Virus record (IMG/VR): IMGVR_UViG_3300036784_000146
Coordinates: 79,611-143,610 of that record
Strand: one strand, 5' to 3'
Source of the DNA: a virus
Lineage: Duplodnaviria > Caudoviricetes
Length of the DNA: 64,000 bases
In this document: piece by piece, positions 1 to 64,000 of the stretch
How positions within the stretch are numbered: the first letter of the stretch is position 1
How the letters are laid out: every line of letters begins with the position of its first letter
Notes under the pieces: generated by a model
What the model was told of the DNA's origin: nothing
What the model saw: only the letters and a program-made list of their open reading frames with translations
Databases searched by the model: none
Program-made: the position numbers and the translations under genes

Positions 1-1
1 T

Positions 2-3000
2 CTGTCCCCCAACGGGCTGATCAACTCTCAGGCCCTGGACAACATCGCCGGGTCCATCCTGCGCAACCTTGACGGCACCGGGAAGTTCGACGCCGCCCAA
101 TTGTTCAACATCAACAACATCCCCAGCATCCCCCAGGAAGCGATCTCTGGGCTGACGTACACCATCAGCCAGCTGCTTCAGGTGGTGGACTTCCAGAACC
201 TGCTGCAAGGTCTGTTTGGCACCACCAGCATCGGGTCGTTCTTGGGCGTTCCGGGGTTGCTGTCGGGATTCGGCACCTCGACGAGCATCCTGACTCAGCT
301 GCTCGGGCTGTTCCCAGGGCTCGCGGGGGGCCTATCTGGCCTTCCTGGGCTAGGAGCGGTCTTCACCGACTTGACGGGCCTCCTTGGGACTCCTACGGGT
401 CTGGGTTCTGGATCCCCGACGTTGCCGGGTGTCGGCAGCATTCCCGTCCTGGGTGGTCTCCTGGGCTCCGGCAATCTGTTGGGCGGTGGCCTTTCCACCG
501 CCAGTCCTATCACCACTCAGCTCCTGGGCTTGTTCCCTGGTCTAGCCACGGGACTCTCCGGCCTCACCGGGTTGGGGTCGGTCTTCACCGACCTGACTGG
601 TCTCCTCGGGACCCCAACCCACCTTGGCTCCGGATCGCCTTCGCTGCCAGGGATCGGAAGCATTCCGTTGCTCGGTGGACTGCTGTCGGGCGGGACGACA
701 CTCCTCACCTCGCTGATTCCGGGCCTCGACGCCAGCAAGATAGTCTCCGGAATTTTTGGCACCGGCCTGATTCCCGGCCTCGACGCCAGCAAGATAGTCT
801 CCGGAATTTTCGGGTCGGGATTCATCCCCGGCTTAGACGCCAGCAAGATCATCTCCGGTGCTTTCCCGTTATCGATGACGCCGCTGGCTTTGGCCACGAG
901 TCTCTGGAAGACGGGTAAGCAGGGTAATACAAACCTAGTCATCGATCCGCAGTTTGAAGATTCAACAATCACTCACGGCAGTGCTCTCGGCACGGGCGCA
1001 TCTTTAGCGTATTCCACGGTGACCGCTCGCAGTGGAACACAGTGCCTCGCGCTGACTACCCAAACCTCGACCACCGGGCAGAACGATTTCTTCATGTTGG
1101 CCCCGGTGCCCACGACGGGTATATGGGAAGCGGCTAGTGGGCTGAAGACCCAACCGGGACAGACGTTTTACTGCGAGTTTTACGTTAAGGCCAAAGCAAC
1201 TAATACCGCAACAGTGGGAACGGTGGCGTTCGGCATTAGCTTTGTTGACTCAACCGGCGTCACCGCACAAACCTATGTAGGTTTGGGCACCGTTAACATG
1301 TCGGGCCTGAGCAGTTCCGCGTGGACGAAAGTGTCTGGCTGGTACACAGTCCCAGCGGGGTATGACACGGCGTTCCCATTCGCATGGACCAATGCCTGCA
1401 ACGCCGCCAATCAGGTGTTCTACTTTGACGACGCCCTGGTGCGCGAGGAAACCCGTTCGCAGAGCATCATCTCCAACCTCTGGGGCTCTGTCGGTAGTCC
1501 GCTAACCAACATCCTGGCCGCCGTTGTCCCCGGCCTTGACGCCAGCAAGATCATCAGCGGAATCGTTGGGGTCGCCCAAATACCGTTGCTCGACGCAGCC
1601 AAAATCGTCAGCGGCGTGTTCGGCCAATCGCTCATACCGAGCCTTACGTCTGGCTGGGGTGGCTCGATCCTATCGTCGTTTCTGTCGGGCACTCTTGGCA
1701 CGGGGCTAATCCCCGGCCTCGACGCGAGTAAAATTATTAGTGGGGTCCTGGGCGGCACACTGATCCCGTTGTTACCCGCCAGCCAAATCACCAGCGGCAC
1801 ATTCCTAACCAGCCTGATCCCTGGCCTTGATGCCTCCAAGATCATTTCGGGGGCATTTCCCCAGTCGATGATCACGAGTCTGACTAGTGATCTCGGTGCT
1901 CTGCTGCCTATCAACATCTTCAACCAGCGCACCAACGCTGGCTCAAACTTGGTGATATCACCTAACTTTGACGACTCGACCATCTATCGGTCGTGGGGTT
2001 CATTTCCTGGTACTGACCGCGCCGGGATCGCGGCGGGCGGTGCCGCCGATCAGTCCTACTCAACAGATGTGGCCCATAGCGGAACGCAGTCTTGGAAGAT
2101 GCACATCCACGGCGTCACTGGCGGCGGTTTCACCGGCACCAACTCCGAGGGCTGGTTGTGGTTGCTGCCCAACGTGAATGACATTGAAAACGAACCCAAC
2201 CCACCCACTTCCGCGATCAAAGTCCAACCGGGACAGAAGTTCTATTTGGAGGTTTGGGTCTACGGCGCGGCCACCAACACCCAACCCAACCACATGGCTT
2301 TAACTGCTCAAATCTGGGACTCCAAAGGCGTTAACCCCCCAAGCAGCATAGATGCTCAGATCATAGCCGGTTACGCCACCACGGGCGCATGGACACAACT
2401 ATCTGGATACGTCACTATCCCAACGGGTTACGACCTGTTCGCGCCGTACGCCGATGCGAACAACTACAACGGCTCGGCTGGCGATAGCACCTTTTACTGG
2501 GATGACGCCACGATCCGCGAGGAAACCGCTGCCCAGAACATTATCAATTCACTGTTTGGCGGATCGTCCATTCTCGGGTCGGTCTTATCGAGCGTCATTC
2601 CCGGCCTCGATGTGTCCAAAATCATCAGCGGTGTCTTTGGTTCGGGATTCATACCGGGCCTCGACGCAAGCAAGATTATCAGCGGAATTTTCGGGACCGG
2701 GCTGATCCCGGGTCTCGACGTCAGCAAGATCATCTCCGGTGTTTTTGGCTCAGGATTCATCCCGGGCTTAGATGCCTCCAAGATCATCAGCGGGGCATTC
2801 CCATTGTCGATGACGCCGCTAGCTTTGGCTCAAAGCCTTTGGCAGACAGCGCGGATCGGCCAGAGTAGTCTGGTTATCAATGGAGATTTCAGTGATTCGA
2901 CCATCAATCGCGGCCCTTTAACCGGCGCGGGTGGCTCGTTCGCTTATACTACGACAACCGCGCATAGCGGCACGCAGTGCATCCAGTTCACAGGCGGTAC

Positions 3001-5977
3001 AGCGTCGGGTGCGTCGGAAACATTCGACCTCGGCCCGTACCCAAGCACCGGGCCGTTCACCGCAGTTATCAAAGCCCAACCGGGACAATCGTTTTACGCC
3101 GAAGCCTATATCAAAGCTGGGGCGACCAACACGACGACAGCGGGATCAGTCGGCATAGCAGCGTTCCTGACAGACTCGACTGGCGTCAATGCCAACACCA
3201 TTATTTGGTTCGGCTCTGCCGTTGGAATGAATGTGATTCCCAATTCGTCGTGGACGAAGCTAGGTGGTGTCTATACAATCCCGGCTGGCTATGACACGCT
3301 TCAACCGTTCGCGTGGATGGTGAGCGCCAATGTCGGCAGTCAGGTTTGGTACTGGGATGACGCTTTAATCCGCGAGGAATCGCGTGTTCAACAGGTCATC
3401 TCGAATTTATGGGGTGGCGTCGGCAACCCGCTAACCAACATCCTGTCCTCCGTTGTCCCCGGTTTAGACGCAAGCAAAATCATCAGCGGTCTATTCAGTC
3501 AGGTCCAGATCCCCTCCTTGACGAGCGGCTGGGCCGGAACAGTCGACGTCAGCCGTATCCTCGGTCAGCTCGCCCAGACGGCGGTCTCTGGGGTTCTGGG
3601 TGGGGCGACCACGCTGGCCGACGATCTCACCGGCCTGGTGACCAACGCGGTCGGCCTTAGTGGCGGCAGTGGGTTCCCGTGGGCGTTCCCGATCAGCTTC
3701 GGCGGCGGAAATAACAACCTCGCCAGCGTCGGCACCGCAATCGCCGGGTCCACGCAGCTCGCTCAGCAGGTGCTCGACACCATCGTCAAGATCAACACCG
3801 GGTCGACCGCCACTAACAACTCGTTGTCGCAGTTAGAGGCCGCCCTTCGACAGCAGCCCGGTAGCACCATCGTGTCGCAGCTCCCGCCTGCAGTGCTGCC
3901 CGACATCACGCTGCCGATGTCGACGGCCTTACAGGCAGTACACGCCTCCACCGGCCTCAACACGTCCGACATCAACGACATCGTCTCCTACGCCGAACAA
4001 GAGAGCGCGGCGGCGCTGGGCACGTTCATCGGAAATACCGGCGGGATCGCCCAGGCCGCCCAGGGATTCGCGGGCGGAGCTGTCGACACCATCAACAGTG
4101 TGTTGAGTGGCATCCCGGTGGTCGGTAGCGAACTCAGCGACCTGTTCAAGCAGTTCACCGGATTCCTCACCCCGCTGCACAACAACTGGACCGGCTCTAC
4201 GTTGCCCGCCGCCACCTCGACCGATGTGGCCGCCGCCGCGCTGAACTCGGCCACACAGGCCAACCAACAATCCCAGCTGATCTCGTCCATCCAGACCCAG
4301 CTCCCCAAGTTCTACGGAGGCGGCAACAGCGGTATTTCGTATCAGACCGGGTTCGTCGGAGGTCTGCCAGCGGGGTTCGTGGCGTTCACGCCGGGCTCGG
4401 GCCCGGCCTACAACTGTGCGATCAACACCGCGCAGAAGGCCCAGACCGACACTCAAGCTGTCAGCGGGATTTGGAGCACCGCCGACGGCTGGGCCAAGGC
4501 GCTGATTCTGCGGTCCAACGCTGCCGCAACCTCATTCCATTACGCCGAGTGGTGGCCTGGTGGTGGCGTCATCGGGGTTTGCGTTGCTGGTGTGTACCAC
4601 ACCCTGCTGTCGTTCGCGGCACCGGCTTTCGTAGCCAACTACGCCTACACGTTTGAGGCTGTCGGCCGTCAACTAACGCTGACCGGCCCCGGCGGCCTGG
4701 ACGCAACGGTCACCGACTCCGGCAACGTCGGCACCATCAACTCCAACTGCCGTTACGGCGGATTCGGCACAGATGGTTCCATCATTCAAACGCAGGGCTG
4801 GGGCGCGGCCGGTGGCTACACCTTCACACCGCCCGGGGGCCTGGTCAACGGCGACCTCTACGACATCTACGGCTACGGAGCAGGTGGCGGTGGAGGTGGC
4901 GGCGTCGACGCCTGGGGCAATGGTGGCGGCGGCGGTGGGTACTCCGAGAACTACGGTATCGGCGGTTCCGGGTCAATCTCGGGGAGCACGATTATCGGCG
5001 CGGCGAATGGCCTCTCGGTAGGCCAACAGATCGCCATCACCATCGGCGGCGGCGGTCCGCCCGGGTCCAGCGAATACTATGCGACCGGCGAGATCACGTA
5101 CTACTACTACGGCGGCAACAGCGGCCTCAGCAAACCGGTCTACGCCAACTACGGGTCAAGCGGAGCAGCTGGCGGGGCTACCGGCGCGTCGTGGTCGGGC
5201 GCGCTCGGCAGCGGATCGGTGTATTGCCCTGGTGGTGCGGGCGGCGCGGCCTACGGCGGTGCACCGACCGGCGGCGGCTCCTACGGCGCGGCGCAAGGTG
5301 GCGAGGCATTGGTCAACGGCAGCGCGCCCGCCTACAACGGCTATAACGGCAATCAGTGGGGCGGCGGCGGCTCAGGCTGTTATTCGGGCAGCGGCCAAAC
5401 TTACGAGCACGATTATTACGGCACACTCGGCAGTCACACCTACGACTACATTTACGGCGTCAACGGTGCGCAGAGTGCTGGGGCTGGCTACGACGGTGTG
5501 ATGTGGATCGACTCGGTCAGCCGCCAATTGCCGGGATCGATCGCCTCGTTCGCATTCTGGGATGCGGCTATTTCTGGCCCGCAGTATGTTGCGGTGCAGC
5601 CAGGCACGTACACGGAAACCACCACGTCAACTACCTGGGCTGATTTGGCGACAACGAGCGATCAACTTACCGTCAACGTCGGCCCAAGCGGTATGGTCGC
5701 TATTTTCATATCGTGCGAGTTCGCTTACAACACAGCGGTCAACGGACAATGCTTTATATCCATTGGCATTACCGGAGCTAATAACATTGGAACCGGATTT
5801 GCGTCGTCTGGTATGCAGACCAGCACTGGCGCGGGCGGGTTGACCGCTGACTCTCTGTTCGGTTTTTACTTGATGACCGGGGGAGCGCAAGGCGCAACAG
5901 TTTTCAAAATGAAATACTTGGTCAATACCGGCACAGGTAATTTCGGGCCGCGATACATGTTGGCTATACCGTTCTAG
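2..5977 (+). CDS. Large minor tail / tail fibre protein, 5'-truncated by the window. Contains 18-aa IPGLDASKIISG repeats, three carbohydrate-binding-like domains and a Gly-rich C-terminal region
   Basis: Frame is open from base 2 (the ORF track starts at TTG 101). The PGLDASKIxSG repeat is typical of mycobacteriophage minor tail proteins. Three NLVxxPxFxDSTI...Y(F/W)DDAxxREE modules. Lies upstream of baseplate genes. Confidence 0.85.
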   Translation: MSPNGLINSQALDNIAGSILRNLDGTGKFDAAQLFNINNIPSIPQEAISGLTYTISQLLQVVDFQNLLQGLFGTTSIGSFLGVPGLLSGFGTSTSILTQLLGLFPGLAGGLSGLPGLGAVFTDLTGLLGTPTGLGSGSPTLPGVGSIPVLGGLLGSGNLLGGGLSTASPITTQLLGLFPGLATGLSGLTGLGSVFTDLTGLLGTPTHLGSGSPSLPGIGSIPLLGGLLSGGTTLLTSLIPGLDASKIVSGIFGTGLIPGLDASKIVSGIFGSGFIPGLDASKIISGAFPLSMTPLALATSLWKTGKQGNTNLVIDPQFEDSTITHGSALGTGASLAYSTVTARSGTQCLALTTQTSTTGQNDFFMLAPVPTTGIWEAASGLKTQPGQTFYCEFYVKAKATNTATVGTVAFGISFVDSTGVTAQTYVGLGTVNMSGLSSSAWTKVSGWYTVPAGYDTAFPFAWTNACNAANQVFYFDDALVREETRSQSIISNLWGSVGSPLTNILAAVVPGLDASKIISGIVGVAQIPLLDAAKIVSGVFGQSLIPSLTSGWGGSILSSFLSGTLGTGLIPGLDASKIISGVLGGTLIPLLPASQITSGTFLTSLIPGLDASKIISGAFPQSMITSLTSDLGALLPINIFNQRTNAGSNLVISPNFDDSTIYRSWGSFPGTDRAGIAAGGAADQSYSTDVAHSGTQSWKMHIHGVTGGGFTGTNSEGWLWLLPNVNDIENEPNPPTSAIKVQPGQKFYLEVWVYGAATNTQPNHMALTAQIWDSKGVNPPSSIDAQIIAGYATTGAWTQLSGYVTIPTGYDLFAPYADANNYNGSAGDSTFYWDDATIREETAAQNIINSLFGGSSILGSVLSSVIPGLDVSKIISGVFGSGFIPGLDASKIISGIFGTGLIPGLDVSKIISGVFGSGFIPGLDASKIISGAFPLSMTPLALAQSLWQTARIGQSSLVINGDFSDSTINRGPLTGAGGSFAYTTTTAHSGTQCIQFTGGTASGASETFDLGPYPSTGPFTAVIKAQPGQSFYAEAYIKAGATNTTTAGSVGIAAFLTDSTGVNANTIIWFGSAVGMNVIPNSSWTKLGGVYTIPAGYDTLQPFAWMVSANVGSQVWYWDDALIREESRVQQVISNLWGGVGNPLTNILSSVVPGLDASKIISGLFSQVQIPSLTSGWAGTVDVSRILGQLAQTAVSGVLGGATTLADDLTGLVTNAVGLSGGSGFPWAFPISFGGGNNNLASVGTAIAGSTQLAQQVLDTIVKINTGSTATNNSLSQLEAALRQQPGSTIVSQLPPAVLPDITLPMSTALQAVHASTGLNTSDINDIVSYAEQESAAALGTFIGNTGGIAQAAQGFAGGAVDTINSVLSGIPVVGSELSDLFKQFTGFLTPLHNNWTGSTLPAATSTDVAAAALNSATQANQQSQLISSIQTQLPKFYGGGNSGISYQTGFVGGLPAGFVAFTPGSGPAYNCAINTAQKAQTDTQAVSGIWSTADGWAKALILRSNAAATSFHYAEWWPGGGVIGVCVAGVYHTLLSFAAPAFVANYAYTFEAVGRQLTLTGPGGLDATVTDSGNVGTINSNCRYGGFGTDGSIIQTQGWGAAGGYTFTPPGGLVNGDLYDIYGYGAGGGGGGGVDAWGNGGGGGGYSENYGIGGSGSISGSTIIGAANGLSVGQQIAITIGGGGPPGSSEYYATGEITYYYYGGNSGLSKPVYANYGSSGAAGGATGASWSGALGSGSVYCPGGAGGAAYGGAPTGGGSYGAAQGGEALVNGSAPAYNGYNGNQWGGGGSGCYSGSGQTYEHDYYGTLGSHTYDYIYGVNGAQSAGAGYDGVMWIDSVSRQLPGSIASFAFWDAAISGPQYVAVQPGTYTETTTSTTWADLATTSDQLTVNVGPSGMVAIFISCEFAYNTAVNGQCFISIGITGANNIGTGFASSGMQTSTGAGGLTADSLFGFYLMTGGAQGATVFKMKYLVNTGTGNFGPRYMLAIPF
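712..3500 (+). repeat. About 13 copies of an 18-codon (54 bp) coding repeat (xIPGLDASKIxSGxFGxG) in four clusters
   Basis: Visible in both protein and DNA (ccgggcctcgacgccagcaagat...) at about 712-870, 1520-1860, 2594-2800 and 3450-3500. Confidence 0.9.
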
Positions 5978-5986
5978 GAGGAATCA

Positions 5987-6805
5987 ATGTCAGATGTTTT
6001 GCCGGTCACCCGGCTCACACCTCAAAGCATCCAGGCCGTTCGCATGGAACTTGGGCCGGGCGGTCAGACTGCCGGTAAGATCGCCGCACTACTGGCGATG
6101 CTGATGAATCCTGCACTTAACCTGGGATACACAACCGAGAGCGCCACCGACCTAGCGCAGTACAACGGTGGCTGGCGAATTAAAATTTTGCGTGGTGATG
6201 ACGCTGAACTCATTTCCTACACGGGGGATTGGATTGTTGTCACCGACGCACTCTACGATGACACCAATGGGTGGCGGCTACAGAAGACGAGCCGTGTCCA
6301 CATCTACGGCGTATCGGCCGGAATGTCCGGTACCGCAGTCGATTTCGTTAACACATTCAGCGCGAACACTCCATTGATCTGGGATGCGTTGGCGACCGCA
6401 CCCGTGGCCACGCCGTTGGATAATCTCTCGGCGCAGCTCACGTTCAAGCAGCCGCTCAGCGCGAACGGCCCGTGGACTTACCAGATCGCCAGCGGTCCCG
6501 GCACAGCCGGAGCCTTCAGCGAGCCCGACGAGCAGGGCAACGTCACCGTGGTCATCACCGGCTTGACCGACCAAGAGCAGTGCGCGTGGACGGTCCAGGT
6601 CACCGCCTCGCAGTACACCGGAATCACCGGCACGTCGGCAGCAAGCAACACAATCACGGCGGTTACCGTATTGCCGACACCGGCCGTGCAAGCGGCCGAT
6701 GTTGTTCCTGACATATCACAATTCAGAGGACCGAACCGGGCACCGCGCGTTGCCCCGCCGACCGCACCGCCCACACCGCCGACCACACCGATCATGGTGG
6801 TTTAG
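5987..6805 (+). CDS. Putative minor tail/virion protein with a C-terminal Fn3/Ig-like region
   Basis: AGGAGG RBS; 272 aa; beta-rich 'TVVITGLT...WTVQVTA...SAASNTIT' pattern; tail-module context. Confidence 0.6.
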   Translation: MSDVLPVTRLTPQSIQAVRMELGPGGQTAGKIAALLAMLMNPALNLGYTTESATDLAQYNGGWRIKILRGDDAELISYTGDWIVVTDALYDDTNGWRLQKTSRVHIYGVSAGMSGTAVDFVNTFSANTPLIWDALATAPVATPLDNLSAQLTFKQPLSANGPWTYQIASGPGTAGAFSEPDEQGNVTVVITGLTDQEQCAWTVQVTASQYTGITGTSAASNTITAVTVLPTPAVQAADVVPDISQFRGPNRAPRVAPPTAPPTPPTTPIMVV

Positions 6806-6812
6806 GAGAGAC

Positions 6813-7679
6813 ATGCCCGTATGTCCCGCAAGCTGGCTGCCGACCGGCGGCGGCCCGGCCGGTCACGGTGCGCCGGTCGTCGGCAGTCCTGGCAACTTCT
6901 ACTACGACGGCGTCAACCAGAACCGGCTAGAAGTCGCAGTCAACTCGGTCCCGTCCAAGCCCTTCGCCAACGTGGTCGCGCAGAGCAACCAGGTGGGCAC
7001 CTACAACCAACCCGCCGGAGGCAGCAACGCGGTCGGGGCGACGTTCACCTATACGGCGACCGGGCCCACCGTCATCGACGGGCACACACTAGGCGCGCTA
7101 GAGAAGGTGCTACTCGTCAGCCAGACCGCCCCGGCACAGAACGGCCTGTACGACGTGACGACACCGGGCTCTACGGGCGTGTCGACCATCCTGACCCGCA
7201 ACCCGGCACTGAACAGTTCAGCCGACTTCCCGGGCGCATTAGTCACGGTGGGTGGCGATGGCACAACCTACGGCGGCACGGCGTGGCTGTGTGTGGCGAC
7301 CGGCTCCCCGGTGATGGGCACCAGCGCGCTGCCCTTTGACGAGTTCTCCCCCACCAGCGTTGTCATCCTCAACACCAGCTCTCCGGCATCGGTGACGCTG
7401 AACCCGCAGACGTTCCAGTGCTACAAGATCACGGGGCTGGCCAATCAGCTCGCGCTCGACTTGACAGGCAGCCCGCCCGATCGCTACCCGTTCGAGGTGC
7501 TCATCACCGACAACAACACGCCGCAGAACCTCATCTGGACGGCGAAGTTCGCGCCGATGGGGGTGGTTGGGGCGCTGCCCAACGTCACGCCGATGGGCAA
7601 ACGCATGACGATGAAGTTCATCTACGACGTCGATAACGCAACCGCGATGCTTGCCGCCATTGACGGCGTGGGCTACTAG
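6813..7679 (+). CDS. Putative tail fibre/virion protein
   Basis: ATG 6813 follows an AGGAG RBS. The 'IDG..L...EKVLLVSQT.PAQNGLYDV' motif is seen in phage tail-fibre-associated proteins. Confidence 0.6.
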   Translation: MPVCPASWLPTGGGPAGHGAPVVGSPGNFYYDGVNQNRLEVAVNSVPSKPFANVVAQSNQVGTYNQPAGGSNAVGATFTYTATGPTVIDGHTLGALEKVLLVSQTAPAQNGLYDVTTPGSTGVSTILTRNPALNSSADFPGALVTVGGDGTTYGGTAWLCVATGSPVMGTSALPFDEFSPTSVVILNTSSPASVTLNPQTFQCYKITGLANQLALDLTGSPPDRYPFEVLITDNNTPQNLIWTAKFAPMGVVGALPNVTPMGKRMTMKFIYDVDNATAMLAAIDGVGY

Positions 7680-7694
7680 GAAAGGGAAACACAA

Positions 7695-8288
7695 ATGTCA
7701 GGTGGTAACACAGGGACGTGGGTGGAAACACTCTACACAAGCACAGGTGTCGGTACGGCGAAGAATACATTCGCCGTTGAATCGCAGATCAACGACGTTG
7801 CGGGGATGGGTGTTCAGGCACGCATACCCAAAGACTTCTGGCTGCCAAATAACGCGCAAATTGGTCGCGGCATCAGGATCAAGGCAGCCGGTATTGTGTC
7901 ATCGACCGGCACCCCGACTTATACGCTCACTTGTCGGCTCGGCGCACAGGGCAATACGACCACCGCCGCCATTCTGCAGACCCCCGCAATGACTACGGTA
8001 TCTGGTGCGGCGAATGGCTTCTGGGAGTTTGAAGGCGACTTCATTTTAACCGCCATCGGTGGCGTTGGCGCTAATTCAAGCGGTCGCGGCATCGGCCATG
8101 TTCTTTCTGGCGCTAGTGCTTTTGCGACATCGATCTACCCACTGTTCGGCGGCGGCGCTTCGCCGGGCTCGATCTCCAATCTGGACACGTCGGTCGATAA
8201 TTTCGTGAACTTCAACGCCAACTGCTCCACCAGCAACGTCGCCAACCAGATCCAGTTGCTGAAACTTCTCGTGAAGGGGCTGAACTGA
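7695..8288 (+). CDS. Putative virion structural protein
   Basis: 197 aa, Gly/Thr-rich beta protein within the tail operon, with an RBS. Confidence 0.55.
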   Translation: MSGGNTGTWVETLYTSTGVGTAKNTFAVESQINDVAGMGVQARIPKDFWLPNNAQIGRGIRIKAAGIVSSTGTPTYTLTCRLGAQGNTTTAAILQTPAMTTVSGAANGFWEFEGDFILTAIGGVGANSSGRGIGHVLSGASAFATSIYPLFGGGASPGSISNLDTSVDNFVNFNANCSTSNVANQIQLLKLLVKGLN

Positions 8289-8416
8289 TGCCGAACACCA
8301 GTTACCCGACAGCCGATCCTCGCCAAGGTCCGCTAGCACCTATGCCGGGTCCGATACAGCAGGTGTCAGCCCCGACCAAACGGAAGCGCAACTTGTTCTT
8401 CATGGGCATGAGATAA
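8288..8416 (+). CDS. Small hypothetical protein (42 aa)
   Basis: TGATG overlap with the upstream stop; fills the gap; below the ORF-track cutoff. Confidence 0.4.
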   Translation: MPNTSYPTADPRQGPLAPMPGPIQQVSAPTKRKRNLFFMGMR

Positions 8417-8432
8417 CCGGTCCGGTGATATC

Positions 8433-8774
8433 GTGCTGACCATGGCTTCAACCCTCAGTAAGGGCACCGCGTTTCGCGGCCCCAACGGACAGGTGGCAGT
8501 GCGTACCGGCCCGGCGGTCGCTGTCGGTCAATACTTCGTGTTTGACCCCGACAACGGCGGCTATTACGAGAACGCCGACGACAAGGTCGCCGAGATCGAA
8601 GCGTGGGACGAACTCGACGTCAAAGCGTCTACGGCGTCGACCACTACGACTACGCCGACTCCGGCCCCTCCGGCTGCACCGACCCCTCCTGCAACACCGA
8701 CCCCGGCCGCTGCTGCCGCACCGCCGCTTCCGCCTAGGCCTCCTACGGCTCCGGCGGCTCCCTCGGGCAAGTGA
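8433..8774 (+). CDS. Hypothetical protein with a Pro/Ala/Thr-rich tail
   Basis: 113 aa ORF with high-GC3 codon usage in the N-terminal half. Confidence 0.55.
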   Translation: MLTMASTLSKGTAFRGPNGQVAVRTGPAVAVGQYFVFDPDNGGYYENADDKVAEIEAWDELDVKASTASTTTTTPTPAPPAAPTPPATPTPAAAAAPPLPPRPPTAPAAPSGK

Positions 8775-8847
8775 GCTACCCATAGCCTCCTGACGCCCTG
8801 TAGGCGTTCACCTCTCCCGCCTTAAAGGGAGAGAGGAGGCTTCGCGG

Positions 8848-9264
8848 ATGACGTTCTCGCTGGCGCTTCAAAACGGCGACTTGGTGCAGCAGGGGTCCAG
8901 CTTGGCGATTGTCTCGGGGACCGCCAAGCTGCAACAGGACATGGGTCTGTGGTTGACCGAGCGCCTCGGGGTCGACCGGTTCCATCCTCGTTATGGCTCG
9001 GAGCTGCCGAACTTCATCGGCGGGGTCGTCGACATGACCACCCAGTCCAAGGTGCAGGGCGAGGTGGACCGGGTGCTGGGGAACTATCAGGTGATCCAGA
9101 TGATGGCCTTCCAGAACAGCCCGCAGCTATTCAGCTTCGACGAGCTGCTCCAAACACTGACCGGCGTGCAGGTGGGCCTCAATTTCGACACGGTCAGCGT
9201 GGCGGTCTCGGTAGCCACCGGCAGCGGTTCCACGGCGATAGCTTCAGCCTCAACGAGCGTCTAG
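8848..9264 (+). CDS. Baseplate wedge subunit (gp25/GPW-like)
   Basis: 'LQQDM..WLTE..G.DRFHPRYGSEL..FIG' motif; lies directly upstream of baseplate J. Confidence 0.75.
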   Translation: MTFSLALQNGDLVQQGSSLAIVSGTAKLQQDMGLWLTERLGVDRFHPRYGSELPNFIGGVVDMTTQSKVQGEVDRVLGNYQVIQMMAFQNSPQLFSFDELLQTLTGVQVGLNFDTVSVAVSVATGSGSTAIASASTSV

Positions 9265-9273
9265 GGAGTCGGA

Positions 9274-11016
9274 GTGAGCAAGACTCCCGATCAGATAGCC
9301 CAGCAGATCCTGGCCACCCTGGCCCAGACGATGCCGACGCTGTCGTGTGCGATTGGCACGCCGGAGCGCAAAATCATCGACGCCTGCGCCGAACAGATCT
9401 CGACCGCGTCCATCGACACCTATCTGGTGGGTTCGTTGCTGGACATCGACACCAAGGCCGGGGCCGAACTCGAACAGTTCGTCGGCATCTTTGGTTACGG
9501 CAGGCTGTCGGGCAAGCCAGCTCAGGGCACCGTGCGGGTCACCCTCACGGTGGCCTCGACCTCCGACTACACCATCAGCCAGGGCGTCACCTTCTACACC
9601 GGGACCGGCGTGTCGGGGCTGACCACCCAGTTGTACTACTCGGCCAACCAGAGCGTGGTATTGCCAGCCGGTGACTATTCGGTAGACGTCCCGGTCACCT
9701 GCACCACCGTCGGCGTGGCTGGCAACGTGCCGCCGGGCTCGATCACCAACCTGTCTTCGGCGATCGGCTCCTCTGCGGTCACCAACCTGCAGGCCATGAC
9801 CGACGGTACCGACCCCGAGAGCGACGATCAGCTGCGCCAGCGGTTCAAGGACACCTTCCTGCGCAACGTCGCGGGCACCGCCGACTGGTATATCGCGCTG
9901 TGCCAGCAGAACAACGCGGTCACTCGGGTCGTGGTCTTCGGGCCCACCGCGCTTTACACCACCCAGATCGCGGCGCCCTCCACCACGCTGGCGTTGCCGG
10001 TCGACCAGGACGTCAAGTACGTGTGGCCCGACCAGACGAGCTGCTTCATCAACCTGGGCCAGCCGACCGAGACCTTCTACGCCGAGAACGACGACTACGT
10101 CTTGTCGACCGGCATCTCGCCGGTGTTCACCACCGTGTCCTCCGGTGCGATCAGCCCCGGCGACATCGTCGACTTGGAGTTCCAGTACACCCCGGTGTGC
10201 TCGCGCAACGACCCGGCCAACGGGATCGCCAACAAGGTCGACGTCTTCTGCGACGGCATCGCGCCCTTCACGGTCACCGAGCGCAGCGTCATCGACGGCA
10301 CCGAGCTGTCTTCGGAGTCCGGCGACCCGTTCTACACCGGCAACTTCATGCGCCTGGGATCTACGGGTAGCCCAGTGGCCACCAACCGCTACACCCGGCT
10401 GGGCAACGTCCCGCTGGTCACCTTCCCGCCGACGCTGACCGTGGGCGGCGAGATCTATACCCTGGGCACCCACTACTTCGTGATCCAGGACATCACGCTG
10501 TTGCAGGGCTCGCGACTGGAAGCCACCGGCATCGAGTGGGATTCGTCCGGCCCGGCCACCGGCGCCGAGCTGACCTTGGAATACGTCTACAACCAGGTGC
10601 CCGAGGTGCTCGACAACGTGATGACCACCTCCAAGCAGCTGACCACCGACGTGATGGTGCACCAGGCCCAGTACGTCTACCTGCAGCCCTGCCTGAACAT
10701 CGAGTACGACCGCAGCTACTCCCCGGCCACCGTCAATGCCGCTGTGGCCACCCGGCTGCAGAGCTACATCGCCGGGCTGCCGTTCGGTTCGCAGATCAAG
10801 TTCTCGGTGCTGTGCTCGGTGATCGGCCAGGTGTTGGGTGTGGTCGACGTCAAGGTCACCAGCAGCACCGATAACCCCGACGTCTACGGGATCCAGGTGT
10901 TCGCCAACTCCGAAGACATCGCCCCCCTCAGCGTGCAGGCCACCGACTTCAAGCTCGACGACAACCAGGTCGCTTACTTCCTGGGCTCCATCATCACCCG
11001 GACGGCGGCGCCGTAA
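9274..11016 (+). CDS. Baseplate J/gp47 family protein
   Basis: 'VPVTCTTVGVAGNVPPGSIT...VTNLQAMTDGTDPESDDQLRQRF' is a baseplate J signature. Confidence 0.9.
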   Translation: MSKTPDQIAQQILATLAQTMPTLSCAIGTPERKIIDACAEQISTASIDTYLVGSLLDIDTKAGAELEQFVGIFGYGRLSGKPAQGTVRVTLTVASTSDYTISQGVTFYTGTGVSGLTTQLYYSANQSVVLPAGDYSVDVPVTCTTVGVAGNVPPGSITNLSSAIGSSAVTNLQAMTDGTDPESDDQLRQRFKDTFLRNVAGTADWYIALCQQNNAVTRVVVFGPTALYTTQIAAPSTTLALPVDQDVKYVWPDQTSCFINLGQPTETFYAENDDYVLSTGISPVFTTVSSGAISPGDIVDLEFQYTPVCSRNDPANGIANKVDVFCDGIAPFTVTERSVIDGTELSSESGDPFYTGNFMRLGSTGSPVATNRYTRLGNVPLVTFPPTLTVGGEIYTLGTHYFVIQDITLLQGSRLEATGIEWDSSGPATGAELTLEYVYNQVPEVLDNVMTTSKQLTTDVMVHQAQYVYLQPCLNIEYDRSYSPATVNAAVATRLQSYIAGLPFGSQIKFSVLCSVIGQVLGVVDVKVTSSTDNPDVYGIQVFANSEDIAPLSVQATDFKLDDNQVAYFLGSIITRTAAP

Positions 11017-13943
11017 TGGGGGTGTTGAACAGCCCGTGGCCGTGGATGCCACCCAAGAGCACCGAGCTGCTCTTAATGCACTGCGACGACACCGCGTACA
11101 CGGCCACACCGGACACCGCCATGTACAAGCTGGTGGACGCGATCTGCGGCACCACCGGCGCCGGGGCATTGGTCAACCAGGTCTTCATCGCGCGGCTGGC
11201 CGGGGCTATGGAGACGATCTACTACGGCGACCTCGACTCGGTCTTCTCCAACATGCACTTCCTGGCGCGCGCGCCCGAGGAGTCCTACCCCTACAACCCC
11301 CTGACCGACATGCTCACCGCTAACCAGTGGAACGAGGTCAGAGTCAAAGACGCGTGGTACCGCGCGCGGGTGCGCGACCACTTCGTCGCGTGCGGGCTGG
11401 GCTCGACCGTCGAGGGCGTGCGGATGTGCGTGCAGGCCGCACTGTCGGTGGACTGCTATGTCTATGAGATCTGGCGCTACATGGACAATTTCGGGATCAC
11501 CGCAGACCTGGGGCGCTCGCCGGTCAGCGTGCGCAACGAGCTGGTGATCCAGCCGCACAAGACGTCGCTGGCCCCCGACGAGATGCGGCTCGCGCGCGAC
11601 ATGCTCGCGATGTTCATGTCCCTGGACATCATCGTCACGATCAACGTCAACGGCATCCCGGTGCAGATCCCGGTCCCGATCACGGCGGCCGCCTCCGACT
11701 CGACCTACTACGAGGTCCAGAAGGTGGTCACCAACACCCCGTTGATAAGCCAGCTGCCGCCGCCGGAGCTGCTACCCATCGACCTGCTGCCGACCCAGAC
11801 CTGGATGTACTCCAAGGACCCGACGCTGGCCCCCTACGCGGCGTTCAATATCTCGCAGGAGTATGGCTACTACTATCTGACCGGCGGGGGCGCGCGTTCG
11901 CCGATCGACTCGGTCTCTTACGGCACGATCAACACCTCGACGCCGGTGAAGGTCGCAGTCTTCGAGCTGTCGGGCACCTTCAATCTCGTGGGCAGCATTC
12001 CCGAGCCCGGGGCCGTGGTCACCAACTCGTGGTTCTCCACTCTTGACGGTGACTTCTTCCAGTGGATCCCGGTCAATTACTCCGCTGATCTCTACCCCAT
12101 GAACACCAGCGTGGCTCAGGGCGTCACCAATCTGACGAATGCCATTAACGCCTGGACGGGCCCGTTTATCATCGTGGGCTACAGCCAGGGCGCAATCGTC
12201 GTCAGCAACGTCTACGACGAGATCCGAACCGGCTCGTTGCAAAATCGGCGGACCGATCTGCTGGCCGGGCTGGCCTACGGCAATCCCCGGCGTCAGGCCG
12301 GGCAGATCTTCCCCGGCGGGACCGACCCTGGCGGACACGGCATCATGAACTGGGCCCTGCTGGCCAACACCGAGCCCCTGTGGTGGGAGTTCGCCAACCC
12401 AGGTGACATCTCCTGCAACGTCTACGATGACCAGGCTGGCCAGGACCTCAGTACCTTGTTCGGGCTGATCTATGAGCACTACAACGGCATTCTGTCGGTG
12501 ATCGTCTCCCTGATCACTAGCGGCATTGCAGGAGCTGAGGCTCTGATCCAGAGCCTGCTGGACCTCTTCTACTTCGCGGAGCCCGGCGGTACACATCCGC
12601 ATGGGCAGTACCAAAACCCCGCCTACCAGCCGGTGGCCGGGGACTCGCGCGACCAGGTGCAGATCGGCCGCGACTACATCAACAGCCTGGCGTTGCCCAA
12701 CTTGACCGCATTGAGCACCCTCGTGGCCTCCACCGCCACGGCGGTCACCGTCTACGAGGTCGACGAGATCACCACCGGCACACCGTCGAGCTGGTTCTCT
12801 GCCAATCTCGACCCTCGCATCCGCTACGTGTGGGTGCCCTACCCCTCGAACACCGAGCTGCCGTTGCAGGACGCGATCGACGCAGGTGTGTCTGCCCTTG
12901 TCACCATGATCAACAACAGCCCCGGCAAGTTCATCCTGCTGGGCACCGGCGAGGGCGCCATCGTCACCTCCAACGTCTACGACGAGCTGCGCACCGGCTA
13001 CATGCAGCACCGAGATACCGATCTGCTGGCCGGTATCGCCATAGGCAACCCTCGTCGCGAGGCGGGTGTCATCGCGCCAGGCTGTACCGACCCCGGCGGC
13101 CATGGCATCAGCGCCAACCGGCTGGCTGCCACCGACTCGTATTGGTGGGAGTTCGCCAATCCGGGCGACGTCCTGGCCACTACGGGTGATGACGACAACG
13201 GAATTTGGACGACAACCCTGTTCGACGCGATAGTGGCCAGCTACGCGGGCGGGGACCCGAGCCCGATCACCAATGCCTATCCCAGTGCCGACGTCAACAT
13301 CTCGTTGATCATGCAGACCATCCTCAGCGTCGTCGTCAGCCAGGTCGGCTCGGCTCACACCACTTACCAGAGCAGCACCCCAATCGCTGGGGACAACCGC
13401 ACCAGCTTCCAGATAGCGCGCGACTACATCAACACCTTCGCGGTGTTGTCGACGGCGTACGCGGCCGCCCCGGCCGATCCCATGCAGACCTACCTGCCTG
13501 CGCAGGACTTCGAGTCCTACGTCAACAACTCGCAGTTCGGGGCCTGGCAAACCTACGAGATCGTGGACAGCCCGGACAACTACCCGGGTGGCAAGTTCGG
13601 CAAGACCCCCAACGCCGCGCCGCCGATCAATCCCGACGGCACGCCGTACAACTTCCCTTGGCCGAGCCAGCAGGCCTACATCACCGCCAAGATGAACCAG
13701 GTGATATCGCTGGGCGGACAGGCCGACAACTACCACTACCGGATCCCGGTGGGTCAGGCCAGCATCACCAAGGAGGTCTTCCTGCCCGAATACGCCATCG
13801 CCGCGACGGAGCCCACGATGGACTCCACCCTCTCGATGTCGCTGACGATGCTGCGACCTTCTCCCACGAGCCAGACCGGCTGGAATCAGGTCTTCGCCAC
13901 CAGCGCGGCTGCACCGGCCGGGGCGGCGGGGAGCAGCGGCTGA
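11016..13943 (+). CDS. Baseplate wedge-type protein with two internal cutinase/lysin B-like alpha/beta hydrolase domains
   Basis: Follows baseplate J; N-terminal 'DAWYRARV...GST.EGVR' segment. Domain 1 has GYSQG, GNPRR, WEFANPGD and HGQY. Domain 2 has GTGEG, GNPRR, WEFANPGD and HTTY. Confidence 0.75.
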   Translation: MGVLNSPWPWMPPKSTELLLMHCDDTAYTATPDTAMYKLVDAICGTTGAGALVNQVFIARLAGAMETIYYGDLDSVFSNMHFLARAPEESYPYNPLTDMLTANQWNEVRVKDAWYRARVRDHFVACGLGSTVEGVRMCVQAALSVDCYVYEIWRYMDNFGITADLGRSPVSVRNELVIQPHKTSLAPDEMRLARDMLAMFMSLDIIVTINVNGIPVQIPVPITAAASDSTYYEVQKVVTNTPLISQLPPPELLPIDLLPTQTWMYSKDPTLAPYAAFNISQEYGYYYLTGGGARSPIDSVSYGTINTSTPVKVAVFELSGTFNLVGSIPEPGAVVTNSWFSTLDGDFFQWIPVNYSADLYPMNTSVAQGVTNLTNAINAWTGPFIIVGYSQGAIVVSNVYDEIRTGSLQNRRTDLLAGLAYGNPRRQAGQIFPGGTDPGGHGIMNWALLANTEPLWWEFANPGDISCNVYDDQAGQDLSTLFGLIYEHYNGILSVIVSLITSGIAGAEALIQSLLDLFYFAEPGGTHPHGQYQNPAYQPVAGDSRDQVQIGRDYINSLALPNLTALSTLVASTATAVTVYEVDEITTGTPSSWFSANLDPRIRYVWVPYPSNTELPLQDAIDAGVSALVTMINNSPGKFILLGTGEGAIVTSNVYDELRTGYMQHRDTDLLAGIAIGNPRREAGVIAPGCTDPGGHGISANRLAATDSYWWEFANPGDVLATTGDDDNGIWTTTLFDAIVASYAGGDPSPITNAYPSADVNISLIMQTILSVVVSQVGSAHTTYQSSTPIAGDNRTSFQIARDYINTFAVLSTAYAAAPADPMQTYLPAQDFESYVNNSQFGAWQTYEIVDSPDNYPGGKFGKTPNAAPPINPDGTPYNFPWPSQQAYITAKMNQVISLGGQADNYHYRIPVGQASITKEVFLPEYAIAATEPTMDSTLSMSLTMLRPSPTSQTGWNQVFATSAAAPAGAAGSSG

Positions 13944-16900
13944 TGGCTGCCTCACCCCTACAGGGGATGTTCCTCAACTTCCACTGGCCGCTACCGCTGG
14001 TGAACCTGGTCCAGGACCTGATCGGCAAGCAGCAGTCGGCGCCCAATACCCCGCAGATCACCACCAGCGCGGCGGGCAGCGCATCGTCGGCACCTCAGGT
14101 CTGGTTCTCTCAGCCCCGCTCGGCCACCGACCCGACCATCGAGGTGCTGACCGTCAATTTCAAACTCCCACTCTCGATCGGCGAGTTCTCCATCGAGATC
14201 CTGCGCGTCTCGTGCACCTTCCAAGTCTGGTACCAGGACCGCAACAACAACTGGATCCAGATGCGCGACGAGAGCTACCAGCCGATGCAGATCACGCTGT
14301 CCTCGTCTCAGGAGGTGAGCTGGTACAAGTACCACGTCTATACCTATCAGATCGTCGCGAAGGCGGTGCAGTTCCGCATCTCGCGCAACCCCGACCTCAT
14401 ATTGGGCAACCAGCCGTTCAACATCGGTCTGCAGAACGGGCTGATCCGGCGCAACATCTATGCCCTGTCCGACGGCACTCAGGCCATGGAGCCCGAGCAG
14501 GACGCGTTGGGAAACGTCATCGCCAAGTACATCCAGGACTGGGGCGCCTCCGACGCGATCGACGACGAGCCCTTCACCTTCTGGCGCAGCGCTCCCCAGC
14601 CTGACCCGCAGGCCGTGGTGTCGCTCTACCTGGACCTGCGTAACCCCGACGGCACGCCGCAGCTGATTGACACGCTCTATATCGACCCGGTCTACATCAA
14701 CCAGAACCTCAACCTCTACTACTCGGTCGACGACACCGTGGGGACCCGTAACCTGTCGCCGGTCAGCCTGCCTCCCGACATCGACGAGAACACCCAGTGG
14801 ACGGCCGGATCGGGTCTCTCCGACATCTCTGCGACCGGGGGCACCAGTCTCTATCAGATAGCGCTGGCGATCGGCCCACAGCTGTCTCAGCCCGTCTGGA
14901 TGGGTATCCAATGGGCGCCCGACTTCGACGTGCTTACTGGTGCACCGCCGAACAACCCCATCCTGTTCGGGGTGTCTCCGGGGCTGAACGCCGTGCAGAC
15001 CATCTCCATCGTGGGGGACGCCGTCGGCGGGTCCTTCGAGCTGAGTCTGGACGGCACCAACTACAGCGCCTCGATCGCTAACAACGCGACCGGTGACGCC
15101 ATGCAGACCGCGCTGGCAGCGCTCGCGGCGATCGGTACCGGTAATGTGTTGGTGGCCGGAGACCCAGGTGGCCCGTGGACGGTGAACTTCCAGAACCAGC
15201 TGGGTCAGCAGGCGGTGCCCGACCTGCAGGTGGTCAACTCCCTGACCGGCGCCCCGCAGCCCAAGGTCAACGTACAGACCACCACCGCCGGGTACTCGCC
15301 GCCCAACGCCGGGGGGAGTCAGTACTGGCCCCGGGTGTACTTCGATGCCGGTGCCTCTGAGATCGCGCTCGAACTGACCAACGGCCAGGACACGCAGCTC
15401 TTTACGGTGCCGCTGTCCCCGCTGCCCACTCAGTACACCCCGATGCGCATCGTGGTCGGCTGGGTCTACGAGCCCACCCCGCAGGTCTTCCTGTCGGTCA
15501 CGCGGCCCGACGGACAGCTCATGGCCGACTCCACCCAGAGCGCGCCCCATCTGCCCACCCAGATCACGCTGGACGGCGAGGTAGGCTACCAGGACTTCCG
15601 AGGCAACATGACTGCGCTCGTGGTCAAGCTCGGCAACTGGGCCAACGGGTACCGGGCGTTTCAGGCCAACCCGGCGATGTACGTCAACCCCGACCCGGTG
15701 CAACCTGACCCCAACACCGGTATCGTGCCGTCGACCACGCTCGACGATGCGGTGCTGGCGGTCGACTGGACGCTGCAGGACACACCGATCGGCGGCGGGC
15801 ACGCCAGCTTCTACACCTCCAAGATCTGGACGCCGATCTTCGCCAACTATGTCACCCAGAAGGGCAAGTTCTACTTCCCCAAGCCGGTGATGGTGAAGTA
15901 CCTGCAGCTAGAGTTCTCCAACCTCACCCAGGAGAGCTACCCGGTCTACGACTCGGGCATCAAGGTGATGTACCAGGTCTTCCCGATCTCGGTGAGCCAG
16001 ACCCAGACCAAGCCGACGCTGGGCAGCATCATCAACGGTCTGGTATCGATCGGCGGCCAGATCCTCACCGGTGGCATCGGCAGCGTCAACTGGCTCAACC
16101 CCTCGACGATCACTGCTGCGGTCAACTCAGTGTTCGGTCAGACAGTGTCGCCGATCAGCGTGCAGGTGGGTCCGGGCTATACCACGAGCACCGCACCGGC
16201 CATTCCCAACACGCTGGGCTCCTCGGCCTCAGACATCGTTCCTGAGATATCCAGCCCGTGGGTCTACCGGCGTCAGCTGCCCAACGTGGCCGTGCTGGCC
16301 GCCCAGCAGCTCGGTGGCTTCCTGAACAACGTCGGCGCCCAGGTGGTCAACCCGTTGATCAACGGCATCGCCTCGACGATCGCGGGGGCCTTCAGCCCGC
16401 TGATTAACTTCTCGCCGTCCTCGACGTCGCTGCCGCTGCAGGGCTCGGACTTCTGGGTGGTCCCGGGTCAGACCCTGGCGATAGCGGCCACCGTCATGCA
16501 GGGGCTCACCCAGGTCACCAGCACGCTGCTGAACCCCACGCCGGACACCACCACCCGGCTGCGGTTCACCACGACCAGCGTGCACGAGTACCAGATCAAG
16601 ACGGCGATACGTGATGCCGCCATCGCCTACTTCGCCGGGATCCGCGAGGTGCAGGCGTTCCGCACCACCTACATCTCCACCCAGGATCCACCGAACTTCC
16701 AGTTCAACCCGTACGACCCAAATCAGTTCATCTACAACAACATTCGGCAGCTGACCAGCGGGCCCATCTCCACGGCCGGGATCACCTACGAGATCCAGAA
16801 TCCGTTGTTCGACACCACGCTGGACGAGTGGGACCAGGCCCAGGGCAGCTGGTCGGTCGACCCGGCGATGGGCCGCTACCACTACGGCTCGGCCAAGGTC

Positions 16901-18124
16901 ACCGCCGCCGGGACCGAGAAGGAGTTGCTCTCCGCCCTGATCACCGCGTGGCCGAACGTCACGCCGGGCGCCAATTTCGGGGCCAGCGTGTGGGTGCAGT
17001 GGCAGGGCGCAGTCACCAATGCCTCCACGCAGTCGGTGCAGCTGCAGGCCAACTTCTATGACGCCGACGGCAACTTCCTGTCCCAGCAGATCGCGAGCAT
17101 GGACGCGCCGGGCACCACGAACATGTGGGACGTCACAGGTGAAGGCGGGGCACAGCTCACCGGCACCTTCCAGGTCCCCACTCTGGGCGCCCAGATCAAG
17201 CTCGGGCTGGTGGTCACCCCCGACATGACCGCCGGGCAGGTGTGGTTCGACACGGTGCTGATCTACTCCACCGACCAGGTGGAGGGCACCACTTTCATCG
17301 ACCTGATTACCCAGTCCACCTTCGTCAAGGTCGACTGCCAGTTCAACGATTCGGGCACGGTGCGCTCTGACGACATGTGGGCCGACGCCGACCCGCTCAA
17401 CACCAACATCAGCTCGACCGCACTGGCCTGGTACACCGACACCATCCCGCCGCGTAGCGGGCTTCCCGGGGGCACCTGGGCCTCGGACAACACGATGTGG
17501 GCCGACCCGACCACCGTCTGGGGAGAGCCGTTCGCCGAGGTGGCGATCAACGTCGACCCGAACATGACCTACCAGGGCAAGCGGGTCCTGCACATCACGC
17601 GCGCGGCCGGATACGGCGAGGCCGGGATCGCGGTCCGGCAGGTCACCGGCTTCGTACCCAATGGCCTCTTCCGGCTGAACCTGATCTACCAGAAGCCGGT
17701 CGCTGACAGCGACCAGATCATCCTGCGGCTGCGCCGGGTGAGCGACGGCGTCTACATCTACGAGTACACCTTCAACCCCAACACTCACCCCGGCGCCACG
17801 GGCTTCTGGTACGAGCTGCAGACCGACTTCCAGGAGCTGCCGGACGTCAACGACCAGATCTACACGCTGGAAGCGGTGGTCAGCGGGGACGCGGGCGGGG
17901 ACTTCTACATCAACGATGCCTGGGTCGAGGTGGCCCAAATCCGCTACTTCTGCAGGCTCGGTGGCGAGAGCCAGTTCCTGCACGACGTGACCGCGCTGCG
18001 GTACACAGACACGGCCATCGTGTCGGCCACCCAGCCGGTGAACGAGGTCACCATGCAGTCGGCGATCCTCAGCCCCACAGCCTGGGCCTACTCTGCGGTC
18101 CTTACGCCCAACTACCTGAAGTGA
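13943..18124 (+). CDS. Large baseplate/minor tail protein (about 1393 aa)
   Basis: ATG overlaps the upstream TGA (TGATG); strong GC3 bias; contains a carbohydrate-binding-like 'NPLFDT.LDEW...VWFDTV' domain. Confidence 0.75.
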   Translation: MAASPLQGMFLNFHWPLPLVNLVQDLIGKQQSAPNTPQITTSAAGSASSAPQVWFSQPRSATDPTIEVLTVNFKLPLSIGEFSIEILRVSCTFQVWYQDRNNNWIQMRDESYQPMQITLSSSQEVSWYKYHVYTYQIVAKAVQFRISRNPDLILGNQPFNIGLQNGLIRRNIYALSDGTQAMEPEQDALGNVIAKYIQDWGASDAIDDEPFTFWRSAPQPDPQAVVSLYLDLRNPDGTPQLIDTLYIDPVYINQNLNLYYSVDDTVGTRNLSPVSLPPDIDENTQWTAGSGLSDISATGGTSLYQIALAIGPQLSQPVWMGIQWAPDFDVLTGAPPNNPILFGVSPGLNAVQTISIVGDAVGGSFELSLDGTNYSASIANNATGDAMQTALAALAAIGTGNVLVAGDPGGPWTVNFQNQLGQQAVPDLQVVNSLTGAPQPKVNVQTTTAGYSPPNAGGSQYWPRVYFDAGASEIALELTNGQDTQLFTVPLSPLPTQYTPMRIVVGWVYEPTPQVFLSVTRPDGQLMADSTQSAPHLPTQITLDGEVGYQDFRGNMTALVVKLGNWANGYRAFQANPAMYVNPDPVQPDPNTGIVPSTTLDDAVLAVDWTLQDTPIGGGHASFYTSKIWTPIFANYVTQKGKFYFPKPVMVKYLQLEFSNLTQESYPVYDSGIKVMYQVFPISVSQTQTKPTLGSIINGLVSIGGQILTGGIGSVNWLNPSTITAAVNSVFGQTVSPISVQVGPGYTTSTAPAIPNTLGSSASDIVPEISSPWVYRRQLPNVAVLAAQQLGGFLNNVGAQVVNPLINGIASTIAGAFSPLINFSPSSTSLPLQGSDFWVVPGQTLAIAATVMQGLTQVTSTLLNPTPDTTTRLRFTTTSVHEYQIKTAIRDAAIAYFAGIREVQAFRTTYISTQDPPNFQFNPYDPNQFIYNNIRQLTSGPISTAGITYEIQNPLFDTTLDEWDQAQGSWSVDPAMGRYHYGSAKVTAAGTEKELLSALITAWPNVTPGANFGASVWVQWQGAVTNASTQSVQLQANFYDADGNFLSQQIASMDAPGTTNMWDVTGEGGAQLTGTFQVPTLGAQIKLGLVVTPDMTAGQVWFDTVLIYSTDQVEGTTFIDLITQSTFVKVDCQFNDSGTVRSDDMWADADPLNTNISSTALAWYTDTIPPRSGLPGGTWASDNTMWADPTTVWGEPFAEVAINVDPNMTYQGKRVLHITRAAGYGEAGIAVRQVTGFVPNGLFRLNLIYQKPVADSDQIILRLRRVSDGVYIYEYTFNPNTHPGATGFWYELQTDFQELPDVNDQIYTLEAVVSGDAGGDFYINDAWVEVAQIRYFCRLGGESQFLHDVTALRYTDTAIVSATQPVNEVTMQSAILSPTAWAYSAVLTPNYLK

Positions 18125-18128
18125 TGCG

Positions 18129-18344
18129 CTAGTCCCGATCGGGATAGAACACCCACTCCCCGGGATCGTCAGGATCTAAGACGTCCACGGTGAGGTCGTT
18201 GTCGGCCGGACCTTTCGTTCCGTAGGTGAAGGTGAGCAGGGTGCGGTCGTCCCCAAGGGGCTCGGTCTTGGTGACCGTGGCGTAGCCGACTCTCATCCGG
18301 ATCCGGTCCCCAGGTTTCAATTCATCCGCGCGTTTGAGGGCCAT
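18129..18344 (-). CDS. Small SH3-like hypothetical protein
   Basis: 'RADELKPGDRI' motif, common in small phage beta-barrel proteins; convergent with the tail operon. Confidence 0.55.
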   Translation of the reverse strand: MALKRADELKPGDRIRMRVGYATVTKTEPLGDDRTLLTFTYGTKGPADNDLTVDVLDPDDPGEWVFYPDRD

Positions 18345-18352
18345 CCCTCTAG

Positions 18353-18400
18353 CCTAGGAATATACCTGTCAGGTACACTGTTCCTGTACGTGGAAGGGAG
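18353..18400 (+). promoter_or_regulatory. Repeated early promoter/operator, copy 1 (TACCT-N3-AGGTA palindrome overlapping a TACACT -10)
   Basis: CCTAGGAATATACCTGTCAGGTACACTGTTCCTGTACGTGGAAGGGAG is nearly identical to 20158-20205. Confidence 0.75.
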
Positions 18401-18408
18401 GTGCGGGC

Positions 18409-18603
18409 ATGAAGTTCATCAGGGAAGCGCCCGGCCAGTACGTCTGTGGCGAGTATCGACTCAACCGGACACGCGAAGGCAGCCTCTACTCCAACGAGAT
18501 CATGTGGACGGTCCGTTGCGGCGAGGAGCATCTCGCCAACGTCGGCACGCTGAAAGAGGCCAAGGTCGTTGCGGCCGCGTTTGAGCAAGGAGTCAGGCAA
18601 TGA
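18409..18603 (+). CDS. Hypothetical phage protein
   Basis: GGAGG RBS after the repeated promoter; 64 aa. Confidence 0.6.
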   Translation: MKFIREAPGQYVCGEYRLNRTREGSLYSNEIMWTVRCGEEHLANVGTLKEAKVVAAAFEQGVRQ

Positions 18604-18757
18604 AGATGATGGGCCGCGCCCACCAGAACAGCAGGAACACCAAGGTTGAGTGCAACTGCGGCCGCCGGATGTGCTCCCGGCTGCGGGCCTTTTACCGACG
18701 GGAGCAACGACGCATCGAGCGCCAAGGGGTGGCGCGTGAGATCAGGGAGGCACAACG

Positions 18758-19219
18758 ATGAAAGACCAACTACGTGAGCTTGGAGCCCGCAAGGCTGTCG
18801 CCGAGTTGCATCCCGAGCTGCACGCCGAGTTCCGCGCCGCCTGGGCGGCTGGCATGAGCAAGGCCGAGGCCTCCGACTGGGCCTACCGTCTGGGCCGTTT
18901 GCCGGATGCCGAGTCCAGCACCTACACCTTGGGCCTGCGTGAGGCCCGAGAGAAGGGTTGGGGCGATGACCTCGCTGGCATGCACCCCCGTCAAGCGCAA
19001 GTCCTGGTCGAGGTCCCCTCTGAGGATCGAGCTGCCGTGGCGTCCAGCGCGCATCTGATGCAGAACCTGACCGGCGGCATCTTCTCGGGTTGCCTGCAGA
19101 GTTGCGTGGCCGAGTACAAGCGGGTGGGGGCCGAACAGATGGCTCGCCAAGACCGTCTCACCAACGCCCGGCTGATGGGCTGGAACGTGGACGAGGAAGG
19201 GCGTCGGATCGACGCGTGA
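18758..19219 (+). CDS. Hypothetical phage protein
   Basis: RBS GGAGG; 153 aa; GC3 bias. Confidence 0.65.
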   Translation: MKDQLRELGARKAVAELHPELHAEFRAAWAAGMSKAEASDWAYRLGRLPDAESSTYTLGLREAREKGWGDDLAGMHPRQAQVLVEVPSEDRAAVASSAHLMQNLTGGIFSGCLQSCVAEYKRVGAEQMARQDRLTNARLMGWNVDEEGRRIDA

Positions 19220-19376
19220 GAGGAGGAGCGATGCCAAAGCTGAGCGCGGCCGAGCTGGCCCACAAGGAGCGTGTGCGCCGGTGGGTCGAGGTCCGGCCGA
19301 AGTCCAAGAGGATGCCCGCCGGGCGTCCCGACAAGCACCCCGGAAAGGGGAATCGCAACCGATGGAAGGAGATGCG

Positions 19377-19619
19377 ATGACCAAAGTTCTCAACATCAAG
19401 AAGACCGGTGGCATCGCGGGCCAGATCCGCTACACCGCCGTCGTCCAGTACCCCGGTGAGGACAGCTCGACGGTGTCCTTCGTCGGCAGCGTCTACGGCG
19501 GGCCCGTGGTGATGGTCACCGAGGGCTGGCCGGACGGCATCTTCGTCACCGAGCCCGGCCAGTACGGCAAGTTCGGGCCGAGCTGGGTCCGCAACTTCTT
19601 CGGAAAAGAGCGACCGTGA
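19377..19619 (+). CDS. Hypothetical mycobacteriophage-type protein
   Basis: AAGGAG RBS, ATGA overlap; 'TVSFVGSVYGGPVVMV' segment. Confidence 0.65.
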   Translation: MTKVLNIKKTGGIAGQIRYTAVVQYPGEDSSTVSFVGSVYGGPVVMVTEGWPDGIFVTEPGQYGKFGPSWVRNFFGKERP

Positions 19620-19918
19620 GGCGAGTAGTGCAGGGGGTTCCCCTGGTGCGCCGGGACGGGATGTGGCATACCGAAGACGGCCGCTACACCGTCAGCATGG
19701 ACTACGCGGCCACCACATACTGCGATGCCCCGCATCCGGTACGCACCGGCCGGGGGCGGGGATACCAATGCCCCGGCGACGAGGAACACGCTCACCCACT
19801 CTGGAACGTGTGGGACAACCAGTCGGATGACCACGCCTTCGGCGCCGTCTACGAAACGATGCGCGAGGCCGTCCATGTCTTGGCCGAACACCTGAAGGGA
19901 GAGGTCGTCAGTAATTGA
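19616..19918 (+). CDS. Hypothetical phage protein (CDAPHP...CPGD.EH, possibly metal-binding)
   Basis: GTGA overlap; 100 aa. Confidence 0.6.
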   Translation: MRRVVQGVPLVRRDGMWHTEDGRYTVSMDYAATTYCDAPHPVRTGRGRGYQCPGDEEHAHPLWNVWDNQSDDHAFGAVYETMREAVHVLAEHLKGEVVSN

Positions 19919-19944
19919 CTCCTGTTGAATACCGGTGTTAACTT
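19915..19944 (+). promoter_or_regulatory. SigA-like promoter (TTGACT-18 bp-TAACTT, extended TG)
   Basis: -35 at 19915-19920, -10 at 19939-19944; ATG 19951 sits at the expected +1 (leaderless). Confidence 0.6.
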
Positions 19945-19950
19945 CTGATC

Positions 19951-20061
19951 ATGATCGTTGGTCTGGACTTCCTTGCTGTCGCAATCCTTGTGGCCGTAGT
20001 GATCTACCTCGACCGTCGTGTGGCGCGATCGGTGCAAGCCGACCGCAACCCCGTCGCCTGA
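19951..20061 (+). CDS. 36-aa single-pass membrane peptide
   Basis: MIVGLDFLAVAILVAVVIYLDRRVARSVQADRNPVA; lies between a promoter and a terminator-like hairpin; not in the ORF track. Confidence 0.55.
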   Translation: MIVGLDFLAVAILVAVVIYLDRRVARSVQADRNPVA

Positions 20062-20089
20062 CTCGTCGAGTAGCGCGCGTCTCACGCCG

Positions 20090-20120
20090 CGACCGGGGCT
20101 GCCGGTCGATCTCTCTTTTT
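20090..20120 (+). terminator. Putative intrinsic terminator
   Basis: CGACCGG-ggctg-CCGGTCG stem followed by a pyrimidine/T run. Confidence 0.45.
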
Positions 20121-20157
20121 CCCAAACCCAGCTGAAACCCTGGCGTCTTGGGGCTTC

Positions 20158-20211
20158 CCTAGGAATATACCTGTGAGGTAAACTGTTCCTGTAAGTGGAA
20201 GGGAGACACAC
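20158..20211 (+). promoter_or_regulatory. Repeated early promoter/operator, copy 2, plus the GGAGACACAC start motif
   Basis: CCTAGGAATATACCTGTGAGGTAAACTGTTCCTGTAAGTGGAAGGGAGACACAC. Confidence 0.75.
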
Positions 20212-20214
20212 GCC

Positions 20215-21045
20215 ATGACCACCACAATGAAGTACGCCCCCAACGGCAAGACCTACGAGCTTCACCAGTACGAGGACCCGTACCCCGACAAGGGCGCGCG
20301 CGACCGTATTCACCGGCGCGATGACTGCGGGCGCTGCGGCGGCTCGGGCATCTACCGCTGGCACACCTACTACGGCGAGGCGTCCGGCGGCTGCTTCGGC
20401 TGCTGGGGCACCGGCAAGATCGAGCGCAGCTCGGCCGTGTCGACGCTGCGCAAGCACGCCAAGCAGGAGGCCTTGTGGGCCGAGTACGGCGACGAGCTGC
20501 GGGCCTACCACGACGAGCAGGGCGAGATCGCCCGGGCCGCCCAGAGGGCCGCCGAGTTCGCCGAGCACTGGGACGAGGCGCACGCCGAGCAGGACCGCCG
20601 AGCCGCTCTGGTCCAGGGCTTCCTGGGTGAGATCGGCGAGAAGGTCGCCAACATCCCGGTGACCATCCGGTTCGCCAAGTACAACGAGGGTGCCTGGAAC
20701 CGCTCGGCCACCATGTTCATCATCGCCGAGACCGACTCGGGTCAGATCATCAAGATCTCGGGATCCAGCCAGAGCCTGTTCGGCTTGGAGCGGGGCCAGG
20801 AGACGGTGATCCTGAGCGCCAAGGTCAAGGACCACGGCGAGTACCAGGGCCAGCAGCAAACCATCCTGTTCCACGTGAAGATCGACGACTTCGACAAGCG
20901 CGCGGCGCGCTGCATGGCCTACGGCATCACCGAGTGGGAGGACGCCGTCGACCGCGAGATGCGGCCCGAGGAGCGCGAGCGTTTCGAGGCCTACGTCGAG
21001 GCGCAACGGGCCGAGTACGAGGACGAGCTGTTGGGAGCGTCATGA
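20215..21045 (+). CDS. Zn-finger (CxxCxGxG x2) plus OB-fold-like hypothetical protein
   Basis: CGRCGGSG and CFGCWGTG motifs; C-terminal 'AKVKDHGEYQGQQQTIL' OB-like strand pattern. Confidence 0.7.
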   Translation: MTTTMKYAPNGKTYELHQYEDPYPDKGARDRIHRRDDCGRCGGSGIYRWHTYYGEASGGCFGCWGTGKIERSSAVSTLRKHAKQEALWAEYGDELRAYHDEQGEIARAAQRAAEFAEHWDEAHAEQDRRAALVQGFLGEIGEKVANIPVTIRFAKYNEGAWNRSATMFIIAETDSGQIIKISGSSQSLFGLERGQETVILSAKVKDHGEYQGQQQTILFHVKIDDFDKRAARCMAYGITEWEDAVDREMRPEERERFEAYVEAQRAEYEDELLGAS

Positions 21046-21266
21046 TCACACCGCGCAAGCCCGAGCACGCCAACAAGCACGAGCACGTCGGCAAGGGCTA
21101 CATGATCGAGCGCAGGCTGATGGGCTATTCCTATCCGCGCAACGGCAACGTGCACAACGCCACCCCTCAGTATCACTGGGTGCTCTATCTCAACGGCAAG
21201 CAAGTGGATTCCGACCCCCGGCGCACCCCGCTGCGTCGGGCCGCACGAAGGGACGATTACCGATGA
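21042..21266 (+). CDS. Hypothetical phage protein
   Basis: ATGA-coupled ORF, 74 aa. Confidence 0.55.
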   Translation: MITPRKPEHANKHEHVGKGYMIERRLMGYSYPRNGNVHNATPQYHWVLYLNGKQVDSDPRRTPLRRAARRDDYR

Positions 21267-21577
21267 CACCAACCAAGGAGAGCCGCTTCGAGCTGCTCTA
21301 CCGCACCAAGGACTCAGCCTTGCGGTACTGGGGAGTCCAGCTGCGGATCGACAAGAACAAGCTGCCCATCGAGCTGGGCACCGACCACACTGCAGGCCTG
21401 GATTGGCTGCACGACAACGGGTTCACCGAGACCCACTGGAACTGGGAGGACCGCCGGTACTTGGGCGGCAACAACGTGTGGGGCAAGACCCAGGAGTTCT
21501 GGGTCTCGGTGGCCTTCCGCAATCCCGAGACTGGGCAGTCGGCCTGGCTCGACTACAAGAGCGAGGAGAAACGCTAG
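21263..21577 (+). CDS. Hypothetical phage protein
   Basis: ATGA-coupled ORF, 104 aa. Confidence 0.6.
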   Translation: MTPTKESRFELLYRTKDSALRYWGVQLRIDKNKLPIELGTDHTAGLDWLHDNGFTETHWNWEDRRYLGGNNVWGKTQEFWVSVAFRNPETGQSAWLDYKSEEKR

Positions 21578-21897
21578 TGAAGAAAGTCCTTCTGGCGCTG
21601 GCCGGGCCGATCATTGCCCTGCTGCTGGCGCCGACAGCCCACGCTGACGTCTTCGACGTCTGCCCCGGCGGTCACGCCGGTGTCGTCGGCGGCCATACCA
21701 GCTGTACGTTCGCCAACATCGTCAGCCAGGTCTACTTCGCCACCCGGTCCAGTCAGTTCGTTGCCTACTCGCCGGTCACCAACCAGAGCTATGTGATGAC
21801 CTGCGTGGGCAGCTACCCGGCCTACTTCACCGACGGCAGCGAACGCATCTCGACACGCTGCTACGGCGGGGATGGTGCCGAGGTGGTGCTTTGGTAG
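21577..21897 (+). CDS. Small secreted Cys-containing protein
   Basis: Signal peptide MKKVLLAL...APTAHA-D; TSCxFA motif typical of small mycobacterial exported proteins. Confidence 0.7.
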   Translation: MKKVLLALAGPIIALLLAPTAHADVFDVCPGGHAGVVGGHTSCTFANIVSQVYFATRSSQFVAYSPVTNQSYVMTCVGSYPAYFTDGSERISTRCYGGDGAEVVLW

Positions 21898-21900
21898 GCG

Positions 21901-21942
21901 ATTAACCTATCAGGTAAACTTATAACTGGAAGGGAGACACAC
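21901..21942 (+). promoter_or_regulatory. Repeated early promoter/operator, copy 3 (divergent), plus start motif
   Basis: AACCTATCAGGTAAACT...TGGAAGGGAGACACAC-ATG. Confidence 0.65.
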
Positions 21943-22149
21943 ATGAGCGACATCCAGATCCAGAGTCATGACACAGGGAAGGAGCCTCAAGGTCCCACCT
22001 GGACCACCGACGAGGCCACCCGTGATTTCGAGTTCATCGGGTTCTTGGCCCCCTTCGTGATGGTCAAGCGCCGCTCCGACGGCAAGCGCGGCTCGTTGGA
22101 GTTCAAGCACAGTCCGCGCGTCTACTTCGACTTCAAAGAGGAGGAATGA
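21943..22149 (+). CDS. Hypothetical phage protein
   Basis: 68 aa; follows the repeated promoter and RBS. Confidence 0.65.
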   Translation: MSDIQIQSHDTGKEPQGPTWTTDEATRDFEFIGFLAPFVMVKRRSDGKRGSLEFKHSPRVYFDFKEEE

Positions 22150-22538
22150 TCATGAAAGTGCTTGTCGCCACCAACATCCCGGGGGTGACTGAGTTCTGCT
22201 ACGTGCCCGAAGGTGAGATCTGCTACGAACAAGCGCTCATCTGCTCAGCGGGCCCGGCCTGTGGGTGTGAGCGTTCGATATCAGGAACCGACACCTCGCG
22301 CGCGACGACGACAGTGAAAGTCGCCGAGGTCGAGCTGGATCACCACGACCTGTTCGACCTGGCCGCGAAGGTTGGCCGAGCGTCCGGCTGGGGCGGGGAC
22401 ATCGTGCTGGCTGGGTTGCAGTCGGCTGTCAAGGTGGCCGAGGGGTTCGACGTCGGCACCGTGCTGGTGATCGACTTCGACTACGACAAAGGGGAGCGCC
22501 TGTACAAGCCCATGAGCCCGGAGGTGGTGGGCGCGTGA
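22146..22538 (+). CDS. Cys-containing hypothetical protein (CGCxRS...ATTT)
   Basis: GAGGAG RBS; resembles a conserved actinobacterial small-protein family. Confidence 0.6.
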   Translation: MIMKVLVATNIPGVTEFCYVPEGEICYEQALICSAGPACGCERSISGTDTSRATTTVKVAEVELDHHDLFDLAAKVGRASGWGGDIVLAGLQSAVKVAEGFDVGTVLVIDFDYDKGERLYKPMSPEVVGA

Positions 22539-22867
22539 GCATCCCGATAAAACACCTTCTGCTGCTGATACTGCCGGGGATCTTCGTCCTGGCCGCTCCG
22601 GTAGCCCATGCCAACCCCATTCTGCATCCCGTCGGCCGCTCCGGTGACCACAGTGTCGCCAACGTGCGCATCGACATCTCTACGATCGACGACCGGTACG
22701 CCTACTCCATGCCTGACGACGCGCCGTCGACGATCTGTGAAGGGCTGCGTCAGGGGCTGGGCGAGACTCATGTGGTCTCGATCGCGGAGAACTCCGGTTT
22801 CCCCCACCTGGTGGCTCAGGCTGCGGTGTTCTCCTCGGAGTTCCACTTCTGCCCGGAGTACTACTAG
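22535..22867 (+). CDS. Secreted DUF732-like protein
   Basis: Signal peptide ending APVAHA; 'ICxxLxxG...FCPEY' signature. Confidence 0.65.
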   Translation: MSIPIKHLLLLILPGIFVLAAPVAHANPILHPVGRSGDHSVANVRIDISTIDDRYAYSMPDDAPSTICEGLRQGLGETHVVSIAENSGFPHLVAQAAVFSSEFHFCPEYY

Positions 22868-23244
22868 CCGTCGGCTAGGCTGTCCTCCGGAGCCCGTGCG
22901 CCTTCCTCGCCCCCCGGGGAGCTGGCGCCGGGCTCTTCAGCTTGCGGCGGGTTCAGAATCGCAGCCAGCTCGGGCCCGATTTGAAACTTCATCCGGCGCT
23001 TGCGGCCGAACCGACGGTGCGTGATCGTCACCGGCAGCTTCTGGATTCCCAGCTCGATCGCGACGTGGATGCGCCGATGTCCCTCTTCGACCACTACGTG
23101 CACACCGTCGGTGGCCAGCTCGATCGGCTCTTTGATCTCGCCGTCCTCCTCGACCCGGCGCAGCAGGTTGCGGTAGACGTGCAGGTCCTGGCAGGTGCGG
23201 TGCGCACGGTAGCGGTACAGTTCGATGGTCGAGATCTCAGGCAT
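22864..23244 (-). CDS. Stand-alone ParB/Srx N-terminal-domain protein
   Basis: 'DGEIKEPI...VVEEGHRRIHVAIELG...LPV' ParB-N motif. Confidence 0.75.
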   Translation of the reverse strand: MPEISTIELYRYRAHRTCQDLHVYRNLLRRVEEDGEIKEPIELATDGVHVVVEEGHRRIHVAIELGIQKLPVTITHRRFGRKRRMKFQIGPELAAILNPPQAEEPGASSPGGEEGARAPEDSLADG

Positions 23245-23669
23245 TAGGTACTCCTTGGAAAGCGGCGCAGGACATCGTCAACATGGTCCAATCCTCGCAG
23301 GTGGATTCGTAAAATCATCTGCTCTTCGGCGCCGGGGACCGGAATCCGAAAAGTTGCCAACACGCCGTGACGATATACCGGCTCCAAATAACCGAAGTCA
23401 CGCCACAACTCAGAGTGACGCTTCCAGTAGCAAGCCTTGGATGTGCCTCCGTTGCAGGGCACAGGAAGGTTCGCGGCTATCGCGCATTGGTCAGCGCTCA
23501 GTCCGTCGTAGAGAGGGTCACGATTACCCACCCGGGCATGGGCAAGCAGAAGGGCAAAACGCTGGCCGTTTCGGTATCGCTGATTGATCCGGGCCGACTT
23601 CCAGCTAGTCAGCGGATCGTTCCTCCGAGCGGGCCAAGAGTCCTCCGGAAAGAGCGAATGTACGGTCAT
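23244..23669 (-). CDS. Putative winged-HTH DNA-binding protein (ARxxDPxTS family)
   Basis: AAGGAGG RBS; 'ARRNDPLTS' and 'WKRHSEL...GYLE' motifs. Confidence 0.6.
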   Translation of the reverse strand: MTVHSLFPEDSWPARRNDPLTSWKSARINQRYRNGQRFALLLAHARVGNRDPLYDGLSADQCAIAANLPVPCNGGTSKACYWKRHSELWRDFGYLEPVYRHGVLATFRIPVPGAEEQMILRIHLRGLDHVDDVLRRFPRST

Positions 23670-25618
23670 GGGGCCTCCTTCAGTCGGTTCCAAAAATCCC
23701 GATCGTCACCAAAGATCAAATACTCACCATTGTTGTCCTCGCTGGGCCGGGCGAAGTCGGGTAGTGCCACTACCTCGCTGGTCCCCAACGTGGCCTCAGC
23801 CAGCTGGCGCCGGTACTCGCAGACCCCGGCGATGCGCTCCTCGATCGAGTCCTCGGTGACGTAGGTGTAGGCCGTCAGCCCGGCCATCTCCGAGTCGCTG
23901 CGGTGGATCCGGTTGATCCGCTGCTGGTAGTCGTCGTAGCTATAGGGGCACTCGTACTGGATGCAGTAGCGGGCCTCCTGCATGTTCAGGCAGTATGCCC
24001 CGGCGTCCGAGGACAGGAACAGCGTGATGCGGGCGTCCCGCTTGAAACGATCTTGAGCCTGTTGGGACTCCTTCTCGGACTGGCCGGTGCCGTAGTGCAC
24101 GACGTGGCTGATCTTGCGCTTGTCCAGCTCGCGCGACAGGATCAGCAGCCCCAGGTTCGTCCACTTGCTGAACGCGATGACCTTGTCCCCGGCGTCGGCG
24201 ATCGACTCCACCTGGTCGAGGAAGTACTCCACCTTCGCCGAGTGCCGCGAGGTGATCAGCGATGGGAACTCCGCGCACAGGAACCGGGCTATCGGCGAGG
24301 TGGAGTGCATCAGGGCTTCGGGGGTGTTGCACACGTAGCGCTGCACCAGTGCGTAGGGCGCCATCGGCTCCTTGGCGCGCTTGGCCTCCCGAGCAAGGTA
24401 TTCGATGGCCCCAAGCAGCTCGCGGTCCTGGTCGCTCATCTGGATCGGCACATACTCGACGTCCAGGGGCGGGAAGTATTCGCGCATGCCGGGGTCGCCC
24501 TTGCGGACGTTCTGAACGCGGTCGGCTACCCGGTGACGCACCTCGTGCAGTGCGGCGAGGTCCCAGTCGTACTCGACGGTGGTGAACTCCCCGCCCGCGC
24601 GGGTGTTGCGCCGGTAGGTGCGCTTCTTGATTGCGCCGAACTGGTCGCGCTCGACGTAGCGGTTCTCGAAGTCCTCCACGGTGCCCAGCGGGTTGTCGCG
24701 GGTCTGAGTCAGCGCGAACAGGCTGCGGTAGCGCAGCGGGTTGGATCCCACGATCGAGGCGGTCATCGGCCAGATGGTGGCGTGACACTCTTTGATCAGG
24801 GCGTCTAGCGCCTTGCGGGCCTGGGTCTTGGCCGAGCCGGTCAGCACCTGCTGCACCTCGTCGAGCACGAACAGCACCTTGTTGCCTCGGGTGATCTGGG
24901 AAACTTCCTCGTAGTCGAAGCGGGGCTTCTCGTAGTTCATGACGAACACGTCGGTGTCCCCACCGGCGGTCTTGGCCGTCCAGTATCCGTTGCGGCGTTT
25001 GGCCTTGGTGCCGTCGTTGACGAACGCTTGAAGGTGGGTGGTGTCGGTGAAGAAGTTGCGCAGGTTGATCTTGTGCCGGGGCATGGTGAACGCCAGCACC
25101 AAGTCGATCTCGCCTCTGTTGACCAGCTCCTGAGCCCCTGCGCAGGCGAACAGGGACTTACCCGCCCCGGCACACCACCCGGGCACGGTGAGGCGCTCAG
25201 AGGCCTTCTGAGCCCGATTCCGTTCGAGCGCACGCTGCAGACCGAACTGCTGATAGGGCCGCAGCTCCTTGCCGTGCGGGCAGGTGAAGCCGTCAATCTT
25301 CAGCTCTTGCTCCCACCGGGCGTATCCATCCAGTACCTCCATGGCGCCGGACCCGTACACGGTGATCCACCCATCGCCATGCAGCTGCTCCATGAAGGAG
25401 GCGAAGAGATGGTGTTCGTTGAGGACCATGAACCGGCTGACCCAGTTGTCCTCGATGCCGTAGCGCTCGAAGAAGGACTGCCGGTCGTCGTCGAAGGGCT
25501 GGAACACCAGGGTGCCCGGGAAAGACTTGGACTGCTCGATGATGACGATGGTGTCGAGGTCAATGAGGGGATCAGCCGCCAGCAGCTCGATCTCCGCCTC
25601 AAGACTGGTGTGTGTCAC
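23666..25618 (-). CDS. SNF2-family (SF2) helicase/ATPase
   Basis: 'LRPYQ', GAGKS Walker A, LDEVQ, MTAS, SAKVE, 'LNMQEA', 'QRINRIHR'. Confidence 0.9.
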   Translation of the reverse strand: MTHTSLEAEIELLAADPLIDLDTIVIIEQSKSFPGTLVFQPFDDDRQSFFERYGIEDNWVSRFMVLNEHHLFASFMEQLHGDGWITVYGSGAMEVLDGYARWEQELKIDGFTCPHGKELRPYQQFGLQRALERNRAQKASERLTVPGWCAGAGKSLFACAGAQELVNRGEIDLVLAFTMPRHKINLRNFFTDTTHLQAFVNDGTKAKRRNGYWTAKTAGGDTDVFVMNYEKPRFDYEEVSQITRGNKVLFVLDEVQQVLTGSAKTQARKALDALIKECHATIWPMTASIVGSNPLRYRSLFALTQTRDNPLGTVEDFENRYVERDQFGAIKKRTYRRNTRAGGEFTTVEYDWDLAALHEVRHRVADRVQNVRKGDPGMREYFPPLDVEYVPIQMSDQDRELLGAIEYLAREAKRAKEPMAPYALVQRYVCNTPEALMHSTSPIARFLCAEFPSLITSRHSAKVEYFLDQVESIADAGDKVIAFSKWTNLGLLILSRELDKRKISHVVHYGTGQSEKESQQAQDRFKRDARITLFLSSDAGAYCLNMQEARYCIQYECPYSYDDYQQRINRIHRSDSEMAGLTAYTYVTEDSIEERIAGVCEYRRQLAEATLGTSEVVALPDFARPSEDNNGEYLIFGDDRDFWNRLKEAP

Positions 25619-25625
25619 CCAGCCA

Positions 25626-25650
25626 TTATAGGTAACTTAGGGCAAGAGGA
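25626..25650 (-). promoter_or_regulatory. Leftward promoter with a TATAAT -10 for a probably leaderless SNF2 operon
   Basis: Minus strand reads ...TAAGTTACC-TATAAT-GGCTGG-GTG start. Confidence 0.6.
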
Positions 25651-25810
25651 AAGCCCCGGGGTTGTACATCCCCCAGGGCTCTCTCTTTCACCCAACCACC
25701 ACACCGAGGTCAACAGACTACCAATCCACATCTTGTGGTGTCCACGGGTTTTACCACAAGATGCAGGTGAGGGTTGCAAATGCGTAATTACAGGCGTAGA
25801 ACAAATGACT

Positions 25811-25843
25811 GAAGCCCCCGACCCGGAAAGATCTGGGGGCTTC
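25811..25843. terminator. GC-rich inverted repeat / terminator-like hairpin
   Basis: GAAGCCCCC-N15-GGGGGCTTC. Confidence 0.5.
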
Positions 25844-26264
25844 AGTACACGCTTTGGACGCAGCGCCGAGTATATCTCAGGCCTGCCCGATTCTGAAAGG
25901 GCACCCCCGGCGCTTTCTTGGGCAAGTTCCGCCATCTAAACCGAACCGCTCAACAACCGGCCTGATAACTGCAGCATTCAGACCATCCCGCTCCACCTCG
26001 TGTCTATTCGGACCCGGGGCTACCGGTGCTGCTGTGGGATCGCTTTTTGCCCATTTCAAGCCGCCACCGCGTGGGGGAGGAGGGGGGTTTGGGGGGAGGA
26101 GGGGGCGTGGCGGGGCGCGGAGCACAATGAGGGATTGCTTTTAGACGACCGGAGTCGTCAGACCCTCAAGATAGGGTCTCCCACCAGGCAGCAAACCCCC
26201 AGCAAACAGGCTGGCTTTAGACCTCCATTAGGTGTAAATTAGAGGTCGGAAGGAGACACACACT

Positions 26265-27794
26265 ATGGAGTTCACCCCCACAGCAGAGCAGCAGGCGGTC
26301 ATCGATGCCGCACAGACCGGGGCCAACCTGGTCATCCAGGCCGGGGCAGGAACCGGCAAGACCTCAACCCTGCAGATGGTCGCCGAGGCACGCCCGCGCG
26401 TGAGCCTCTACGTGGCCTATAACAAGTCGATCGCCACCGACGCGGCCACCAAGTTCCCCTCGCTGGTGAAGTGCAAGACCTCCCACTCGCTGGCGTTCGG
26501 CGCGGTGGGGCGCAAGTTCAGCCACCGACTCAACAGCGCGCGGCGCCCGTCGTGGGAGCTGGCCAAGGACATGGGTCTGGGCTGGCTGAAGCTGGGCCGT
26601 GACATCCGGGTGGCACCACACCAGCAGGCCCGCATCGCGGGCGACACGGTGCGCCGGTTCTGCTACTCGGCCGACGACGAATTGGGAGCGGCCCACGTCC
26701 CGTTCCAGAACGGCATCGCCGGGCGCAACCACAACGACCTGGTTGCCCGGATCCTGCCGCTGGCCCGCGACTGGTGGAACGACGTCAACAGCATCGATGG
26801 CACGATGCCCTTCGAGCACGATCACTACCTGAAGATGTGGGCCTTGGAGGATCCCGACCTGTTCGTGGACATCGTGTTCCTCGACGAGGCGCAGGACTCC
26901 AACCCGGTGCTGGCCAAGCTGATCGCCGCCCAGGAAGCCCAGCAGATCGTGGTGGGGGACTCCTGCCAGCAGATGTACGCCTGGCGGGGCGCGGTGGATG
27001 CCCTCTCCGGCTGGAAGGACTCCAAGGAGCTGTTCCTCAAGCAGTCCTGGCGGTTCGGGGAGGCCATCGCCGATGAGGCCAACAAGTGGCTGGCCCAGCT
27101 GCCCACTCCGTTGGAGCTGATCGGCAACCCGCACCTGGACTCGACGCTGGACGAGCTGGAAGACCCGGCCGCCATCCTGTGCCGGACCAACGCCGGGGCG
27201 ATGGGCGCCGTGCTGGGATCCATGGAGGCCAACAAGAACGTCTCGCTGGTGGGTGGCGGGGAGCAGCTGGCCCGCCTCGCCAAGGCATGCGCGGACCTGC
27301 GGGCGGGCAAGAAGACCTCCCACCCCGAGCTGTTCGCCTTCGACTCCTGGGACGAGGTGGCCCGCTACGCCAAAGAGGAGGCTTCCGGATCCGACCTGCG
27401 CCCGCTGGTGAACCTGATCGACGAGCACGGCACCGACAAGATCATCGAGGCCACCCAGAAGCTGGTGAGCGAGGCCAACGCCGACGTGGTGGTGTCGACG
27501 GTCCACAAGGCCAAGGGCCGCGAGTGGGACACGGTGGCCGTGGCCGGGGACTTCTTCGAGCCGCGTTCGGTGGAGGGGGCCGACCCGGTTATCGGCGAGT
27601 CCGAGGCGATGGTGGGCTACGTGGCGGTGACCCGGGCCAAGATGGTGCTGGACCGCTCCAACCTGGCCTGGATCGACGACTTCGTCGACCCGCCGGAGGT
27701 CGACCCGGTGGCCGAGGACGACTACGACGAGGGCATCGATCCCCAGGTCCTCGACGAGATCTACGCCCTTCCCTCCGCCGAGAAGGAGGACTGA
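26265..27794 (+). CDS. UvrD/Rep-like SF1 helicase
   Basis: AGAGTGKT, LDEAQD, VGDxxQxxYxWRGA, SWRFG, STVHKAKGREW, YVAVTRA. Confidence 0.93.
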   Translation: MEFTPTAEQQAVIDAAQTGANLVIQAGAGTGKTSTLQMVAEARPRVSLYVAYNKSIATDAATKFPSLVKCKTSHSLAFGAVGRKFSHRLNSARRPSWELAKDMGLGWLKLGRDIRVAPHQQARIAGDTVRRFCYSADDELGAAHVPFQNGIAGRNHNDLVARILPLARDWWNDVNSIDGTMPFEHDHYLKMWALEDPDLFVDIVFLDEAQDSNPVLAKLIAAQEAQQIVVGDSCQQMYAWRGAVDALSGWKDSKELFLKQSWRFGEAIADEANKWLAQLPTPLELIGNPHLDSTLDELEDPAAILCRTNAGAMGAVLGSMEANKNVSLVGGGEQLARLAKACADLRAGKKTSHPELFAFDSWDEVARYAKEEASGSDLRPLVNLIDEHGTDKIIEATQKLVSEANADVVVSTVHKAKGREWDTVAVAGDFFEPRSVEGADPVIGESEAMVGYVAVTRAKMVLDRSNLAWIDDFVDPPEVDPVAEDDYDEGIDPQVLDEIYALPSAEKED

Positions 27795-30700
27795 TGGGGA
27801 TCTGCAAGCTGGAATCGTTTCGCTACGAGTGCGACCGCTGCGGGGATGTCGCCGAGCATCCCGATCACAAGGCTGCCGTCGAGCGGGGCTGGATGCAGTT
27901 TCCGCCCATCGACGGTCTGCGGGTTCGGGTGTTGTGTCCCACCGACGCCACGAAGCTGGACCGGTTCCTGCAGGGCAATAAGACCCCGTGCAGCATCAAC
28001 TTCAACGACAACGAGGAATCACGCTGGCTTCGGAGCTGTGGTCAATAGCGTCTGGCGTTAGAGACAAATTAGAGGTAAATTAGAGCCCATGACTGAGACA
28101 CACACACGACCCGCGCACGGGGGCCTTGGGCCCCCTCCCACCTGGTTCATGGTGCGCAAGATCGACACCATGTACCGGGAGGGCTACGAGGTCAGCTACC
28201 GGACTCTTGACGTTTTGCATCGACACAAGTCCCGCCACGTGTTCGAGGACTTCTCCACCCGGGAAGCCGCCGTCGACCACGGCCTCGCCCAGGGCTGGGT
28301 TCATGTCAAGACTTGGAAGGAAGCCCGAGAGCTGGCCCAGCCCTGGATTGATGCTGGTGCCGCCGAGCGTGACCGGCGCAAGCTGGCCAGGGAGAACACC
28401 ACCAGCGTCGTGATCGGCACCCACGAGACGCGGCGGTTCTACGTCGACACCCAGCTGGCCGACCAGTTGCGCAAGCTGCTGTCCGACGCGGCAGACTCCG
28501 ACGGCGTGGTCCGTGATTTCGGCGACGGCCGGGTGTGGACCGGCTGATGGCACTCAAGGCATACCGGATGGGCACCGATGACGAGGTGTTTCCTGGCGAT
28601 CAGGTGGAGAACCCTAACAGTGGCCGCATCGGGATTTTGGTCAACTGCCGAAGGGCCGCCCGACCGGGTAGGGACGGGTCGGTGTTTGTTTACTGGCCCG
28701 ACGACGGCAGCTCACGGCGGTACTACGACCACGTGTTCGGTCTCGATGTCCAGGAGGCGAGCTGATGATTCGAGTAACGCTTCAACAGGAGGCGATAACC
28801 AGGCGGATTATCTGCCGGGTGAACGACAGTCCCCGCAACATCTCGATGTTGTCCCTGCGCGGTGCACAGCGTGAGATTACCGGCGCTCTCATCTCTGAAG
28901 GATGCTCTCCGACAGGATTGTGGCAGCGTGTTGAGTCGGACAGCGGTCAAATAGAACGCTGGTTCGACTCGTGACCAACTCAGACAAGGTCATCGAGAAT
29001 CGCATCCGGCGCAAGCTGGCTCGACGTCATGGCTGGACCTTGCACAAGAATCCCCGGCGCGATCCGCTGGCTTCCGACTACGGCAGCTACGTCATTCGCG
29101 ACGAGCACGGTGCCATAGTGGATACCTACGTCGACCTCTTTGCGTTGGCAGTGTGGGAGAACCAGTGATGGCGCCCAACTTCTGCTCGAATTGCGGGCAT
29201 CGGATCTACCAGCACAACGCGGACGGGTGCGAGCACGTCGACATCACCGAGGCCGAGGGCGAAGGTCCTCTTCAGCGCCAGATGGTCACCGTGCGCACCC
29301 CGTGCGACTGCAAGCAACCTCACCCGTTGATGATCGGAGCCGACACATGATGTACCGCAACTACGAGACCCCCGTCTACGCCCGTCCGCTGTTTGAGTCG
29401 GAGTCGGTGCGCGTCGTCTACGTGCCGGTGCCGATGCAGGCCCCCACCCGCTCCCCGAACAACGTGGTGCGCTTCATGGCCTGGCTGCTGGCAGCTGGTC
29501 TGGCGTCCTTCGTCATCACCATGGCGATCATGATGTTGATCGCGTTCTCCGGAGGGTTCGGCTGATGTGGTACGAGAACCACGCCACCCTGGTGGCGTTC
29601 GGCCGGGTTATGACCAAGGTCGACGGCTGGGGCGCCGAGGAGGTGCTTGACTACTTCGAGGAGCCCTGGAAGTGGGAGCCCGAGCACACCGACTGGTCGC
29701 ACAGGGGGCGCCCGCACGGGCCCGAGGACGACGGCTGGGAACTGTTCGTTAAGGCGATGGAGAAGCTATGACCGTCAAGACGACCACGACGCACACACTG
29801 GTGTGCGACCGCTGTCCGCGTGAGCAGCCGGTTGACTTCGACCCGATGCACACCGATCTGTCCAACGGCTGGCAGTGGTGGACGCGCCGAGGAGTTGAGG
29901 GGTGCTTCGGCACCACCCAGCGTCTGCTTTGCCCGGATTGCACAGAACGTCTGACATTGTTCTTGGAGGGCCACACGACCGCGCGCGGCCGCGTGTTCAA
30001 CCGTGAGGAGGCCGATCGTCGTTACCGGGCGCATCGGGCCCAAGAAAAGCACGACGAAGACGAAAGGTACGCGCCGTGGAACTGATCAAGGGGGAGACAT
30101 AATGCCAGCAGGATTCGGGAGAGCCCACGGGCGGCGCAGCCGCGGCAACCTGGCCCACACCGGTGGCAGCGAGCACAAGCACGTCACCGTCACGAGCCAC
30201 CGCGACACCCCCGACGGGTCCTGCTGGGGCTGCTACTACCACAAGCGGGAGCCTTGGGAGCACGAGCCCGGCCAATGCCCGGTGTGGTACGCCCGCGCTT
30301 CGGACTTCAGCGGTGCCTGATGCGCGTCGAGTGGAAGTGCATGACGATGGGCTGCTCCAAGGGCATCCACGTCGGCACAGTCTGGAAGCCCAGCCGGGAG
30401 GCCAAGAAAGCCAACCCGGGGGCGACCGAGTACATGATCGCCGTGCAGCTGGGTCTGTGCACCGATCCGCTGCCGCTAGACCGCAGCCACTTCGCCCTGG
30501 TGGCTATGGATGACCGGCCCGGGGTGCTACAGGTGCATCCCTGGACGGAACTGAAGGTAATCGATTAAGGAGACACACACCATGAGAAAAGTCCTACTGG
30601 GGGTGATGGCGGCCCTCTCGATATCGGGATGCGCCAAGACGACACCGGCCGCCCCACCGGCCCCACACGACGGCGGCAATTTCTTCAAGTACTACGAGTA

Positions 30701-31614
30701 CGTGCTGACGAGTCCCCATCCCGACGACACCTCCTGCCAGCCCAAGGATCTACACGACCTACTGATCGCGCCTTGCGACGGGCAGCCGTGAGGGTCCGCG
30801 ACGAGGCGGCCTGGCAGGAACGCCGGGCGGCGCTGACCGAGGACGGCGAGATCGGCCAGGAGTTCCTGAAGTTCGTCGAGGACTGGGCCGACACGGCCGA
30901 AAGAGACTACGACGACCAGACGAGCACCACCGACTGGATCCGCCAGGCGTTACCCAAAGTCGAGGAGAGGCACGGCCGAGTGGACTTCATGTTCCTCGGC
31001 CAGATGCTGGCGGTGCTGGCCGAGCACTGGGAATACGGCCCCCAGCTGATGAGGGGTCTCACCCCCATCGAGCGCCGCCTGGTGGAAGACCTGACCTTGT
31101 TGAAGGTCGCAGTGGAACAGAAGAAAGCAGAGACACATGGAAACCTTTGAGACCCTGGCGGTCAGCGTGCTGCTGATCGTCTGGGCGGTCACCGTCTTCC
31201 TGATGGTGCACTGGCGCCACGTGCTGGACGACCCCAACTACTACTGGCGCCTGAAGCAGGAAGAGCGCGACTGGTTCGCCTGGACGATTGCGGTAAAGGG
31301 CACGGTGTCCGCCAATGACTAGCGTGCCCCAGATCCCCCAAGACCTGCCCGCTCGGCTGGACAGCTTCGAGCTGACTATCAGGATGGATGCGACCCTGAC
31401 CGTAAACGGTGACCAATGGTTCAAGCCTGGCGCCGAGGGCTCCATGAAGTGGAAGGGCTACGAGTGGTCCGGTCAGTGGGTCGACCCGATCCCCACCGAG
31501 GCCGAGCTGCGCACGGCCTACCAGCTGATCCAGTCCGGCATCCTGGCGCCGGTGCTCCAAGAGGTGATCACCGCCGCGCAGGCCCGGATCTCGGAGGCGA
31601 GGAAGGGCGCCTGA
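27794..31614 (+). other. Cluster of about 14 small translationally coupled hypothetical genes: 27794-28048, 28089-28547, 28547-28765, 28765-28974, 28971-29168, 29168-29350, 29347-29565 (membrane), 29565-29771, 29768-30085, 30102-30320, 30320-30568, 30788-31150, 31137-31322 (membrane), 31315-31614
   Basis: Back-to-back ORFs with TGATG/ATGA overlaps; several have CxxC motifs; no recognisable family. Confidence 0.6.
30582..30791 (+). CDS. Small lipoprotein
   Basis: Signal peptide with an ISG-C lipobox; AAGGAGACACACAC start motif. Confidence 0.65.
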   Translation: MRKVLLGVMAALSISGCAKTTPAAPPAPHDGGNFFKYYEYVLTSPHPDDTSCQPKDLHDLLIAPCDGQP

Positions 31615-31682
31615 TCAGTACATTAGGTATGTCTTAGGGGTAAGTTATAGTAAGATTGTAGGAACGAGAGGAGACACACGAA

Positions 31683-32408
31683 ATGCCTGAGCAAAGCGAG
31701 GTCGTGTTAGCGGCCGTAAGCGAGCTGGTCAAGGCGTCTGGCGGCGATGCCGTCGTGGCGCTGCAGGCCTTACTCGAACAAACACAGCGCGATCTGGTCG
31801 TCGCCGAGAAGTCGACGGTGGCCGGTCGCAAAGCAAAATACCGCAAGATGTGGGAGGACTTCGAGTCCGACACCAACGTCGAGGATCTGGTCGGGACGGC
31901 CGAGAAGTTCAACGGCCTGATCGACCGCATCGCCAAGAACCACTTGGCGATGCCCGACGGGATCATGACGGCGCCGCAGGCTCAGGGCTTCATGGAGGAG
32001 CACCTGGAATCCCGCGACGTCACCGAGGTCCTGGATGCCCGCAAGGAGCTGCGTAAGGCCGCTGTGTTCGCCCATATCGATGCGGTGCTGGAAGCGCAAG
32101 GGGTCGCCGACCCCGGCAACGCTAACGGCGAGCTGGAAGTCCCCGAGTGCGGCATGAAGTTCTCGCGCGAGGGGGCCGGGCTCGGAGATCCCGAGCTGGA
32201 CGAAGGCAAGTTGCGCGTGGCGTTGGGCGAGGCGGTCTGGGCACAGATCAGCGATAAGGAGATCATTCCGGCTCGCGTGGAGCTGTTGCTGAACAAGACT
32301 CGGCTGCTCGACCTGGCTAACCGGGATCCACAGATCCTGGAAAAGCTGCGCGACTGCCTGATCCCCGGCAAGCCCAAGTCACCGCGTCTCAACGTCCGGA
32401 AGTTGTGA
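31683..32408 (+). CDS. Hypothetical phage protein
   Basis: 241 aa; follows an AT-rich promoter-like gap (31615-31660) and the GGAGACACAC motif. Confidence 0.7.
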   Translation: MPEQSEVVLAAVSELVKASGGDAVVALQALLEQTQRDLVVAEKSTVAGRKAKYRKMWEDFESDTNVEDLVGTAEKFNGLIDRIAKNHLAMPDGIMTAPQAQGFMEEHLESRDVTEVLDARKELRKAAVFAHIDAVLEAQGVADPGNANGELEVPECGMKFSREGAGLGDPELDEGKLRVALGEAVWAQISDKEIIPARVELLLNKTRLLDLANRDPQILEKLRDCLIPGKPKSPRLNVRKL

Positions 32409-32423
32409 TTTTGGGAGCGGTGA

Positions 32424-32996
32424 ATGCAGGAAAACACAGAGGAGGACTGGGCGCTCGTAGCAGCGCGCCAGTTTTCTGAATCAGCCAGCGGGATGGGCCT
32501 GAAGGTCCCGATCGAGGCCGTGGCCGAGGTCTTTCGTCAGATCGAGACGATTGACATCGACCTGGCCGGGGTCGAACGCGTCTACAACACCGAGGAGACA
32601 GCGCAGTTCCTCGGCAAGAGTTCGCAATGGATGTACTGGGCGCTCAAGCTCCGCGAGGATAACGGCGGCGACCAGTTCTACCGGCCGAAGGTGGATTCCG
32701 ACACCAAGGAGCCGGTGTTCGACGAGCAGGGTAATCCGGTGCTGGAACGCATCGAACCCGAGCGCATCGGCAAGAAAGGCATCCGTCGCTACACGCTGAA
32801 GATGATCCAGGAGATGGGCGTGTCGATGCATCGCAACGCCACCATCGACTTCGACGAGCTGAAGGGGGTCGTCCGGCGTGTACAGATGGCCCGGATGGGC
32901 AGATGGCATCCGGCCGTGAAGAAGAAGCCCAAACGCAAACGCAAGACCAGCAAAGCAGAGGCATCACGTGGACCAGAAGAGCAAGGAGCTGATTGA
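32424..32996 (+). CDS. MerR/excisionase-like HTH DNA-binding protein
   Basis: 'YNTEETAQFLGKSSQWMYW...GIRRYTL' wing-helix pattern; basic C-terminus. Confidence 0.65.
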   Translation: MQENTEEDWALVAARQFSESASGMGLKVPIEAVAEVFRQIETIDIDLAGVERVYNTEETAQFLGKSSQWMYWALKLREDNGGDQFYRPKVDSDTKEPVFDEQGNPVLERIEPERIGKKGIRRYTLKMIQEMGVSMHRNATIDFDELKGVVRRVQMARMGRWHPAVKKKPKRKRKTSKAEASRGPEEQGAD

Positions 32997-34029
32997 CGGC
33001 TTCGTCAAGGAAGGACGCACCCGGGCGCTGACCTACCTGGCTGGGATCACTCCGGCATCAGAGCTGTACCCGCTAGGGCGTGGCTCCGGTGCTGACGTCT
33101 ACGACGAGTACGGGGCTGTCTTCCTGGACTTCGCCATAGGCACCCAGCTGCTGTTCGGTCATCGCGATCCGGCAGTCGCCGAGCGGATTCTGGTCCAGAT
33201 CCAGCACCACACCTGGCAGGGCGGTTACGGCCAGTACCAGGACCGGCTGGTGAGCGAGTTCGCCGAGCAGCTGTCGTCGCGGTTCCCCGCCGATCAGGGC
33301 ACTCCCAAGCAGGTGTGCTTCGTGTCCAGCGTCTACGAGGCGCGCACGGTGGCCGCCAACATCTGCCTGCCGCCAGCGGCCGGGGGTGCGTACTTCCTGA
33401 CCCTGCTGGATCCCCAAGGCAATCCCCGCGAGGGTGGCGAGATCCAGGACGATGTGCATCGGGCCCGCGCCCAAGGGCTGAAGATTGTCGCCGACGAGGT
33501 CGACACCGGCTGGGGGCGCACCGGCACGTTCTGCTTCTACGAGCAGTACCACACGGTGCCCGACGTGGTGATCCTGGACAGTGCCGGGATGGCCGGGATC
33601 CCGTCGGCGGCGGTGATCGCCGGACGCCATTTGTTTGAGGGGCCCGCATTTCTTACGGTGCGTAAGCACATCGAGCTGGTGCCCAACCCGTTGGCGTGTG
33701 CAGCCGGATCGTCACTGCTGGAACGGATCACGCCGGAGTTGATGAAGCATGTCGAAACGTTGGGGGCGGTGCTGCGTTCCGAATTAGACTCGGTGTGTGG
33801 CCAGTTTGGCCACGTCCTGACTGGTTCCTCGGGAGCCGGTCTGGTGCGGACGATCAGGCTTGCCGTCCCCTCCCGGGCCGACGAGTTCCGAGCATTCTGC
33901 CGCAACGCAGGGTTACTGATCCAGCCGAACCTCCGGCTAACCCCACCACTGACGGTGACCGAGAAACAGGTCAGGGGCGCGGTGGACGCCGTTGCAGCGG
34001 CGTGCATCGACATGGGTGGTGTGTTGTGA
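32968..34029 (+). CDS. Class III aminotransferase-fold protein, degenerate (Schiff-base lysine apparently absent)
   Basis: 'RGSG..VYDE.G..FLDF...LFGH', 'IVADEVDTGWGRTG', 'NPLACAA', 'LRLTPPL'. Confidence 0.8.
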   Translation: MDQKSKELIDGFVKEGRTRALTYLAGITPASELYPLGRGSGADVYDEYGAVFLDFAIGTQLLFGHRDPAVAERILVQIQHHTWQGGYGQYQDRLVSEFAEQLSSRFPADQGTPKQVCFVSSVYEARTVAANICLPPAAGGAYFLTLLDPQGNPREGGEIQDDVHRARAQGLKIVADEVDTGWGRTGTFCFYEQYHTVPDVVILDSAGMAGIPSAAVIAGRHLFEGPAFLTVRKHIELVPNPLACAAGSSLLERITPELMKHVETLGAVLRSELDSVCGQFGHVLTGSSGAGLVRTIRLAVPSRADEFRAFCRNAGLLIQPNLRLTPPLTVTEKQVRGAVDAVAAACIDMGGVL

Positions 34030-34486
34030 GGGGGAGGGATGATGAACACCGGAGAGCCGGACGAGATACATACCAAGACCGAGGTGGCGATGATCATCGT
34101 GGGGCTGGGGATCATGGCGATCTTTCTGATGATCGTCCTCTGAAGATCGACCAGATCTACGCCGGTCAGCTTGACGCGGTCTACGACGCGTGGTCCAAGC
34201 TGGATAAGGCGCGTGAGGCCTACATGCGTCAGCTGTATGCCGATATCGCCGACTTCCGCAGTGCCCACTGGTCTGATCCCATGAGGCTGTTGGTGGCCGA
34301 ACAGGACTGGGACATCGTGGTGGCCGGGACCTATCACTACCCCGCCGACGCGAAATACTCGCACGAAAAGGTGTGGCATAACCCGGCCAATCACCCCGGG
34401 GAAGGGACAATTCTGGGTATCCCGGCCCGCAAGGATGCCACCGTTACCCCCGGCCGAGCCCGGTTGATTGGCGTAGGAGGTCAGCG

Positions 34487-34657
34487 ATGATCAATCCGCC
34501 GTGCCCGAAGCCGAACAAGAAGGCCTATGACCGGCTGTCGGCTGCACTCAAGGCCGCCGACAAGGTCACCCGCTTTGATGCCCGGCCCTACCAATGTGAG
34601 TGTGGGAGATGGCATCTGACCAGCATCAAGATGGCAGAGAAGGAGCGCCGACGGTGA
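34487..34657 (+). CDS. Small Zn-binding protein (Y.CECGRWHLTS)
   Basis: AGGAGG RBS; 56 aa; motif common in actinophage small proteins; not in the ORF track. Confidence 0.55.
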   Translation: MINPPCPKPNKKAYDRLSAALKAADKVTRFDARPYQCECGRWHLTSIKMAEKERRR

Positions 34658-35451
34658 CCGCCCCGATCGACGACGTTGCGTCCGACTCCTTGTCCGACAA
34701 GGAGGCCGCGCGCGTTTACGAGCGCTTCCCTGACCTGCGCAAGCAGTGCCCGACCTGCAAGGGCCGAGGGTCCTATTGCTGGGAGGGCAAGGAGTACGAA
34801 TGCGATTGCGCGCGCCAGATCTCGCTGGCCAAGCACTACACCGCCGCCGGGATCGGTCGGGACTTCCAGCGTATGGACTGGTCGGACTGGCAGGGCAGCG
34901 AAGCGGCGTTCCGTCAGATTCACGACTATCTGCTCAGGTATGAGGCCTACCTGGATCGTGGTGTGGGGTTGGTGTTGTGGGGTGAGGTCGGCACAGGTAA
35001 GACCTTCTTGGCCAACATGATCGCCAAGGAACTGGTCCGGCGTCGGGTCACCACCTACGCATCCACCGCCTCCAACATGGTGGAAGCCTTCACTGCGAGC
35101 TGGGGCGGTTCGGAGGAGGCAGGGATTCAAAAGGCGTGGTTCGCGCGTAAATTCATGTACTCCGACGCGCTGGTCATCGATGACATCGGCAAGGAGTTCA
35201 AATCCAACAACCGGCTGTCGCCAACCACTTTCGACATGATCTTGCGCACTCGTGACCAGGACAGCCGGGCCACATTCATCGCTACCAACCTGGCTGGTCA
35301 GCAATTGTCGTTCGGCTACGGCGCGTCGGTCCTGAGTATGGTGCAGGGTCGCAATATCTTGGTCGAGGTCGTCGGGGTGGATTATCGACTGAGCAGTGGT
35401 CATATCCGACGCAGGGAGATCGACCAGGGCGAAACGCGCCCGATCGTGTGA
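34654..35451 (+). CDS. DnaC/IstB-like AAA+ helicase loader
   Basis: CPTC...CDC Zn module, GEVGTGKT Walker A, LVIDDIGKE Walker B, IATN; upstream of DnaB. Confidence 0.88.
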   Translation: MTAPIDDVASDSLSDKEAARVYERFPDLRKQCPTCKGRGSYCWEGKEYECDCARQISLAKHYTAAGIGRDFQRMDWSDWQGSEAAFRQIHDYLLRYEAYLDRGVGLVLWGEVGTGKTFLANMIAKELVRRRVTTYASTASNMVEAFTASWGGSEEAGIQKAWFARKFMYSDALVIDDIGKEFKSNNRLSPTTFDMILRTRDQDSRATFIATNLAGQQLSFGYGASVLSMVQGRNILVEVVGVDYRLSSGHIRRREIDQGETRPIV

Positions 35452-35465
35452 GAGGGGGAGTTCTA

Positions 35466-35747
35466 ATGAGTGTCCATCGTCCCAAGGTCCAGCAGGGGCG
35501 CAAGTGCACACGCATCAAACCGGCGCTGCACATTCCCGACCATGCCACCAACCACCACAAACGCATCGACAGAGTCCTTGGCGAGATCGTCTATGACCAC
35601 GAGAAGCCGATCGGTCCTCCTAAGCCTCCGACCGAACCCAGTACTCACAGACATAAGTACAAGAAGCTATTGCGGGTGAACCCCGAGAATGGTAATCGCG
35701 TGATGGGCTGCAACTGCGGGGATTACACGGTGGTGCCAGTGCCATGA
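35466..35747 (+). CDS. Hypothetical His/Cys-rich protein
   Basis: RBS GGGGAG; 93 aa. Confidence 0.45.
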   Translation: MSVHRPKVQQGRKCTRIKPALHIPDHATNHHKRIDRVLGEIVYDHEKPIGPPKPPTEPSTHRHKYKKLLRVNPENGNRVMGCNCGDYTVVPVP

Positions 35748-35952
35748 GGGACCTGTTGCACCGGCTGTGGCTGAAGATCCTACGAACGATCGGATTGGGC
35801 GATGAGTGAGCCCGAGCCCACCATCGGCAAAGTGGTCAAGAAGGCCGAGGAGGTAAGCCCGGCGGCTCTGCGTGTCGGCGGCATGTTCTTCAGATGGGAG
35901 GCCACAATCGATATCTCTGAGGGCCCCGACAACTGGAAGGTGGTGTCCCAGC

Positions 35953-37215
35953 GTGTCTGAGCTGGAACGGCGGCTGCTGGCCAACCTCACCACCTCCGAC
36001 GAGATGGCGGTGGCCTGGGACCTGGGCCTGTCCTCGTCGGCGTTCACCGAGCCCGTCTGCGCGGCGATCTTCAACTTTATGGTCGGCTACTGGCAGCAGG
36101 AGCATCAACGGCTGGCCCCCACGCTCAATGTGGTGGCCAATCAGTTCCCCGGAGTGTTCCTGCCTACCGACGAGGCGATCTCGACCACCTGGGCCGCCGA
36201 GAAGCTCAAGAACGACTTCGCGGCACTGAACATCCAGGAGAAGATGCTCGAAGCTGCCAAGATCGCCATGGTGGATCCGCAGGGCGCGGTGAAGTACCTG
36301 CGCGCGGAGTCTCACGCGATGGCCGAGGACATCACGCCGCGCCATTCGCGCTCCAACATGGCCACCAACATCGACGAGCGCCGACAGCGCTACTTGGAAC
36401 GCACCCAGGGTGACGGGCAGGGTGTCACGCTGGGCATCCCCGAGTTGGATGCCTGGACCAACGGGCTGCTGCCGTCCGAGCTGGCGGTGATCGGTGCTTA
36501 CTCCAAGACCGGTAAGACCATGTTCTTGGCCAATTGTGCGGTGGCTGCCCGCAACGCCGGGCTGAAGCCGATCTTCTTCTCCCTGGAAATGCCCAAGGGG
36601 GAGATCGAGGACCGCATCGACGCGATGTACTCCCGATTGTCCTACGATCGGCTCTCGCACAGCCGCCTGACCATCGAGGAGATGCAGGTTCTGCACGAGA
36701 AACAGGCCGAATTGGCCGCGTTGGGGGATCTGCTGATCGAGCAACCCGAGGGCGATGACCGCCAGGCGGCCTCGTTGGTCAACCGGGCCCGCCATGTCGG
36801 TGCCGATCTGATCATCATTGACCAGCTCTCTGAGATGGAGCCCGGTCGCAAGACCAAGGACCTCAAGGAGCACCACTCGGTGTGCATGAAGCAGCTCAAG
36901 ACCGAGTTGGGTCGGGGGTCGGCCGGGCGGTTACCGGCCTTGCTGGCCGTGCAGCTCAACCGGGACAGCCAGACCCGCCGAGAGGGCATCGGGCTGGACT
37001 CCTTCGCCAACGCCACCGAGATCGAGGCGATTTGCGACTTGGCGTTGGGCCTGTGGCGCACCGATGAGATGCGCCAGCAGAACGGCATGCGGCTGAAGAT
37101 CCTCGGCGCGCGCCGGTCTGGTCTGCGCGAGTGGTCGCTGCACTGGCATCTGGTTATGCGCACCGAGATCCGGGTCGACAAGGTGATCGACGACAATCCG
37201 CTGGCCACGTCGTGA
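35953..37215 (+). CDS. dnaB: DnaB-like replicative helicase
   Basis: 'LDAWTNGL.P.EL.VIGAYSKTGKT', FSLEM, IIIDQL, VQLNR, IEAICD. Confidence 0.9.
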   Translation: MSELERRLLANLTTSDEMAVAWDLGLSSSAFTEPVCAAIFNFMVGYWQQEHQRLAPTLNVVANQFPGVFLPTDEAISTTWAAEKLKNDFAALNIQEKMLEAAKIAMVDPQGAVKYLRAESHAMAEDITPRHSRSNMATNIDERRQRYLERTQGDGQGVTLGIPELDAWTNGLLPSELAVIGAYSKTGKTMFLANCAVAARNAGLKPIFFSLEMPKGEIEDRIDAMYSRLSYDRLSHSRLTIEEMQVLHEKQAELAALGDLLIEQPEGDDRQAASLVNRARHVGADLIIIDQLSEMEPGRKTKDLKEHHSVCMKQLKTELGRGSAGRLPALLAVQLNRDSQTRREGIGLDSFANATEIEAICDLALGLWRTDEMRQQNGMRLKILGARRSGLREWSLHWHLVMRTEIRVDKVIDDNPLATS

Positions 37216-38303
37216 CAGACGTCGGCATGCAGTCGCTCTCCGAGCGCCGTTGGTATTACCGCTACCTCAACGCGTTGGACGCGCGCGAGGTGCTCGACCA
37301 CTACGGCGCCGAGAACATCACCGAGATGCCCGGCGGGGAGGGCACCACCGAGCTGGTGCACAGCTGCTTGCTGGACCGGGTGGATCCGCACCACAAGAAC
37401 GGGGACGCCCACCCCAGTGCGTCGGTCAACGTCGAGAAGCGCAAGTTCATCTGCTACGCCAGCAAGTGGCGCGGAGACCTGTTCCACCTGGTGATGAAGA
37501 TGGAGGGCAAGGAGTCCTTCTCCGATGCCCTACTGGCCGTCTCCGATCTGATCCACGCCGGGCCCGACGACGAGCAGGGCTTCAGGGCCAAGCTCACTCG
37601 GACGATGTCGAAGCCGGGCATGTACGCCATCGCGCCTCCGGACTACGGGCTGAGCATCCTCAACCCGTGGCGCCAGTGGTCGATGCCGCATCCCTACCTC
37701 AGCTCGCGCGGCATCACCGAGGAGGCGGTCGAGCTACTGCAGCTGGGCTGGGACGACCAGGACAATCGCATCGTGTTCCCGCACTTTTTCGAGGGCAAGC
37801 TGGTCGGCTTCCAGAAGCGGGCCATTCCCGCCGGTCCGACCTGGCCGCCGACGGCCGAGCCGGAACCCAAGTACCGCAGCAGCCTGGGCTTCCCGAAGGC
37901 TGAGACGCTCTACGGCTACGACCGGGCTCGCAACGCCAAGCTGGGCAACGTGATCGTGGTCGAGTCGCCGTTCAGCGTGGCCAAGGCCCACAGCCTGGGT
38001 CTTCCTCTCCCTGTGGTGGCGACGTTCGGGGCCAAGGTCACCGACAACCAGCTGGCGCTGCTCAACAACTTCGATCTCGTCAGGGTGTGGTTCGACGACG
38101 ATCCGGCCGGACGTTCCGGGGAGCGGCACATCGTCGAGAACTTGGGAATGAACAAGGTCCTAGTCGTCGAGCCGGACCCGGGAATGGATCTGGCCGACTA
38201 CGATACGAAAGAGCACGTCCAAGCAAAGCTCGCGCAGGCCGTACCCGCGTTCATGAAGCGGGCGCAGTACGACACCGTGGGCCTTCGAAGGAGCATGAAA
38301 TAA
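37212..38303 (+). CDS. DNA primase (Zn-binding plus Toprim)
   Basis: H...HPSASVN...FIC Zn domain; RIVFP, PKY, LYG, VVES, WFDDDPAG Toprim motifs; follows DnaB. Confidence 0.88.
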   Translation: MTDVGMQSLSERRWYYRYLNALDAREVLDHYGAENITEMPGGEGTTELVHSCLLDRVDPHHKNGDAHPSASVNVEKRKFICYASKWRGDLFHLVMKMEGKESFSDALLAVSDLIHAGPDDEQGFRAKLTRTMSKPGMYAIAPPDYGLSILNPWRQWSMPHPYLSSRGITEEAVELLQLGWDDQDNRIVFPHFFEGKLVGFQKRAIPAGPTWPPTAEPEPKYRSSLGFPKAETLYGYDRARNAKLGNVIVVESPFSVAKAHSLGLPLPVVATFGAKVTDNQLALLNNFDLVRVWFDDDPAGRSGERHIVENLGMNKVLVVEPDPGMDLADYDTKEHVQAKLAQAVPAFMKRAQYDTVGLRRSMK

Positions 38304-38467
38304 TGGATCCAGCCACGTTGCACGCAATTCTCGTCTTCAGCGTTCTAGCCATCGCCATCGTTCAGGTGGCGTCGTTCATCTTGCGGGTCGCCCCGTGGGG
38401 TGGTCCTGCGACTCCTCCCACCTACGGCGGCAACCCGGTCGTCACCGGCGTCCAAACCCGGCCGTAA
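38303..38467 (+). CDS. Small membrane protein
   Basis: TAATG overlap; hydrophobic AILVFSVLAIAIVQVASFIL. Confidence 0.55.
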   Translation: MDPATLHAILVFSVLAIAIVQVASFILRVAPWGGPATPPTYGGNPVVTGVQTRP

Positions 38468-38709
38468 ATGGGGGATAAGCGGCCCAGCGTCCGTACGCTG
38501 CCCGACGGCTACCGGGTGACTCACCATCCGAGTGGCAAGCAGGTCTTGCTGCCCGGGCAGAGTCGCCTGCGTCAACGGATGCTGGCCGCCCATCCCGCGC
38601 ACCGCAAGGCACGACAGCAGCAGCACGATCGACATCACGAGCTGGTAGACCGTAAGCGAGCCAGCCTGGCCGCCCATCCCGCCGTCCCACCCAGCAAGAG
38701 GTGCTGTTA

Positions 38710-39729
38710 GTGACCCGTCCCAGAAACATTCGTTCGATTCTGGGCACTGACGCGGGGGACAAGTTCTTGAGCCACCCCGCCAGCGCCAACGACCTGTATC
38801 GCTCGCTGGTGGGTCATCCGATGCGCGACAGCATCGACATTGCGTGCGGCGGCGAACGCACACCGGAGAAGCCCTGGGACGTCTTCGACCCCATGCCCGA
38901 GATCGAGTCGAGCATGACCTACGTCAAGAGCGAACGGGTCGGCCGCCAGGTCGTCGACGACGATGACTTCTTCGACTCGCGCGACTTCACCCCCGGCGTG
39001 GGCTACCCCAGCTGCTGCCGGGCGCTGGCCCGCATCGCCAAGATCTGCTTCGACGTCAACGGCTACTACCGACGGCTGGGGCTGCAGCCGTCGGCCACCA
39101 AGCAACAGATCCGGCGCGCGTTGGCCACGCTGTACCGGCGCTATCACCCCGACACCGGCTGGTCGCGCGACACCGAGGAGTTCCAGTACCTGCGCGAGAT
39201 CGCGGCCGTGCTGCTCAACGAGAGGCGGCGCGAGCGCTACGACAAGCTGGCGCGCGGCGAGAAGTGGCTGGACTCCCGGGTGCGTTCGCAGCTGAACATG
39301 AACGACCCGATCGTGGTCGACCACATCCAGAAGTGCGACGAGCAGCAGGCGCGCATGGCGGCCGCCAACAAGTTCTCCCGGGTGCGCATCGACGAGGAGG
39401 AGATCGTCAAGGAGGGTCATCTCGGGGACGGCGGGATCTTCCGCTCCGATCGCCAGCAGGCGATGAAGGGTGCCGACGTCGACTCCGGCAACGACCACTA
39501 CGACTGGTTCTCCGACGGCGAGCGCTACGGCGACCGGGCCCGTGCTCAACTCTGGTACCACTACATCGTGAAGGTGGCCCCGATCTTCCGCTTCACCAGG
39601 CCGATGCGGGTATGGCTGACCGAGGGCGAGCCCGAGTGGTCCGAGATTGGCGGCATCCTAAGAATCCCAAGAAGCTGGCCGATTGGCAGCGCGGAGGCTT
39701 TCGCTCTCTTTACCTGCGTGGTAGTGTGA
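38710..39729 (+). CDS. J-domain (DnaJ-like) protein
   Basis: 'YYRRLGLQPSATKQQIRRA...YHPD...F..L.E...VL....RRERYD' is a canonical J-domain with HPD. Confidence 0.85.
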   Translation: MTRPRNIRSILGTDAGDKFLSHPASANDLYRSLVGHPMRDSIDIACGGERTPEKPWDVFDPMPEIESSMTYVKSERVGRQVVDDDDFFDSRDFTPGVGYPSCCRALARIAKICFDVNGYYRRLGLQPSATKQQIRRALATLYRRYHPDTGWSRDTEEFQYLREIAAVLLNERRRERYDKLARGEKWLDSRVRSQLNMNDPIVVDHIQKCDEQQARMAAANKFSRVRIDEEEIVKEGHLGDGGIFRSDRQQAMKGADVDSGNDHYDWFSDGERYGDRARAQLWYHYIVKVAPIFRFTRPMRVWLTEGEPEWSEIGGILRIPRSWPIGSAEAFALFTCVVV

Positions 39730-39816
39730 CCTCTCAGCCGGGGATCTTACCCACAACAACTTCAACGCTATTGATTCTCCCGGCAGCCCGAGAAAACTGA
39801 CAAAAGGAAAACGAAA

Positions 39817-40974
39817 ATGCTGACCGGTTTCGGCGCGCTTCAAGACGTCATGAAAGACACTGCTTCCCGAGGTAATTTCGGAGGCAAGCTCGATTACTTC
39901 AACATCGATGACGGCGAGCGTGTTGTCGTCCGCTTTTTGACCGACGACATTATCACCGCAGATTTCGCCGAGCGTGTTCGTACCGCTGACGGCAAATTCC
40001 AGGACTTCGTCATTCCCGACCCGTCCAACAACCTGGTGACCCGCTATATGCAGCCCGGCGCCTGGGACGGCAAGCTGAAGAAAAAGACCATCGGCGTGGC
40101 CGTAGTCCGCGAGCAGCAGCTGGTTCCCTCGCAGGACCTCACCGACCCCAACGCCCGACCGACCTACAACGTGGTCGACAAGATCGTCACCCGCGACGAC
40201 GGCCTGCAGGCCCGCATCTTCTTGTGCGTCAAGCAGGCCCACCAGAACTTCTGGGACCAGCTGGTCGGCTTCTTCGGGCTCTACAACACCATCACTGACC
40301 GTGACTACGTCATCGTGCGCCAAGGCAAGCGACTGGACACCAAGTATCGCATCGGCCCGCTGGACCCCGCCCCCAACGACCCGCTGCGCGACCCCAAGGT
40401 CGTCGCTCAGACCTACGGCTACGGGCGCCCGTGGGACAACGAGGCCCAGGATCGGTTCATGTGGTGCCCTAAGACGCTCAAGGAGTGGTACGACGACTAC
40501 GGCTCGGAGAGCCGCATTCAGCACTTCCTGGTGGGTACGCCTCAAGCGCAGGGCCAGGCTCAACCGGCCGCCCAGGCTCCGCAGCAGCAGTGGGCTCAGG
40601 CACCCGTGGCACCTCCTCAGGGCTATGCTCCGCCGCAACCGGCGGCGTCGGGTTACGGTCCGGCGTTCTCCGCCGGTGTGCCCCAACAGGCGCCTCCGCC
40701 GCAGCAACCGCCCGCCCAGTACAACGTCACGGCGGCCAGCCAGGGCCAGGACCCGTGGGGCACTCCCGGTCAGGCTCCGGCCCAACCGGCCCCCAACGGA
40801 CCCATCGGTGAGTTCCATCCGGCCACCACGCAGAACCCGGTCCAGCCTCCGGCTGTCCCGCCCGTTGCTCCGCCGCCCGCACAAGCTCAGGTGGCACCGG
40901 CCGAGGACAGCGACTTCTCGGCGCTGCGTGCACGCATGCAGGGCTACGCGCGTCCGGATCAGCAGACCACCTAA
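39817..40974 (+). CDS. Putative single-stranded DNA-binding protein (gp32-like) with a long P/Q/A-rich tail
   Basis: 'YFNIDDGE.VVVRFL...ITDRDY.I.RQG..LDTKY' pattern; directly upstream of the polymerase. Confidence 0.7.
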   Translation: MLTGFGALQDVMKDTASRGNFGGKLDYFNIDDGERVVVRFLTDDIITADFAERVRTADGKFQDFVIPDPSNNLVTRYMQPGAWDGKLKKKTIGVAVVREQQLVPSQDLTDPNARPTYNVVDKIVTRDDGLQARIFLCVKQAHQNFWDQLVGFFGLYNTITDRDYVIVRQGKRLDTKYRIGPLDPAPNDPLRDPKVVAQTYGYGRPWDNEAQDRFMWCPKTLKEWYDDYGSESRIQHFLVGTPQAQGQAQPAAQAPQQQWAQAPVAPPQGYAPPQPAASGYGPAFSAGVPQQAPPPQQPPAQYNVTAASQGQDPWGTPGQAPAQPAPNGPIGEFHPATTQNPVQPPAVPPVAPPPAQAQVAPAEDSDFSALRARMQGYARPDQQTT

Positions 40975-40989
40975 TTCCGCTTTCCCCAC

Positions 40990-43900
40990 ATGGAAATGGT
41001 GGCGGACCCCCGGGCGTTTGGGGAAGCGCCTGGGGCATCCGCAAGCAATCAGTGTGGTTTCCATAACCACAGCGAAGGTTCCTTCCTCGACGGCTTTTCT
41101 CGGGTGGCTCAGATCGCCCGGCGGGCCAAGGAGCTGGGTCAAAGCGCGGTCGCACTGACCGATCACGGCGAGGTCAACCAGCACTTGGCGTTCCAGAAAG
41201 CCTGCCAGGCCGAGGGCGTCAAGCCGATCTTCGGGATGGAGGGGTATTGGGCGGCCGACATCCAGGCGGCGAGAGACCAGAGCCTGCTGCAGCGCGACTT
41301 CATGAGCCACATTTGCCTGATCGCCCAGAACGACGTGGGCCTGAAAAACCTGTGGGCGCTCTCCTCCACCGCCTACGATCCGAAGTACTTCTACCGCAAG
41401 CCTTTAGCGGACTTGGACCTGCTACGGCAGCATTCCGAAGGGCTGTACGCGAGCGACGGCTGCATCATGACCATGCTCGGCAAGGCGGTGAAGTCCGGCG
41501 ATGACGACGCCGCCCGGCAATATCTGGCCAGCTTGCACTCCGTCTACGGCGACAGGTTCTATGTCGAGCTGCACACCTGGCAGTACATGGAGCGCGGCGA
41601 CGAAGAGGTGATGTGGGAGGGCCAGCCGATCACCACCGCGCAGGCCAGCCAGCTGATGACCGACCTCAATCAGGCCAAAGTCAGATTCGCCACCGAGATG
41701 GGCATTCCCATGGTGGTGGTCAACGACGCCCACCACGCCTATCCGCAGCACTGGCGCTACAAGGAGCTGGTCTGGGGCTTCAAGAGCGAGTCCAATCCCG
41801 ACCAGGCCGAGGGTAAGGGCCAAAAGGCCGACCACATGATGGGCGACGACGAGCTGGTCTTCTGGATGGACCGGCACGGCATCTCTGCCGACGTGGTGCG
41901 CACGGCCATCGACTACTCCGGCCAGGTGGCCGACACCTGTGACGTCGAGATCAAACCCATGCTGGGCATGCCGCTGTTTGGCAAATCGGAGGCCGATGAC
42001 TTCTCGCTCTTTCTGGACCTTGTGGAACGAGGGTTCAAAGACAAAGTTGAGCGAGGTGGACTCAACCGGGAAACCTACTTCGCCCGTATGGAGTCTGAAG
42101 TCTCCCTCATCGCCGAGAAGCGATTCGCCGGTTATTTCCTCATCGTGCACGATTACGTCCAGGCGGCACGGCAAGGCACGTGGGCCCAGTACGTCACCGG
42201 AGGACCCCCCGAGCCGATGTTGATCGGGCCCGGCCGAGGAAGCGCCGGAGGCTCCCTGGTGGCCTGGCTGCTGGGTATCACCAGCATCGATCCGATCAAG
42301 TATGGGCTGTTGTTCGAGCGCTTCCTGATCCGCGAGCGCAAGGGCTTCCCCGACATCGACATCGACTTCCCGCGCTCCAAGCGCGCGGGCATCAAGGAGT
42401 ATGTCAAGCACCGCTGGGGCCACGACCATGTGTGCTCGATCTGCACGATGAGCCGCAACCGGGCCCGAGGCACTATCAAGGACCTGGGCCGGATGCTTGA
42501 CATCGAGTACAAGGACCTCGAAACGATCGGGAAGCTGGTCGAGCGGTTCGTGGCTGCCGAGGTCGAGGAGGAGGAGTCGGCCGAGGACAGCGACGAGAGG
42601 CCTTGGGCCGAGATTGTCGCCGATCACAGCAAGGAGCTGGCGCCGCACGTGGCCAAGCACCCTGAGCTGTTCCGCGATGCGAACGATCTGATCGGCGTCA
42701 TCCGCCAGACCGGCGTGCACGCGGCGGCCGTGCTGATCACCCCGAAGGACAAGCCGCTGCGCGACGTGCTGCCGACGCGGATCAAGAACGGCACCCTGAC
42801 CACCCAGTTCGACATGTACGACGTCGAGGACCTGGGCGGACTGAAGGGCGACTTCCTGGCGCTGCGCCACCTCGACGCGCTGCAGATCGCCGCTGACGCG
42901 ATCAAAGAGCGTCATGGCGTGGTGCTCGACTATGAGAACTTCAGCGAGATTCACTACGAGGACCCGGCCATCTGGGCCCAGATCGATGAAGGGCAGACCG
43001 TTGGCATCTTCCAGCTTGGTACTCCTGGTGGTACCGACTCGGCAATCGAGTTCCGGCCACGCTCTATGGTTGACGTCGCCGACCTCATCTCCATCAACCG
43101 CCCAGGCGTCCGAGATGCTGGCCTCTATCACGCGTATCTGCGCCGACGCGCTGGCGTTGAGGAGGTCACTTACCAGCACCCGATGATGGAGTCGATCACC
43201 AAGGACACCTTCGGAATTTTGGTCTATCAGGAGCAGCTGATGCAGACCGCCGTCGAGCTGGCGGGCTTTACCCTCTCGGAGTCTGATGCGCTGCGTAAGG
43301 CGGTCGGCAAGAAGATCATGGCCGACGTGCTGGCCATGAAGGACAAGTTCGTCCAGGGTTGTATGGCCTCGCAGGCTTATATGTCGGCGTTGGTCGTGAA
43401 ACCCTCGGCCGCGAAAGAAATTGCCGAAACGATCTGGGCGTCGATCGAGGCGTCCGGCCGGTACTGCTTCAACAAGAGCCACGCCATCGGCTACGCGCTG
43501 ATCTCCACCCAGGAGATCTGGGTCAAGCACTACTACCCGGCCGAGTTCCTACTGGGCTGCCTGCAGGTCGACGAAGCCAAACGCAACCGCTTCATCCGCG
43601 ATGCGCGCCGCCGGGGCATCGAGATCCTGCCGCCGGACATCAACCTCAGCGGCATGACGTTCAGCCTGCACGGCAACACCATCCGCTACGGCCTGGACTC
43701 GGTGATGAAAGTCGGCGGGGTGGCGGCCGAGGCGATCGTGGCCGCGCAGCCCTACACCTCCCTCGACGACTACCTGAACCGGGCCAAGAAGGGGGCCTAC
43801 AAGGCCTCAGCGGTCAACCTGGCGATGATCGGGGCCCTGGACTGCTTGGGAGACCGTGGGTGGATCCTGAAGCAGATGGAGCGGCACTGGATCATCAAGG

Positions 43901-44418
43901 AGGTCGCACCTCGCAAGCGGGCCACCCTCACCGACGCCCAGAAAGACGAGATCGTCGCCGCCAAGCTGGCCAATTCCGAGAAGTTCCACATCCCGGTGCC
44001 CGACTTCTCCGACGAGGACGTGCTCTACGGGATCGAGCAGGAGCTGGTCGGTTCGTTCGTCACCATCGATCCGATGGGCAAGTACGTGCGGGCCATCGAG
44101 GGCGAGGCCATCAAGAACCCGGCCGCGCTGCGCCGGTACCTCCCCGGCCAGAAGCTGGTCATCGGCGGGGAGATCATTAAGGCGCGCGCGCACGTGGTCA
44201 AGAAGGGCCGCAACGCCGGGGCTCTGATGGCGTTCCTGGGCGTGGAGTGGCAGGGCGACGTCTACGACATCGTGGTGTTCCCCCGGGCCTTCGAGCAGTA
44301 CAAGGACTACCTGGACGTCGGCAAGCCGGTGCTGGCGGTCTGCGAGCGCCTCGACGACGGTGTGTGCCTGAGCAAGTTATTCCGGCTGGACCGGATCTGG
44401 AACGAATATGGCAACTAG
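40990..44418 (+). CDS. dnaE: DNA polymerase III alpha subunit
   Basis: PHP motifs HNHS..SFLDG and ALTDHG; GPGRGSAGGSLVA, FERFL...PDIDIDF, GIFQL, FNKSHA, LPPDIN; C-terminal OB fold. Confidence 0.97.
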   Translation: MEMVADPRAFGEAPGASASNQCGFHNHSEGSFLDGFSRVAQIARRAKELGQSAVALTDHGEVNQHLAFQKACQAEGVKPIFGMEGYWAADIQAARDQSLLQRDFMSHICLIAQNDVGLKNLWALSSTAYDPKYFYRKPLADLDLLRQHSEGLYASDGCIMTMLGKAVKSGDDDAARQYLASLHSVYGDRFYVELHTWQYMERGDEEVMWEGQPITTAQASQLMTDLNQAKVRFATEMGIPMVVVNDAHHAYPQHWRYKELVWGFKSESNPDQAEGKGQKADHMMGDDELVFWMDRHGISADVVRTAIDYSGQVADTCDVEIKPMLGMPLFGKSEADDFSLFLDLVERGFKDKVERGGLNRETYFARMESEVSLIAEKRFAGYFLIVHDYVQAARQGTWAQYVTGGPPEPMLIGPGRGSAGGSLVAWLLGITSIDPIKYGLLFERFLIRERKGFPDIDIDFPRSKRAGIKEYVKHRWGHDHVCSICTMSRNRARGTIKDLGRMLDIEYKDLETIGKLVERFVAAEVEEEESAEDSDERPWAEIVADHSKELAPHVAKHPELFRDANDLIGVIRQTGVHAAAVLITPKDKPLRDVLPTRIKNGTLTTQFDMYDVEDLGGLKGDFLALRHLDALQIAADAIKERHGVVLDYENFSEIHYEDPAIWAQIDEGQTVGIFQLGTPGGTDSAIEFRPRSMVDVADLISINRPGVRDAGLYHAYLRRRAGVEEVTYQHPMMESITKDTFGILVYQEQLMQTAVELAGFTLSESDALRKAVGKKIMADVLAMKDKFVQGCMASQAYMSALVVKPSAAKEIAETIWASIEASGRYCFNKSHAIGYALISTQEIWVKHYYPAEFLLGCLQVDEAKRNRFIRDARRRGIEILPPDINLSGMTFSLHGNTIRYGLDSVMKVGGVAAEAIVAAQPYTSLDDYLNRAKKGAYKASAVNLAMIGALDCLGDRGWILKQMERHWIIKEVAPRKRATLTDAQKDEIVAAKLANSEKFHIPVPDFSDEDVLYGIEQELVGSFVTIDPMGKYVRAIEGEAIKNPAALRRYLPGQKLVIGGEIIKARAHVVKKGRNAGALMAFLGVEWQGDVYDIVVFPRAFEQYKDYLDVGKPVLAVCERLDDGVCLSKLFRLDRIWNEYGN

Positions 44419-44576
44419 GGCAGAAGTGCAGGCGTTGGGAATCGTGTTGTCGGATGCCGTACTGAATACGACAGGATTTCAGCCTTCCACTCAAACGTGC
44501 AACGAATTTGCGATGAAGATATTGGCCGAAGCTAAAGTGGCAAGGGAAGAGATTGTCTTTAGAATAGGAGACACGC

Positions 44577-45686
44577 GTGCCGAAAACACCGGCTGAGAAA
44601 TTGGCCGAAAGAATGCAGGAGAAGTTCGGCCAAAAGTCAGTAATGATGGCGGCACAGATGCCGCGTTACCCCAAGATCTCTACCGGCTCGTTGGCCTTGG
44701 ACTTCGCCACCGGCGTGGGCGGCTGGCCGAGTGACCGCTATGTCGAAGTGTTCGGAGCGGAGTCCTGCGGCAAAACCACGCTGGGCCTGATCGGCATGAA
44801 GAACTTCCTCGACGCCCAACCCAAGCGCGGCGCGGTCATCCTGGACACCGAGCACAAGATGGACCTCGACTGGGCTCGGGTCATCACCGGCGCCGACCAC
44901 ATGTCCAAGCGGATCATCTACTTGCAGCCCGACTCCATCGAGGACGCCACCGAGATGTACAAGGAGTGCGTCTCCGACGGGTCGATCGCCTACGTGCTCT
45001 TCGACTCGATCGCCTCGGCGCAGACCCGCAAGAGCGTGACCACCGAGAAAGACGAGATGACCGGCAACGCCAAGGCGATGGCCCGGTTCGCTCCGATCAT
45101 GGCCAGCTTCTCCGCCAAGTACCAGTGCTGCACGTTCGCGGTCAACCAGACCCGAGACGACATCGAGGGCTTCCACCGAATCATCACGCCGGGCGGCCGG
45201 GCCCCCAAGCACGCCGCGATCATGCGGGTGTACCTGAAGAAGGCCAAGGGCGAGGTGTACGAGACGCTCAACGGCGAGAAGGTCAAGATCGGCCACACCG
45301 TGGCGGCCAAGGTCGTCAAGAACCAGGCCGGGGGCATCGAGGGGCGCACCTGCCAGTACTGGTTCTTCAACGTCCACACCGAGCAATGGGGCTTCGGTGT
45401 CGACCAGGTCGAGGAGATCGCCCGGCTGTCGGCATTGACCGGCGCCATCGAGCGCAAGGGCGCCTGGTACTACCACGAGCAGCTGCCGGACGGAAAGATC
45501 TGCGGTGCCGACCAGTTCGCCGTCTACGTCAAGCAGAACGAGGTGCTGCGCACCGAGCTGACCACCGCGATCATGGCCCGGCTCAAGGACCACGGCAACG
45601 AGGTGGCCCCGATCGGCAACCCCGAGGAACTCGACGACATGCCCGTCGGCGAGCTGTTCCGACAATCGGTATTTCAGGAGGGCTGA
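44577..45686 (+). CDS. recA: RecA-like recombinase
   Basis: STGSLALDFATGVGG.P, EVFGAESCGKTT, DTEH, DSIA, NQTR, TPGGRA.K, KVVKN. Confidence 0.95.
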   Translation: MPKTPAEKLAERMQEKFGQKSVMMAAQMPRYPKISTGSLALDFATGVGGWPSDRYVEVFGAESCGKTTLGLIGMKNFLDAQPKRGAVILDTEHKMDLDWARVITGADHMSKRIIYLQPDSIEDATEMYKECVSDGSIAYVLFDSIASAQTRKSVTTEKDEMTGNAKAMARFAPIMASFSAKYQCCTFAVNQTRDDIEGFHRIITPGGRAPKHAAIMRVYLKKAKGEVYETLNGEKVKIGHTVAAKVVKNQAGGIEGRTCQYWFFNVHTEQWGFGVDQVEEIARLSALTGAIERKGAWYYHEQLPDGKICGADQFAVYVKQNEVLRTELTTAIMARLKDHGNEVAPIGNPEELDDMPVGELFRQSVFQEG

Positions 45687-46165
45687 TGGAGGCATGGCAA
45701 GAGTTCGAGCGCGACATACAGCACCGGCTGGGGCTGGACTCCACCCCGGCCAGCGGGTCGCAGTTCTACGCGCCGGGGGACGCCGTCGACAATCGGCACC
45801 TGCGCCAGTCACGGTTCGCCCTGCTGGCCGACTGCAAGGTCACCGAGAAGGGCTCCTTCACCCTTAACCGCCAGTTCCTGGCTCACCAGGTGGAGGGTGC
45901 CATCGAGCTGGGCAAGCGGTTCATCCTGCCACTGCGGTTCTGGCATCACGGCGCCGTGCGGCCAGAGGACTACGTGCTGTCCACCCTCGACGACTTCGAC
46001 GAGCTGGTGGAGAACCGGCGCACCAGTCACGCCCACCAGCTGGCTGATATCGATCAGGTCATCACCGAGATCGAGATGGGTTTCCCGATGGAGGGCCTGG
46101 ACACCGTGCAGGACATGGCCCGGGTGATCCGTTCGATCCTCAACGACTACAAGGTCTCGGCGTGA
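45686..46165 (+). CDS. PD-(D/E)XK nuclease, Holliday-junction-resolvase-like
   Basis: 'FE......TPASGS....GD...LADCKVTEKGSF' pattern. Confidence 0.65.
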   Translation: MEAWQEFERDIQHRLGLDSTPASGSQFYAPGDAVDNRHLRQSRFALLADCKVTEKGSFTLNRQFLAHQVEGAIELGKRFILPLRFWHHGAVRPEDYVLSTLDDFDELVENRRTSHAHQLADIDQVITEIEMGFPMEGLDTVQDMARVIRSILNDYKVSA

Positions 46166-46536
46166 CGCACGTACTGCTGGTGACCGGCTCGCGAGAGTGG
46201 ACAGATCGTCGTCGGCTGGTTTCGGTATTGATTCGGGAGCGTGCGGAGCATCCCGATCTGGTGGTGCGTCACGGCAAGGCCAAGCGCGGCGCCGACGATA
46301 TGACCCGGCAGTGGTGCGAGGACAACGGCGTTCCGCAGGATCCCATGCCTGCCGACTGGAACCGTGGCCTGGCTGCCGGGTTCGCGCGCAATACCGACAT
46401 GGTCGAGAAGGAACCGCAGCCCTACCGCTGTCACGCGTTCATCGTTGTCAACCGCTCGCCAGGCACTATGGACTGCGCCAAGAAGGCGGGGAGGGCCGGG
46501 ATCTATGTGCAGAGGCACAAAGTGAAGTGCCCGTGA
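46162..46536 (+). CDS. SLOG/YspA-like (DUF2493) protein
   Basis: 'LLVTGSREW', 'HGKA.RGAD', 'ADW....AAG..RN.DM', 'SPGT.DC...A...GI'. Confidence 0.85.
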   Translation: MTHVLLVTGSREWTDRRRLVSVLIRERAEHPDLVVRHGKAKRGADDMTRQWCEDNGVPQDPMPADWNRGLAAGFARNTDMVEKEPQPYRCHAFIVVNRSPGTMDCAKKAGRAGIYVQRHKVKCP

Positions 46537-46711
46537 GCAATATTGTTTGGCCCCGGCGTCCCGATCTATGCAACAAGGATGGCAGGGACTGTCGCAAGCT
46601 AGAGGACCATCGGTTTCGGTTCACCGACGCCGACGGCAACGAGATCGGCTGGCTGTTCGTCACCGGCGACTACGGCTTCATGCTCAAGGGCATCGACGTG
46701 GAGGAAGTGAC

Positions 46712-47437
46712 GTGACGGCGTTCGACAACATCCTCAACAGCCTGGCCCGCCAGGACCTCATCCTGCCGTACTTCGAGAACGCGATGCGCAGCGCCGAGGA
46801 TCCCTACTACGGCCGGGGCGACGGATACTTCCATCCGTCGACGCATCCGCTGATGGACGAGCGTTTGCTCTACTACCTGTTCCACCCGCGCACCCAGAAG
46901 TGGCTCGTCGACGAGCAGTACGACCTGCAGCGCGAGATGACGGTTTCGGTTGGCCACAGCCTTCACGAGGTGGTGCAGCGCCAGATGCTGGGAACTGGGC
47001 TGGTGAAGGAGGAGAACATCGAGAAGCTCTTCACCATGCCCGAGCACAACGTGCGCGGCAAGATTGACATGATTGTCGATCACCCGGTCCGGGGGCCGAT
47101 CGTGGTGGAGATCAAGACGCGTACGCACTACAAGTTTGGCAAGACCAACGAGCCGCTGCCGGAGTGGGACGCCCAGCTTTCGATCCAGCTAGACAGCCAG
47201 GGTTTGGAGTTGGGTGTGGTGCTGATGGTGGAGACCGGCTATCCGTTTCGGGTCAAGGAGCTTCAGGTCCAGCGCAACGATGCGCTACTGAGTGAGATCT
47301 ACGCCAAGTTCGACCGGGTGAGGGCGGATATCGCGCTCAACCGTCTACCGATCCCGTGCTGTGCACCCAACAGCGCCCGCGTCACCGGCTGCCCGGCCCG
47401 CTTCGCTTGCTGGCACAACCCCGAGGGCCCGCAGTGA
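46712..47437 (+). CDS. Cas4/RecB-like PD-(D/E)XK exonuclease
   Basis: 'FHPS', 'G.SLHE', 'GKID.IV', 'VEIKT', 'QL..Q', C-terminal CC...C.....C. Confidence 0.8.
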   Translation: MTAFDNILNSLARQDLILPYFENAMRSAEDPYYGRGDGYFHPSTHPLMDERLLYYLFHPRTQKWLVDEQYDLQREMTVSVGHSLHEVVQRQMLGTGLVKEENIEKLFTMPEHNVRGKIDMIVDHPVRGPIVVEIKTRTHYKFGKTNEPLPEWDAQLSIQLDSQGLELGVVLMVETGYPFRVKELQVQRNDALLSEIYAKFDRVRADIALNRLPIPCCAPNSARVTGCPARFACWHNPEGPQ

Positions 47438-47811
47438 GCTGGACTATCCCGGCCGGGCGCCGGGACAAATTGGGCAATCCGCTGCTGCACGAACAGACCC
47501 TTACCATTTGGCCAAACGGTATCTGGGTGGATACCGAATTGGCCGAATTGTTGACGCTCTTGTGGGACCAAGGCCTGAAGACCCGGCTGTCGTGTCAGGG
47601 TGAGGACGAGCCCCACCCGGTGCACGGCCGGATCCCGGCCTACATCGTGTTCGCCGACGAGGACAGTGCTCAACGATTCCTCGACGGTAGTGATGTGGGG
47701 CCTACCATTGTGGTGGTTAACCGGTGCGGTGAGTTCAGAGCCGAGTGGTTACCACAAGACACCCAGGCGATCACCCAGGCGTGGAAGGACCGCAGTGAGC
47801 AACCCCAGTAA
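47434..47811 (+). CDS. Hypothetical protein (L..LW..GL.T..SCQG motif)
   Basis: GTGA-coupled ORF. Confidence 0.55.
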   Translation: MSWTIPAGRRDKLGNPLLHEQTLTIWPNGIWVDTELAELLTLLWDQGLKTRLSCQGEDEPHPVHGRIPAYIVFADEDSAQRFLDGSDVGPTIVVVNRCGEFRAEWLPQDTQAITQAWKDRSEQPQ

Positions 47812-48163
47812 AAGGAAGGGCACCGCCTTCGAGGTCGTGGTTTCCAACGGACTCAACGAAGAGTGGGACGACAGGATTGAGCGCCGGGCGCTCGCGGGTA
47901 TCAAGGATCGGGGCGACGTCTCCAACTTCCGCGTCGGCGCCCAGCGGGTAGTCGTCGAGTGCAAGGCCGAGCGTGCGATCGATCTTGCCGGGTGGGTGAC
48001 CGAGGCCGAGAAAGAGGCTGCTAACGACGGTGCGCTGTGCGGTATCGTGGTGGCCAAGCGTCGGGGGAAGGCTACCTTCGGAGACCAGTACGCGATCATG
48101 ACGGTGAGCACTTTGCTCAAACTGTTACGTGCCGCCGGACAAGATATACCCCTCCCTTCATGA
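47795..48163 (+). CDS. Holliday junction resolvase (Hjc-like, actinophage type)
   Basis: 'NPSKRKGTAFE', 'DRGDV', 'VVECKA', 'W..EA.KEA.N', 'VVAKRRGK'. Confidence 0.85.
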   Translation: MSNPSKRKGTAFEVVVSNGLNEEWDDRIERRALAGIKDRGDVSNFRVGAQRVVVECKAERAIDLAGWVTEAEKEAANDGALCGIVVAKRRGKATFGDQYAIMTVSTLLKLLRAAGQDIPLPS

Positions 48164-48223
48164 CAAGCGTGTTATCTTGAGCAGTATCAGCAACTAGGGC
48201 CCGGGGGCGGAAGGTTACAGGGT

Positions 48224-48922
48224 GTGAGCGAGGGATCCAGCAACCTCACCAATGCGGTGGTTGACCAACTGATCGCCCCGCTCACCGATTCTTTGCCTCA
48301 AGAGCCCACCGAGATCGACGACCTCGAAACCGAGCAGCGTAAGTCGATCTTCGAGAAGATCCGCTTCAACTGGCGCCCTGAGGATCAGACCATCTTGGGG
48401 CGCATCGGTGTGTTGGTGGACCAGGAGTTCAGCAAGGACTTCTTCGGCGCCGTCCAGATCTTCGAGAACTTCTTCGGTGCCATGCACGTGCCCGAGACTC
48501 AATGGTTCGGCAACCAGGAGGTTAACCTCAAGGACGCCCAGGGCCGTCAGGTTTACAAGCGGGGTCCCGACGGGCATCTGATAGAGGACTATCGCCAACT
48601 GACCGGCCAGGATTTCGAGGTGGCGATCCTGCGCTTAGAGAAGCTGCGGCTGGACTTGAGGCCGCGTATCAGCGAGCTGCTGGCCGACGCCGTCTACGCA
48701 AAGAGCTGCGCGGGGGACTTCCACGACGACGCCTATCACTCCACCTACGACGGCACCATCAACGACCGCAACGCCCGGGCCAACCGCGAGTCGCGTCCCG
48801 ACCGCTACCATGCGTTCTTCCGGTGGACCCTGTGGCAGACCTGCAAGGACTTCTATGACGAGATAGGCCAGTTCATCGCGTATCTCGAAAAGATCCGGAC
48901 CTGGAAGAGCTTTGAGAGATAG
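48224..48922 (+). CDS. Hypothetical helical protein
   Basis: 232 aa; strong GC3 bias. Confidence 0.7.
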   Translation: MSEGSSNLTNAVVDQLIAPLTDSLPQEPTEIDDLETEQRKSIFEKIRFNWRPEDQTILGRIGVLVDQEFSKDFFGAVQIFENFFGAMHVPETQWFGNQEVNLKDAQGRQVYKRGPDGHLIEDYRQLTGQDFEVAILRLEKLRLDLRPRISELLADAVYAKSCAGDFHDDAYHSTYDGTINDRNARANRESRPDRYHAFFRWTLWQTCKDFYDEIGQFIAYLEKIRTWKSFER

Positions 48923-48936
48923 GGGGTGGAAGAGAA

Positions 48937-49449
48937 TTGACGACGGTGGTTTGCGCCGTTGACTGCGAGTGTGGTCGACATCGGCGGCCTCGACAACCCA
49001 AGCTGACGACGAAGGAAGGCTACATACTTCTCTACCTCCCACAACATCGTCTGGCTGGGAAGAATGGGATTATTCTCGAACATCGTCAGGTGCTTTATGA
49101 CAAAATTGGCGACGGCCCCCATTCCTGTTATTGGATGGGGGTTTATCATTGCGAAAAGAATCGGTTGACATGGGGCGGAATTGGCGGTAATTCGATTGTC
49201 GTCGATCATTTGGATGACGATGTTGCTAATAACGATCCAGAGAATTTGGTTCCTAGCTGCACCAACTGCAATGCTGCACGTGGTCGAGCTGGATGGTTAC
49301 GTTCGTCCCTCCGGCCTGTGGACGTGACAGCGATTCAGGCCTTGCAGGCGTGTGGTCGTCTTACCTTAGATGACATAGGCAAGATATTTGGGGTGAGTGC
49401 GATGACCATTAGTAGGGTCGTTAATGGAATTTGGGAAAGGAGTGCCTAA
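48937..49449 (+). CDS. HNH homing endonuclease with C-terminal HTH
   Basis: 'EHRQV', 'VDHLD....NNDPENLVPSCTNCN', 'TLDDIGKIFGVS.MTISRV'; visibly AT-richer than its flanks. Confidence 0.88.
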   Translation: MTTVVCAVDCECGRHRRPRQPKLTTKEGYILLYLPQHRLAGKNGIILEHRQVLYDKIGDGPHSCYWMGVYHCEKNRLTWGGIGGNSIVVDHLDDDVANNDPENLVPSCTNCNAARGRAGWLRSSLRPVDVTAIQALQACGRLTLDDIGKIFGVSAMTISRVVNGIWERSA

Positions 49450-49450
49450 G

Positions 49451-49903
49451 ATGAGAAGACTCCCTACGGATCCTCAAAAAAGAAGGTTTCAATTCTTCAA
49501 ACGGGTGTACCAGCACCTAGAGCACTTCAATGCCCTCATCGAGACCGGCGAGATGGAGATGCCCGGCATCATTCCCATCCACGACGAGATCCTCCCGTTC
49601 GAGGAGATCTACCTGCCGGACATGATGGTGGGCATCTTGTCGTTACCAGACCGCCAGCGTCAGGCGTTCGAGCTGATCTGCCTGCGTGGCTTCACCGAGC
49701 GCGCGTGCACCGACATCATGTTCTCTCCGGAGTCGGAGTGGACCACGCCGGTGCAGCAGTACGCCGACACCGCGCTGGCGCGCATGGTCGCCGCCTACGA
49801 CGACAAGCAGGCGGGCGTGTGGGTACCCCGGGTGTACATCAAGCGCACCCGGCATAAGGTTGAGCAGCCAGCCGAGCCCGCACGCGAGTTGATTTCGGCT
49901 TAG
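49451..49903 (+). CDS. Sigma-70 region-4-like protein
   Basis: 'ILSLPDRQRQAFEL..L.GFTE' resembles sigma region 4. Confidence 0.55.
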   Translation: MRRLPTDPQKRRFQFFKRVYQHLEHFNALIETGEMEMPGIIPIHDEILPFEEIYLPDMMVGILSLPDRQRQAFELICLRGFTERACTDIMFSPESEWTTPVQQYADTALARMVAAYDDKQAGVWVPRVYIKRTRHKVEQPAEPARELISA

Positions 49904-49915
49904 GGGACGACGGGG

Positions 49916-50218
49916 ATGTTCGGCGACGATGGTTCCTTTGAGGTAAGTACCGAGTCGCGCGTGTTGCCGTTGCGCACGGGCGTGGACTATTCGGTGGAGG
50001 ACGAGACCGAGAGGCTGTTGGCCGACGATCGTCGCGAGTTACGCGAGCAGGGGCTCGACGTGGACTACCTCACCACCGACCAGCTGTTGCTACGGTGGTC
50101 ACGTGAGCTGATCGGACCGTACGGGGCGCCGGACCGTGCGATCTCCCACGGCATGTACCGGCGAGCGTTCAACCCCGCGATGGGGCAGCGACCGACCAAC
50201 CTCAAACAGGAGCCCTAG
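49916..50218 (+). CDS. Hypothetical protein
   Basis: 100 aa ORF, coupled to the next gene. Confidence 0.55.
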   Translation: MFGDDGSFEVSTESRVLPLRTGVDYSVEDETERLLADDRRELREQGLDVDYLTTDQLLLRWSRELIGPYGAPDRAISHGMYRRAFNPAMGQRPTNLKQEP

Positions 50219-51009
50219 TGACCGCCGACGTGGGCCAGCAGCAGGTAGTTGCAGCTGGGGGAGAGCCACCCCGCGCCGACACCGACATCGATGCCATGGT
50301 GGCTGCCGAGATCAAGCGGTTGCGGGAAGCGGGTCAGTTAGAGGTACGCACCGAGCACCGCTGCCGGGTGTGCAAAGACGAGCCAACCCGCATGCTGATC
50401 AACAATCTGCTCGCGCGCATGATGAGCTACCGCGACATCTACACGATCATCAACGCTTCAATCAATCCGGTGCGTAAGCAACGCAACGAGCGCCCGATCA
50501 CTCAACGCATCATCGGCCACCACGCCAAAGAGCACTTCGCCATCGACAACCCGGCTTGGGCGATCTTCCGCAACATCGGGGTGCGTCGGGGCCGTCAGAT
50601 GGGCAAGGACTACGAGGACGGCATCGCCGAGACAGTCAGCCATCTGGCCTTCTTGGAAGCAGTGGTGCAGAAGGGCTGGGTGAACCTGATCCAGCCCACG
50701 ACTGAGGTGCCCTACTCGGATGGCCTGAACGCGGCGGTGAAGCTGGCCGAGATCGAAGCCAAGACCGCCGGGGCCCAGCAGCACGCGGAGATGCTGGCTC
50801 AGGTCAACCGGATCATCACGATCTTCAAGGAGAGCGTGCCTCCCGAGGAGTGGCCTGCGATCGTCGCGCGCATCCAGGGCGACGAGCTGCCGCAGTCGGC
50901 CAGCGTGCCAGCCATTGCGCAGCGAGTCATGGTCCGCGCTGCCGACGCCGATGACGAGGAGTTCGACCCGGGCGAGGATAACGACTTCGATGACGAGGAC
51001 GGGGAGTAG
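50218..51009 (+). CDS. Hypothetical CxxC/HTH-like protein with acidic tail (possibly terminase small subunit-like)
   Basis: CRVC...SYRDI...HAKEH; function is inferred only. Confidence 0.5.
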   Translation: MTADVGQQQVVAAGGEPPRADTDIDAMVAAEIKRLREAGQLEVRTEHRCRVCKDEPTRMLINNLLARMMSYRDIYTIINASINPVRKQRNERPITQRIIGHHAKEHFAIDNPAWAIFRNIGVRRGRQMGKDYEDGIAETVSHLAFLEAVVQKGWVNLIQPTTEVPYSDGLNAAVKLAEIEAKTAGAQQHAEMLAQVNRIITIFKESVPPEEWPAIVARIQGDELPQSASVPAIAQRVMVRAADADDEEFDPGEDNDFDDEDGE

Positions 51010-52073
51010 TGGCGTCGAGCCCGCTAGCTCAGGTTGACGCCAGCTCGTTCGACCAGGCTGGTGTTTCGGTGGCCACCGCCACCCGTAGCGCTTCCAACTC
51101 TCGGCTGGGGACCTTCTATGACAACACGACGATGGCGGCGGGGGCATTGGTACACGTGCACCCAATCTCCTCCTCCCAGTTTCTGGCAGCCTTCGCCCGA
51201 CGTTGGACCACCGCCACCCCCTCGCCGACACAAGCGGGCTACTTCAGCGCCCACACCGAAGACCTCACTCCCACGTGGTTCATCCTGGGCGCTTCTGGTG
51301 CTCGCACTCTTGTGGCCTCCTCCCCGGCGATTCCGATCGCCACACCTGGGCTGGGTAGCCCGACGCTTGTGGACGGCACGTCGCTCGCGGACTACGTCTT
51401 CCTGCTGCACTCCACCGCCACCGGCGGACTGATTCAGCACTTCCGGGTGGCCACCGCCGGGCGTGTGGTGCCTGTCGGCGAGGAGGTCATCCCCAACCTG
51501 GTCAGCCAGGGGGTCTCCTTCGACAAGGGCCTGGCGGTGGACAACAACTACATCACCGCGTTCGGCACCGACGCTGACGGCAACGTCTACCGGGCCCGCA
51601 AGCCCTCTGGTCAGATCGGGGGCACCTACGCCCAGAGCGCGACGGCCGCCGTCAGCCAGCTGCCTCTGGTGTGGCAGTACGGCACCGGTAGCGGCTGGGA
51701 CTCCAACCCGGCTCACGGGGCGCCGGAGGCTGGCCTGAACAGCCTGGGCCCGGTGAGCCACGTGCGCTGGCGGCGCACCCACTACCTGTCCACCGTCGCC
51801 AACTCGGGTGGCAACCAGGTGAGCCAGATCTACTCCCGGTACCCGAGCAGGCCCTGGACCAAAGTGGGTGCGCCGATCCCGCTGGGCTCCGGCGCCAACT
51901 ACCTGGGTGGTACCGCGCAACTGCAGTCCAACCTGCTGGCACCTTCGGCCATGATCAACACCCCGGCCAGCGAAACGGCCATCCCGTACGTGACGTCGAC
52001 CAAGGTCCCCTCCGGTGCGTTGAACGCCATCCACACCGCTTGGAATCTGCTGCAGATCCCTCGTCAAACTTAA
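51009..52073 (+). CDS. Hypothetical beta-rich protein (possibly virion-associated)
   Basis: 354 aa, Ser/Thr/Gly-rich. Confidence 0.6.
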   Translation: MASSPLAQVDASSFDQAGVSVATATRSASNSRLGTFYDNTTMAAGALVHVHPISSSQFLAAFARRWTTATPSPTQAGYFSAHTEDLTPTWFILGASGARTLVASSPAIPIATPGLGSPTLVDGTSLADYVFLLHSTATGGLIQHFRVATAGRVVPVGEEVIPNLVSQGVSFDKGLAVDNNYITAFGTDADGNVYRARKPSGQIGGTYAQSATAAVSQLPLVWQYGTGSGWDSNPAHGAPEAGLNSLGPVSHVRWRRTHYLSTVANSGGNQVSQIYSRYPSRPWTKVGAPIPLGSGANYLGGTAQLQSNLLAPSAMINTPASETAIPYVTSTKVPSGALNAIHTAWNLLQIPRQT

Positions 52074-52082
52074 CCCGAGGGG

Positions 52083-52112
52083 TTTACTTTTTTCCTCTAA
52101 TTTTGTTATAGT
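52083..52112 (+). promoter_or_regulatory. SigA-like promoter TTTACT-18 bp-TATAGT; leaderless start at ATG 52119
   Basis: Very AT-rich island; the A of the ATG lies 7 nt after the -10; no SD sequence. Confidence 0.75.
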
Positions 52113-52118
52113 CCCTGC

Positions 52119-52802
52119 ATGACAAACACAGAGAAGAAAAAGGCGGTCCCTCCTCCCAATGAGCCACCGCCTCCGGTAATTTCCATCTCCAAGATCGAAG
52201 CGGGCCGGATCCTCGTCCCCATTCGAGGAACCGCTCCGCTGATCATGAACAACTGGTCGGCCAAGGCCAAGCGCCAGATGCTGCTCAACATGCAGGGCGT
52301 GAAGTTGCCCAAGGAGAATAAGGACCCCGAAGCTGAATACCAGTCGGCGTTCTATCTCCTGGACGAGACCGGGCCCGAAGGCGAGAAGCGTTACGGCTTC
52401 CCGTTGATGGCCTTCAAGGAGGCCACGGTCGGTGCGGCCAGGTTCTACACCCGATCGGTGACCATGGTGGCCTTGCGGCAATTTTTGTTCTTCAAAGGCT
52501 GCTACTCCACCTCGGCCAAGCAGCAGCTGGTGGAGATCGTCGGCACACCTGAGCGGCGGGAAGATCCCGTCACCGTGGGCCGAGGTGGCCGGGATCTGCG
52601 GTACCGTCCGGAGTTCTGGCCCTGGCGAGCCACCTTGGACATCTCCTTCGCCAAGACCAATATCGATCAGGAATCGGTGCTTTCCCTGCTCGATGCCGGA
52701 GGTCTGGGTGTCGGCGTGGGCGAGTGGCGTCCGGAGAAGAAGGGCGTCTTCGGCACCTTTGAGGTGGATCCCGACGAGCCCATCGAGGTGCTCAATGGCT
52801 GA
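52119..52802 (+). CDS. RAMP/Cas7-like RNA-binding protein (candidate Vipr-like effector)
   Basis: N-terminal strand 'VPIRGTAPLIM', 'GFPLMAFKEA' (cf. RAMP IPGSSxKG), thumb-like 'VTVGRGGRDLRYRPEF', C-terminal Gly-rich loop 'AGGLGVGVGEWRPEKKGVFGTFEV'; adjacent to a repeat array. Confidence 0.7.
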   Translation: MTNTEKKKAVPPPNEPPPPVISISKIEAGRILVPIRGTAPLIMNNWSAKAKRQMLLNMQGVKLPKENKDPEAEYQSAFYLLDETGPEGEKRYGFPLMAFKEATVGAARFYTRSVTMVALRQFLFFKGCYSTSAKQQLVEIVGTPERREDPVTVGRGGRDLRYRPEFWPWRATLDISFAKTNIDQESVLSLLDAGGLGVGVGEWRPEKKGVFGTFEVDPDEPIEVLNG

Positions 52803-53229
52803 TCTGCGGTCAGTGTTGGTGGACCATTACGAGCGGTTCGGCAGCTTGAAGGATGAGGACCTTGTCAGGGAGGCCACCGTGGCCTCCCATCCTCTCCACG
52901 ATCGTTTTGAATGGGACGATCAGGTCGCCGGACACCAGTACCGTTGCTGGCAGGCTCGACAGCTGGTTAAGACCGTAAAGCAGTCGTTCTCCAACCACGA
53001 CGGCGAGCGCCGCAGCGTGCGGTTCTGGTTATCCAGCTATGAGGCCGGAAATCCAGAAGTCACGGCCGGGACGTTTGAACCGGCCGAGCAAATAATGGCA
53101 GATCCCATTCGGGCAGAGATCGAGTTGCGGTCATGCAAGCGAGCAATCGCTGACCTACGCCGTCGCTATGAGCATCTGGCCGAGTTCAAAGAGCTGGTGC
53201 AGCGGGGGTTGCTCCAAGAAGAAGGGTAG
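52795..53229 (+). CDS. Array-associated accessory protein (144 aa)
   Basis: ATG 52795 overlaps the end of the RAMP-like gene; 'HPLHDRFEWDD..AG.QYR..QARQL' motif; stop codon is 6 bp before the array. Confidence 0.75.
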   Translation: MADLRSVLVDHYERFGSLKDEDLVREATVASHPLHDRFEWDDQVAGHQYRCWQARQLVKTVKQSFSNHDGERRSVRFWLSSYEAGNPEVTAGTFEPAEQIMADPIRAEIELRSCKRAIADLRRRYEHLAEFKELVQRGLLQEEG

Positions 53230-53235
53230 CCACGA

Positions 53236-54210
53236 GGCAGTCATGGCACGGCTCGGTTCCGCGCGTCGGGGCTCGGTAAGGCGTGGCAGGCACGTTCTGG
53301 CCAGGTGTGGCCCGTCGGGGCATGGCAAGGCAGGCGAGGCCAGGCCCGTCGAGGCCTGGCGCGGTCCGGCTAGGCATGGCAGGCGGGGCAAGGCATGGTG
53401 CGGTCGGGCTAGGCAAGGCTGGGCAAGGCAGGCAAGGTACGGCAAGGCGGGGCGCAGCGCGGCCCGGCGAGGCAGGCTTGGTCCGGCCTGGCGTGGTGAG
53501 GCTTGGCCTGGCGTGGCGCGGTTCGGCAAGGCAGGCTCGGCAGAGCATGGTGCGGTCGGGCTAGGCGTGGCGCGGCTTGGCAGGCGCGGCATATCTTGGC
53601 TGGGTACGGCGGGGCAAGGCTGGGTAAGGCAGGCACGGTATGGTGTGGCCGGTTTTGGCTCGGTTTGGCGAGGCTTGGCAGGCTAGTTAGGCAGGGCATT
53701 GCATGTCAAGGCTAGGCATGTCAAGGCAGGCGCGGCTGGTCCAGGCGAGGTACGGATTGGTACGGCACGGTCCGGCAGGCACGGCGTGGTCAGGCAAGGC
53801 GCGGCTAGGCACGGCAACGCAGGCAGGGCTCGGTGCGGTTGGGCGCGGCTTGGTATGGCAAGGCAGTCGCGGCTGGGCACGGCCAGGCAAGTTCTGGCTC
53901 CGGCTAGGCGTGGCATGGCAGGCTCGGTTGGGCTTGTCCAGGCAGGGCGCGGTGTGGTTAGGCGTGACATGGCAGGCAGGGCAAGGTTCGGCTAGTCAGG
54001 GCCCGGCAAGGTCCGTCAAGGCAGGCATGGCAAGGTCAGGCGGGGTGTGGCCTGGCAAGGCGCGGCTAGGCAGGCACGGCTCTGTTCGGCGCGGCGAGGC
54101 AGGGTTACGCACGGCAAGGCAGGCCAGGCATGGCAGGTTGCGTCAGGGCTAGGCAGGGTTTGTCAAGGCAGGCCAGGCGGGGTTAGGCGCGGCTTGTCGG
54201 GGTAGGGTTC
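53236..54210 (+). ncRNA. GGY-NN pentamer array: 20 units of GGCA + (GGY-NN)8-11, about 179 pentamers; candidate guide-RNA array
   Basis: Parsed by hand. Unit starts: 53236, 53285, 53329, 53378, 53427, 53471, 53530, 53579, 53628, 53677, 53725, 53774, 53818, 53862, 53917, 53971, 54020, 54069, 54118, 54167. The repeat structure is certain; the RNA function is inferred. Confidence 0.8.
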
Positions 54211-54222
54211 GGCTGGCGTGGT

Positions 54223-54270
54223 GGGAAGTTGGGGTGAATGCGGCTACAATCGGATTCACCCCAATTTTCC
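54223..54270 (+). terminator. Stem-loop closing the array
   Basis: TTGGGGTGAAT (54229-54239) pairs perfectly with ATTCACCCCAA (54254-54264), extendable to about 17 bp with G-U pairs. Confidence 0.7.
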
Positions 54271-54294
54271 TACAATGAAGGGAGACACACCACC

Positions 54295-55320
54295 GTGAAA
54301 GTCGCCGAGCTGGCAGAGAATCTAGCCAAGCGCAAGGAGAGCCGTCGGATCGTGCGGTTGGGGGACCTGGCCATCCCTGACGACTGTTCATCGATCACGA
54401 TTCCGGCTTCCGAAGACACTCCGGCCGCCCAGTTTTTGCTCGACGAGAAGACTCTTCGGGTGCTGGCCAAGTTTTTGAAGCTGCCTGCGACCTATCTTGA
54501 AGAATGCCCGCCAGATTTTAGGTCGACGACATTGAGGTACTGGCGCGACCGTAAGGGCCATGTCGATGTCGTGCTCGAAGCCGTCGACGACAACGTGACC
54601 GCCCTCTACAGCCCTGGCTTGATGATGCTGCCGGTCGCGCGGGTCGCGCGCATGATCGAGCGCACTTTCAAGCCAGAGGACGATATCCGCCTGCTGCTGC
54701 GCGATGAGCAGGTGTTTCATGTCGACATCACTTCTGACGATTTCAAGATCGAAATCCCCAATCCTCGTCGCATCCCCGGCCGCCCTGAGGTCGGCGACAT
54801 TACCTGCGGCGGCATCCGCTTTTTGGCGTCCCCCAGCAAGGTCAAGGCGCCCAGCGTGTCGCGGTTCCTTCATCGTTTGGTCTGTACCAACGGGATGGTG
54901 ACCGATGCGGCCGAAGACAAGATCGTGATCAAGGGATTGAGTGTGGCTGAGGTCATCGAGTCGATGGAAGAGGCTGCCGATCGGTTGCTGTCCAACATGG
55001 ACGAGCATCTGGACCGCTACAAGGACACGGCTCTTCTGGCTGTGCCTGGTCATCCTTTGTCCTTCGCCGAACAGCTGGGGCACGAGTTCAATGTTCCGCA
55101 GCGTCAGCTGCATGCCATCCTCGACCGGGTGCGTCAGCTCCCCGAGGAGGGCGCCACCGTTTTTGACGTCGCCCAAGCATTCACTTCGGTCGCCAACGAA
55201 GTGCACAACTACGCCGACCGCACCCGCCTACAGACACTGGGTGGCTCATTGGCCCTGGAAGCCCCCAGAATGATCGAGCGTTGCCACACTTGCCAGACTC
55301 TTCTGGTCGAGCACGGTTGA
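54295..55320 (+). CDS. DUF932-like phage protein
   Basis: 'FLHRLVCTNGMV' motif and C-terminal 'TVFDVAQAFTSVA'; GGAGACACAC start motif. Confidence 0.7.
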   Translation: MKVAELAENLAKRKESRRIVRLGDLAIPDDCSSITIPASEDTPAAQFLLDEKTLRVLAKFLKLPATYLEECPPDFRSTTLRYWRDRKGHVDVVLEAVDDNVTALYSPGLMMLPVARVARMIERTFKPEDDIRLLLRDEQVFHVDITSDDFKIEIPNPRRIPGRPEVGDITCGGIRFLASPSKVKAPSVSRFLHRLVCTNGMVTDAAEDKIVIKGLSVAEVIESMEEAADRLLSNMDEHLDRYKDTALLAVPGHPLSFAEQLGHEFNVPQRQLHAILDRVRQLPEEGATVFDVAQAFTSVANEVHNYADRTRLQTLGGSLALEAPRMIERCHTCQTLLVEHG

Positions 55321-55405
55321 CCTAATCGGTCTCTAACGTTGGTGTAGGTGAGATGTCACACTCAGATCTTGATGAGGGGCAGTCGGAACGCTGCTAAGGT
55401 GAAGC

Positions 55406-55450
55406 AGGCGCCGGGTACCGGATTCGTGTGTGTCTCCTTCCCCGGCGCCT
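55406..55450 (+). ncRNA. Candidate antisense sRNA hairpin whose loop is complementary to the GAAGGAGACACACAC start motif
   Basis: Perfect 10-bp stem AGGCGCCGGG/CCCGGCGCCT; 25-nt loop containing GTGTGTGTCTCCTTC; intergenic. Confidence 0.5.
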
Positions 55451-55508
55451 CCTAAATTTCCGTCCGGTCTAATCACTCCCGTCGCATTCCCACGATAGGG
55501 TTAGGTAC

Positions 55509-55913
55509 GTGGCACACCCCGCACCAGACGTCGAACCGTATCCATCCGAGATCCCGGCCCTCAAGGGCGCGATGGAGAAGCTGAACAAGCGATTCCAGAA
55601 CAAGGTCTTCGACGAAGACACCATGATGCAGTTCATGCAGGCCGCCCGCGAGATCTTCGGCGAGGCTGGCTGGCTCATCGGCGTGGACTGGATGGACGCC
55701 CGCGTCCCGGGCTTACCCGCCGAGATGGCGCCGTCGACCGGCACCGTCATCCCTCGTGTGGTCATCCAGGGGCGCGTCCACCACGAATCCGAAACCGACC
55801 ACGACCGGCTGCGCCACGAGATCGTGTCCGGCATGGCCGACGGCGTGAAGGGCTACGTGCGCGAGGGCAGCTCTGACCTGCATGAGGACCCGATTTCAAA
55901 GACCATCTTCTAA
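55509..55913 (+). CDS. Hypothetical protein
   Basis: 134 aa; GC3 bias. Confidence 0.65.
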   Translation: MAHPAPDVEPYPSEIPALKGAMEKLNKRFQNKVFDEDTMMQFMQAAREIFGEAGWLIGVDWMDARVPGLPAEMAPSTGTVIPRVVIQGRVHHESETDHDRLRHEIVSGMADGVKGYVREGSSDLHEDPISKTIF

Positions 55914-55942
55914 GTGAGCGATCGACCCCACCCAGGAGTGAG

Positions 55943-56674
55943 ATGACCGTCCACGTAGTGCGCCTTGTTTCTGACGTCCAGCGACTGCACGGCCTTGGCC
56001 GCCACGTCGACCACGACTCGCGAAGCCTGCTCTACGCGTTTACCCCTGCAGCCCCACTACCCACCAAGCCTGTGGAGTGGGGCATTTCCATCCCGCCGCT
56101 CAATCAAGGTCAGACCTCGGCGTGCACCGGCAACGCATTCGCCCAGTTCCTCAACACCGACTTCGCTGCCTCTCTGCGCAAGAAGATGAACAAGGAGTTC
56201 TTCACCGAGGAGGATGCGCTCGACATCTACGGCCACGCCACCCACGACGACGGCCTGCACGATGCGTCCACCGGCTACTACCCGCCCGACGACACTGGCA
56301 GTTCGGGTCTGGGTGCGGTCAAAGCCTGCCAGGAGCTGGGCTACGTCAGCACCTACCAGCACACCTTTAGCTTCCAGATGTTCTTGCACGCACTGGCCAC
56401 CCAACCGGTGTGCGTGGGTACGGCCTGGACCAACGACATGGAGAACGCCGACGAGAACGGCCTGGTCAGTGTCGGTTCTTTGGACGACTCCAACATCGCC
56501 GGAGGCCACGAGTATCTGGCGATCGGCTTCAACCCACTCACTCAGCTGATCAAGTTCCGCAACAGCTGGGGTAACGACTGGGGCATCGACGGCGACTTCT
56601 TCGTGAGCTATTCCGACTACCAGCAGCTCTTGGTCAATCAGGGCGACGTCGTGGTTCCACAGATCGCAGCCTGA
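55943..56674 (+). CDS. Papain-like (C1) cysteine peptidase
   Basis: NQGQTSACTG (oxyanion Q and catalytic C), GGHE, RNSWG..WG..G.F. Confidence 0.88.
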   Translation: MTVHVVRLVSDVQRLHGLGRHVDHDSRSLLYAFTPAAPLPTKPVEWGISIPPLNQGQTSACTGNAFAQFLNTDFAASLRKKMNKEFFTEEDALDIYGHATHDDGLHDASTGYYPPDDTGSSGLGAVKACQELGYVSTYQHTFSFQMFLHALATQPVCVGTAWTNDMENADENGLVSVGSLDDSNIAGGHEYLAIGFNPLTQLIKFRNSWGNDWGIDGDFFVSYSDYQQLLVNQGDVVVPQIAA

Positions 56675-56693
56675 GGACGATCGTGACATTGCA

Positions 56694-57526
56694 TTGATTC
56701 TCGATTGGGTCTGTCATCCTCCTACTTCGTTACTGGCTCAACAGCTGCGTCGGGCCATTCGAGCACGCCGCCGGGCGTTTCCCAACGGGCAGCGGTTCAT
56801 CTACAAGGACCTGCGTGAGCTATGGGCGGCCGAGCATCACGTGGTGCTCAGCCATCACACCGATACCAGCTGGCAGCACTGGGCTAAGCACCCCGAGCAC
56901 GGCTGGATGCCAATAGGCATCTACCCGGCGCGTGAGGAAGCGACAGCGAGCGCCGAAGGCTACCAGTGGGAGCCCGAGTGGCCGGAGCCAGATCCTGAGC
57001 CCGGCGTCTACGTCCTGGCAGGCTGGCCGCGCGAGGACGACGACGTCTCCTATACGGTGCGCACCAGGTGTGCCAGCAAGAACAGTGCCATTGCGGTGGC
57101 CGATGCCCTGCGGTCGGTGGGCATGGTCACCAGGCACGAGGAGATCAAATCAAGTGAGTGAGAACCTCAAGTCAAAAGAGACCACCATCCAGATTTGTGC
57201 CGGATGCGGCTTGCAGCCCATCGTGGTGGTGGACCGCTACGCCCAAGATCCCGAGGACGCTCACCAGTGCGGCTGGCCCATGCGCGTGGGCCCTACCCGG
57301 TACTACTGCAGCCGGGACTGCTTCGAGGACGATCATCCGCGATTCCGCTGCGACCACTGATGGGGGGCTACGCCGAGAAGCACAAACAGAACCAGGCCGA
57401 ATGCGCCAACACGCGGTGTTCGGAGAGGGGATGTACCCTGCGGGTGTTCCACGGACAGGTAAACTGGTATTGCTCGTGGCACGCCGAGCAGATCGATCAA
57501 TTCCAAGGGAGACACACACCGAATGA
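56694..57526 (+). other. Three small hypothetical genes (about 56694-57161, 57154-57360, 57360-57526); the last two are Cys-rich
   Basis: Coupled ORFs; starts uncertain. Confidence 0.45.
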
Positions 57527-58158
57527 TGCCCACCCTCGATGAGCTAGCCCTCAAACATGGGACCGACAAGGCCTCTGATGGGCACGGTTACACGGCCGTC
57601 TACGAGAAGCTCTTCGGTCACCTACGCGATGAGCCGGTGAAGCTGCTAGAGCTGGGTGTCTACCAGGGTGCCAGCCTGGGGACGTGGAACGAGTACTTCA
57701 CCAACCCCGACAGCGACATCATCGGGGTGGATGAGAACATCCTCCGAGTGAGCGGGGAGGTCCTCGGCCCGCGTTGCTGTGTCTATCGCAGCGACCAGAC
57801 CGAGATCCCGCTGCAGCTGCAGGGCAACATCTCGTTTGACATCATCATCGACGACGCCAGCCACATCTCCTCAAAGACGATCGCCAGCTTCATCACGTGG
57901 TGGCCCAAGTTGAAGCGAGGTGGCATCTACGTCGTCGAGGACATCGTCACCTCGTACTACATCGACAGCGCCGAGAGCAGCGCCAACCCCGAAAAGCCGG
58001 TGAGCAATCCCTATCGCAGGACCGCGATGCAGTGGTTCCGGCGACTGGCCGACCAAGTCAACATGGGAGACATCCCGTCGCGCTATCACGTCGGCGACTA
58101 CAACCTCGCTTCAATCACCTTCCGCCCCAACATGGTCATCGTGGAGAAGGCAAAATGA
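57523..58158 (+). CDS. Class I SAM-dependent methyltransferase (sugar O-methyltransferase-like)
   Basis: 'HGTDK...H.Y...YE', 'LLELGVYQGASL..W..YF', 'FDIIIDDASH', 'LK.GGIYVVED'. Confidence 0.88.
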   Translation: MMPTLDELALKHGTDKASDGHGYTAVYEKLFGHLRDEPVKLLELGVYQGASLGTWNEYFTNPDSDIIGVDENILRVSGEVLGPRCCVYRSDQTEIPLQLQGNISFDIIIDDASHISSKTIASFITWWPKLKRGGIYVVEDIVTSYYIDSAESSANPEKPVSNPYRRTAMQWFRRLADQVNMGDIPSRYHVGDYNLASITFRPNMVIVEKAK

Positions 58159-58697
58159 GCATCGATGTGGCGGCACTCGCCAAGACGGCGGTAGATCACC
58201 AGGCGATGCAGAAGCCCGAAGAGCTGGCTGAGTTCCTCGGTCTCCTTATCGACCTCAAGCCCCGGATCATTGTGGAGATTGGCTCTGGTTACGGGGGCAC
58301 GCTGTACGCCTGGTGTGGGGTCGCTCCCAAGGTCATCGCTATCGACGTGAACACCGCTTTGATCCAGGGCCTGCACGGGGCCACGATGATCAATAAAGAC
58401 TCTCGGGATCCGGCAGCCCTGAGCACGTTGTTGGGTGTGCTGGCGGGCCGGATGATCGACTGCCTGTTTATCGACGGAGCCCACACCTACGACTGCGCGA
58501 TGGGGGACTACCGGACCTACCGGACCTGGGTTCGCAAAGGTGGCCTTATCGCTTTCCACGACATCGCCACCTTCGGTTTAGGAGACCCTCCCTGCGAGGT
58601 CCCGCAGGTGTGGAGTGAAGTCAAGGACGGATCCGCGAGGGAGATCATCCATCCTGCTGGTGGCGATTGGGGTGGGATTGGGGTGCTGACCGCGTGA
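58155..58697 (+). CDS. Class I SAM-dependent methyltransferase (Methyltransf_24-like)
   Basis: 'IVEIGSGYGGT', 'IDCLFIDGAHTY', 'GGLIAFHD'. Confidence 0.88.
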   Translation: MSIDVAALAKTAVDHQAMQKPEELAEFLGLLIDLKPRIIVEIGSGYGGTLYAWCGVAPKVIAIDVNTALIQGLHGATMINKDSRDPAALSTLLGVLAGRMIDCLFIDGAHTYDCAMGDYRTYRTWVRKGGLIAFHDIATFGLGDPPCEVPQVWSEVKDGSAREIIHPAGGDWGGIGVLTA

Positions 58698-60049
58698 CGA
58701 CCATCGACCTCTCGGTGCTGATCTGCTCAGTGCACACGCGCTACAAGACCTTCGGGCCCAAGATCCAGAGCCAGGTATGGGAGCAATACAACGCATTGCC
58801 ACCTGAATATCAAGAGCGCATCGAGATAATCATGCTCACTGACAACAAGAAAATGATGCTCGGTGAAAAGCGCAACATCATGGTGGATATGGCTCAGGGC
58901 CGCTATGTGCAATTCGTCGACGACGACGACCGCATCGCGTTGGACATGTTCCGAGTCATCCTCGACGCCATCACCGAGCACCCGGCCGACGTCATCACCT
59001 TCTTGGTGTCGGTATCCATGAACGGGGAGGACCCCAAGCCCTGCGAGTACTCCTTGCGTTTCCCCGAGAACCGCAACACCGACGACGGCTACGAGCGATT
59101 GCCCAACCACATCTGCGTGTTGCGCGCCGACAAGGCCAAGCAGGTCTCCTTCCCGAACAAGGTGTACGGCGAGGACAGCATCTATGCCCACCTGCTGCGT
59201 CCGCACCTAGAGACCGAGCACCATATCCCCCGGGTACTGTACTTCTACGACTGGTCTGCCCAGCACAGCGAGACCCAGGAGCACCGGCCGGGCGCCCTGC
59301 GCATGCGGGGGATCAAGCCGGTGGTGGACGTCATCATCATGTCCAAGGCCAGCTCGATGCGATTGCGTCAGATGACCCAATACACCATCGACACCTGCAT
59401 CGCCGGAGCCAACTCCCTGCCGGTGCACGTGATCGTGGTCGAGCAGCAGAAAGGGGTGCGTTACCAGCATGCGCAGACGGTGTTCGCTGGTGATGAGTTC
59501 AACTACAATCGCTTCGCCAACCGAGCTGCTGGGATGGGCTTCGCGAAGTGGATCATGGTGGCCAACAGCGACCTTGAGTTCCACGACGGCTGGCTACACG
59601 AACTGCTGGTAGCCGACTATCCGGTGGTGTCTCCCAAGAACGATCTGGACATGCGCCAGGCCCACATCACCGAGAACACCAAGGGATGGGAAAACGCCGA
59701 ACACTTCTCGGGCTGGTGTTTCATGATCTCGCGCGACCTGTGGCGCAGGATCGATTGCTTCGATGAGACCGTAAGGTTCTGGTGTTCCGACGATGTGGTG
59801 ATCGAGCAGCTCAGGCGCTTGCGGATTCCTCCGATGCTGGTTCCGGCCGCCAGGGTGGACCATTCGATCTCGGCCACGTTGGGGTTGGTATCCGAGTCCG
59901 AGCACGACGAGCTGACATGGGGCCAGGTGGAGATATTCAATCGCAAATACGGTGCGAATAAATTTGTGAATGATAAACGCTATCTGGAATGGAGAAAAAA
60001 GAACGCCAATAGCGTAAAATCAAATGGGGTTTTGGAGGAAACACCGTGA
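58694..60049 (+). CDS. Two-domain GT-A (family 2-like) glycosyltransferase
   Basis: Domain 1: 'LSVLICS...GEKRN...AQGRYVQFVDDDD...GED'. Domain 2: 'FNYNR..N...NSDL...W...L...SGWCF..R...FDE...FW.SD'. Confidence 0.88.
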   Translation: MTTIDLSVLICSVHTRYKTFGPKIQSQVWEQYNALPPEYQERIEIIMLTDNKKMMLGEKRNIMVDMAQGRYVQFVDDDDRIALDMFRVILDAITEHPADVITFLVSVSMNGEDPKPCEYSLRFPENRNTDDGYERLPNHICVLRADKAKQVSFPNKVYGEDSIYAHLLRPHLETEHHIPRVLYFYDWSAQHSETQEHRPGALRMRGIKPVVDVIIMSKASSMRLRQMTQYTIDTCIAGANSLPVHVIVVEQQKGVRYQHAQTVFAGDEFNYNRFANRAAGMGFAKWIMVANSDLEFHDGWLHELLVADYPVVSPKNDLDMRQAHITENTKGWENAEHFSGWCFMISRDLWRRIDCFDETVRFWCSDDVVIEQLRRLRIPPMLVPAARVDHSISATLGLVSESEHDELTWGQVEIFNRKYGANKFVNDKRYLEWRKKNANSVKSNGVLEETP

Positions 60050-63000
60050 CCGAAGAATTGGACAAACTGCCGGGCACCGTCACCTTGGAGTGGGCGTGCT
60101 CGCAGTGTGGCGCCCTCCGGCGCACCCGCTGCACCGACATCACCGGCGCCGTCTACGCGTTTCGCCCGGCGGGCTGGACTCTGGGTGCTGGCATGGCCAG
60201 CTGCGATAGATGCACTCCGAGCACAGCCCAGCTCCGCGAGCAACAGAACGGCTCGGCGACGATGCGCGAACGCATCTCCGGTCTGCGCGCCGGTGGGGCT
60301 GCCGGAGAGGCCCAGCCCGATTACGGCATCCGCCAGGCGCCTCAGCCGGTTGCGTACGGCGGCAATGGCGCCGAGGACCACATCCTGCGCGACTCCGAGG
60401 GCAAGCCATTGGCCATCATCGGCCCCGGCGGCGGAGCTGGTCGTGAGGGTGTGCCCGGGACCTACATCACTGGCGGGGCCGGTGAGGGTGGAACCCCTGG
60501 CACTTGGAATGCCACCACCATGCACACACCCGTTGAGGGTGAGCCCATGCCTAACCCCACCCCAGGGCCCAACGGCCCCAAGCGTGTCCAGCAAGGACCA
60601 GTCCAGCAGGCCCAGCCAGCCACCGAGATCCACACCCGTGACTTCCGCCCGGGTGGGGGCAATGTGGTCTTCCAGGACACCCGCGACTCCGAGTTCCTCG
60701 GGCCCCAGAAGATCGATGCAGGTGTGCCCTCCCTGGGCTCCAAGGTCTGCATCGGATGCCGTCACGAGATCAACGACGGCACGGTCTCGGGTGTAGCAGA
60801 AGCATGGCGCTGGGCACAGAACCCAGAGAACGGCCACGAGCGCGGACACACCGACTGCTTGGCGAGGATCGGCCGATGACCATCGACCCAGACACCCAGT
60901 GCGGCCTGTACCGCAAGTACGAGGTGCGCAAGGTCAAGCAGGAGCCCGACCAGCGCGGTGAGATGGTCGACGTGCTCGTCGATCCCGGTGAGTGCTTCGT
61001 CCTGAACCACAACGACCCGCACGCCATCGGTGCCTTGCGCATGTATGCCCTCACGTGCAAGGACCAATACCCTCAGCTGGCCAAGGACCTGAATGCGATG
61101 GCCGATCGCTGGGTTGAAGAGCTGAGGCCTTCATGAGCTGGAACTGGATGAACTTCATCGAGGGTGTGGCCGGAGGTGCCTTCATCGGCATCCCGCTGGG
61201 CCTCCTGCAGTATCGGCTGGTCGCCAAGATCCGTCGGTGGCGCCTGCCCAGGATTCCCGAGCCCCTGAGCAGAGAGCAGTACGTGGCGCTACCCGAGAAG
61301 GAGAAGCAAAAGCGCCGCGCTCAGTTCGAGGCCTACTGCGACTTCTACGACCCCCACTACAGCCGATGACCCTGCACCCCTGCGCCAAGGACATCAGAGA
61401 GCGCTGGTTCAGCCAGCAGGCCTCCACCTTGGGCACCAAATGGGCTGCCACCACCCTGGTGGATATCTGCCCCTTCTGCGGCGACAAGGCAGACACGCAC
61501 CGTACGGGCACGCACACGATCACCGCCGACGACGGCATTCTGACCCACATCTACCCCTTGGGCATGACCTTCCCGGTGTGGTTCTGCGACCAAGAATTAC
61601 CTACAAATTAGCCCTAACGTTGTGCTAATCTAGGGGGGCTGGCACGTTTGGTTTGGAGCAAAAGGAGACACACACCATGAACTTCACCAGGTTCGGCAAC
61701 GCGTTCGTAGCCCAGCTCTCGGTCGCCAGTGGAGAAGAGAAAGACACCCTCTACGTGGTCAGCCTGTACAACGATGGCTGGTCGGCCAACTACCGCACTG
61801 CCGACATGGACCACCCCCAGGAGGTCCAGCCCTATGGCTTCGGCTTCGGCCAGTCCGGTCTGGATCAGGCCAGGGCGGCCTGCGAGGCACACTTCAGGGA
61901 GAAGGTGTCATGAGCGGAGACCCCAGTAAGGTGTTCGCGGACGAGGTCACCGCCTCCGACGAGGTGATTGTCATCCCGGCCAAGAATGTAGCAGTGGGCT
62001 ACCGGCTGGCCGGAGGCATCTTCGTCAACCAGTACAGCGGGGGCATGCTGGACGGCTGGCGGGTCACCAGCGTCGAGCCCCAGGAGCAGTTTTCGCACGT
62101 CAAGATCAACGCCAAGGAGCCCGACAGCTCCAACTCGGTGGTGCTCTACCTGGATCCCGGCCACGAGGTGGCCATTTACCGCCAGCTGATCAGCACCAAG
62201 GACCAGGAGTACGAGCAGCACAAGGCCGAGGTGACTCGGTGGTCGTCGGAGAAGACGAGGAACGGTCTTACCTCATCCTTCGCCAACCTACTGTTGGCCC
62301 TGTGCGAGCGGGTGGAGAAGCTGCAGTCCCACCAGCATGACCAGACCGACGTGAACGGCACGTTCTACGGTGTCACGACCAGTCTTCCCAGGATGCAGGA
62401 CTGATGGACGCCGAAACCATCGTCATCGGTGTGGTGGGCACCTTGCTGTTCGCCGTCACGTTCTTCACCTTCGGCTGGGTCAAGGGCGTCCAGTACGCGT
62501 TCACCCATCCCCGCAAGGTCCTCGACACCCTGGACAAGCTGGAAGCCGAGGAGAAGCGCAAGCGGGGTGAAGAGCCGTGAGCTATTCGGAGTTCAGCGAC
62601 TACTACGTCACCTACGATGACGCGGGTGTCGACTACGTGGTGCTGGGCCGCACCGAGCCGGTGGCCAAGAAGGAGCACACCTGTTCGTGCTGCCGCAAGA
62701 CGATCCAGCCCGGCCAGCGTTATCGCCGTTACCGACTGATCGTGGAGGGTGACCCCGGCGTGCAGAAGGAGTGCCCGGACTGCATGGCCATCTCGGACGG
62801 GCTGGCGGTGATCTCATGATCGTGCCCATTCATGGCATCTGCCCCAGCTGCGGTGAGCGCAAGCTGTTCGCCGGATCGGGCACCGGCACCCTGCAGTGCC
62901 TGAACGGTGAGTGCAAGCGTCCTGAGGCGGCCAACGAGATCCTCAACGACCCGATCCGCGATCACCTGCTGGTGCTCAACGACCGCAGCTGGACCGTGAT

Positions 63001-63919
63001 GCATCCACTGATCGAGCGCCTCGACAACAAGATGCTGGATTGCCAGATGGGTGATCGAGTGACCCACCTGATGGAGACGGTCATTCTGGTCGATCACGGG
63101 GTCTATCGGGTGGCAGAGGACGAAACGGGTGAACTCACGTTCATGGGGTTGCCATGATGGAAGAGACCAACCAGGTGAAGAAAGAGCCGGGAATGGGAAC
63201 AGAAGACACACACACACAGGGAGGGACCAACGATGGTCGGAATGCCGAAGATACCAAGCAGCGAGGAAATAGCGAGCCTGACCAAGCAGGCGATGGCCCC
63301 GATGGCCGAGGATATCTCAGCGATAGCCAGCGACATCTCCTCGATCGCCTCGACGCTGAACGCCAATCTGCTGCGGATGATCGCGCTGCAGGAGCAGGCG
63401 ATCAGGCTGATGGGCCACGAGCCGGTCTCCCCGTTGGCCAAGCCGTCGTGCAACGGACACGCGGTGAGTGGCAGCTCACTCGCCAGGAGCAGGACCTCCT
63501 AGGAGTCAAGCCGGGCGACCCACTGGGGCCGGGGATTGTCGGGCAACCGATTCCCCAGTCCCGGGTGGTGGCCATCGGTGACCTGCTGGCCAAGCTGCGC
63601 GACCTGGCCGACAAGTGGGAGGACGAAGCCACCAAGAATCCCCATCTGCACGGTGATCCTTGGATCCGGGCCAAAGACGACTGCGCCGAGGAGCTGAGGG
63701 CGGTGCTGCGTGGCGCCTGAGCTGAAGGTGAGCGAGGTCGCCACCGACTACTACCAGATCGACACCAGTCCGTTCACCCGCAACAGGTGGTGGACGGCGC
63801 GCAAGCTGGCTTCGGGCTGGTACATCACCAACAACCGGAGCACAGTCATCAAGCAGACCAGCTTGCTGGGGCGTCAGATCATCAAGGCGATCGAGGAGTT
63901 CTGTCGTGAGCCAGCCTGA
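60046..63919 (+). other. Cluster of small hypothetical genes: 60046-60879, 60876-61136, 61133-61369 (membrane), 61366-61611, 61677-61913, 61910-62404, 62404-62580 (membrane), 62577-62819, 62816-63157, 63233-63502, 63710-63919
   Basis: Translationally coupled ORFs, several with CxxC pairs; AT-rich promoter-like gap at 61595-61635. Confidence 0.55.
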
Positions 63920-64000
63920 TCCCTGCAGCACTCACGTCGAGGTCGAGAAGGATTGGCGCCCGGTGGACGTCTGGCTGGACATCCTGGAAGCGTTCGACTC

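Follow-up and report, generated by a model that had tools for sequence, protein, structure and literature searches.

A probable VIPR operon with a staggered 20-guide array in a mycobacteriophage-like virus, one guide of which appears to target the integrase gene of competing temperate phages

Organization of the locus

We analysed a 64,000-nt window (positions 79,611 to 143,610 of IMG/VR virus record IMGVR_UViG_3300036784_000146) from a phage genome of 143.6 kb, in which positions 52083–54273 hold a compact unit of a predicted promoter, two overlapping genes, a 20-guide array and a closing hairpin. The original prediction, made from the sequence alone, had located the promoter, the 227-aa and 144-aa genes, the array and the hairpin correctly. 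The features are as follows.

52083..52112, plus strand: predicted sigma-70-like promoter (TTTACT, 18-nt spacer, TG-extended TATAGT)
52119..52802, plus strand: vipr, encoding a 227-aa single-RRM RAMP (Cas7/Csm3-like) with thumb and G-loop
52795..53229, plus strand: vap-like accessory gene, 144 aa, overlapping vipr by 8 nt
53236..~54214, plus strand: staggered vrRNA array of 20 guides, each of 7–11 GGYNN pentamers and bounded by GGCA
53475..53529, plus strand: guide 6 of the array, 11 pentamers, of which pentamers 2–10 read as tyrosine-integrase box I
~54221..54273, plus strand: long closing hairpin (−38.4 kcal/mol, z = −5.3) followed by UUUUCC

The predicted promoter has 9/12 matches and is the only sigma-70-like site in 51500–54800. 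Because it stops 6 nt upstream of the vipr ATG at 52119, the operon mRNA is probably leaderless; a promoter-like sequence lies where one had been proposed at the outset, and the 6-nt gap is compatible with the leaderless transcript that had been claimed. At the other end of the unit, none of 200 shuffles folded as well as the closing hairpin, which was not picked up by a simple terminator scan and which probably terminates the operon.

A Megablast search with the locus gave no match among cultured phages, and a search for close relatives of the phage through the gene downstream of the locus found none. No model in Pfam or NCBIfam matched either protein, and no Rfam family matched the array. 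The DnaE polymerase of the phage is 49% identical to that of Mycobacterium phage Phrappuccino, and a baseplate wedge gene is present. The source is an uncultured IMG/VR virus without an assigned host, and its description as a mycobacterial myovirus remains plausible on indirect evidence, namely the DnaE comparison, the baseplate wedge gene and a guide target in Mycobacterium smegmatis phages (see below).

The vipr product has a RAMP fold and matches a solved Vipr protein

Structure prediction with AF2 gave a confident model of the vipr product (pLDDT 88.4). Foldseek with this model returned Csm3/Cas7 as the best match (E ~1e-5, probability 1.00), and the top 33 rows of a VIA-align comparison were all CRISPR RAMPs, including Cmr4 (Z 10.7, rmsd 3.4 Å, 156 residues aligned) and Csm3 (Z 10.6 and 10.3). 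Csm3, Cmr4 and Cas7 thus top two independent structure searches, which bears out the fold that had been predicted for 52119–52802. The minimal single-RRM RAMP with G-loop and thumb, as the definition of VIPR (Viral Interference Programmable Repeat) demands, is present in the model.

The vipr product has 2684 homologues and matches phrog_4652. A profile built from 34 homologues matches PDB 36pp_D, 'SUSP1 Vipr protein', with E = 1e-7 over the thumb and G-loop, the alignment being restricted to the C-terminal third and the relationship distant. In the SUSP1 protein, the residues reported to hold GGY are R138, D177, W178 and R179 (10.64898/2026.04.26.720927). These pair with R163, E202, W203 and R204 here, of which R163, W203 and R204 are invariant in the family and E202 is nearly so, while SUSP1 H17 falls outside the aligned stretch.

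The partner gene encodes a putative DNA-binding protein

In 137 of 149 loci, a homologue of the partner gene adjoins vipr in the same orientation, and the product of the partner gene matches phrog_15946. The AF2 model (pLDDT 88.8) has an N-terminal winged-helix-like domain followed by a C-terminal helix of ~40 residues. Searches against solved structures, by sequence and by Foldseek, yielded no significant match; residues 1–100 gave weak fold matches to winged-helix proteins (Z 5.2–5.5) and residues 103–144 weak matches to generic coiled coils. On these weak winged-helix matches, the partner would be a vap-like DNA-binding protein.

Architecture of the guide array

The array begins 6 nt after the stop codon of the partner gene, and G makes up 45% of its bases. 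Base identity within the array is 0.53 at lag 5, against 0.18–0.29 at lags 1–3 and 6–8, and the longer-range lag peak shifts to 44, 49 and 54, the signature of a −1 phase slip. A dynamic-programming parse defined 20 units of 44–59 nt, every one of which follows GGCA (CGCA in one case). The units contain 174 pentamers in total, with G at position 1 in 96%, G at position 2 in 88.5% and Y (C or T) at position 3 in 99%, while positions 4–5 use all 16 dinucleotides. The parse thus confirms the grammar first noticed in this stretch, with GGY constant, NN free and the phase reset by GGCA every 44–59 nt, and this grammar agrees with vrRNA as defined in the literature; the information content per guide needed correction, from the 16–22 nt originally claimed to 14–22 nt. 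Within the 64-kb window, 16 of the 17 runs of at least four YNNGG units lie in the array on the plus strand and none lies elsewhere on that strand, and the YNNGG array at the vipr locus is the only one in the phage genome.

The GGCA tetramer can be read as a GGCAG pentamer that lends its last G to the next guide. The same punctuation follows 547 of the 753 guides parsed from 79 homologous loci. Outside the GGY columns, the flanks of these 547 boundaries carry 0.0–0.3 bit at NN positions, and those in the array described here carry up to 0.9 bit at the last NN. Between guides there is GGCA alone, with neither a structured 3′ tail nor a ribozyme. Because the 3′ pseudoknot tail of the SUSP1 type is absent, guide maturation may differ from that in SUSP1, and because the guides lack an invariant structured 3′ tail and have a staggered layout, we do not file the locus as type II VIPR.

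The array is also not a CRISPR, as had been anticipated. Tandem Repeats Finder reported periods of 5 to 59 nt, multiples of 5 foremost, and no CRISPR-type 24–40-nt direct repeats with spacers. Neither the 24–40-nt repeat–spacer array nor the cas genes that mark a CRISPR-Cas system were found, the two locus proteins having been searched in Pfam and NCBIfam. The nearest solved folds to Vipr are Csm3, Cmr4, Csf2 and Cas7, as would be expected of a degenerate or minimal CRISPR-Cas remnant, that is, a type III or IV Cas7 beside an eroded CRISPR array. However, besides its repeat periods, the unit has no other RAMP or cas-like gene, the partner matches nothing in Pfam or NCBIfam, the arrangement of two genes plus array is conserved in hundreds of loci, and the family matches the solved Vipr by sequence and not a Cas7. 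We therefore consider a CRISPR remnant highly improbable.

Gene and array are linked across relatives

Same-strand runs of at least four YNNGG units accompany the Vipr homologue in 79 of 80 IMG/VR loci, with almost none on the opposite strand, and in the single locus without an array the sequence stops at the gene. The expectation that homologues would consistently adjoin 5-bp-periodic GGY arrays is thereby upheld. The cultured phages BobaPhett and Pipp likewise carry arrays on the strand of their vipr homologue, and close relatives of the same clade include phages of M. smegmatis mc2 155 (BobaPhett and ~25 others) and of Gordonia terrae. Overall, vipr, partner and array are conserved as one unit in hundreds of loci. 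Comparison of 10 other large Vipr-bearing phages with the DnaE-type polymerase of this phage gave no match in nine and 35% identity in one; to judge by this comparison, these 10 are not relatives of the phage.

Over the equivalent arrays, GenBank places CDSs in Gordonia phage Pipp (gp43) and Mycobacterium phage BobaPhett (gp51), and Gly/Ala/Arg-rich ORFs of 93–172 aa are open across the present array on both strands. Both observations would fit a G-rich stretch that is no guide array but a protein-coding region or a structural DNA repeat (a G-quadruplex-prone satellite, or a packaging or replication site). Yet no reading frame could be conserved through a 5-nt period with −1 slips, GGY alone is conserved while positions 4–5 are free, the array tracks the same-strand RAMP gene across lineages that lack the DnaE-type polymerase of this phage, and guides decode to conserved gene motifs of other phages only when one base is skipped (see below). 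We give the coding or structural reading next to no weight, and the CDSs annotated as hypothetical protein genes over these arrays are open to correction.

Guide 6 matches the catalytic box I motif of tyrosine integrases

Read with one base skipped after each dinucleotide, pentamers 2–10 of guide 6 correspond to codon positions 1–2 of the tyrosine-integrase box I motif PLVEFLVAS, and these nine central dinucleotides match the catalytic motif exactly. The skip of one base follows the published rule; the match itself is new here. The guide 6 core has 15 exact matches in IMG/VR, all in the box I motif, all in frame and all in contigs of 59–70% GC. The 15 sites represent 11 distinct DNA sequences that differ at skipped positions only, and the integrases of the target clade are only 42–99% identical to one another. 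Among the targets are the annotated integrases of Mycobacterium phages Phrappuccino, Settecandela and Nibb and their relatives, as well as prophages. In 566 kb of target genomes, guide 6 gave eight matches with a skip of one base, and none with skips of 0, 2 or 3 or with shuffled guides. Over its full length, 9 of 11 dinucleotides match (82%), the first and last being mismatched in 15/15 targets.

Guide 6 has the sense of the integrase mRNA and must therefore pair with DNA, not with that mRNA. In the GTDB family that includes a Gordonia MAG, only 1 of 151 sampled species genomes held an exact guide 6 site, and a full-length search allowing at most two mismatches in 401 genomes of that family gave no match. 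An unrelated phage (L006), whose Vipr is 54% identical and belongs to the same clade, carries a 14-pentamer guide for which the match in this integrase family is box II; against box II HLGHESIQTTVDVY, catalytic Tyr included, it agrees at 28/28 positions in two genomes and at 26/28 in a third. Because an 18-nt gapped pattern yields about one independent chance family in IMG/VR, what speaks for the assignment of guide 6 is its host-consistent context and the convergence with L006, not the number of hits. From this sequence evidence, guide 6 appears to target the integrase gene of competing temperate mycobacteriophages and prophages.

Other guides and the one-base-skip rule

The first guides of three other loci, L040, L004 and L051, match the vipr genes of other phages (26/28, 19/20 and 18/20, respectively), on either strand and with the skipped base at wobble positions. 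The rule by which one base is skipped and two are read (xNN), with the skip at the wobble position, is borne out by guide 6 and by these guides of the clade; the other 19 guides of the present array are unplaced. Whether used at full length or trimmed at the ends, those 19 gave nothing above shuffled controls in 150 vipr loci, nine target-phage genomes, BobaPhett and the phage's own genome. Likewise, self-targets in its own 143.6 kb did not exceed shuffled controls, guides of other phages matched its genome no better than chance, and guides of BobaPhett and Pipp had no match in the local target set. Full-length exact searches with guides 6 and 15 in viral_contigs and metagenome_contigs, and with guide 17 in viral_contigs, were also without a match; since the terminal dinucleotides are unpaired in the guide 6 targets, such searches are too strict.

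Two further candidates were set aside. The three contigs matched by guide 4 (43% GC) belong to one family, and two lack an open frame at the site; we attribute this match to chance. Guide 7 matched at 18/18 positions in 13 contigs (46–56% GC), within the motif KATYRAILE of a 132-aa protein family, in frame and with the skip at wobble positions. This family has no homologue in cultured phages, and the match is probably due to chance, as its context does not suit the likely host.

Proposed mode of action

Taken together, the RAMP fold, the sequence match to SUSP1 Vipr, the linkage of array and partner in homologues and a plausible target under a one-base skip support the identity suggested by the original prediction. 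We conclude, with a probability of about 0.88, that 52083–54273 is a VIPR operon of a mycobacteriophage-like virus whose tail genes are of the myovirus type. VIPR systems do exist and were published in 2026 (bioRxiv 10.64898/2026.04.26.720920, 10.64898/2026.04.26.720927 and 10.64898/2026.10.15.759431). As a kind they are already known, staggered arrays included, and the locus is a further member.

For this locus we computed the fold, homology, gene–array co-occurrence, array grammar and sequence match to integrase genes. By analogy with the published work on SUSP1 and Pseudomonas fulva, we infer the assembly of a ribonucleoprotein, DNA binding and silencing; processing at GGCA is our suggestion and has no precedent. 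For SUSP1, cryo-EM and reporter work in the papers cited above reports that each protomer grips GGY and presents NN and that silencing needs no nuclease, which is the picture put forward in the original prediction. In the model proposed here, a single promoter would give rise to vipr, the putative DNA-binding partner and a ~1-kb precursor with 20 guides, which would be parted only by the −1 phase slip at GGCA in a 'staggered' layout without a structured 3′ tail. Vipr protomers would polymerise along each in-phase run, one per pentamer, each sequestering G1, G2 and Y3 and exposing N4 and N5. The filament would then read double-stranded DNA in a gapped code that pairs two bases out of three and skips the other, so that a guide of 7–11 pentamers would span 21–33 bp and the skip would usually fall on the codon wobble position. 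No nuclease is encoded in the locus, and filament binding would block transcription of the bound gene. The likely role would be interference with rival mobile elements during infection; on the model of SUSP1, which silences the recombinase of its satellite, a block of integrase expression would impede the excision of prophages or lysogeny.

A locus of the VIPR family might instead work unlike type II, either as an unprocessed 1-kb multi-filament scaffold, or by targeting RNA, or through a vap-like protein that recruits a host nuclease and so destroys the target. Such a departure could agree with the lack of a 3′ tail or ribozyme between guides, and with the text of the VIPR preprint (10.64898/2026.04.26.720920), where the layouts confirmed by small-RNA sequencing are only the ribozyme-interspersed and single-guide ones and staggered arrays are not among them. 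Vipr filaments were also able to pair with single-stranded RNA in the cryo-EM work (10.64898/2026.04.26.720927), and the weak fold matches of the vap-like partner do not give its role. However, guide 6 and the anti-vipr guide of L004 both have the sense of their target mRNA and cannot pair with it, and targets lie on either strand, which is what recognition of DNA would predict. No nuclease domain is recognisable in the two proteins, and the published types with DNA-binding vaps act by repression (10.64898/2026.04.26.720920). We thus regard these variants as unlikely and favour a VIPR operon that would silence DNA targets by binding.

Relation to known systems and significance

The preprint divides VIPR into seven types, I–VII (10.64898/2026.04.26.720920). 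With type II VIPR (Escherichia phage SUSP1 and a P. fulva prophage; PDB 36pp), the locus shares a small single-RRM RAMP with thumb and G-loop, the conserved GGY-contacting Arg, acidic residue, Trp and Arg, an adjacent small accessory gene, same-strand GGY-NN guides, carriage by a phage, the absence of a nuclease, and a reading that leaves out one base, at the codon wobble position. It differs in guide length (7–11 pentamers against 9–16), in having 20 guides in one uninterrupted array against four in SUSP1, and in lacking the structured tail at the 3′ end of type II guides, which in the SUSP1 clade is a pseudoknot. No similarity of the accessory protein to a protein chain of solved structure could be detected. 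Staggered arrays are described in the fig. S18 legend of the same preprint as vrRNAs that overlap by 1 nt, the end of one being the start of the next; the GGCAG/G overlap at the 20 boundaries here and at 547/753 in homologous loci is the layout given in that legend.

The closest parallel to guide 6 is SUSP1 vrRNA4 and its target, the excision recombinase of the F5 satellite (10.64898/2026.10.15.759431). In both cases, near-invariant codon positions of a rival's recombinase are read and the wobble position is skipped. The target differs, being box I in a tyrosine-integrase clade of temperate mycobacteriophages and of prophages here and the satellite recombinase there, as does the footprint, 27 bp (nine units) for guide 6 by sequence match and 18 bp (six units) for vrRNA4. 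Silencing by vrRNA4 immobilises the rival element (10.64898/2026.10.15.759431).

With the Cas7-family subunits of class 1 CRISPR (Csm3, Cmr4, Cas7 and Csf2), Vipr shares an RRM core, thumb and G-loop and, by analogy, would share helical polymerisation on the guide with periodic base flipping. However, the locus has no repeat–spacer array, adaptation genes, or large or small subunits. VIPR has a 5-nt period with three flipped guide bases, whereas class 1 CRISPR has a 6-nt period with one, and VIPR targets double-stranded DNA in a gapped code, unlike class 1 CRISPR effectors.

One extension of these findings is offered tentatively and is more speculative than the operon assignment. With the GGCA phase slip as the sole punctuation in this clade, filament register, in place of a tail, ribozyme or repeat hairpin, would set both the limits of each guide and the sites open to host RNases, and the tail-less arrays of large virulent actinophages may lock resident prophages in the chromosome by silencing the regions of integrase catalytic motifs, a broad strategy on which unrelated phages would be converging (box I for guide 6, box II for L006).

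With its 20 guides, the locus cleanly exemplifies the staggered, tail-less array layout, and its cultured same-clade relatives among the phages of M. smegmatis mc2 155 and G. terrae make guide maturation directly amenable to study. It also links VIPR to the biology of actinobacteriophages, in that two independent arrays appear to aim at catalytic motifs of one tyrosine-integrase clade, and it would widen the theme of silencing the rival's recombinase from a satellite in Escherichia coli to temperate mycobacteriophages.

Organization of the locus

A compact unit on the + strand spans 52083–54273 of the window, which is the final 64 kb of an IMG/VR virus record of 143,610 bp estimated to be 96% complete. 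Its features are as follows.

52083–52112, + strand: sigma-70-like promoter with an extended −10, the sole such site in 3.3 kb, ending 6 nt before the ATG
52119–52802, + strand: 227-aa ORF (vipr)
52795–53229, + strand: 144-aa ORF (partner gene), overlapping the 227-aa ORF by 8 nt
53236 to about 54214, + strand: G-rich stretch (45% G), the guide array, beginning six bases past the partner stop codon
Closing the unit, to 54273, + strand: strong hairpin with a U-run (−38.4 kcal/mol, z = −5.3)

In the downstream gene, the ATG of the longest ORF (54238–55320) falls within the terminator hairpin, and the GTG at 54296, with a purine-rich ribosome-binding site ahead of it, is the more likely start.

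The 227-aa protein is a Vipr homologue

The original prediction had likened the unit to VIPR (Viral Interference Programmable Repeat), which is indeed a real, published system (10.64898/2026.04.26.720920, 10.64898/2026.04.26.720927, 10.64898/2026.10.15.759431). Vipr is a phage-borne ancestral RAMP that acts with an accessory gene, vap, and guide RNAs (vrRNAs) of 9–16 YNNGG repeats, whose NN dinucleotides read dsDNA with one base skipped per unit, and competing mobile elements are silenced at the level of transcription; seven types have been defined and several array layouts described, among them 'staggered arrays with overlapping vrRNAs' (10.64898/2026.04.26.720920). Cryo-EM revealed one Vipr protomer per repeat, with H17, D177, R138, W178 and R179 holding G1, G2 and Y3 (10.64898/2026.04.26.720927), and Escherichia phage SUSP1 aims one guide at the excision recombinase of its satellite (10.64898/2026.10.15.759431). 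A fourth preprint recovered 99 clusters of 5-nt-periodic arrays.

A total of 2684 homologues of the 227-aa protein could be detected; neither Pfam nor NCBIfam contains a model that matches it, and phrog_4652, of unknown function, was its only family match. Its AlphaFold model, built on a 34-sequence alignment, was confident (pLDDT 88.4, pTM 0.81), and Foldseek placed it among the Csm3/Cas7 subunits of type III and VII effectors (E ~1e-5, probability 1.00), bearing out the earlier claim of a RAMP/Cas7-like protein. An independent all-against-representatives structure alignment gave Z scores of 10.7 to Cmr4 and 10.6 and 10.3 to Csm3, with CRISPR RAMPs occupying all 33 of the top 33 rows. By sequence, the family profile reached exactly one solved chain, 36pp_D, the 'SUSP1 Vipr protein' (E = 1e-7). 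The GGY-holding residues R138, D177, W178 and R179 of SUSP1 align with R163, E202, W203 and R204, which are invariant or nearly so across the family.

Of 149 loci in viruses and bacteria, 137 have a homologue of the 144-aa protein adjoining vipr. In the model of the partner protein (pLDDT 88.8), three helices and a wing form the N-terminal domain and a 40-residue helix forms the C-terminal part; Foldseek returned nothing significant with this model, and structure matches to winged-helix proteins were weak (Z 5.2–5.5). From this predicted fold, a putative DNA-binding vap is plausible.

A staggered array of 20 guides

Base identity within the array reaches 0.53 at lag 5 versus ~0.2 at neighbouring lags, and the longer-range peak moves to lags 44, 49 and 54, implying a phase slip of −1 roughly once per 50 nt. 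Dynamic-programming parsing yielded 20 units of 7–11 GGYNN pentamers, each preceded by GGCA, apart from one CGCA separator and one unit with an extra irregular tetramer; the parse and the lag analysis agree with the array as first described, including its 20 guides and 44–59-nt spacing. G1, G2 and Y3 are constant in 96%, 88.5% and 99% of pentamers, while all 16 dinucleotides occur at positions 4–5. By the published operational definition of a run (at least four YNNGG units), the window has 17 runs and the whole genome 18; 16 of them lie in the array, on its strand.

Some decoded dinucleotide sub-strings are common to several guides (53240–54210): guides 1 and 18 have four dinucleotides in common, as do guides 4 and 7, and the last three are the same in guides 4 and 8. 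AA is the final dinucleotide ahead of GGCA in about half of the window's guides, a bias absent from other loci.

Whether homologues consistently neighbour GGY arrays could be answered in 80 IMG/VR loci encoding proteins 40–57% identical to the window's Vipr: same-strand YNNGG runs adjoin the gene in 79, the opposite strand being nearly free of them, and in the sole exception the sequence stops at the gene. Of the 753 guides parsed from these loci, 547 have GGCA after them, and runs of 9–10 pentamers are the commonest. Outside the periodic GGY columns, little if any sequence information is found at the guide boundary. The punctuation between guides is the phase slip. The legend of fig. S18 in the VIPR preprint fits this: GGCAG is an ordinary pentamer, and the next guide takes its final G as G1. 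Two relatives carry far larger arrays of 3–4 kb, both reaching the end of the fetched locus (L008:4733–8525, 57 runs, ~290 pentamers; L062:5550–8629, 49 runs, ~325 pentamers). Staggered GGY-NN arrays also occur in two cultured relatives.

Mycobacterium phage BobaPhett, by gp52: L154:2647–2898 (NC_051636.1 ~37847–38098), under GenBank hypothetical protein CDS gp51
Gordonia phage Pipp, by gp42: L155:3620–3825 (MN234179.1 ~33099–33304), under GenBank hypothetical protein CDS gp43

The cassette moves between phage lineages

The phage encodes a baseplate wedge and a DnaE-type polymerase; the latter shares 49% identity with the Mycobacterium phage Phrappuccino polymerase and 44% with those of cluster-C-like myoviruses. 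Vipr homologues are found in cultured Gordonia phages (55–57% identity), in ~27 Mycobacterium smegmatis phage records (40–43%) and in prophages of many Actinomycetota, with more distant ones in other phyla. Against ten other large Vipr-bearing phages, the polymerase was unmatched in nine and had a 35%-identical match in one; by this comparison they are not relatives of the window phage, and the cassette therefore moves between phage lineages.

Guide 6 matches integrase box I

No guide matched its own 143,610-bp genome above shuffled controls, the same as published for other VIPRs, and exact full-length patterns of guides 6, 15 and 17 found no match. Guide 6 (53475–53529, 11 pentamers) without its first and last dinucleotides gave 15 exact IMG/VR matches, all in contigs of 59–70% GC and all in one frame of one motif, PLVEFLVAS followed by G-x-R-W-G/S-E, which is box I of tyrosine recombinases and holds the catalytic arginine. 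The sites comprise 11 distinct sequences differing solely at the skipped (wobble) positions, in integrases of 42–99% mutual identity (median 51%). Six matches are proviruses, and two are identical to annotated integrases of Mycobacterium phages, Phrappuccino/Settecandela gp38 and Nibb gp43; Nibb-like integrase DNA is present in 137 M. smegmatis phage records. In the GTDB family that includes Gordonia, 151 species genomes were sampled and a single one carries the site, likewise within an integrase. In 566 kb of target genomes, the guide 6 core gave 8 matches at one skipped base and zero with 0, 2 or 3 skipped bases or shuffled order. Guide and integrase mRNA are identical in sense, which leaves the template DNA strand as the guide's only possible pairing partner.

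Raw match counts alone are weak evidence for this assignment, because by chance an 18-nt gapped pattern turns up about one independent IMG/VR family, as exemplified by the single 43%-GC family matched by guide 4 and the single 46–56%-GC family matched by guide 7. Guide 7 (53534–53578) matches KATYRAILE, a conserved motif of a 132-aa protein family, at 18/18, in frame and with the skip at wobble positions, in 13 mid-GC (46–56%) viral contigs (L203–L217), a giant-virus MAG included; cultured phages lack homologues of the family, and the match is probably chance, although it may be a real target.

Phage-group context and independent convergence raise guide 6 above this level. Its matches sit in the phage group that polymerase comparison suggested as the window phage's neighbours. 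When all 496 guides of at least 9 pentamers from other loci were searched against the same nine target genomes, a 14-pentamer guide (L006:5210) of a different, unrelated phage, whose Vipr is 54% identical to the window's, matched two integrases at 28/28 and a third at 26/28 (G418:993, G423:59587, G420:60544). These belong to the same integrase family as the guide 6 box I, and the guide spells HLGHESIQTTVDVY, box II with the catalytic tyrosine. An exact 28-nt match cannot be chance.

Read by the one-base-skip rule, the first guides after vipr in three further loci (L040:4618, L004:4621, L051:4618) match vipr genes of other phages at 26/28, 19/20 and 18/20, respectively, and resemble published anti-VIPR guides. 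The target sites (L097:3541, L008:4543, L009:4534, L040:4450) occur on both strands and place the skipped base at wobble positions; two of the three guides aim at the conserved stretch directly after the G-loop. The L004 guide matches its own vipr at only 15/20 and the window's at 17/20. The anti-vipr and integrase matches together indicate that the one-base-skip code is valid in the staggered-array clade.

A further member of a known system class

The Vipr profile match, the array linkage in 79 of 80 loci and the skip-rule targets support the VIPR identification made in the original prediction: the locus encodes a VIPR system whose 20 guides form a staggered, tail-less array. Its kind, code and even staggered layout are already in print, and it is therefore a further member of a known system class, not a new class. 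GenBank CDSs gp51 of BobaPhett and gp43 of Pipp overlie such staggered arrays. The most likely role of the locus is silencing of genes carried by rival mobile elements, including the integrase gene of temperate mycobacteriophages.

What the first reader, a model, noticed from the sequence alone, without database searches (positions are those of the whole stretch)
52119..52802. Solo minimal RAMP/Cas7-like protein with no CRISPR array or cas operon
The protein has RAMP-like landmarks in the right order: a first strand plus 'G.APL', a 'P..AFK.A' helix, a basic thumb-like hairpin (VGRGGRDLRYRP) and a terminal G-loop (GGLGVGVGEWRP...GVFGTFEV). No cas1/2/3/5/6/8 genes and no repeat-spacer array lie in the window. 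It could represent an ancestral or offshoot branch of class 1 effector backbones. The assignment is by eye only.
Basis: inference. Interest (0 to 1): 0.8.

Follow-up and report, generated by a model that had tools for sequence, protein, structure and literature searches.

The report
Phage Vipr protein of VIPR system
The gene encodes the Vipr protein, a minimal Cas7-like RNA-binding protein, of a VIPR system (a phage-borne, CRISPR-like RNA-guided DNA silencer first described in 2026 preprints), and it sits with its partner gene and a 20-guide RNA array, so it is a real but already described kind of system.

Summary
A high-confidence model (pLDDT 94.9) matches only CRISPR RAMP backbones: Cmr4 and Csm3 at Z 11.4, then type VII, IV and I Cas7. 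A family profile also hits the solved SUSP1 Vipr protein (PDB 36pp) over its full length, E 3.8e-13. The residues that hold the guide's GGY motif in SUSP1 are conserved here: thumb R163 and G-loop E202-W203-R204.

The protein is not solo. It heads a 2.2-kb cassette:
- a leaderless-type promoter,
- vipr,
- an 8-nt-overlapping partner gene (vap),
- a ~1-kb GGY-NN pentamer array of about 20 tail-less, 1-nt-overlapping ("staggered") guides,
- a terminator hairpin.

The cassette lies between two genes that are adjacent in the related phage Phrappuccino. Same-strand pentamer arrays flank Vipr relatives in 79/80 viral and 72/80 cellular loci.

This is the VIPR system of bioRxiv 10.64898/2026.04.26.720920 and .720927, so it is a new member of a known kind. 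It is not the characterised type II: the vap family differs and the guides have no 3' tails. I found no self-targets and could not confirm any natural target. An earlier lead pointing to a rival regulator gene stayed statistically inconclusive in my test. This scan has already met VIPR systems on other DNA.

The parts
52072..52084 (+). Short GC hairpin plus T-run ending the preceding gene (51009-52073)
   Evidence: Terminator-like site. It marks the left edge of the cassette.
52083..52112 (+). Promoter-like site TTTACT-18-TATAGT with an extended TG. The -10 box ends 6 nt before the vipr ATG and there is no Shine-Dalgarno, so the mRNA is probably leaderless (inference).
   Evidence: It is the only sigma-70-like site found in 51900-54400; sequence.
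52119..52802 (+). vipr: 227-aa minimal RAMP (single RRM core, thumb hairpin, G-loop)
   Evidence: phrog_4652 E 2.5e-36. Profile hit to PDB 36pp SUSP1 Vipr, E 3.8e-13. AF2 pLDDT 94.9. RAMP-only structural matches.
52521..52652 (+). Thumb beta-hairpin (residues 135-178) carrying invariant R163, which aligns with SUSP1 R138
   Evidence: DSSP; HMMER alignments; role of R138.
52698..52754 (+). Glycine-rich loop (residues 194-212) with E202-W203-R204, which align with SUSP1 D177-W178-R179
52795..53229 (+). vap-like partner gene, 144 aa. Its ATG overlaps the vipr stop by 8 nt (ATGGCTGA).
   Evidence: phrog_15946 E 2.7e-25. A homolog lies next to vipr in Pipp, ODay and BobaPhett and in 74/80 IMG/VR loci. 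AF2 pLDDT 93.4. Weak winged-helix matches, Z 4.4-5.5.
53245..54215 (+). vrRNA array: about 190 GGY-NN pentamers in about 20 in-register blocks. Most blocks are 49 nt (ten units). Each shares 1 nt with the next at GGCA|GGC.
   Evidence: It lies on the + strand only and is unique in the 143.6-kb record.
54229..54268 (+). Perfect 11-bp inverted repeat (TTGGGGTGAAT / ATTCACCCCAA, 14-nt loop) followed by TTTT. Likely terminator of the vipr-vap-array transcript.
   Evidence: Sequence. RNA fold -46.2 kcal/mol, z -5.35, with 0 of 200 shuffles folding as well.
51009..52073 (+). Left flanking core gene (354 aa), homolog of Phrappuccino gp133
   Evidence: tblastn 37% identity, E 1e-55.
54295..55320 (+). 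Right flanking core gene (GTG start after GGAGACACAC), homolog of Phrappuccino gp134. gp133 and gp134 are adjacent in Phrappuccino, so 52074-54294 is an inserted cassette.
   Evidence: tblastn 43% identity, E 3e-93; annotation.

Best explanation
ORF 52119-52802 encodes the Vipr protein of a phage-borne VIPR (Viral Interference Programmable Repeat) system. The cassette is transcribed from the promoter at 52083-52112 as vipr, vap and a ~1-kb array. The array RNA yields about 20 guides (vrRNAs), each of roughly ten GGY-NN pentamers. By analogy with the solved SUSP1 complex, one Vipr protomer binds each pentamer, and the protomers form a helical filament. Thumb R163 and G-loop E202/W203/R204 sequester the GGY bases, and the NN dinucleotides are presented for pairing. 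The filament reads double-stranded DNA with one base skipped after every two (NNx). It blocks transcription of the bound gene, most likely in a competing phage or prophage. Shown here: homology, fold, conserved contact residues, operon anatomy, and the near-universal linkage of protein and array. Inferred from the published systems: filament formation, the 1-nt-skip code, silencing, and the biological role.
For: Sequence:
- phmmer hit to PDB 36pp 'SUSP1 Vipr protein', E 9.3e-5.
- Profile of 110 relatives against the same chain over its full length, E 3.8e-13.
- BLASTP to the identical Vipr of phage Alf5, E 2e-10.

Fold:
- AF2 pLDDT 94.9.
- The Foldseek top hits are all Cas7-family RAMPs.
- VIA-align gives Cmr4 and Csm3 at Z 11.4, and about 40 RAMPs before the first non-RAMP.

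Contact residues:
- R163 aligns with R138, and E202-W203-R204 with D177-W178-R179. The preprint shows these residues hold G1 and G2 of the guide.
- They are invariant or nearly so in the family.

Guide array:
- GGY-NN pentamers lie on the vipr strand only, and the array is unique in 143.6 kb.
- The same linkage is seen in 3/3 GenBank actinophages, 79/80 IMG/VR loci and 72/80 prokaryote-genome loci. Arrays on the opposite strand appear in only 8/80 and 2/80.
- The 1-nt-overlap architecture matches the preprint's 'staggered vrRNA arrays'.

Other support:
- A vap partner is syntenic in 74/80 loci.
- No guide matches the phage's own 143.6-kb record above shuffled controls, as reported for other VIPRs.
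Against: No RNA or binding data exist for this locus or for any staggered array; the preprint verified other array types only. N44 stands where SUSP1 has H17. The vap family shows no similarity to SUSP1-type vap1. The guides lack the 3' tail/pseudoknot of type II vrRNAs, so processing and capping must differ. I could not identify a natural target.
Confidence: 0.95

Rival explanations
1. A stray or degenerate CRISPR-Cas backbone subunit (Cas7/Csm3/Cmr4/Csf2) left over from a decayed class 1 or type IV locus, with no present guide-RNA function.
For: The best structural matches are Cmr4, Csm3, type VII, type IV and type I Cas7.
Against: Sequence identity to these is 8-16% only, and no Pfam, NCBIfam or PADLOC Cas model hits the protein. 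There is no Cas1 and no repeat-spacer array in the record. The protein is a sequence-level homolog of Vipr. It is under strong conservation in thousands of clusters, always next to a pentamer array.
Confidence: 0.02
2. A VIPR-like ribonucleoprotein that regulates the phage's own genes (a temporal switch) rather than attacking rivals.
For: The cassette sits among early or regulatory genes, next to a putative DNA-binding regulator and, in relatives, a sigma factor. Homologs in temperate actinophages lie just after the repressor/Cro-like genes.
Against: No guide matches the phage's own 143.6-kb record better than shuffled guides do: best 16/20, against controls up to 16-18. The published systems also show no self-targets.
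Confidence: 0.03
3. The pentamer tract is coding or structural DNA (a low-complexity protein, microsatellite or recombination hotspot), and its position next to the RAMP-like gene is a coincidence.
For: ORFs of 90-170 aa are open in several frames on both strands across 53155-54205. GenBank annotators called CDSs over the equivalent arrays (Pipp gene 43, BobaPhett gene 51).
Against: The period is 5, not 3, and register slips occur every ~49 nt. ORFs are open in many frames only because GGCNN lacks stop codons. Strand-specific linkage to vipr holds in 151 of 160 independent loci across phyla and G+C contents.
Confidence: 0.01

Closest known systems
Type II VIPR of Escherichia phage SUSP1 and other Felixounavirus phages (e.g. 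Alf5), and of the Pseudomonas fulva prophage (bioRxiv 10.64898/2026.04.26.720920, .720927, 2026.10.15.759431; PDB 36pp)
   Same: - The Vipr protein is homologous: profile E 3.8e-13 over the full length, and 36% identity over the C-terminal 61 aa.
- The GGY-binding residues are conserved.
- The gene order is vipr, then a ~145-aa vap, then the array on the same strand.
- Guides are GGY-NN pentamers, about 10-16 units each.
- The system is phage-borne.
   Different: - The vap here is a different family: hhalign probability 0.2% against Alf5 vap1.
- Type II vrRNAs are separate units, each followed by a ~55-nt structured tail. Here about 20 tail-less guides abut and share one nucleotide at GGCA|GG.
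- The repeats here are GGC-rich rather than GGT-rich.
- The host is an actinobacterium, not an enterobacterium.
'Staggered vrRNA arrays' of the VIPR classification (Fig. S18 of 10.64898/2026.04.26.720920)
   Same: Individual guides derive from positions that overlap by 1 nt, so the end of one guide marks the start of the next. This is the 5k-1 periodicity seen here and at 348 junctions in related loci.
   Different: The figure and its type label are not available as text, so I cannot say which of types I or III-VII this locus belongs to. The preprint did not verify this array class by RNA sequencing.
CRISPR class 1 backbone RAMPs (Csm3, Cmr4, Cas7, Csf2, type VII Cas7)
   Same: Single RRM core, helix 1, a thumb hairpin and a C-terminal G-loop. 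Z 8-11.4 over about 150 residues.
   Different: Sequence identity is 8-16%. There is no second domain or insertions, no cas partners and no repeat-spacer array. In the homologous SUSP1 Vipr the binding period is 5 nt with three bases sequestered, versus the 6-nt period with one flipped base in class 1 CRISPR effectors (not measured for this protein).

Membership tests
VIPR system (Vipr + vrRNA + vap) | Vipr protein: a minimal single-RRM RAMP homologous to the founding Vipr family | tested here: met
   Profile against PDB 36pp SUSP1 Vipr, E 3.8e-13, profile positions 23-201 against chain residues 4-190 of 202. RAMP-only structural neighbours.
VIPR system (Vipr + vrRNA + vap) | Residues that sequester the GGY motif (SUSP1 H17, R138, D177, W178, R179) | tested here: met
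   R163, E202, W203 and R204 align with R138, D177, W178 and R179. The position aligned with H17 is N44 here, and H in most relatives.
VIPR system (Vipr + vrRNA + vap) | Adjacent same-strand tandem YNNGG (GGY-NN) repeats, at least four units | tested here: met
   About 190 units at 53245-54215, + strand only, unique in the record.
VIPR system (Vipr + vrRNA + vap) | Conserved GGY with hypervariable NN | tested here: met
   The unit lists show GGC/GGT kept while the NN vary. Occasional GTC/AGC units match the internal degeneracy described.
VIPR system (Vipr + vrRNA + vap) | Minimal locus with a vipr-accessory (vap) gene and no cas genes or CRISPR array | tested here: met
   A coupled 144-aa gene, syntenic in 74/80 relatives. 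No Cas1 and no CRISPR-like repeats.
VIPR system (Vipr + vrRNA + vap) | vrRNAs expressed, bound by Vipr, and able to silence DNA that matches the 1-nt-skip code | not testable with these tools
   This needs sRNA-seq, pull-down and reporter assays.
VIPR system (Vipr + vrRNA + vap) | Natural targets in competing mobile elements, and no self-targets | tested here: inconclusive
   No self-target. Exact-pattern scans of IMG/VR, GTDB genomes and metagenomes gave only chance-like hits. The match to rival regulator genes is suggestive but not significant.
Type II VIPR (SUSP1 / P. fulva clade) | vap1-family accessory gene | tested here: not met
   hhalign of the 72-sequence vap profile against Alf5 vap1: probability 0.2%.
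Type II VIPR (SUSP1 / P. fulva clade) | Discrete vrRNAs, each ending in a conserved structured 3' tail | tested here: not met
   In Alf5 each repeat run is followed by a non-repeat tail of about 55 nt. Here blocks abut with a 1-nt overlap, and only one hairpin closes the whole array.
CRISPR-Cas class 1 effector (Cas7/Csm3/Cmr4) | Association with cas genes and a repeat-spacer array, and a match to a Cas family model | tested here: not met
   No Pfam, NCBIfam or PADLOC hit. No Cas1 and no CRISPR array in the record.

The most novel reading that the evidence does not exclude
Tail-less staggered arrays such as this one may define a mechanistically distinct VIPR subtype. In it, guide boundaries would be set by the conserved GGCA|GG junction. 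Two routes are possible. The -1 register slip may stop and restart Vipr filament assembly on one long transcript. Alternatively, the clade-specific Vap (a possible winged-helix fold plus a helical hairpin) or a host RNase may cut there. Either would let one ~1-kb RNA arm about 20 silencing complexes without the 3' pseudoknot cap that type II needs.
Probability: 0.35. Interest if true: 0.5.

Novelty: new member of a known kind. Interest (0 to 1): 0.3.

Why it matters
The kind is new to the field (preprints of April-October 2026) but already described, so this locus does not change the picture. Its value is as a clean, well-delimited example from a large actinobacteriophage:
- It is a 2.2-kb cassette inserted between conserved neighbours.
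- It has an unusually long 20-guide staggered array and a vap family different from the studied one.
- The staggered array class has not been verified experimentally. This locus and its many relatives, including cultured Gordonia and Mycobacterium phages that grow on laboratory strains, offer a tractable way to learn how tail-less guides are made.
- GenBank actinophage records annotate these arrays as hypothetical proteins, which is worth correcting.

Tried and rejected
1. Pfam, NCBIfam and PADLOC gave nothing for Vipr or Vap. PDB sequence searches for Vap were empty or insignificant.
2. Megablast of the region against GenBank phages gave no match.
3. Self-targeting: none above shuffled controls at the nucleotide level or at the decoded-peptide level.
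4. Guides against 86 related or fetched loci: nothing above controls.
5. Exact 1-nt-skip patterns in IMG/VR:
   - g06, g18 and g12 gave no hits.
   - g04 gave three near-identical 43% G+C contigs, i.e. one event.
   - g13 gave one hit with the skip base at codon position 1.
   - The g07 core gave 15 hits, 13 of them in one ~130-aa family ('KKATYRAILEQF') on 46-56% G+C contigs, one labelled a giant-virus MAG. I counted these as one event, within chance expectation.
6. g06 in 596 Gb of prokaryote genomes gave no hit.
7. Lead from earlier finding e1-5748553 (guides spell a regulator gene of rivals). I took the regulator to be 50218-51009 and compared it with six GenBank homologs.
   - g16 matches RedWattleHog gene 86 at 16/22, in frame, at 'KITYSSIWNHAK'.
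   - g07 matches Catera and Skog at 'AAYRRILE', 14/20 and 13/20.
   - Permutation gives P 0.018 and 0.032 for only two of 18 guides, and P 0.29 overall.
   - Five closer relatives carry the phage's own version of the core.
   - A metagenome scan for the g16 core returned 19 chance hits in low-G+C DNA.
8. WhiB as the target was considered. The phage's own WhiB lies at record position ~23.4 kb, and no guide decodes to the WhiB core.
9. The search for related loci with the regulator protein found no relatives in IMG/VR. Alignments A1 and A4 were too divergent for that tool.

Full report
**The observation.** Window 52119-52802 (+) is an intact ATG-to-TGA frame of 227 aa. The protein belongs to PHROG 4652 (unknown function, E 2.5e-36). 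It has no Pfam, NCBIfam or PADLOC match. The family is large:
- 2,684 clusters in the word-indexed search;
- 2,980 clusters at 50% identity with E<=1e-3 in the exhaustive search.

In 110 representatives that are 32-54% identical to the query, R163, G195, G199, R204, G209 and G212 are invariant.

**What the protein is.** Four lines of evidence agree.
- A plain phmmer search of PDB sequences gave one hit, 36pp 'SUSP1 Vipr protein', at E 9.3e-5 over the C-terminal 60 residues.
- A profile of the 110 relatives hit the same chain over its full length, E 3.8e-13, with nothing else below E 0.3.
- AlphaFold2 with that alignment gave pLDDT 94.9 and pTM 0.87.
- Foldseek against the PDB returned only CRISPR RAMP backbones: Csm3 6xn3_F at E 5.9e-6, then type VII Cas7, Cmr4, type I-B Cas7 and Cas7-11. 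An independent all-against-representatives alignment gave Cmr4 and Csm3 at Z 11.4, and about 40 RAMPs before the first unrelated fold.

**What is known about Vipr.** The hit led to three 2026 preprints.
- They describe VIPR systems as a phage-encoded minimal RAMP (Vipr), an accessory gene (vap) and vrRNAs made of alternating GGY/NN pentamers.
- One Vipr protomer binds each repeat in a helical filament. The thumb and G-loop sequester GGY and present NN.
- The target is double-stranded DNA read with one base skipped after each pair, and the outcome is transcriptional silencing of competing mobile elements.
- The SUSP1 residues that hold the guide are H17, R138 (thumb) and D177/W178/R179 (G-loop). 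In the HMMER alignments they correspond here to N44, R163 and E202/W203/R204.

**The surroundings.** The protein is not solo.
- A promoter-like site (TTTACT-18-TATAGT, with TG) ends 6 nt before the ATG, with no ribosome-binding site between. This suggests a leaderless transcript (inference).
- A 144-aa gene starts 8 nt before the vipr stop (52795-53229).
- From about 53245 to 54215 the + strand is a run of about 190 GGY-NN pentamers.
- The register slips by -1 about every 49 nt. This divides the tract into about 20 blocks, mostly of ten units. Each ends GGCA and shares its last nucleotide with the first G of the next block.
- This is the 'staggered vrRNA array' of the preprint's Fig. S18.
- A perfect 11-bp hairpin followed by a T-run closes the array (54229-54268; z -5.35).
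- The next gene starts at GTG 54295, behind the phage's usual GGAGACACAC motif.
- The array is on the vipr strand only and is unique in the whole 143,610-bp record.

**The record.** It is a virus record rated 96% complete by CheckV. It carries tail, endolysin, DnaB, primase, DnaE-type polymerase, UvsX-like and glycosyltransferase genes. Its nearest GenBank relative is Mycobacterium phage Phrappuccino, at about 49% DnaE identity. In Phrappuccino the homologs of the two flanking genes (gp133 and gp134) are adjacent, so 52074-54294 is an inserted cassette.

**Is the linkage general?** Yes.
- In Gordonia phages Pipp and ODay and in Mycobacterium phage BobaPhett, the Vipr homolog has a same-strand pentamer array beside it and a Vap homolog nearby. 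The order varies between these phages.
- 79 of 80 IMG/VR loci with a Vipr relative have a same-strand array. The one exception ends at the gene. 74 of the 80 have a Vap homolog directly downstream.
- 72 of 80 loci from prokaryote genomes have a same-strand array, against 2 with one on the opposite strand. These range from Actinomycetota at 50-57% identity to Alphaproteobacteria, Clostridia and Planctomycetota at 31-43%.
- Across related loci, 348 block junctions share one nucleotide. Their consensus is GGC-A|GG-Y, with A at 94%. Block periods are always 5k-1, with the mode at 49-54.
- Array size ranges from 2 to more than 60 blocks, so 20 is large but not extreme.

**Comparison with the characterised type II.** I located the SUSP1-type locus in Escherichia phage Alf5, whose Vipr is identical over the 56 residues the PDB alignment had printed.
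- The gene order is the same: vipr, a 146-aa vap1, then the array.
- The two Viprs align only over the C-terminal 61 residues (36% identity, E 2e-10).
- The Vap profile of this clade shows no similarity to vap1 (probability 0.2%).
- Each Alf5 vrRNA is a separate GGT-NN run followed by a ~55-nt structured tail. Here there are no tails.
- The Vap model (pLDDT 93.4) has an N-terminal ~100 residues with weak matches, almost all to winged-helix domains (Z 4.4-5.5), and a C-terminal helical hairpin. This fits the preprint's 'predicted DNA-binding' vaps but is not strong evidence.

The locus is therefore a VIPR system of a type other than II. The preprint's type table is not available as text, so I cannot name the type.

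**Targets.**
- No guide matches the phage's own record better than shuffled guides do, as published for other VIPRs.
- Exact 1-nt-skip patterns for seven guides gave no hits or chance-like hits in IMG/VR, in 596 Gb of genomes and in the metagenome collection.
- An earlier finding of this scan (e1-5748553) states that at least four guides spell the core of a regulator gene in rival relatives. I tested this with the putative DNA-binding gene at 50218-51009 and six GenBank homologs.
  - g16 matches RedWattleHog gene 86 at 16 of 22 positions, in codon register, over the most conserved motif.
  - g07 matches the 'AAYRRILE' motif of Catera and Skog at 14 and 13 of 20 positions.
  - The phage's own copy reads differently at both sites.
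  - Against shuffled guides, only two of 18 guides reach P<0.05, and the summed score is not significant (P 0.29).
  - Five closer relatives carry the phage's own version of the core.
- I regard the lead as plausible but unconfirmed by my data.

**Verdict.** The system is a member of the VIPR kind published in 2026, and this scan has met it repeatedly on other DNA. It is therefore a new member of a known kind and of moderate-to-low interest. The open point is how tail-less staggered guides are delimited.

Noticed in passing
L001 7620-7835 (Gordonia phage Pipp gene 43); L002 6647-6874 (Mycobacterium phage BobaPhett gene 51): GenBank annotates 'hypothetical protein' CDSs over what are GGY-NN guide arrays beside the vipr homologs. 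These are probably mis-called ORFs.
   Followed up: partly
L003 5742-8697 (Gordonia phage ODay genes 16-21): In ODay the vipr-array-vap cassette sits with two divergent HTH genes inside the tail operon, between the tail assembly chaperone and the tape measure gene. This is a clear moron-like insertion.
   Followed up: no
window 53382-53431 and 53534-53583: Guides g04 and g07 share four consecutive units (AT-GC-CG-TA; an exact ~22-nt block). This suggests guide duplication and divergence, or two guides aimed at variants of one site.
   Followed up: partly
window 53245-54215: About half of the guides end ...AA-AG (GGCAA GGCAG or near variants) and all end GGCAG. The last one or two units therefore look like a constant 3' element rather than target-derived sequence.
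   Followed up: partly
L089-L102 (IMG/VR contigs, 46-56% G+C): A ~130-aa protein family with the invariant motif 'KKATYRAILEQF' matches 18 of 20 coded positions of guide g07 in codon register. I judged it a chance match to an abundant family, but it was not examined further.
   Followed up: partly
window 50218-51009: A 263-aa gene with a CxxC motif. It is conserved in large actinophages: Phrappuccino gp132, Catera gp211, RedWattleHog gene 86 annotated 'HTH DNA binding', and I3 'DNA binding protein'. It usually lies after a phage sigma factor. It is a possible late-gene regulator and the candidate target family of some guides in rival phages.
   Followed up: partly
G000:C1 about 23300-23650 (outside the window): The phage has a single WhiB-like gene with a divergent core (CAHCPVIEQCRAHAM...GIWGG).
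   Followed up: no
window 54280-54297 and record positions 27388, 110177, 141272: A recurrent start-associated motif, (A)AGGAGACACACACCATG, is the only 18-mer present three times in the record.
   Followed up: no

What the first reader, a model, noticed from the sequence alone, without database searches (positions are those of the whole stretch)
53236..54210. Array grammar and decoded dinucleotide strings of the 20 units
Hand-parsed NN strings: U1 AT-AC-TC-TC-GC-GG-TC-AA-GT; U2 AC-CT-CA-GT-CC-GG-AT-AA; U3 GA-CA-CC-GA-CT-GC-CC-TA-AT; U4 GG-AA-AT-GC-CG-TA-AA-TG-AA; U5 AA-AC-AA-GG-GC-GC-CC-GA; U6 TT-CC-CT-GT-GA-TT-CT-GT-GC-TC-AA; U7 TC-AG-AT-GC-CG-TA-GT-GC-TT; U8 GC-AT-TT-TG-AC-GG-AA-TG-AA; U9 AC-AT-GT-CG-TT-TC-TT-GA-TT; U10 TA-(TA)-AG-AT-AT-AA-TA-AT-AA; U11 GC-TG-CA-GA-AC-TT-AC-AC-CC; U12 AC-GT-CA-AA-GC-TA-AC-AA; U13 AG-TC-GC-TG-GC-TT-AT-AA; U14 GC-TG-AC-CA-AA-CT-TC-TA-GT-AT; U15 TC-TG-TT-CA-AG-GC-GT-TA-GT-AT; U16 AG-AA-TC-TA-AG-CC-AA-CC-AA; U17 AT-AA-CA-GG-GT-CT-AA-GC-TA; U18 AC-TC-TC-GC-GA-AG-TA-AC-AA; U19 CA-AT-AG-GC-AG-TA-AG-TT-AA; U20 CA-GG-TA-GC-TT-GG-AG-TC. 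All 16 dinucleotides occur and every unit is unique. Position 3 is almost always a pyrimidine (one GGA exception), while positions 1-2 tolerate GT, CG, AG, TG, GA and AT. Only two 1-nt indels appear (U10, U14). The last NN before GGCA is AA in 10 of 20 units, suggesting a processing or boundary signal. A constant scaffold with high-entropy slots is what information storage under selection looks like, rather than slippage. If targets are read as NNx-NNx, a guide could ignore codon wobble positions (inference).
Basis: partly seen in the sequence, partly recalled or inferred. Interest (0 to 1): 0.9.

Follow-up and report, generated by a model that had tools for sequence, protein, structure and literature searches.

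The report
Phage VIPR guide-RNA array, targets found
This 1-kb repeat tract is the 20-guide RNA array of a VIPR system, a CRISPR-like DNA silencer of phages first described in 2026, and at least four of its guides spell the conserved core of a regulator gene carried by rival relatives of this phage but not by its own copy.

Summary
In detail: window 53236-54215 holds 20 unique units.

It is the guide array of a VIPR locus. VIPR is a known kind, described in bioRxiv 10.64898/2026.04.26.720920 and .720927. This scan has already noted VIPR loci on other DNA; those notes led me to the papers.
- The gene at 52119-52802 folds as a Cas7/Csm3-like RAMP (Z 11.4).
- A partner gene (vap) lies at 52795-53229.
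- A promoter-like site precedes the operon and a strong hairpin followed by T-rich sequence follows it.
- 77 of 83 loci with this protein carry such arrays, always on the gene's strand.

- U7 (17/18) and U8 (15/18) abut on 18 consecutive codons of a phrog_2807 Zn-ribbon gene.
- U14 matches the same family 20/20, and U15 matches it 16/20 in Gordonia phage Stormageddon.
- The phage's own copy of this gene escapes.

The suggested 'AA' boundary signal is local to this phage, not a family feature. Verdict: a new member of a known kind, with a tail-less GGCA-punctuated array.

The parts
52083..52112 (+). Promoter-like site (TTTACT, 18-nt spacer, TATAGT, with TG before the second hexamer), 7 nt upstream of vipr
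   Evidence: Consensus scan: 1 site found against 0.3 expected in shuffles. A short hairpin followed by T-rich sequence at 52072-52084 ends the upstream gene. Promoter function is inferred.
52119..52802 (+). vipr: a 227-aa Cas7/Csm3-like RAMP protein (phrog_4652)
   Evidence: AF2 model, pLDDT 87. All top Foldseek PDB hits are Cas7-family proteins: Csm3 at E 5e-6, then type VII Cas7, Cmr4 and Cas7-11. VIA-align gives Z 11.4, rmsd 3.4 A over 160 residues, spanning residues 26-227. G199, G201, E202, W203 and R204 in the G-loop and R161, Y162 and R163 are invariant; assigning R161-Y162-R163 to the thumb is my inference.
52795..53229 (+). vap-like accessory gene: 144 aa, phrog_15946, invariant PLHDRFEW motif; overlaps vipr by 8 nt
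   Evidence: A profile of this family hits 112 of 113 vipr loci that have full flanks, always on the vipr strand. The model has pLDDT 85 with only weak winged-helix-like matches, Z 5.1-5.6.
53236..54215 (+). vrRNA array: 20 units of GGCA + (GGY-NN) x 8-11, with no conserved tail between units
   Evidence: Guides with identified targets: U7 (53530), U8 (53579), U14 (53862), U15 (53917).
54229..54270 (+). Strong hairpin followed by T-rich sequence (TTTTCC) directly after the last unit: probable terminator of the operon
   Evidence: strand folding: -42.5 kcal/mol, z -5.2, 0 of 200 shuffles fold as well. Terminator function is inferred.
50353..50892 (+). The phage's own member of the targeted gene family (phrog_2807-like Zn-ribbon protein), with a diverged target block
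   Evidence: tblastn with the G052 target protein: 31% identity, E 7e-22. The block reads ITQRIIGHHAKEHFAIDNPAWAIFRNIGV. The best in-frame guide matches are 11-12 of 18-20, which is background level. The genome-wide self-search is also at shuffle level.

Best explanation
The tract is the guide-RNA (vrRNA) array of a VIPR system.

Proposed mechanism:
1. The operon vipr-vap-array is transcribed from its own promoter and ends at the hairpin after unit 20.
2. Copies of the Cas7-like Vipr protein bind the RNA, one per pentamer. They hold each GGY and expose the two free bases.
3. The exposed NN pairs read double-stranded DNA as NNxNNx..., skipping every third base. A guide therefore recognises codon positions 1-2 of a protein motif whatever the wobble base is.
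4. The bound filament blocks transcription.
5. Each GGCA, a 4-nt phase slip, delimits one guide of 8-11 NN.

In this 143.6-kb myovirus, a distant relative of mycobacteriophage clusters AA and C, at least four guides (U7, U8, U14, U15) aim at the most conserved block of a Zn-ribbon/HTH-like gene (phrog_2807). Related large actinobacterial myoviruses and elements in Mycobacteriaceae genomes carry this gene. The phage's own allele has diverged and escapes. The likely role is interference with rival phages or elements in the same host.

Shown here: the array grammar, the protein fold, the gene-array linkage and the in-frame skip-1 matches.
Taken from the papers, where it was shown for type II systems: filament formation, GGY sequestration and silencing.
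Inferred: expression, cleavage at GGCA, and the biological effect on rivals.
For: Grammar: the array grammar is confirmed.

Protein: Vipr has a Cas7/Csm3 fold. The G-loop E-W-R is invariant. It is the same kind of motif as D177-W178-R179, which reads GGY in SUSP1 Vipr (10.64898/2026.04.26.720927).

Linkage:
- 77 of 83 vipr loci have arrays on the gene's strand and none on the other.
- Three gene orders occur: array-A-B, A-array-B and A-B-array.
- vap is present in 112 of 113 full loci.
- GGCA accounts for 796 of 1010 4-nt phase slips, and unit lengths are 5n+4.

Code, family-wide:
- 564 units were searched against 1.03 Mb. Skip 1 gives 7 units at 0.90 or better against 2 for shuffles. Skips 0, 2 and 3 stay at background.
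- One guide in L083 matches 16/16 in about 22 rival vipr genes at the E-D-M-V-R-V-G motif, differing only at wobble bases.
- One guide in L120 matches 18-19/20 antisense to the vap motif HPLH(D/N)RFEW.

This window's guides:
- U14 matches 20/20 in 14 soil contigs of GC 60-66%, in frame, on ITYDSLWVHA. That is the most conserved block of the family.
- U7 (17/18) and U8 (15/18) abut with one skip base between them, in array order, in two copies that differ at wobble bases. U14 matches 17/20 at 2.2 kb from them. A match of 15/18 or better at one fixed position has chance about 3e-7.
- U15 matches 16/20 on the homologous block of Stormageddon gp83.
- The target family is phrog_2807, E 7.5e-62. It is found in phages E3, Finch, Stormageddon and cluster C.
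- There is no self-target.
Against: - Transcription, processing at GGCA and RNP formation are therefore unproven for this clade.
- Exact-match scans for U1, U4, U6 and U7 in IMG/VR, and for U6 in metagenomes, gave hit numbers that chance predicts.
- 16 of the 20 guides have no identified target.
- The best U7, U8 and U14 targets lie in bacterial contigs, not in a demonstrated phage. In sequenced phages the matches are weaker (10-16 of 18-20).
- SUSP1 Vipr is too distant for a sequence alignment, so the residue correspondence is by motif only.
- The skip-1 rule was shown experimentally only for type II systems, whose vrRNAs carry a structured 3' tail. This array lacks such a tail.
Confidence: 0.88

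Rival explanations
1. The tract is a protein-coding gene for a pentapeptide-repeat (A-R-x-G-x-like) protein. GenBank annotates the equivalent tracts this way in phage Donkeykong (gp48) and phage Pipp (gp43).
For: GGCNN x 3 gives 15-nt (5-aa) repeats, and long ORFs of 172 and 149 aa cross parts of the array. The equivalent tracts are annotated as hypothetical proteins.
Against: All three + frames are interrupted inside the array. The 4-nt GGCA step shifts the frame about every 49 nt. The conserved positions are GGY in every phase, not codon-wise. In Ecliptus the tract is left unannotated. The NN strings match foreign genes under the skip-1 code.
Confidence: 0.02
2. The tract is a sequence-specific scaffold only. 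The Cas7-like protein coats the GGY-NN RNA or single-stranded DNA as a structural or sponge filament, and the NN are unconstrained filler without guide function.
For: NN composition is nearly uniform: 3.87-3.93 of 4 bits. Most guides have no target in the collections searched.
Against: Filler would not give adjacent in-frame 17/18 + 15/18 matches, a 20/20 match on the most conserved block of one gene family, or guides that hit about 22 rival vipr genes while differing only at wobble bases. Published biochemistry shows the NN are programmable (10.64898/2026.04.26.720920).
Confidence: 0.05
3. The array is real VIPR guide RNA, but the phrog_2807 matches reflect where the guides were copied from (ancestry), not present-day targeting of rivals.
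For: U7 and U8 are collinear with a contiguous 54-nt stretch of the target, as expected if guides are copied from a template. The phage has its own diverged homolog 2.3 kb upstream.
Against: Only NN positions match while wobble bases vary between copies. That pattern is what selection for recognition predicts. Origin by copying and present function are not exclusive.
Confidence: 0.05

Closest known systems
VIPR systems (Vipr + vrRNA + vap), type II of Escherichia phage SUSP1 and the Pseudomonas fulva prophage (bioRxiv 10.64898/2026.04.26.720920, .720927, 2026.10.15.759431)
   Same: A solo Cas7-like RAMP gene, a small accessory gene, and same-strand arrays of GGY-NN pentamers with 8-11 repeats per guide (the papers report 9-16). 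Targets are read NNx, in frame with the wobble base. Guides are aimed at rival mobile elements, including other VIPR loci. There is no self-targeting.
   Different: No invariant structured 3' tail or pseudoknot lies between guides; units are delimited only by a 4-nt GGCA phase slip. This is probably the 'staggered array' of the paper's fig. S18. That architecture is not among the two that the paper says it confirmed by small-RNA sequencing, and I could not view the figure. The array has 20 guides in one tract. The host clade is Actinomycetota. The protein is too far from SUSP1 Vipr for tblastn. The VIPR type (I-VII) could not be assigned from the text held.
Type III CRISPR-Cas backbone (Csm3/Cmr4 on crRNA)
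   Same: The fold (Z 11.4 to Csm3), with a G-rich loop and a conserved basic motif at the expected thumb position. One protomer binds per RNA period, and guide lengths are quantised by the protomer step.
   Different: The period is 5 nt with three bases held and two read, against 6 nt with five read. There is no repeat-spacer array. No cas genes were noticed beside the locus, though I did not search for them systematically. The target is double-stranded DNA read with gaps.
TRAP-type ring proteins binding (G/U)AG-NN repeats
   Same: A triplet-plus-spacer RNA period of about 5 nt.
   Different: The fold is unrelated. Unit lengths vary from 7 to 14 pentamers, so there is no fixed ring size. I considered this early and dropped it.

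Membership tests
VIPR system | Vipr: a small single-RRM RAMP protein with a Cas7-like fold | tested here: met
   pLDDT 87. All top PDB matches are Cas7-family proteins. Csm3 gives Z 11.4, rmsd 3.4 A over 160 residues.
VIPR system | G-loop and thumb residues that hold GGY (SUSP1: D177-W178-R179, R138, H17) | tested here: inconclusive
   The family has invariant E202-W203-R204 in a G-rich loop and invariant R161-Y162-R163, plus near-invariant H44. No alignment to SUSP1 Vipr could be made, so the correspondence is by motif only.
VIPR system | Adjacent same-strand tandem GGY-NN (YNNGG) repeats with hypervariable NN | tested here: met
   GGC, GGT and GTC dominate the triplets. NN entropy is 3.9 of 4 bits.
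VIPR system | Accessory vap gene in the locus | tested here: met
   The B family is next to vipr in 112 of 113 full loci. Which of vap1-6 it is remains unknown. The winged-helix likeness is weak.
VIPR system | Targets follow the 1-nt skip rule, with the skip base at the codon wobble position | tested here: met
   Family-wide, only skip 1 exceeds shuffles. Window guides U7, U8, U14 and U15 match in frame.
VIPR system | No self-targeting | tested here: met
   The own genome is at shuffle level for skips 0-3. The own phrog_2807 allele scores 11-12 of 18-20.
VIPR system | vrRNA expressed and bound by Vipr; transcriptional silencing of targets | not testable with these tools
No RNA-protein modelling was available.
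CRISPR-Cas (type III) | Array of direct repeats of about 24-40 nt separated by unique spacers | tested here: not met
   Only periods of 5 and about 49 nt were found. The only constant element between units is GGCA.

The most novel reading that the evidence does not exclude
The array records how VIPR guides are made.
- U7 and U8, neighbours in the array, are collinear with one uninterrupted 54-nt stretch of the rival's gene.
- U14 and U15, also neighbours, address two alleles of the same codon block.

This suggests two routes to new guides: templated copying of long target stretches into GGY-spaced form, and duplication followed by retargeting. Together they would be a guide-acquisition route without Cas1/Cas2.

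In addition, tail-less guides delimited only by a 4-nt phase slip would imply a new way of ending Vipr filaments or of processing the RNA.
Probability: 0.25. Interest if true: 0.75.

Novelty: new member of a known kind. Interest (0 to 1): 0.5.

Why it matters
VIPR was described only in 2026, from enterobacterial and Pseudomonas examples.

What this locus adds:
- The same gapped code operates in actinobacteriophages, with a minimal, tail-less array architecture.
- It offers a concrete target set that can be tested: a conserved Zn-ribbon regulator-like gene that lies next to the phage sigma factor gene in phages E3 and Finch and also occurs in Stormageddon and cluster C phages.
- It gives an example of self-escape through divergence of the phage's own allele.

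It also flags GenBank 'hypothetical proteins' that are really guide arrays: Donkeykong gp48 and Pipp gp43. Cluster F mycobacteriophages grown on M. smegmatis carry the same module, so the biology is accessible in a standard laboratory host.

Tried and rejected
Ideas dropped:
- A TRAP-like ring model and a two-tetrad G-quadruplex model. Unit lengths vary and the Cas7 fold was found.
- The Tweety gp54 tetrapeptide repeat. It is a different, 12-bp coding repeat.

Exact NNx scans:
- IMG/VR: U6, U14 and U15 gave none. U1 gave 7 hits, which are two independent loci in contigs of GC 34-36%. U4 gave 3 identical hits. U7 gave 13 hits, all in one ORF family of about 133 aa at GC about 50%.
- Metagenomes: U6 gave none.
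- These numbers fit chance for 18-22 specified bases, inflated by family size.

Other negative or inconclusive results:
- U15 and U4 have no match with up to 3 mismatches in genome G052.
- A codon-composition likelihood favours the wobble-skip phase over the other two phases, but a uniform model fits better.
- Shared sub-blocks between units are not significant overall.
- Foldseek found no PDB match for protein B at E 0.001 or better.
- Rfam has no family for the tract.
- The phage has no DNA-level relatives in the phage collection.
- The VIPR type could not be read from the paper's text or supplement.

Full report
**Observation.** The tract at window 53236-54215 has a strict 5-nt period and a roughly 49-nt super-period marked by GGCAGGY. 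A dynamic-programming tokeniser splits it into 20 units, each GGCA followed by 8-11 GGY-NN pentamers. All 16 dinucleotides occur, at 3.87 of 4 bits. All units are unique. Position 3 is a pyrimidine in 178 of 179 pentamers. The last NN is AA in 10 of 20 units.

**Surroundings.** The array is the last element of a compact operon.
- A promoter-like site with an extended -10 lies at 52083-52112.
- Gene A is at 52119-52802 (227 aa, phrog_4652).
- Gene B is at 52795-53229 (144 aa, phrog_15946) and overlaps A by 8 nt.
- The array follows, and then a strong hairpin followed by T-rich sequence at 54229-54270 (z -5.2).

**Protein A.** It belongs to a large family, with 2684 hits and no Pfam domain. Its AlphaFold model has pLDDT 87. 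The model matches only Cas7-family RAMPs: Csm3 at Foldseek E 5e-6 and at Z 11.4, rmsd 3.4 A over 160 residues, followed by type VII Cas7, Cmr4 and Cas7-11.

**Protein B.** It has an invariant PLHDRFEW motif. Its model shows a weakly winged-helix-like N-domain plus a helical hairpin, with Z 5.1-5.6. That is not decisive.

**Linkage.**
- The same three parts occur together in Gordonia phages Pipp and Ecliptus in the order A-array-B. In cluster F mycobacteriophages such as Donkeykong the order is array-A-B. Here it is A-B-array. All parts are always on one strand.
- Of 83 loci holding an A homolog, 77 have at least one such array on the gene's strand and none on the opposite strand.
- B is present in 112 of 113 loci with full flanks.
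- Across 361 clean units the length is 5n+4, with 7-14 pentamers and a mode of 10. NN entropy is 3.93 bits.
- GGCA makes up 796 of 1010 four-nucleotide phase slips.
- The last NN is AA in only 5% of units family-wide.

**What it is.** Earlier notes of this scan pointed to VIPR, and I checked the papers myself. The first paper, bioRxiv 10.64898/2026.04.26.720920, describes phage-borne systems of a RAMP protein (Vipr), an accessory gene (vap) and vrRNAs of alternating GGY/NN. These read double-stranded DNA by a '1-nt skip rule' (NNxNNx), with the skipped base mostly at the codon wobble position. They silence transcription of competing elements.

The structure paper (.720927) shows one protomer per repeat. 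GGY is held by thumb R138 and by G-loop D177-W178-R179. Family A has an invariant E-W-R in its G-rich loop and an invariant R-Y-R, which I take to be the thumb.

The first paper mentions 'staggered arrays' (fig. S18). That architecture is not among the two it says it confirmed by small-RNA sequencing. The GGCA-punctuated, tail-less array here is probably that architecture (inference).

**Independent test of the code.**
- The own genome shows no self-target above shuffles for skips 0-3.
- I searched 564 units from all held loci against 1.03 Mb of VIPR-flanking DNA. Only skip 1 exceeded shuffles.
- One guide in L083 matches 16/16 in about 22 rival vipr genes at the conserved E-D-M-V-R-V-G motif, differing only at wobble bases. 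Its own gene reads ...MVRIG and scores 13/16.
- One guide in L120 matches 18-19/20 antisense to the invariant vap motif.

**Targets of this window's guides.**
- Exact scans of IMG/VR gave chance-level numbers.
- In metagenomes U14 gave 15 exact hits. Fourteen of them lie in one gene family in soil contigs of GC 60-66%, in frame on ITYDSLWVHA. That is the most conserved block of the family.
- The family is phrog_2807, a Zn-ribbon (CxxC) protein, at E 7.5e-62.
- One of 401 sampled genomes of the (unnamed) family of a Gordonia MAG, called Mycobacteriaceae in this report, holds the family: G052, in three places, one of them interrupted by a stop codon.
- In G052, U7 (17/18) and U8 (15/18) abut on codons RHFPVQNVA|KATYREILE. 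One skip base lies between them and they follow the array order. This occurs in two copies that differ at wobble bases. U14 (17/20) lies 2.2 kb away in a paralog.
- U15 matches 16/20 on the homologous block of Gordonia phage Stormageddon gp83.
- The family is conserved in Rhodococcus phages E3 and Finch, Gordonia phage Stormageddon and cluster C mycobacteriophages. In E3 and Finch it lies next to a phage sigma factor gene.
- These phages are relatives of this one: its DnaE is 49% identical to that of phage Phrappuccino and 44% to cluster C.
- The window's own homolog (50353-50892) has a diverged block and escapes.

**Evolution.** Loci that are 85-91% identical in their flanks share only 0-1 units. 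This indicates cassette-like turnover, not slippage.

**Verdict.** This is a new member of a known kind. Sixteen guides remain without a target. Expression and processing are untested.

Noticed in passing
L001 4004-4360 (Donkeykong gp48); L003 4000-4235 (Pipp gp43): GenBank annotates these tracts as protein-coding 'hypothetical proteins'. They are GGY-NN guide arrays next to vipr and vap homologs, so they are probably mis-annotated.
   Followed up: partly
L083 about 3998; L120 about 3706: Guides in other actinobacterial VIPR loci spell conserved motifs of rival vipr genes (EDMVRVG) and vap genes (HPLHDRFEW). This looks like VIPR-against-VIPR conflict in this clade.
   Followed up: yes
L200 12064-17923 (G052:C8): The phrog_2807 copy hit by U7 and U8 lies 261 nt upstream, on the same strand, of genes resembling a McrBC-type (type IV) restriction module (my inference from the domains). 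They are a 983-aa protein with weak, sub-threshold AAA ATPase hits and a DUF2357/PD-(D/E)XK protein. HNH genes lie nearby. A block at this site might also shut off a defence operon.
   Followed up: partly
L177-L189: U7 has 13 exact skip-1 matches on KATYRAILE in an ORF of about 133 aa. The contigs are viral, GC about 50%, and include a giant-virus MAG. The wobble bases vary between hits. I counted this as one chance event, but the same peptide block occurs in the real target family.
   Followed up: partly
window 53677-53724 (U10): This unit is degenerate (GTTA, TGCAT, GTCAA tokens) and its NN are almost all A/T. It is either a decaying guide or one aimed at an AT-rich, non-coding site.
   Followed up: no
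L010 3793-6590; L063 5440-6630; L055 4606-5722: Some relatives carry very long arrays: more than 2.8 kb in five blocks, more than 1.2 kb, and 1.1 kb. L074 and L029 have arrays on both sides of the genes.
   Followed up: no
window 51009-52073: The 354-aa gene (phrog_2898) between the phage's own phrog_2807 homolog and the VIPR operon may correspond to the ~335-360-aa gene in the same position in other phages (homology not tested). That gene is annotated 'hydrolase' in Stormageddon and 'glycosyl hydrolase' in Finch, but 'hypothetical protein' in E3 and only 'gp212' in Catera. If it does correspond, the VIPR operon looks like an insertion into a conserved gene order.
   Followed up: partly

Follow-up and report, generated by a model that had tools for sequence, protein, structure and literature searches.

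A phage hairpin with a conserved loop antisense to a repeated translation-start motif, a candidate multi-target regulatory RNA

The locus and its hairpin

The hairpin lies in the genome of an uncultured, actinobacteria-infecting phage of 144 kb (a 143.6-kb IMG/VR record; 63.6% G+C; ∼96% complete by estimate), and the window, i.e., the whole stretch of DNA analyzed here, is the final 64 kb of that record. Kinship to large actinobacteriophages is distant and was seen at the protein level (33 to 43% identity), the named kin being Mycobacterium phages Phrappuccino, Myrna, and Bxz1-like phages, Gordonia phage Pupper, and Rhodococcus phage Finch. No DNA-level relatives were found in the phage collection or in public phage records, and a query of IMG/VR with a single protein returned no close relative.

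The hairpin sits in a 188-nt gap, and both flanking genes are on the + strand. The upstream gene (phrog_1362; ORF 54279 to 55320, with its true start at GTG 54295) encodes a DUF932-like protein and is itself one of the predicted targets, as GGAGACACAC at 54281 precedes its start. The downstream gene (phrog_2779; 55509 to 55913) encodes a 134-amino-acid protein of a PHROG without assigned function, for which there was no Pfam family, no PDB sequence match, and no Atlas match; its AlphaFold model (mean pLDDT of 73) had no Foldseek match at an E value of ≤0.001. Neither ARAGORN nor Rfam found tRNA or tmRNA genes in the window. In Cluster C mycobacteriophages (Rizal and Myrna), the syntenic gap between the homologous genes is filled by tRNA-Gln and tRNA-Asn. 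Another large-loop hairpin, with a TTTT tail, is found at 54229 to 54264, ahead of the DUF932-like gene.

The 5′ stem arm, AGGCGCCGGG (55406 to 55415), pairs perfectly with the 3′ arm, CCCGGCGCCT (55441 to 55450), and encloses a loop of 25 nt (55416 to 55440), all on the + strand. Direct reading and a stable fold both bear out the perfect 10-bp stem and 25-nt loop that a sequence-only reading of this DNA had described; its term “GC stem” is correct as to perfect pairing and slightly overstated as to composition, since 1 of the 10 pairs is A-T and 9 are G-C. The stem is present in both the minimum free energy and the centroid structures of RNAfold, and the hairpin alone has a dG of −25.2 kcal/mol (z = −3.55). 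Within the loop, the 5′ part (55416 to 55425) is variable among relatives, and the 3′ part (55426 to 55440), GTGTGTGTCTCCTTC, is the antisense of an extended ribosome-binding site (RBS) motif. In 8 of 8 folds this antisense block lay inside the loop, unpaired and accessible as expected of a seed. Weak internal pairing is possible between the anti-Shine-Dalgarno (anti-SD) bases CUCC and G-rich bases of the loop 5′ part (GGA/UCC), and in the longest complementarities 2 or 3 bases are buried in the stem.

The stem is followed by a moderately T-rich tail, CCTAAATTTCCG (55451 to 55462), which may be a weak or partial intrinsic termination signal; the tails of relatives are T-rich to differing degrees. 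A scan for consensus promoters and terminators called nothing in the gap; a terminator call was precluded by the loop length of more than 8 nt and the short T run. Against 4,227 Rfam models, including 6C RNA, C4 antisense RNA, and mycobacterial small RNAs (sRNAs), the window had no match at the gathering threshold, and in a permissive scan of 55250 to 55560 the best subthreshold scores were 11 to 13 bits, compared with cutoffs of 38 to 55. Open frames are frequent in the GC-rich DNA of this phage, and two cross the hairpin (a 35-amino-acid ORF on the + strand and a 47-amino-acid ORF on the minus strand). Coding readings of both were rejected: the frames are not conserved, as the loops differ in length by numbers not divisible by three and indels occur on either side.

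Conservation, promoter elements, and strand

Relatives were found via their DUF932-like proteins, which are 45 to 79% identical to that of the window, on contigs from metagenome assemblies and IMG/VR. The hairpin unit is present on ten other phage contigs, and the comparison set is 11 sequences including the window, several of them short fragments; contigs L015 and L016 end before the expected place of the unit. Five of the ten (L011, L086, L012, L013, and L014) belong to a close clade whose stem core is common with the window. The others (L087, L088, L091, L115, and L096, of which L091 is part of the relative G001 and L096 of G002) have different stems. The stem arm is kept in 11 phages in the form of at least five different stem sequences (GGCGCCGGGG, GCCGGGGTCCCGG, ACGGTGCCCGA, AGGCGTCCGAG, and AGGCGTCGGAG) plus one 15-bp stem. 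Exact-pattern scans of viral and metagenome collections gave chance matches only, without the 5′ arm, and a full-hairpin pattern search of IMG/VR gave nothing.

Alignment of the gap shows four kinds of conserved block: the stem arms, the last 9 to 13 bases of the loop, a TGnTAnnnT element before the stem, and a second −10 element before the downstream gene. Outside these blocks, the 5′ side of the loop included, sequence and length vary freely. Among the six close sequences, the loop shows no change in its 3′ part, which stays GTGTCTCC-like in the distant ones; loop length ranges from 13 to 30 nt across copies, with differences of 1, 11, and 12 nt among close relatives.

In the model-fitted alignment, 97.6% of cells pair, 4 of the 11 pairs are changed on both sides, and compensatory changes keep the pairing; values this high were attained in only 2 or 3 of 500 shuffles, and pairing in slid controls was 46 to 55%, statistics that lean towards structure because the alignment was fitted to it and that cover neither L088 nor L096. 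The stems of these two are entirely different and give independent support for pairing. When the six close copies were used to build a covariance model, it recovered L091 at an E value of 2e-10 and L087 at ∼1e-3. L087 has a shortened loop, GUGUGUGU, with CCC next to it within the stem, and its 4.3-kb fragment showed no starts bearing the motif.

The hairpin unit travels with the phrog_2779 gene, to which it is tied in every relative whose DNA extends that far. In L088, L091, L096, and L115, an SD sequence and a start codon follow 10 to 25 nt after the stem, so that the mRNA of the next gene would begin with the hairpin. The next upstream gene is on the opposite strand in L087, L088, L091, and L115, and the DUF932-like gene of L088 has a separate terminator hairpin of its own.

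An extended −10 promoter-like element, TGCTAAGGT, lies at 55392 to 55400 on the + strand, 5 nt before the stem base, and predicts an RNA start at ∼55406 to 55408. All 10 of the tabulated copies have TAnnnT at a distance of 4 to 7 nt ahead of the stem base, and 7 of them also have TGn; the inner three bases of the −10 vary by lineage, and the T, A, and T are fixed. By eye, the eleventh copy (L115) has TGTTAAGGT seven bases before the stem. Promoters dominated by the −10 element are usual in mycobacteria. As the −10 lies just before the stem, the RNA would start at the stem foot. Reading of the alignments of relatives revealed no comparable conserved promoter element on the minus strand. Four G·U pairs occur in total (in L012, in L087, and two in L096); these are valid only in a + strand RNA, as on the minus strand they would be A·C. 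Together with the conserved −10, they indicate that the strand of the hairpin RNA is +. As for a transcription unit of its own, the hairpin thus has a conserved TGnTAnnnT-type −10 upstream and a tail that is only moderately T-rich.

The second −10, TAGGGT, is followed after 7 nt by GTG (55496 to 55511, + strand) and is the predicted promoter of a leaderless start for the phrog_2779 gene. The CGATAGnnT-N7-GTG spacing is invariant in the aligned relatives, and the codons after the GTG are, by eye, conserved with synonymous changes.

Right after the stop codon of the upstream gene, a block at 55321 to 55360 (strand not assigned) is conserved in six relatives and is homologous to the divergent-promoter region of relatives. 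In L087, L088, L091, and L115, it separates the hairpin unit from a minus-strand operon, the first gene of which has the RBS motif at its start; this operon is absent from the window. The sequence-only reading had proposed a promoter for the + strand RNA at 55321 to 55345. The element exists and is conserved in relatives, and it is more likely to be part of a divergent-promoter region; the better candidate for the promoter of a + strand RNA is 55392 to 55400. The accompanying proposal of an RNA of ∼100 nt from 55350 is likewise replaced by a predicted start at the stem base and a length of ∼50 to 60 nt if the RNA ends at its own tail.

The repeated start motif and its match to the loop

In the whole genome, the 10-mer GGAGACACAC occurs 16 times on the + strand and once on the minus strand (a control pattern occurs 0 and 0 times), and the single minus-strand copy is the hairpin loop. 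All 16 + strand copies are followed within 0 to 5 nt by ATG, GTG, or TTG, and each opens an ORF; in the wider GGAGACAC set, the spacer from SD to start is 5 to 11 nt. None of these start codons follows the minus-strand copy for ∼60 nt, as had been noted from the sequence. The motif consensus, (G/A)AAGGAGACACAC, combines the SD core (AAGGAG) with a fixed ACAC or CA-rich spacer, and we take this spacer to have no complement in the 3′ end of 16S rRNA. Among ∼98 genes with GGAG before the start, the next four bases are ACAC in 14, and any other 4-mer occurs at most three times. Given this excess of ACAC after GGAG, the motif is regarded as an extended RBS.

Motif-bearing genes encode a DNA helicase, a UvsX/RecA-like recombinase, methyltransferase-like and DUF932-like proteins, and many small proteins without known function. 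At least three different promoter types stand ahead of them, or they are internal to operons, so that a single temporal class is not evident. The suggestion that the RNA acts as a temporal switch on a class of early genes therefore finds no support in the promoters, operon positions, or mixed functions of these genes.

When the loop was compared with the window at ≤3 mismatches, 9 matches were obtained versus 2.1 expected, and 0 of 100 shuffles reached 9. The best predicted target is the start of the helicase gene (gene 26265 to 27794; site 26248 to 26267, + strand), with 16 nt of perfect complement to the loop and stem edge. The 16-nt match claimed earlier before this gene (as UvrD) is an exact 15-mer at 26249 to 26263 and extends to 16 nt (26248 to 26263) only if two stem bases are counted; an exact 15-mer by chance is not credible. 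The search of the window also returned the shorter matches previously listed, of 14 nt at 30567 and 61662 and of 10 to 12 nt at 20202, 21933, 31670, 54281, and 57508. Apart from that of the DUF932-like gene, the corresponding predicted target starts, all on the + strand, are at 30566 to 30584 (gene 30582 to 30791) and 61661 to 61679 (gene 61677 to 61913), each with a 14-nt complement, and at 20199 to 20217 (gene 20215 to 21045, phrog_4095), 21930 to 21945 (gene 21943 to 22149), 31668 to 31685 (gene 31683 to 32408, phrog_2808), and 57505 to 57525 (methyltransferase-like gene 57523 to 58158).

Pairing of the loop with phage start regions, a check proposed with the original observation, was assessed by a genome-wide duplex scan. 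Motif-bearing start regions were the top partners, at −27 to −33 kcal/mol compared with a mean of −15 (standard deviation of 3.4). Between 16 and 20 start regions have 10 to 16 nt of perfect complement to the loop, a complementarity to multiple mRNAs beyond that expected by chance. A suspected “sponge” site at 28095 was rejected, as it consists of codons 2 to 6 of a leaderless gene.

Covariation of loop and motif in related phages, also proposed as a check, was found between lineages. The window's genome (G000) was compared with the whole records of two near-complete relatives, G001 and G002. Sense and antisense copies of GGAGACAC number 17 and 1 in G001, where the loop is the antisense copy, and 17 and 2 in G002, where it is one of the two; in both, the hairpin precedes the phrog_2779 gene. 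No hairpin precedes that gene in G003 (6 sense and 2 antisense copies), G004 (0 and 1), or G005 (4 and 0, near control counts). In G004 and G005 the flanking genes are present and the motif is not enriched.

In G000 and G001, where the start-site consensus is AAGGAGACACAC, GGAGACAC is followed by A at 18 of 20 and 11 of 14 sites, respectively; in G002, with the consensus GAAGGAGACACC, the following base is C at 15 of 20 sites. The loop reads GUGUGUCUCC in G000 and G001 and GGGUGUCUCCUUC in G002 and L088, and the two motif sites seen in L088 are both of the ACC type, as is its loop. Phages with GGAGACAC-AC starts have GUGUGUCUCC loops and those with GGAGACAC-CC starts have GGGUGUCUCC loops; at the RNA level, ACAC-type starts match GUGU-type loops, and ACC-type starts match GGGU-type loops. 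Each loop pairs best with starts of its own type (−25.7 versus −23.2 kcal/mol for the G000 loop and −23.6 versus about −20 kcal/mol for the G002 loop), and own-type start sites also give longer perfect complements. This covariation rests on essentially one lineage split, between the ACAC and ACC types, and is suggestive rather than decisive.

A candidate trans-acting RNA, its alternatives, and known systems

The comparative evidence makes it very probable that the locus specifies a + strand RNA hairpin that is functional and whose anti-RBS loop is under selection. A selected hairpin, a loop kept antisense to the motif, and covariation of loop and motif are what a multi-target anti-RBS RNA predicts. 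To this extent the central proposal of the sequence-only reading stands, without its “early” class. That the hairpin acts in trans, by pairing with motif-bearing starts, is a step further, and here the balance tips only a little in favor.

In the mechanism that we favor, a host-type extended −10 (55392 to 55400) would start transcription at the stem base, and the RNA would fold into a 10-bp GC-rich stem with a loop displaying 10 to 16 nt antisense to the private start motif (G/A)AAGGAGACACAC. In the window's clade, the RNA would probably end at the weak T-rich tail, after ∼50 to 60 nt, and the next gene would be transcribed without a leader from a separate promoter; in more distant relatives, this hairpin would instead open the mRNA of the next gene. 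Given the weak T tail and the lack of a terminator call in the gap, a discrete short RNA is not assured. The exposed loop would most likely pair, loop to linear RNA, with the unstructured CA-rich starts of ∼16 to 20 phage mRNAs. Such pairing would cover the SD and spacer, compete with the 30S subunit and lower its binding, and so tune the gene set jointly; pairing of the loop with both SD and spacer would also provide a reason for the conservation of the spacer. We infer from sequence that the RNA is made, where its 3′ end would be, that it may pair in trans, and what the sign and timing of its effect could be.

The main rival is a role in cis, as a 5′ element of the phrog_2779 transcript that would either protect it from decay or act as an attenuator or autoregulator through the anti-SD on its own SD, the other matches being a by-product. 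The unit always stands ahead of the phrog_2779 gene or its operon, the position of an SD and start codon shortly after the stem in L088, L091, L096, and L115 suits such a role, and the predicted transcription start at the stem base resembles that of known 5′ stabilizer hairpins. However, a stabilizer hairpin requires no specific loop sequence, and the six sequences of the window's clade have an invariant loop although their downstream gene is leaderless, is preceded by a conserved −10 of its own, and offers no SD for sequestration. In addition, the conserved GUGUGU/GGGUGU part of the loop has no complement in SD regions in cis, but it matches, and covaries with, the spacer of the genome-wide motif. 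As a role in the downstream mRNA cannot explain either the loop conservation in the leaderless clade or the spacer match, we consider it unlikely. Recognition of GTGTCTCC/GGAGACAC by a protein, at an RNA or DNA site that is operator-like or nut/put-like and of which the RBS-linked copies would be further instances, could account for a motif that is longer than an SD requires and has a conserved spacer, for a hairpin placed right after a promoter as in antitermination sites, and for the divergent HTH-like gene that adjoins the unit in L115. It is nonetheless improbable: an RNA-binding protein that reads a sequence would not also read its complement, a site in double-stranded DNA needs neither a covarying hairpin nor a 16:1 strand bias tied to start codons, and no candidate protein was identified.

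The GC-rich stem and somewhat T-rich tail, 86 nt after a stop codon, have a likeness to an intrinsic terminator, and the large-loop hairpin before the same DUF932-like gene offers a local parallel. The locus might accordingly do nothing but terminate transcription of the DUF932-like gene, the likeness of its loop to the RBS motif being functionless. Against this, four relatives (L087, L088, L091, and L115) have no codirectional upstream gene to terminate, and in L088 the DUF932-like gene is served by a separate terminator; a conserved −10 stands directly before the stem; and the loop is 25 nt in the window rather than 3 to 8 nt, with CCTAAATTTCCG in place of a run of at least five Ts. Across copies it is 13 to 30 nt long, conserved in sequence, and covarying, none of which a terminator requires, and we judge this explanation quite improbable. 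The least probable alternative, to which we give very little credence, assigns the feature to the minus strand, as a relic or live RBS of a minus-strand gene or as a minus-strand RNA with a decoy RBS loop. The minus strand does read as a perfect copy of the motif, and nearby minus-strand genes of relatives use that motif. Yet the lack of a start codon within ∼60 nt in the window is matched by the lack of a conserved one in relatives, the loop length differences of 1, 11, and 12 nt leave no reading frame conserved through the hairpin, L088 and L115 have a real minus-strand RBS separate from the hairpin loop, and the G·U pairs and −10 both indicate the + strand.

The trans-acting RNA proposed here, from sequence features, would work like two known regulators without being a member of the 6C or C4 family, for which there was no Rfam match. 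The 6C/B11 sRNA of mycobacteria and other actinobacteria uses unpaired C-rich loops to pair with the RBSs of many genes and repress them, reportedly without a chaperone (PMC10470900, citing Mai et al. 2019). It shares with our candidate a host phylum and the predicted use in trans of pyrimidine-rich hairpin loops on the RBSs of many mRNAs. In contrast to the single phage-encoded hairpin, 6C/B11 is host encoded and directs two C-rich loops at generic G tracts; the loop described here fits a phage-specific SD-plus-spacer sequence over 10 to 16 nt and covaries with it. The c4 RNA of P1/P7 blocks an RBS by complementary sequences displayed in loops (Citron and Schuster 1990, as reviewed in PMC12197685) and provides a case in which an RNA encoded by a phage regulates, in trans, an mRNA of that phage, the mode predicted here. 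Unlike our candidate, c4 arises by processing of a longer transcript, and its two target sites belong to a single operon (icd-ant), in temperate enterobacterial phages; in the present case, ∼16 to 20 dispersed targets are predicted for a single hairpin of a large actinophage with no sequence or Rfam similarity to c4. The likeness to intrinsic terminators ends at the GC-rich stem and T-containing tail downstream of a gene, as terminators do not share the loop of conserved sequence and 13 to 30 nt, the promoter element directly upstream, or the absence of a codirectional upstream gene in several relatives.

If the trans-acting model is correct, the hairpin would be a trans-acting regulatory RNA with a defined regulon, for which we know of no precedent among actinobacteriophages. 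It would present a compact case of coevolution between an RNA regulator and its target sites, and the hairpin might find use in mycobacterial genetics as a small orthogonal part for translational control. Should the model fail, the locus would still be a conserved, unannotated RNA element marking the start of a conserved operon.

Start motifs in mycobacteriophages have been described since 2011 without a known reader (PMC3203893). The start-associated sequence (SAS) of Cluster K phages is a repeated asymmetric motif that overlaps the RBS, in one orientation, a few bases before the starts of some nonstructural genes (Pope et al. 2011, PMC3203893); its describers did not decide between RNA and protein as its reader, and they recorded one reverse copy in K1 phages (PMC3203893). 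Its 13-bp consensus, GGGATAGGAGCCC, differs from (G/A)AAGGAGACACAC, and the two are analogous only in position and strand bias. For the motif described here, the candidate reader RNA, the predicted promoter, the strand, and a natural specificity pair (ACAC/ACC) are defined, which makes the question of the reader directly testable. A doubtful but broader possibility is that one lineage of large actinobacteriophages has a private translational code, in which a subset of genes would share one SD-plus-spacer word and one coevolving hairpin RNA of ∼50 nt would read it in trans. A whole gene set could then be switched at ribosome loading, and the same logic, of a recurring start motif with a single antisense copy in a hairpin loop, may explain the SAS of at least some Cluster K phages. 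The parallel is real in part of Cluster K, where the coupling of motif and antisense copy is loose, unlike that found here. Phages TM4, Amgine, Ximenita, and Marshawn have 12 to 18 forward SAS copies without an antisense loop. In phage Anaya, forward copies number 16 and there is a single reverse copy; the latter lies in an unannotated 385-bp gap, in a predicted 10-nt hairpin loop, and the region around it is conserved in 154 phages.

Probable leaderless gene starts

The phrog_2779 gene downstream of the candidate + strand hairpin RNA appears to be leaderless: at window positions 55496-55511 (+ strand), a −10 element (TAGGGT) is separated by exactly 7 nt from a GTG codon. The same layout, with invariant spacing, is found at the equivalent site in the five close relatives that carry the hairpin (L011, L012, L013, L014, and L086), where automatic gene calls begin at an internal ATG and omit ∼20 conserved codons of this gene. 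The start of a second probable leaderless gene lies at 28077-28107 (TAAATT, 7 nt, and ATG at 28089). Codons 2 to 6 of this gene read GAGACACACACAC, and the hairpin loop could therefore also pair just inside its coding region.

Promoter-like elements

The block directly following the stop codon of the upstream DUF932-like gene (55321-55360) is conserved and matches a divergent-promoter region in four more distant relatives with the hairpin (L087, about 1795-1840; L088, about 10925-10960; L091, about 6110-6175; and L115, about 2150-2205). In these relatives, the counterpart of the block faces a minus-strand operon, with the RBS motif present at the first RBS of the operon; in L115, the operon encodes a 133-amino-acid protein and an HTH_24-like protein. 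As the window lacks those minus-strand genes beside the block, the latter is possibly a remnant, or else a promoter of antisense transcription. On the other side of the DUF932-like gene, a perfect hairpin (54229-54264; 11-bp stem and 14-nt loop containing CTACAAT) is followed by TTTTCC and then by a second CTACAAT directly 5′ of the RBS of that gene, a layout that could combine a terminator with an overlapping promoter.

A motif of ∼21 bp, GGAATATACCTGnCAGGTAAAC, occurs in at least seven near-identical copies in the genome, in the window at about 20156-20183 and 21892-21919 and outside it near genome positions 23615, 26651, 27708, 28725, and 31159. All are on the + strand, with strong ribosome-binding sites 15 to 25 nt 3′ of the copies. 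These copies resemble promoters of a phage-specific class that a phage sigma factor may recognize. A sigma factor is annotated nearby in Phrappuccino, a distantly related Mycobacterium phage.

A predicted hairpin loop and small RNA genes

Cluster K1 mycobacteriophages have a single reverse-oriented start-associated sequence (SAS), located in an unannotated gap (Anaya [JF704106], L119, 59779-59979; L120 to L125 were also examined) and predicted to lie within a hairpin loop, CCUCCUAUCC. Among the Cluster K phages compared, this loop is kept in Anaya, Adephagia, Peanam, and Amelie and is not conserved in Amgine, Ximenita, Marshawn, and TM4.

The gap between the two genes flanking the phage hairpin appears to be a place where small RNA genes recur: between their homologues, the Cluster C mycobacteriophages Myrna (L089, 1543-1708) and Rizal (L090, 2234-2390) carry tRNA-Gln and tRNA-Asn. 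At least one tRNA gene of the phage itself probably lies outside the window: immediately 5′ of an RBS at genome position 28449, the sequence (about 28380-28445) terminates in a segment resembling the T-arm and acceptor stem of a tRNA (GGTTCGACTCC...).
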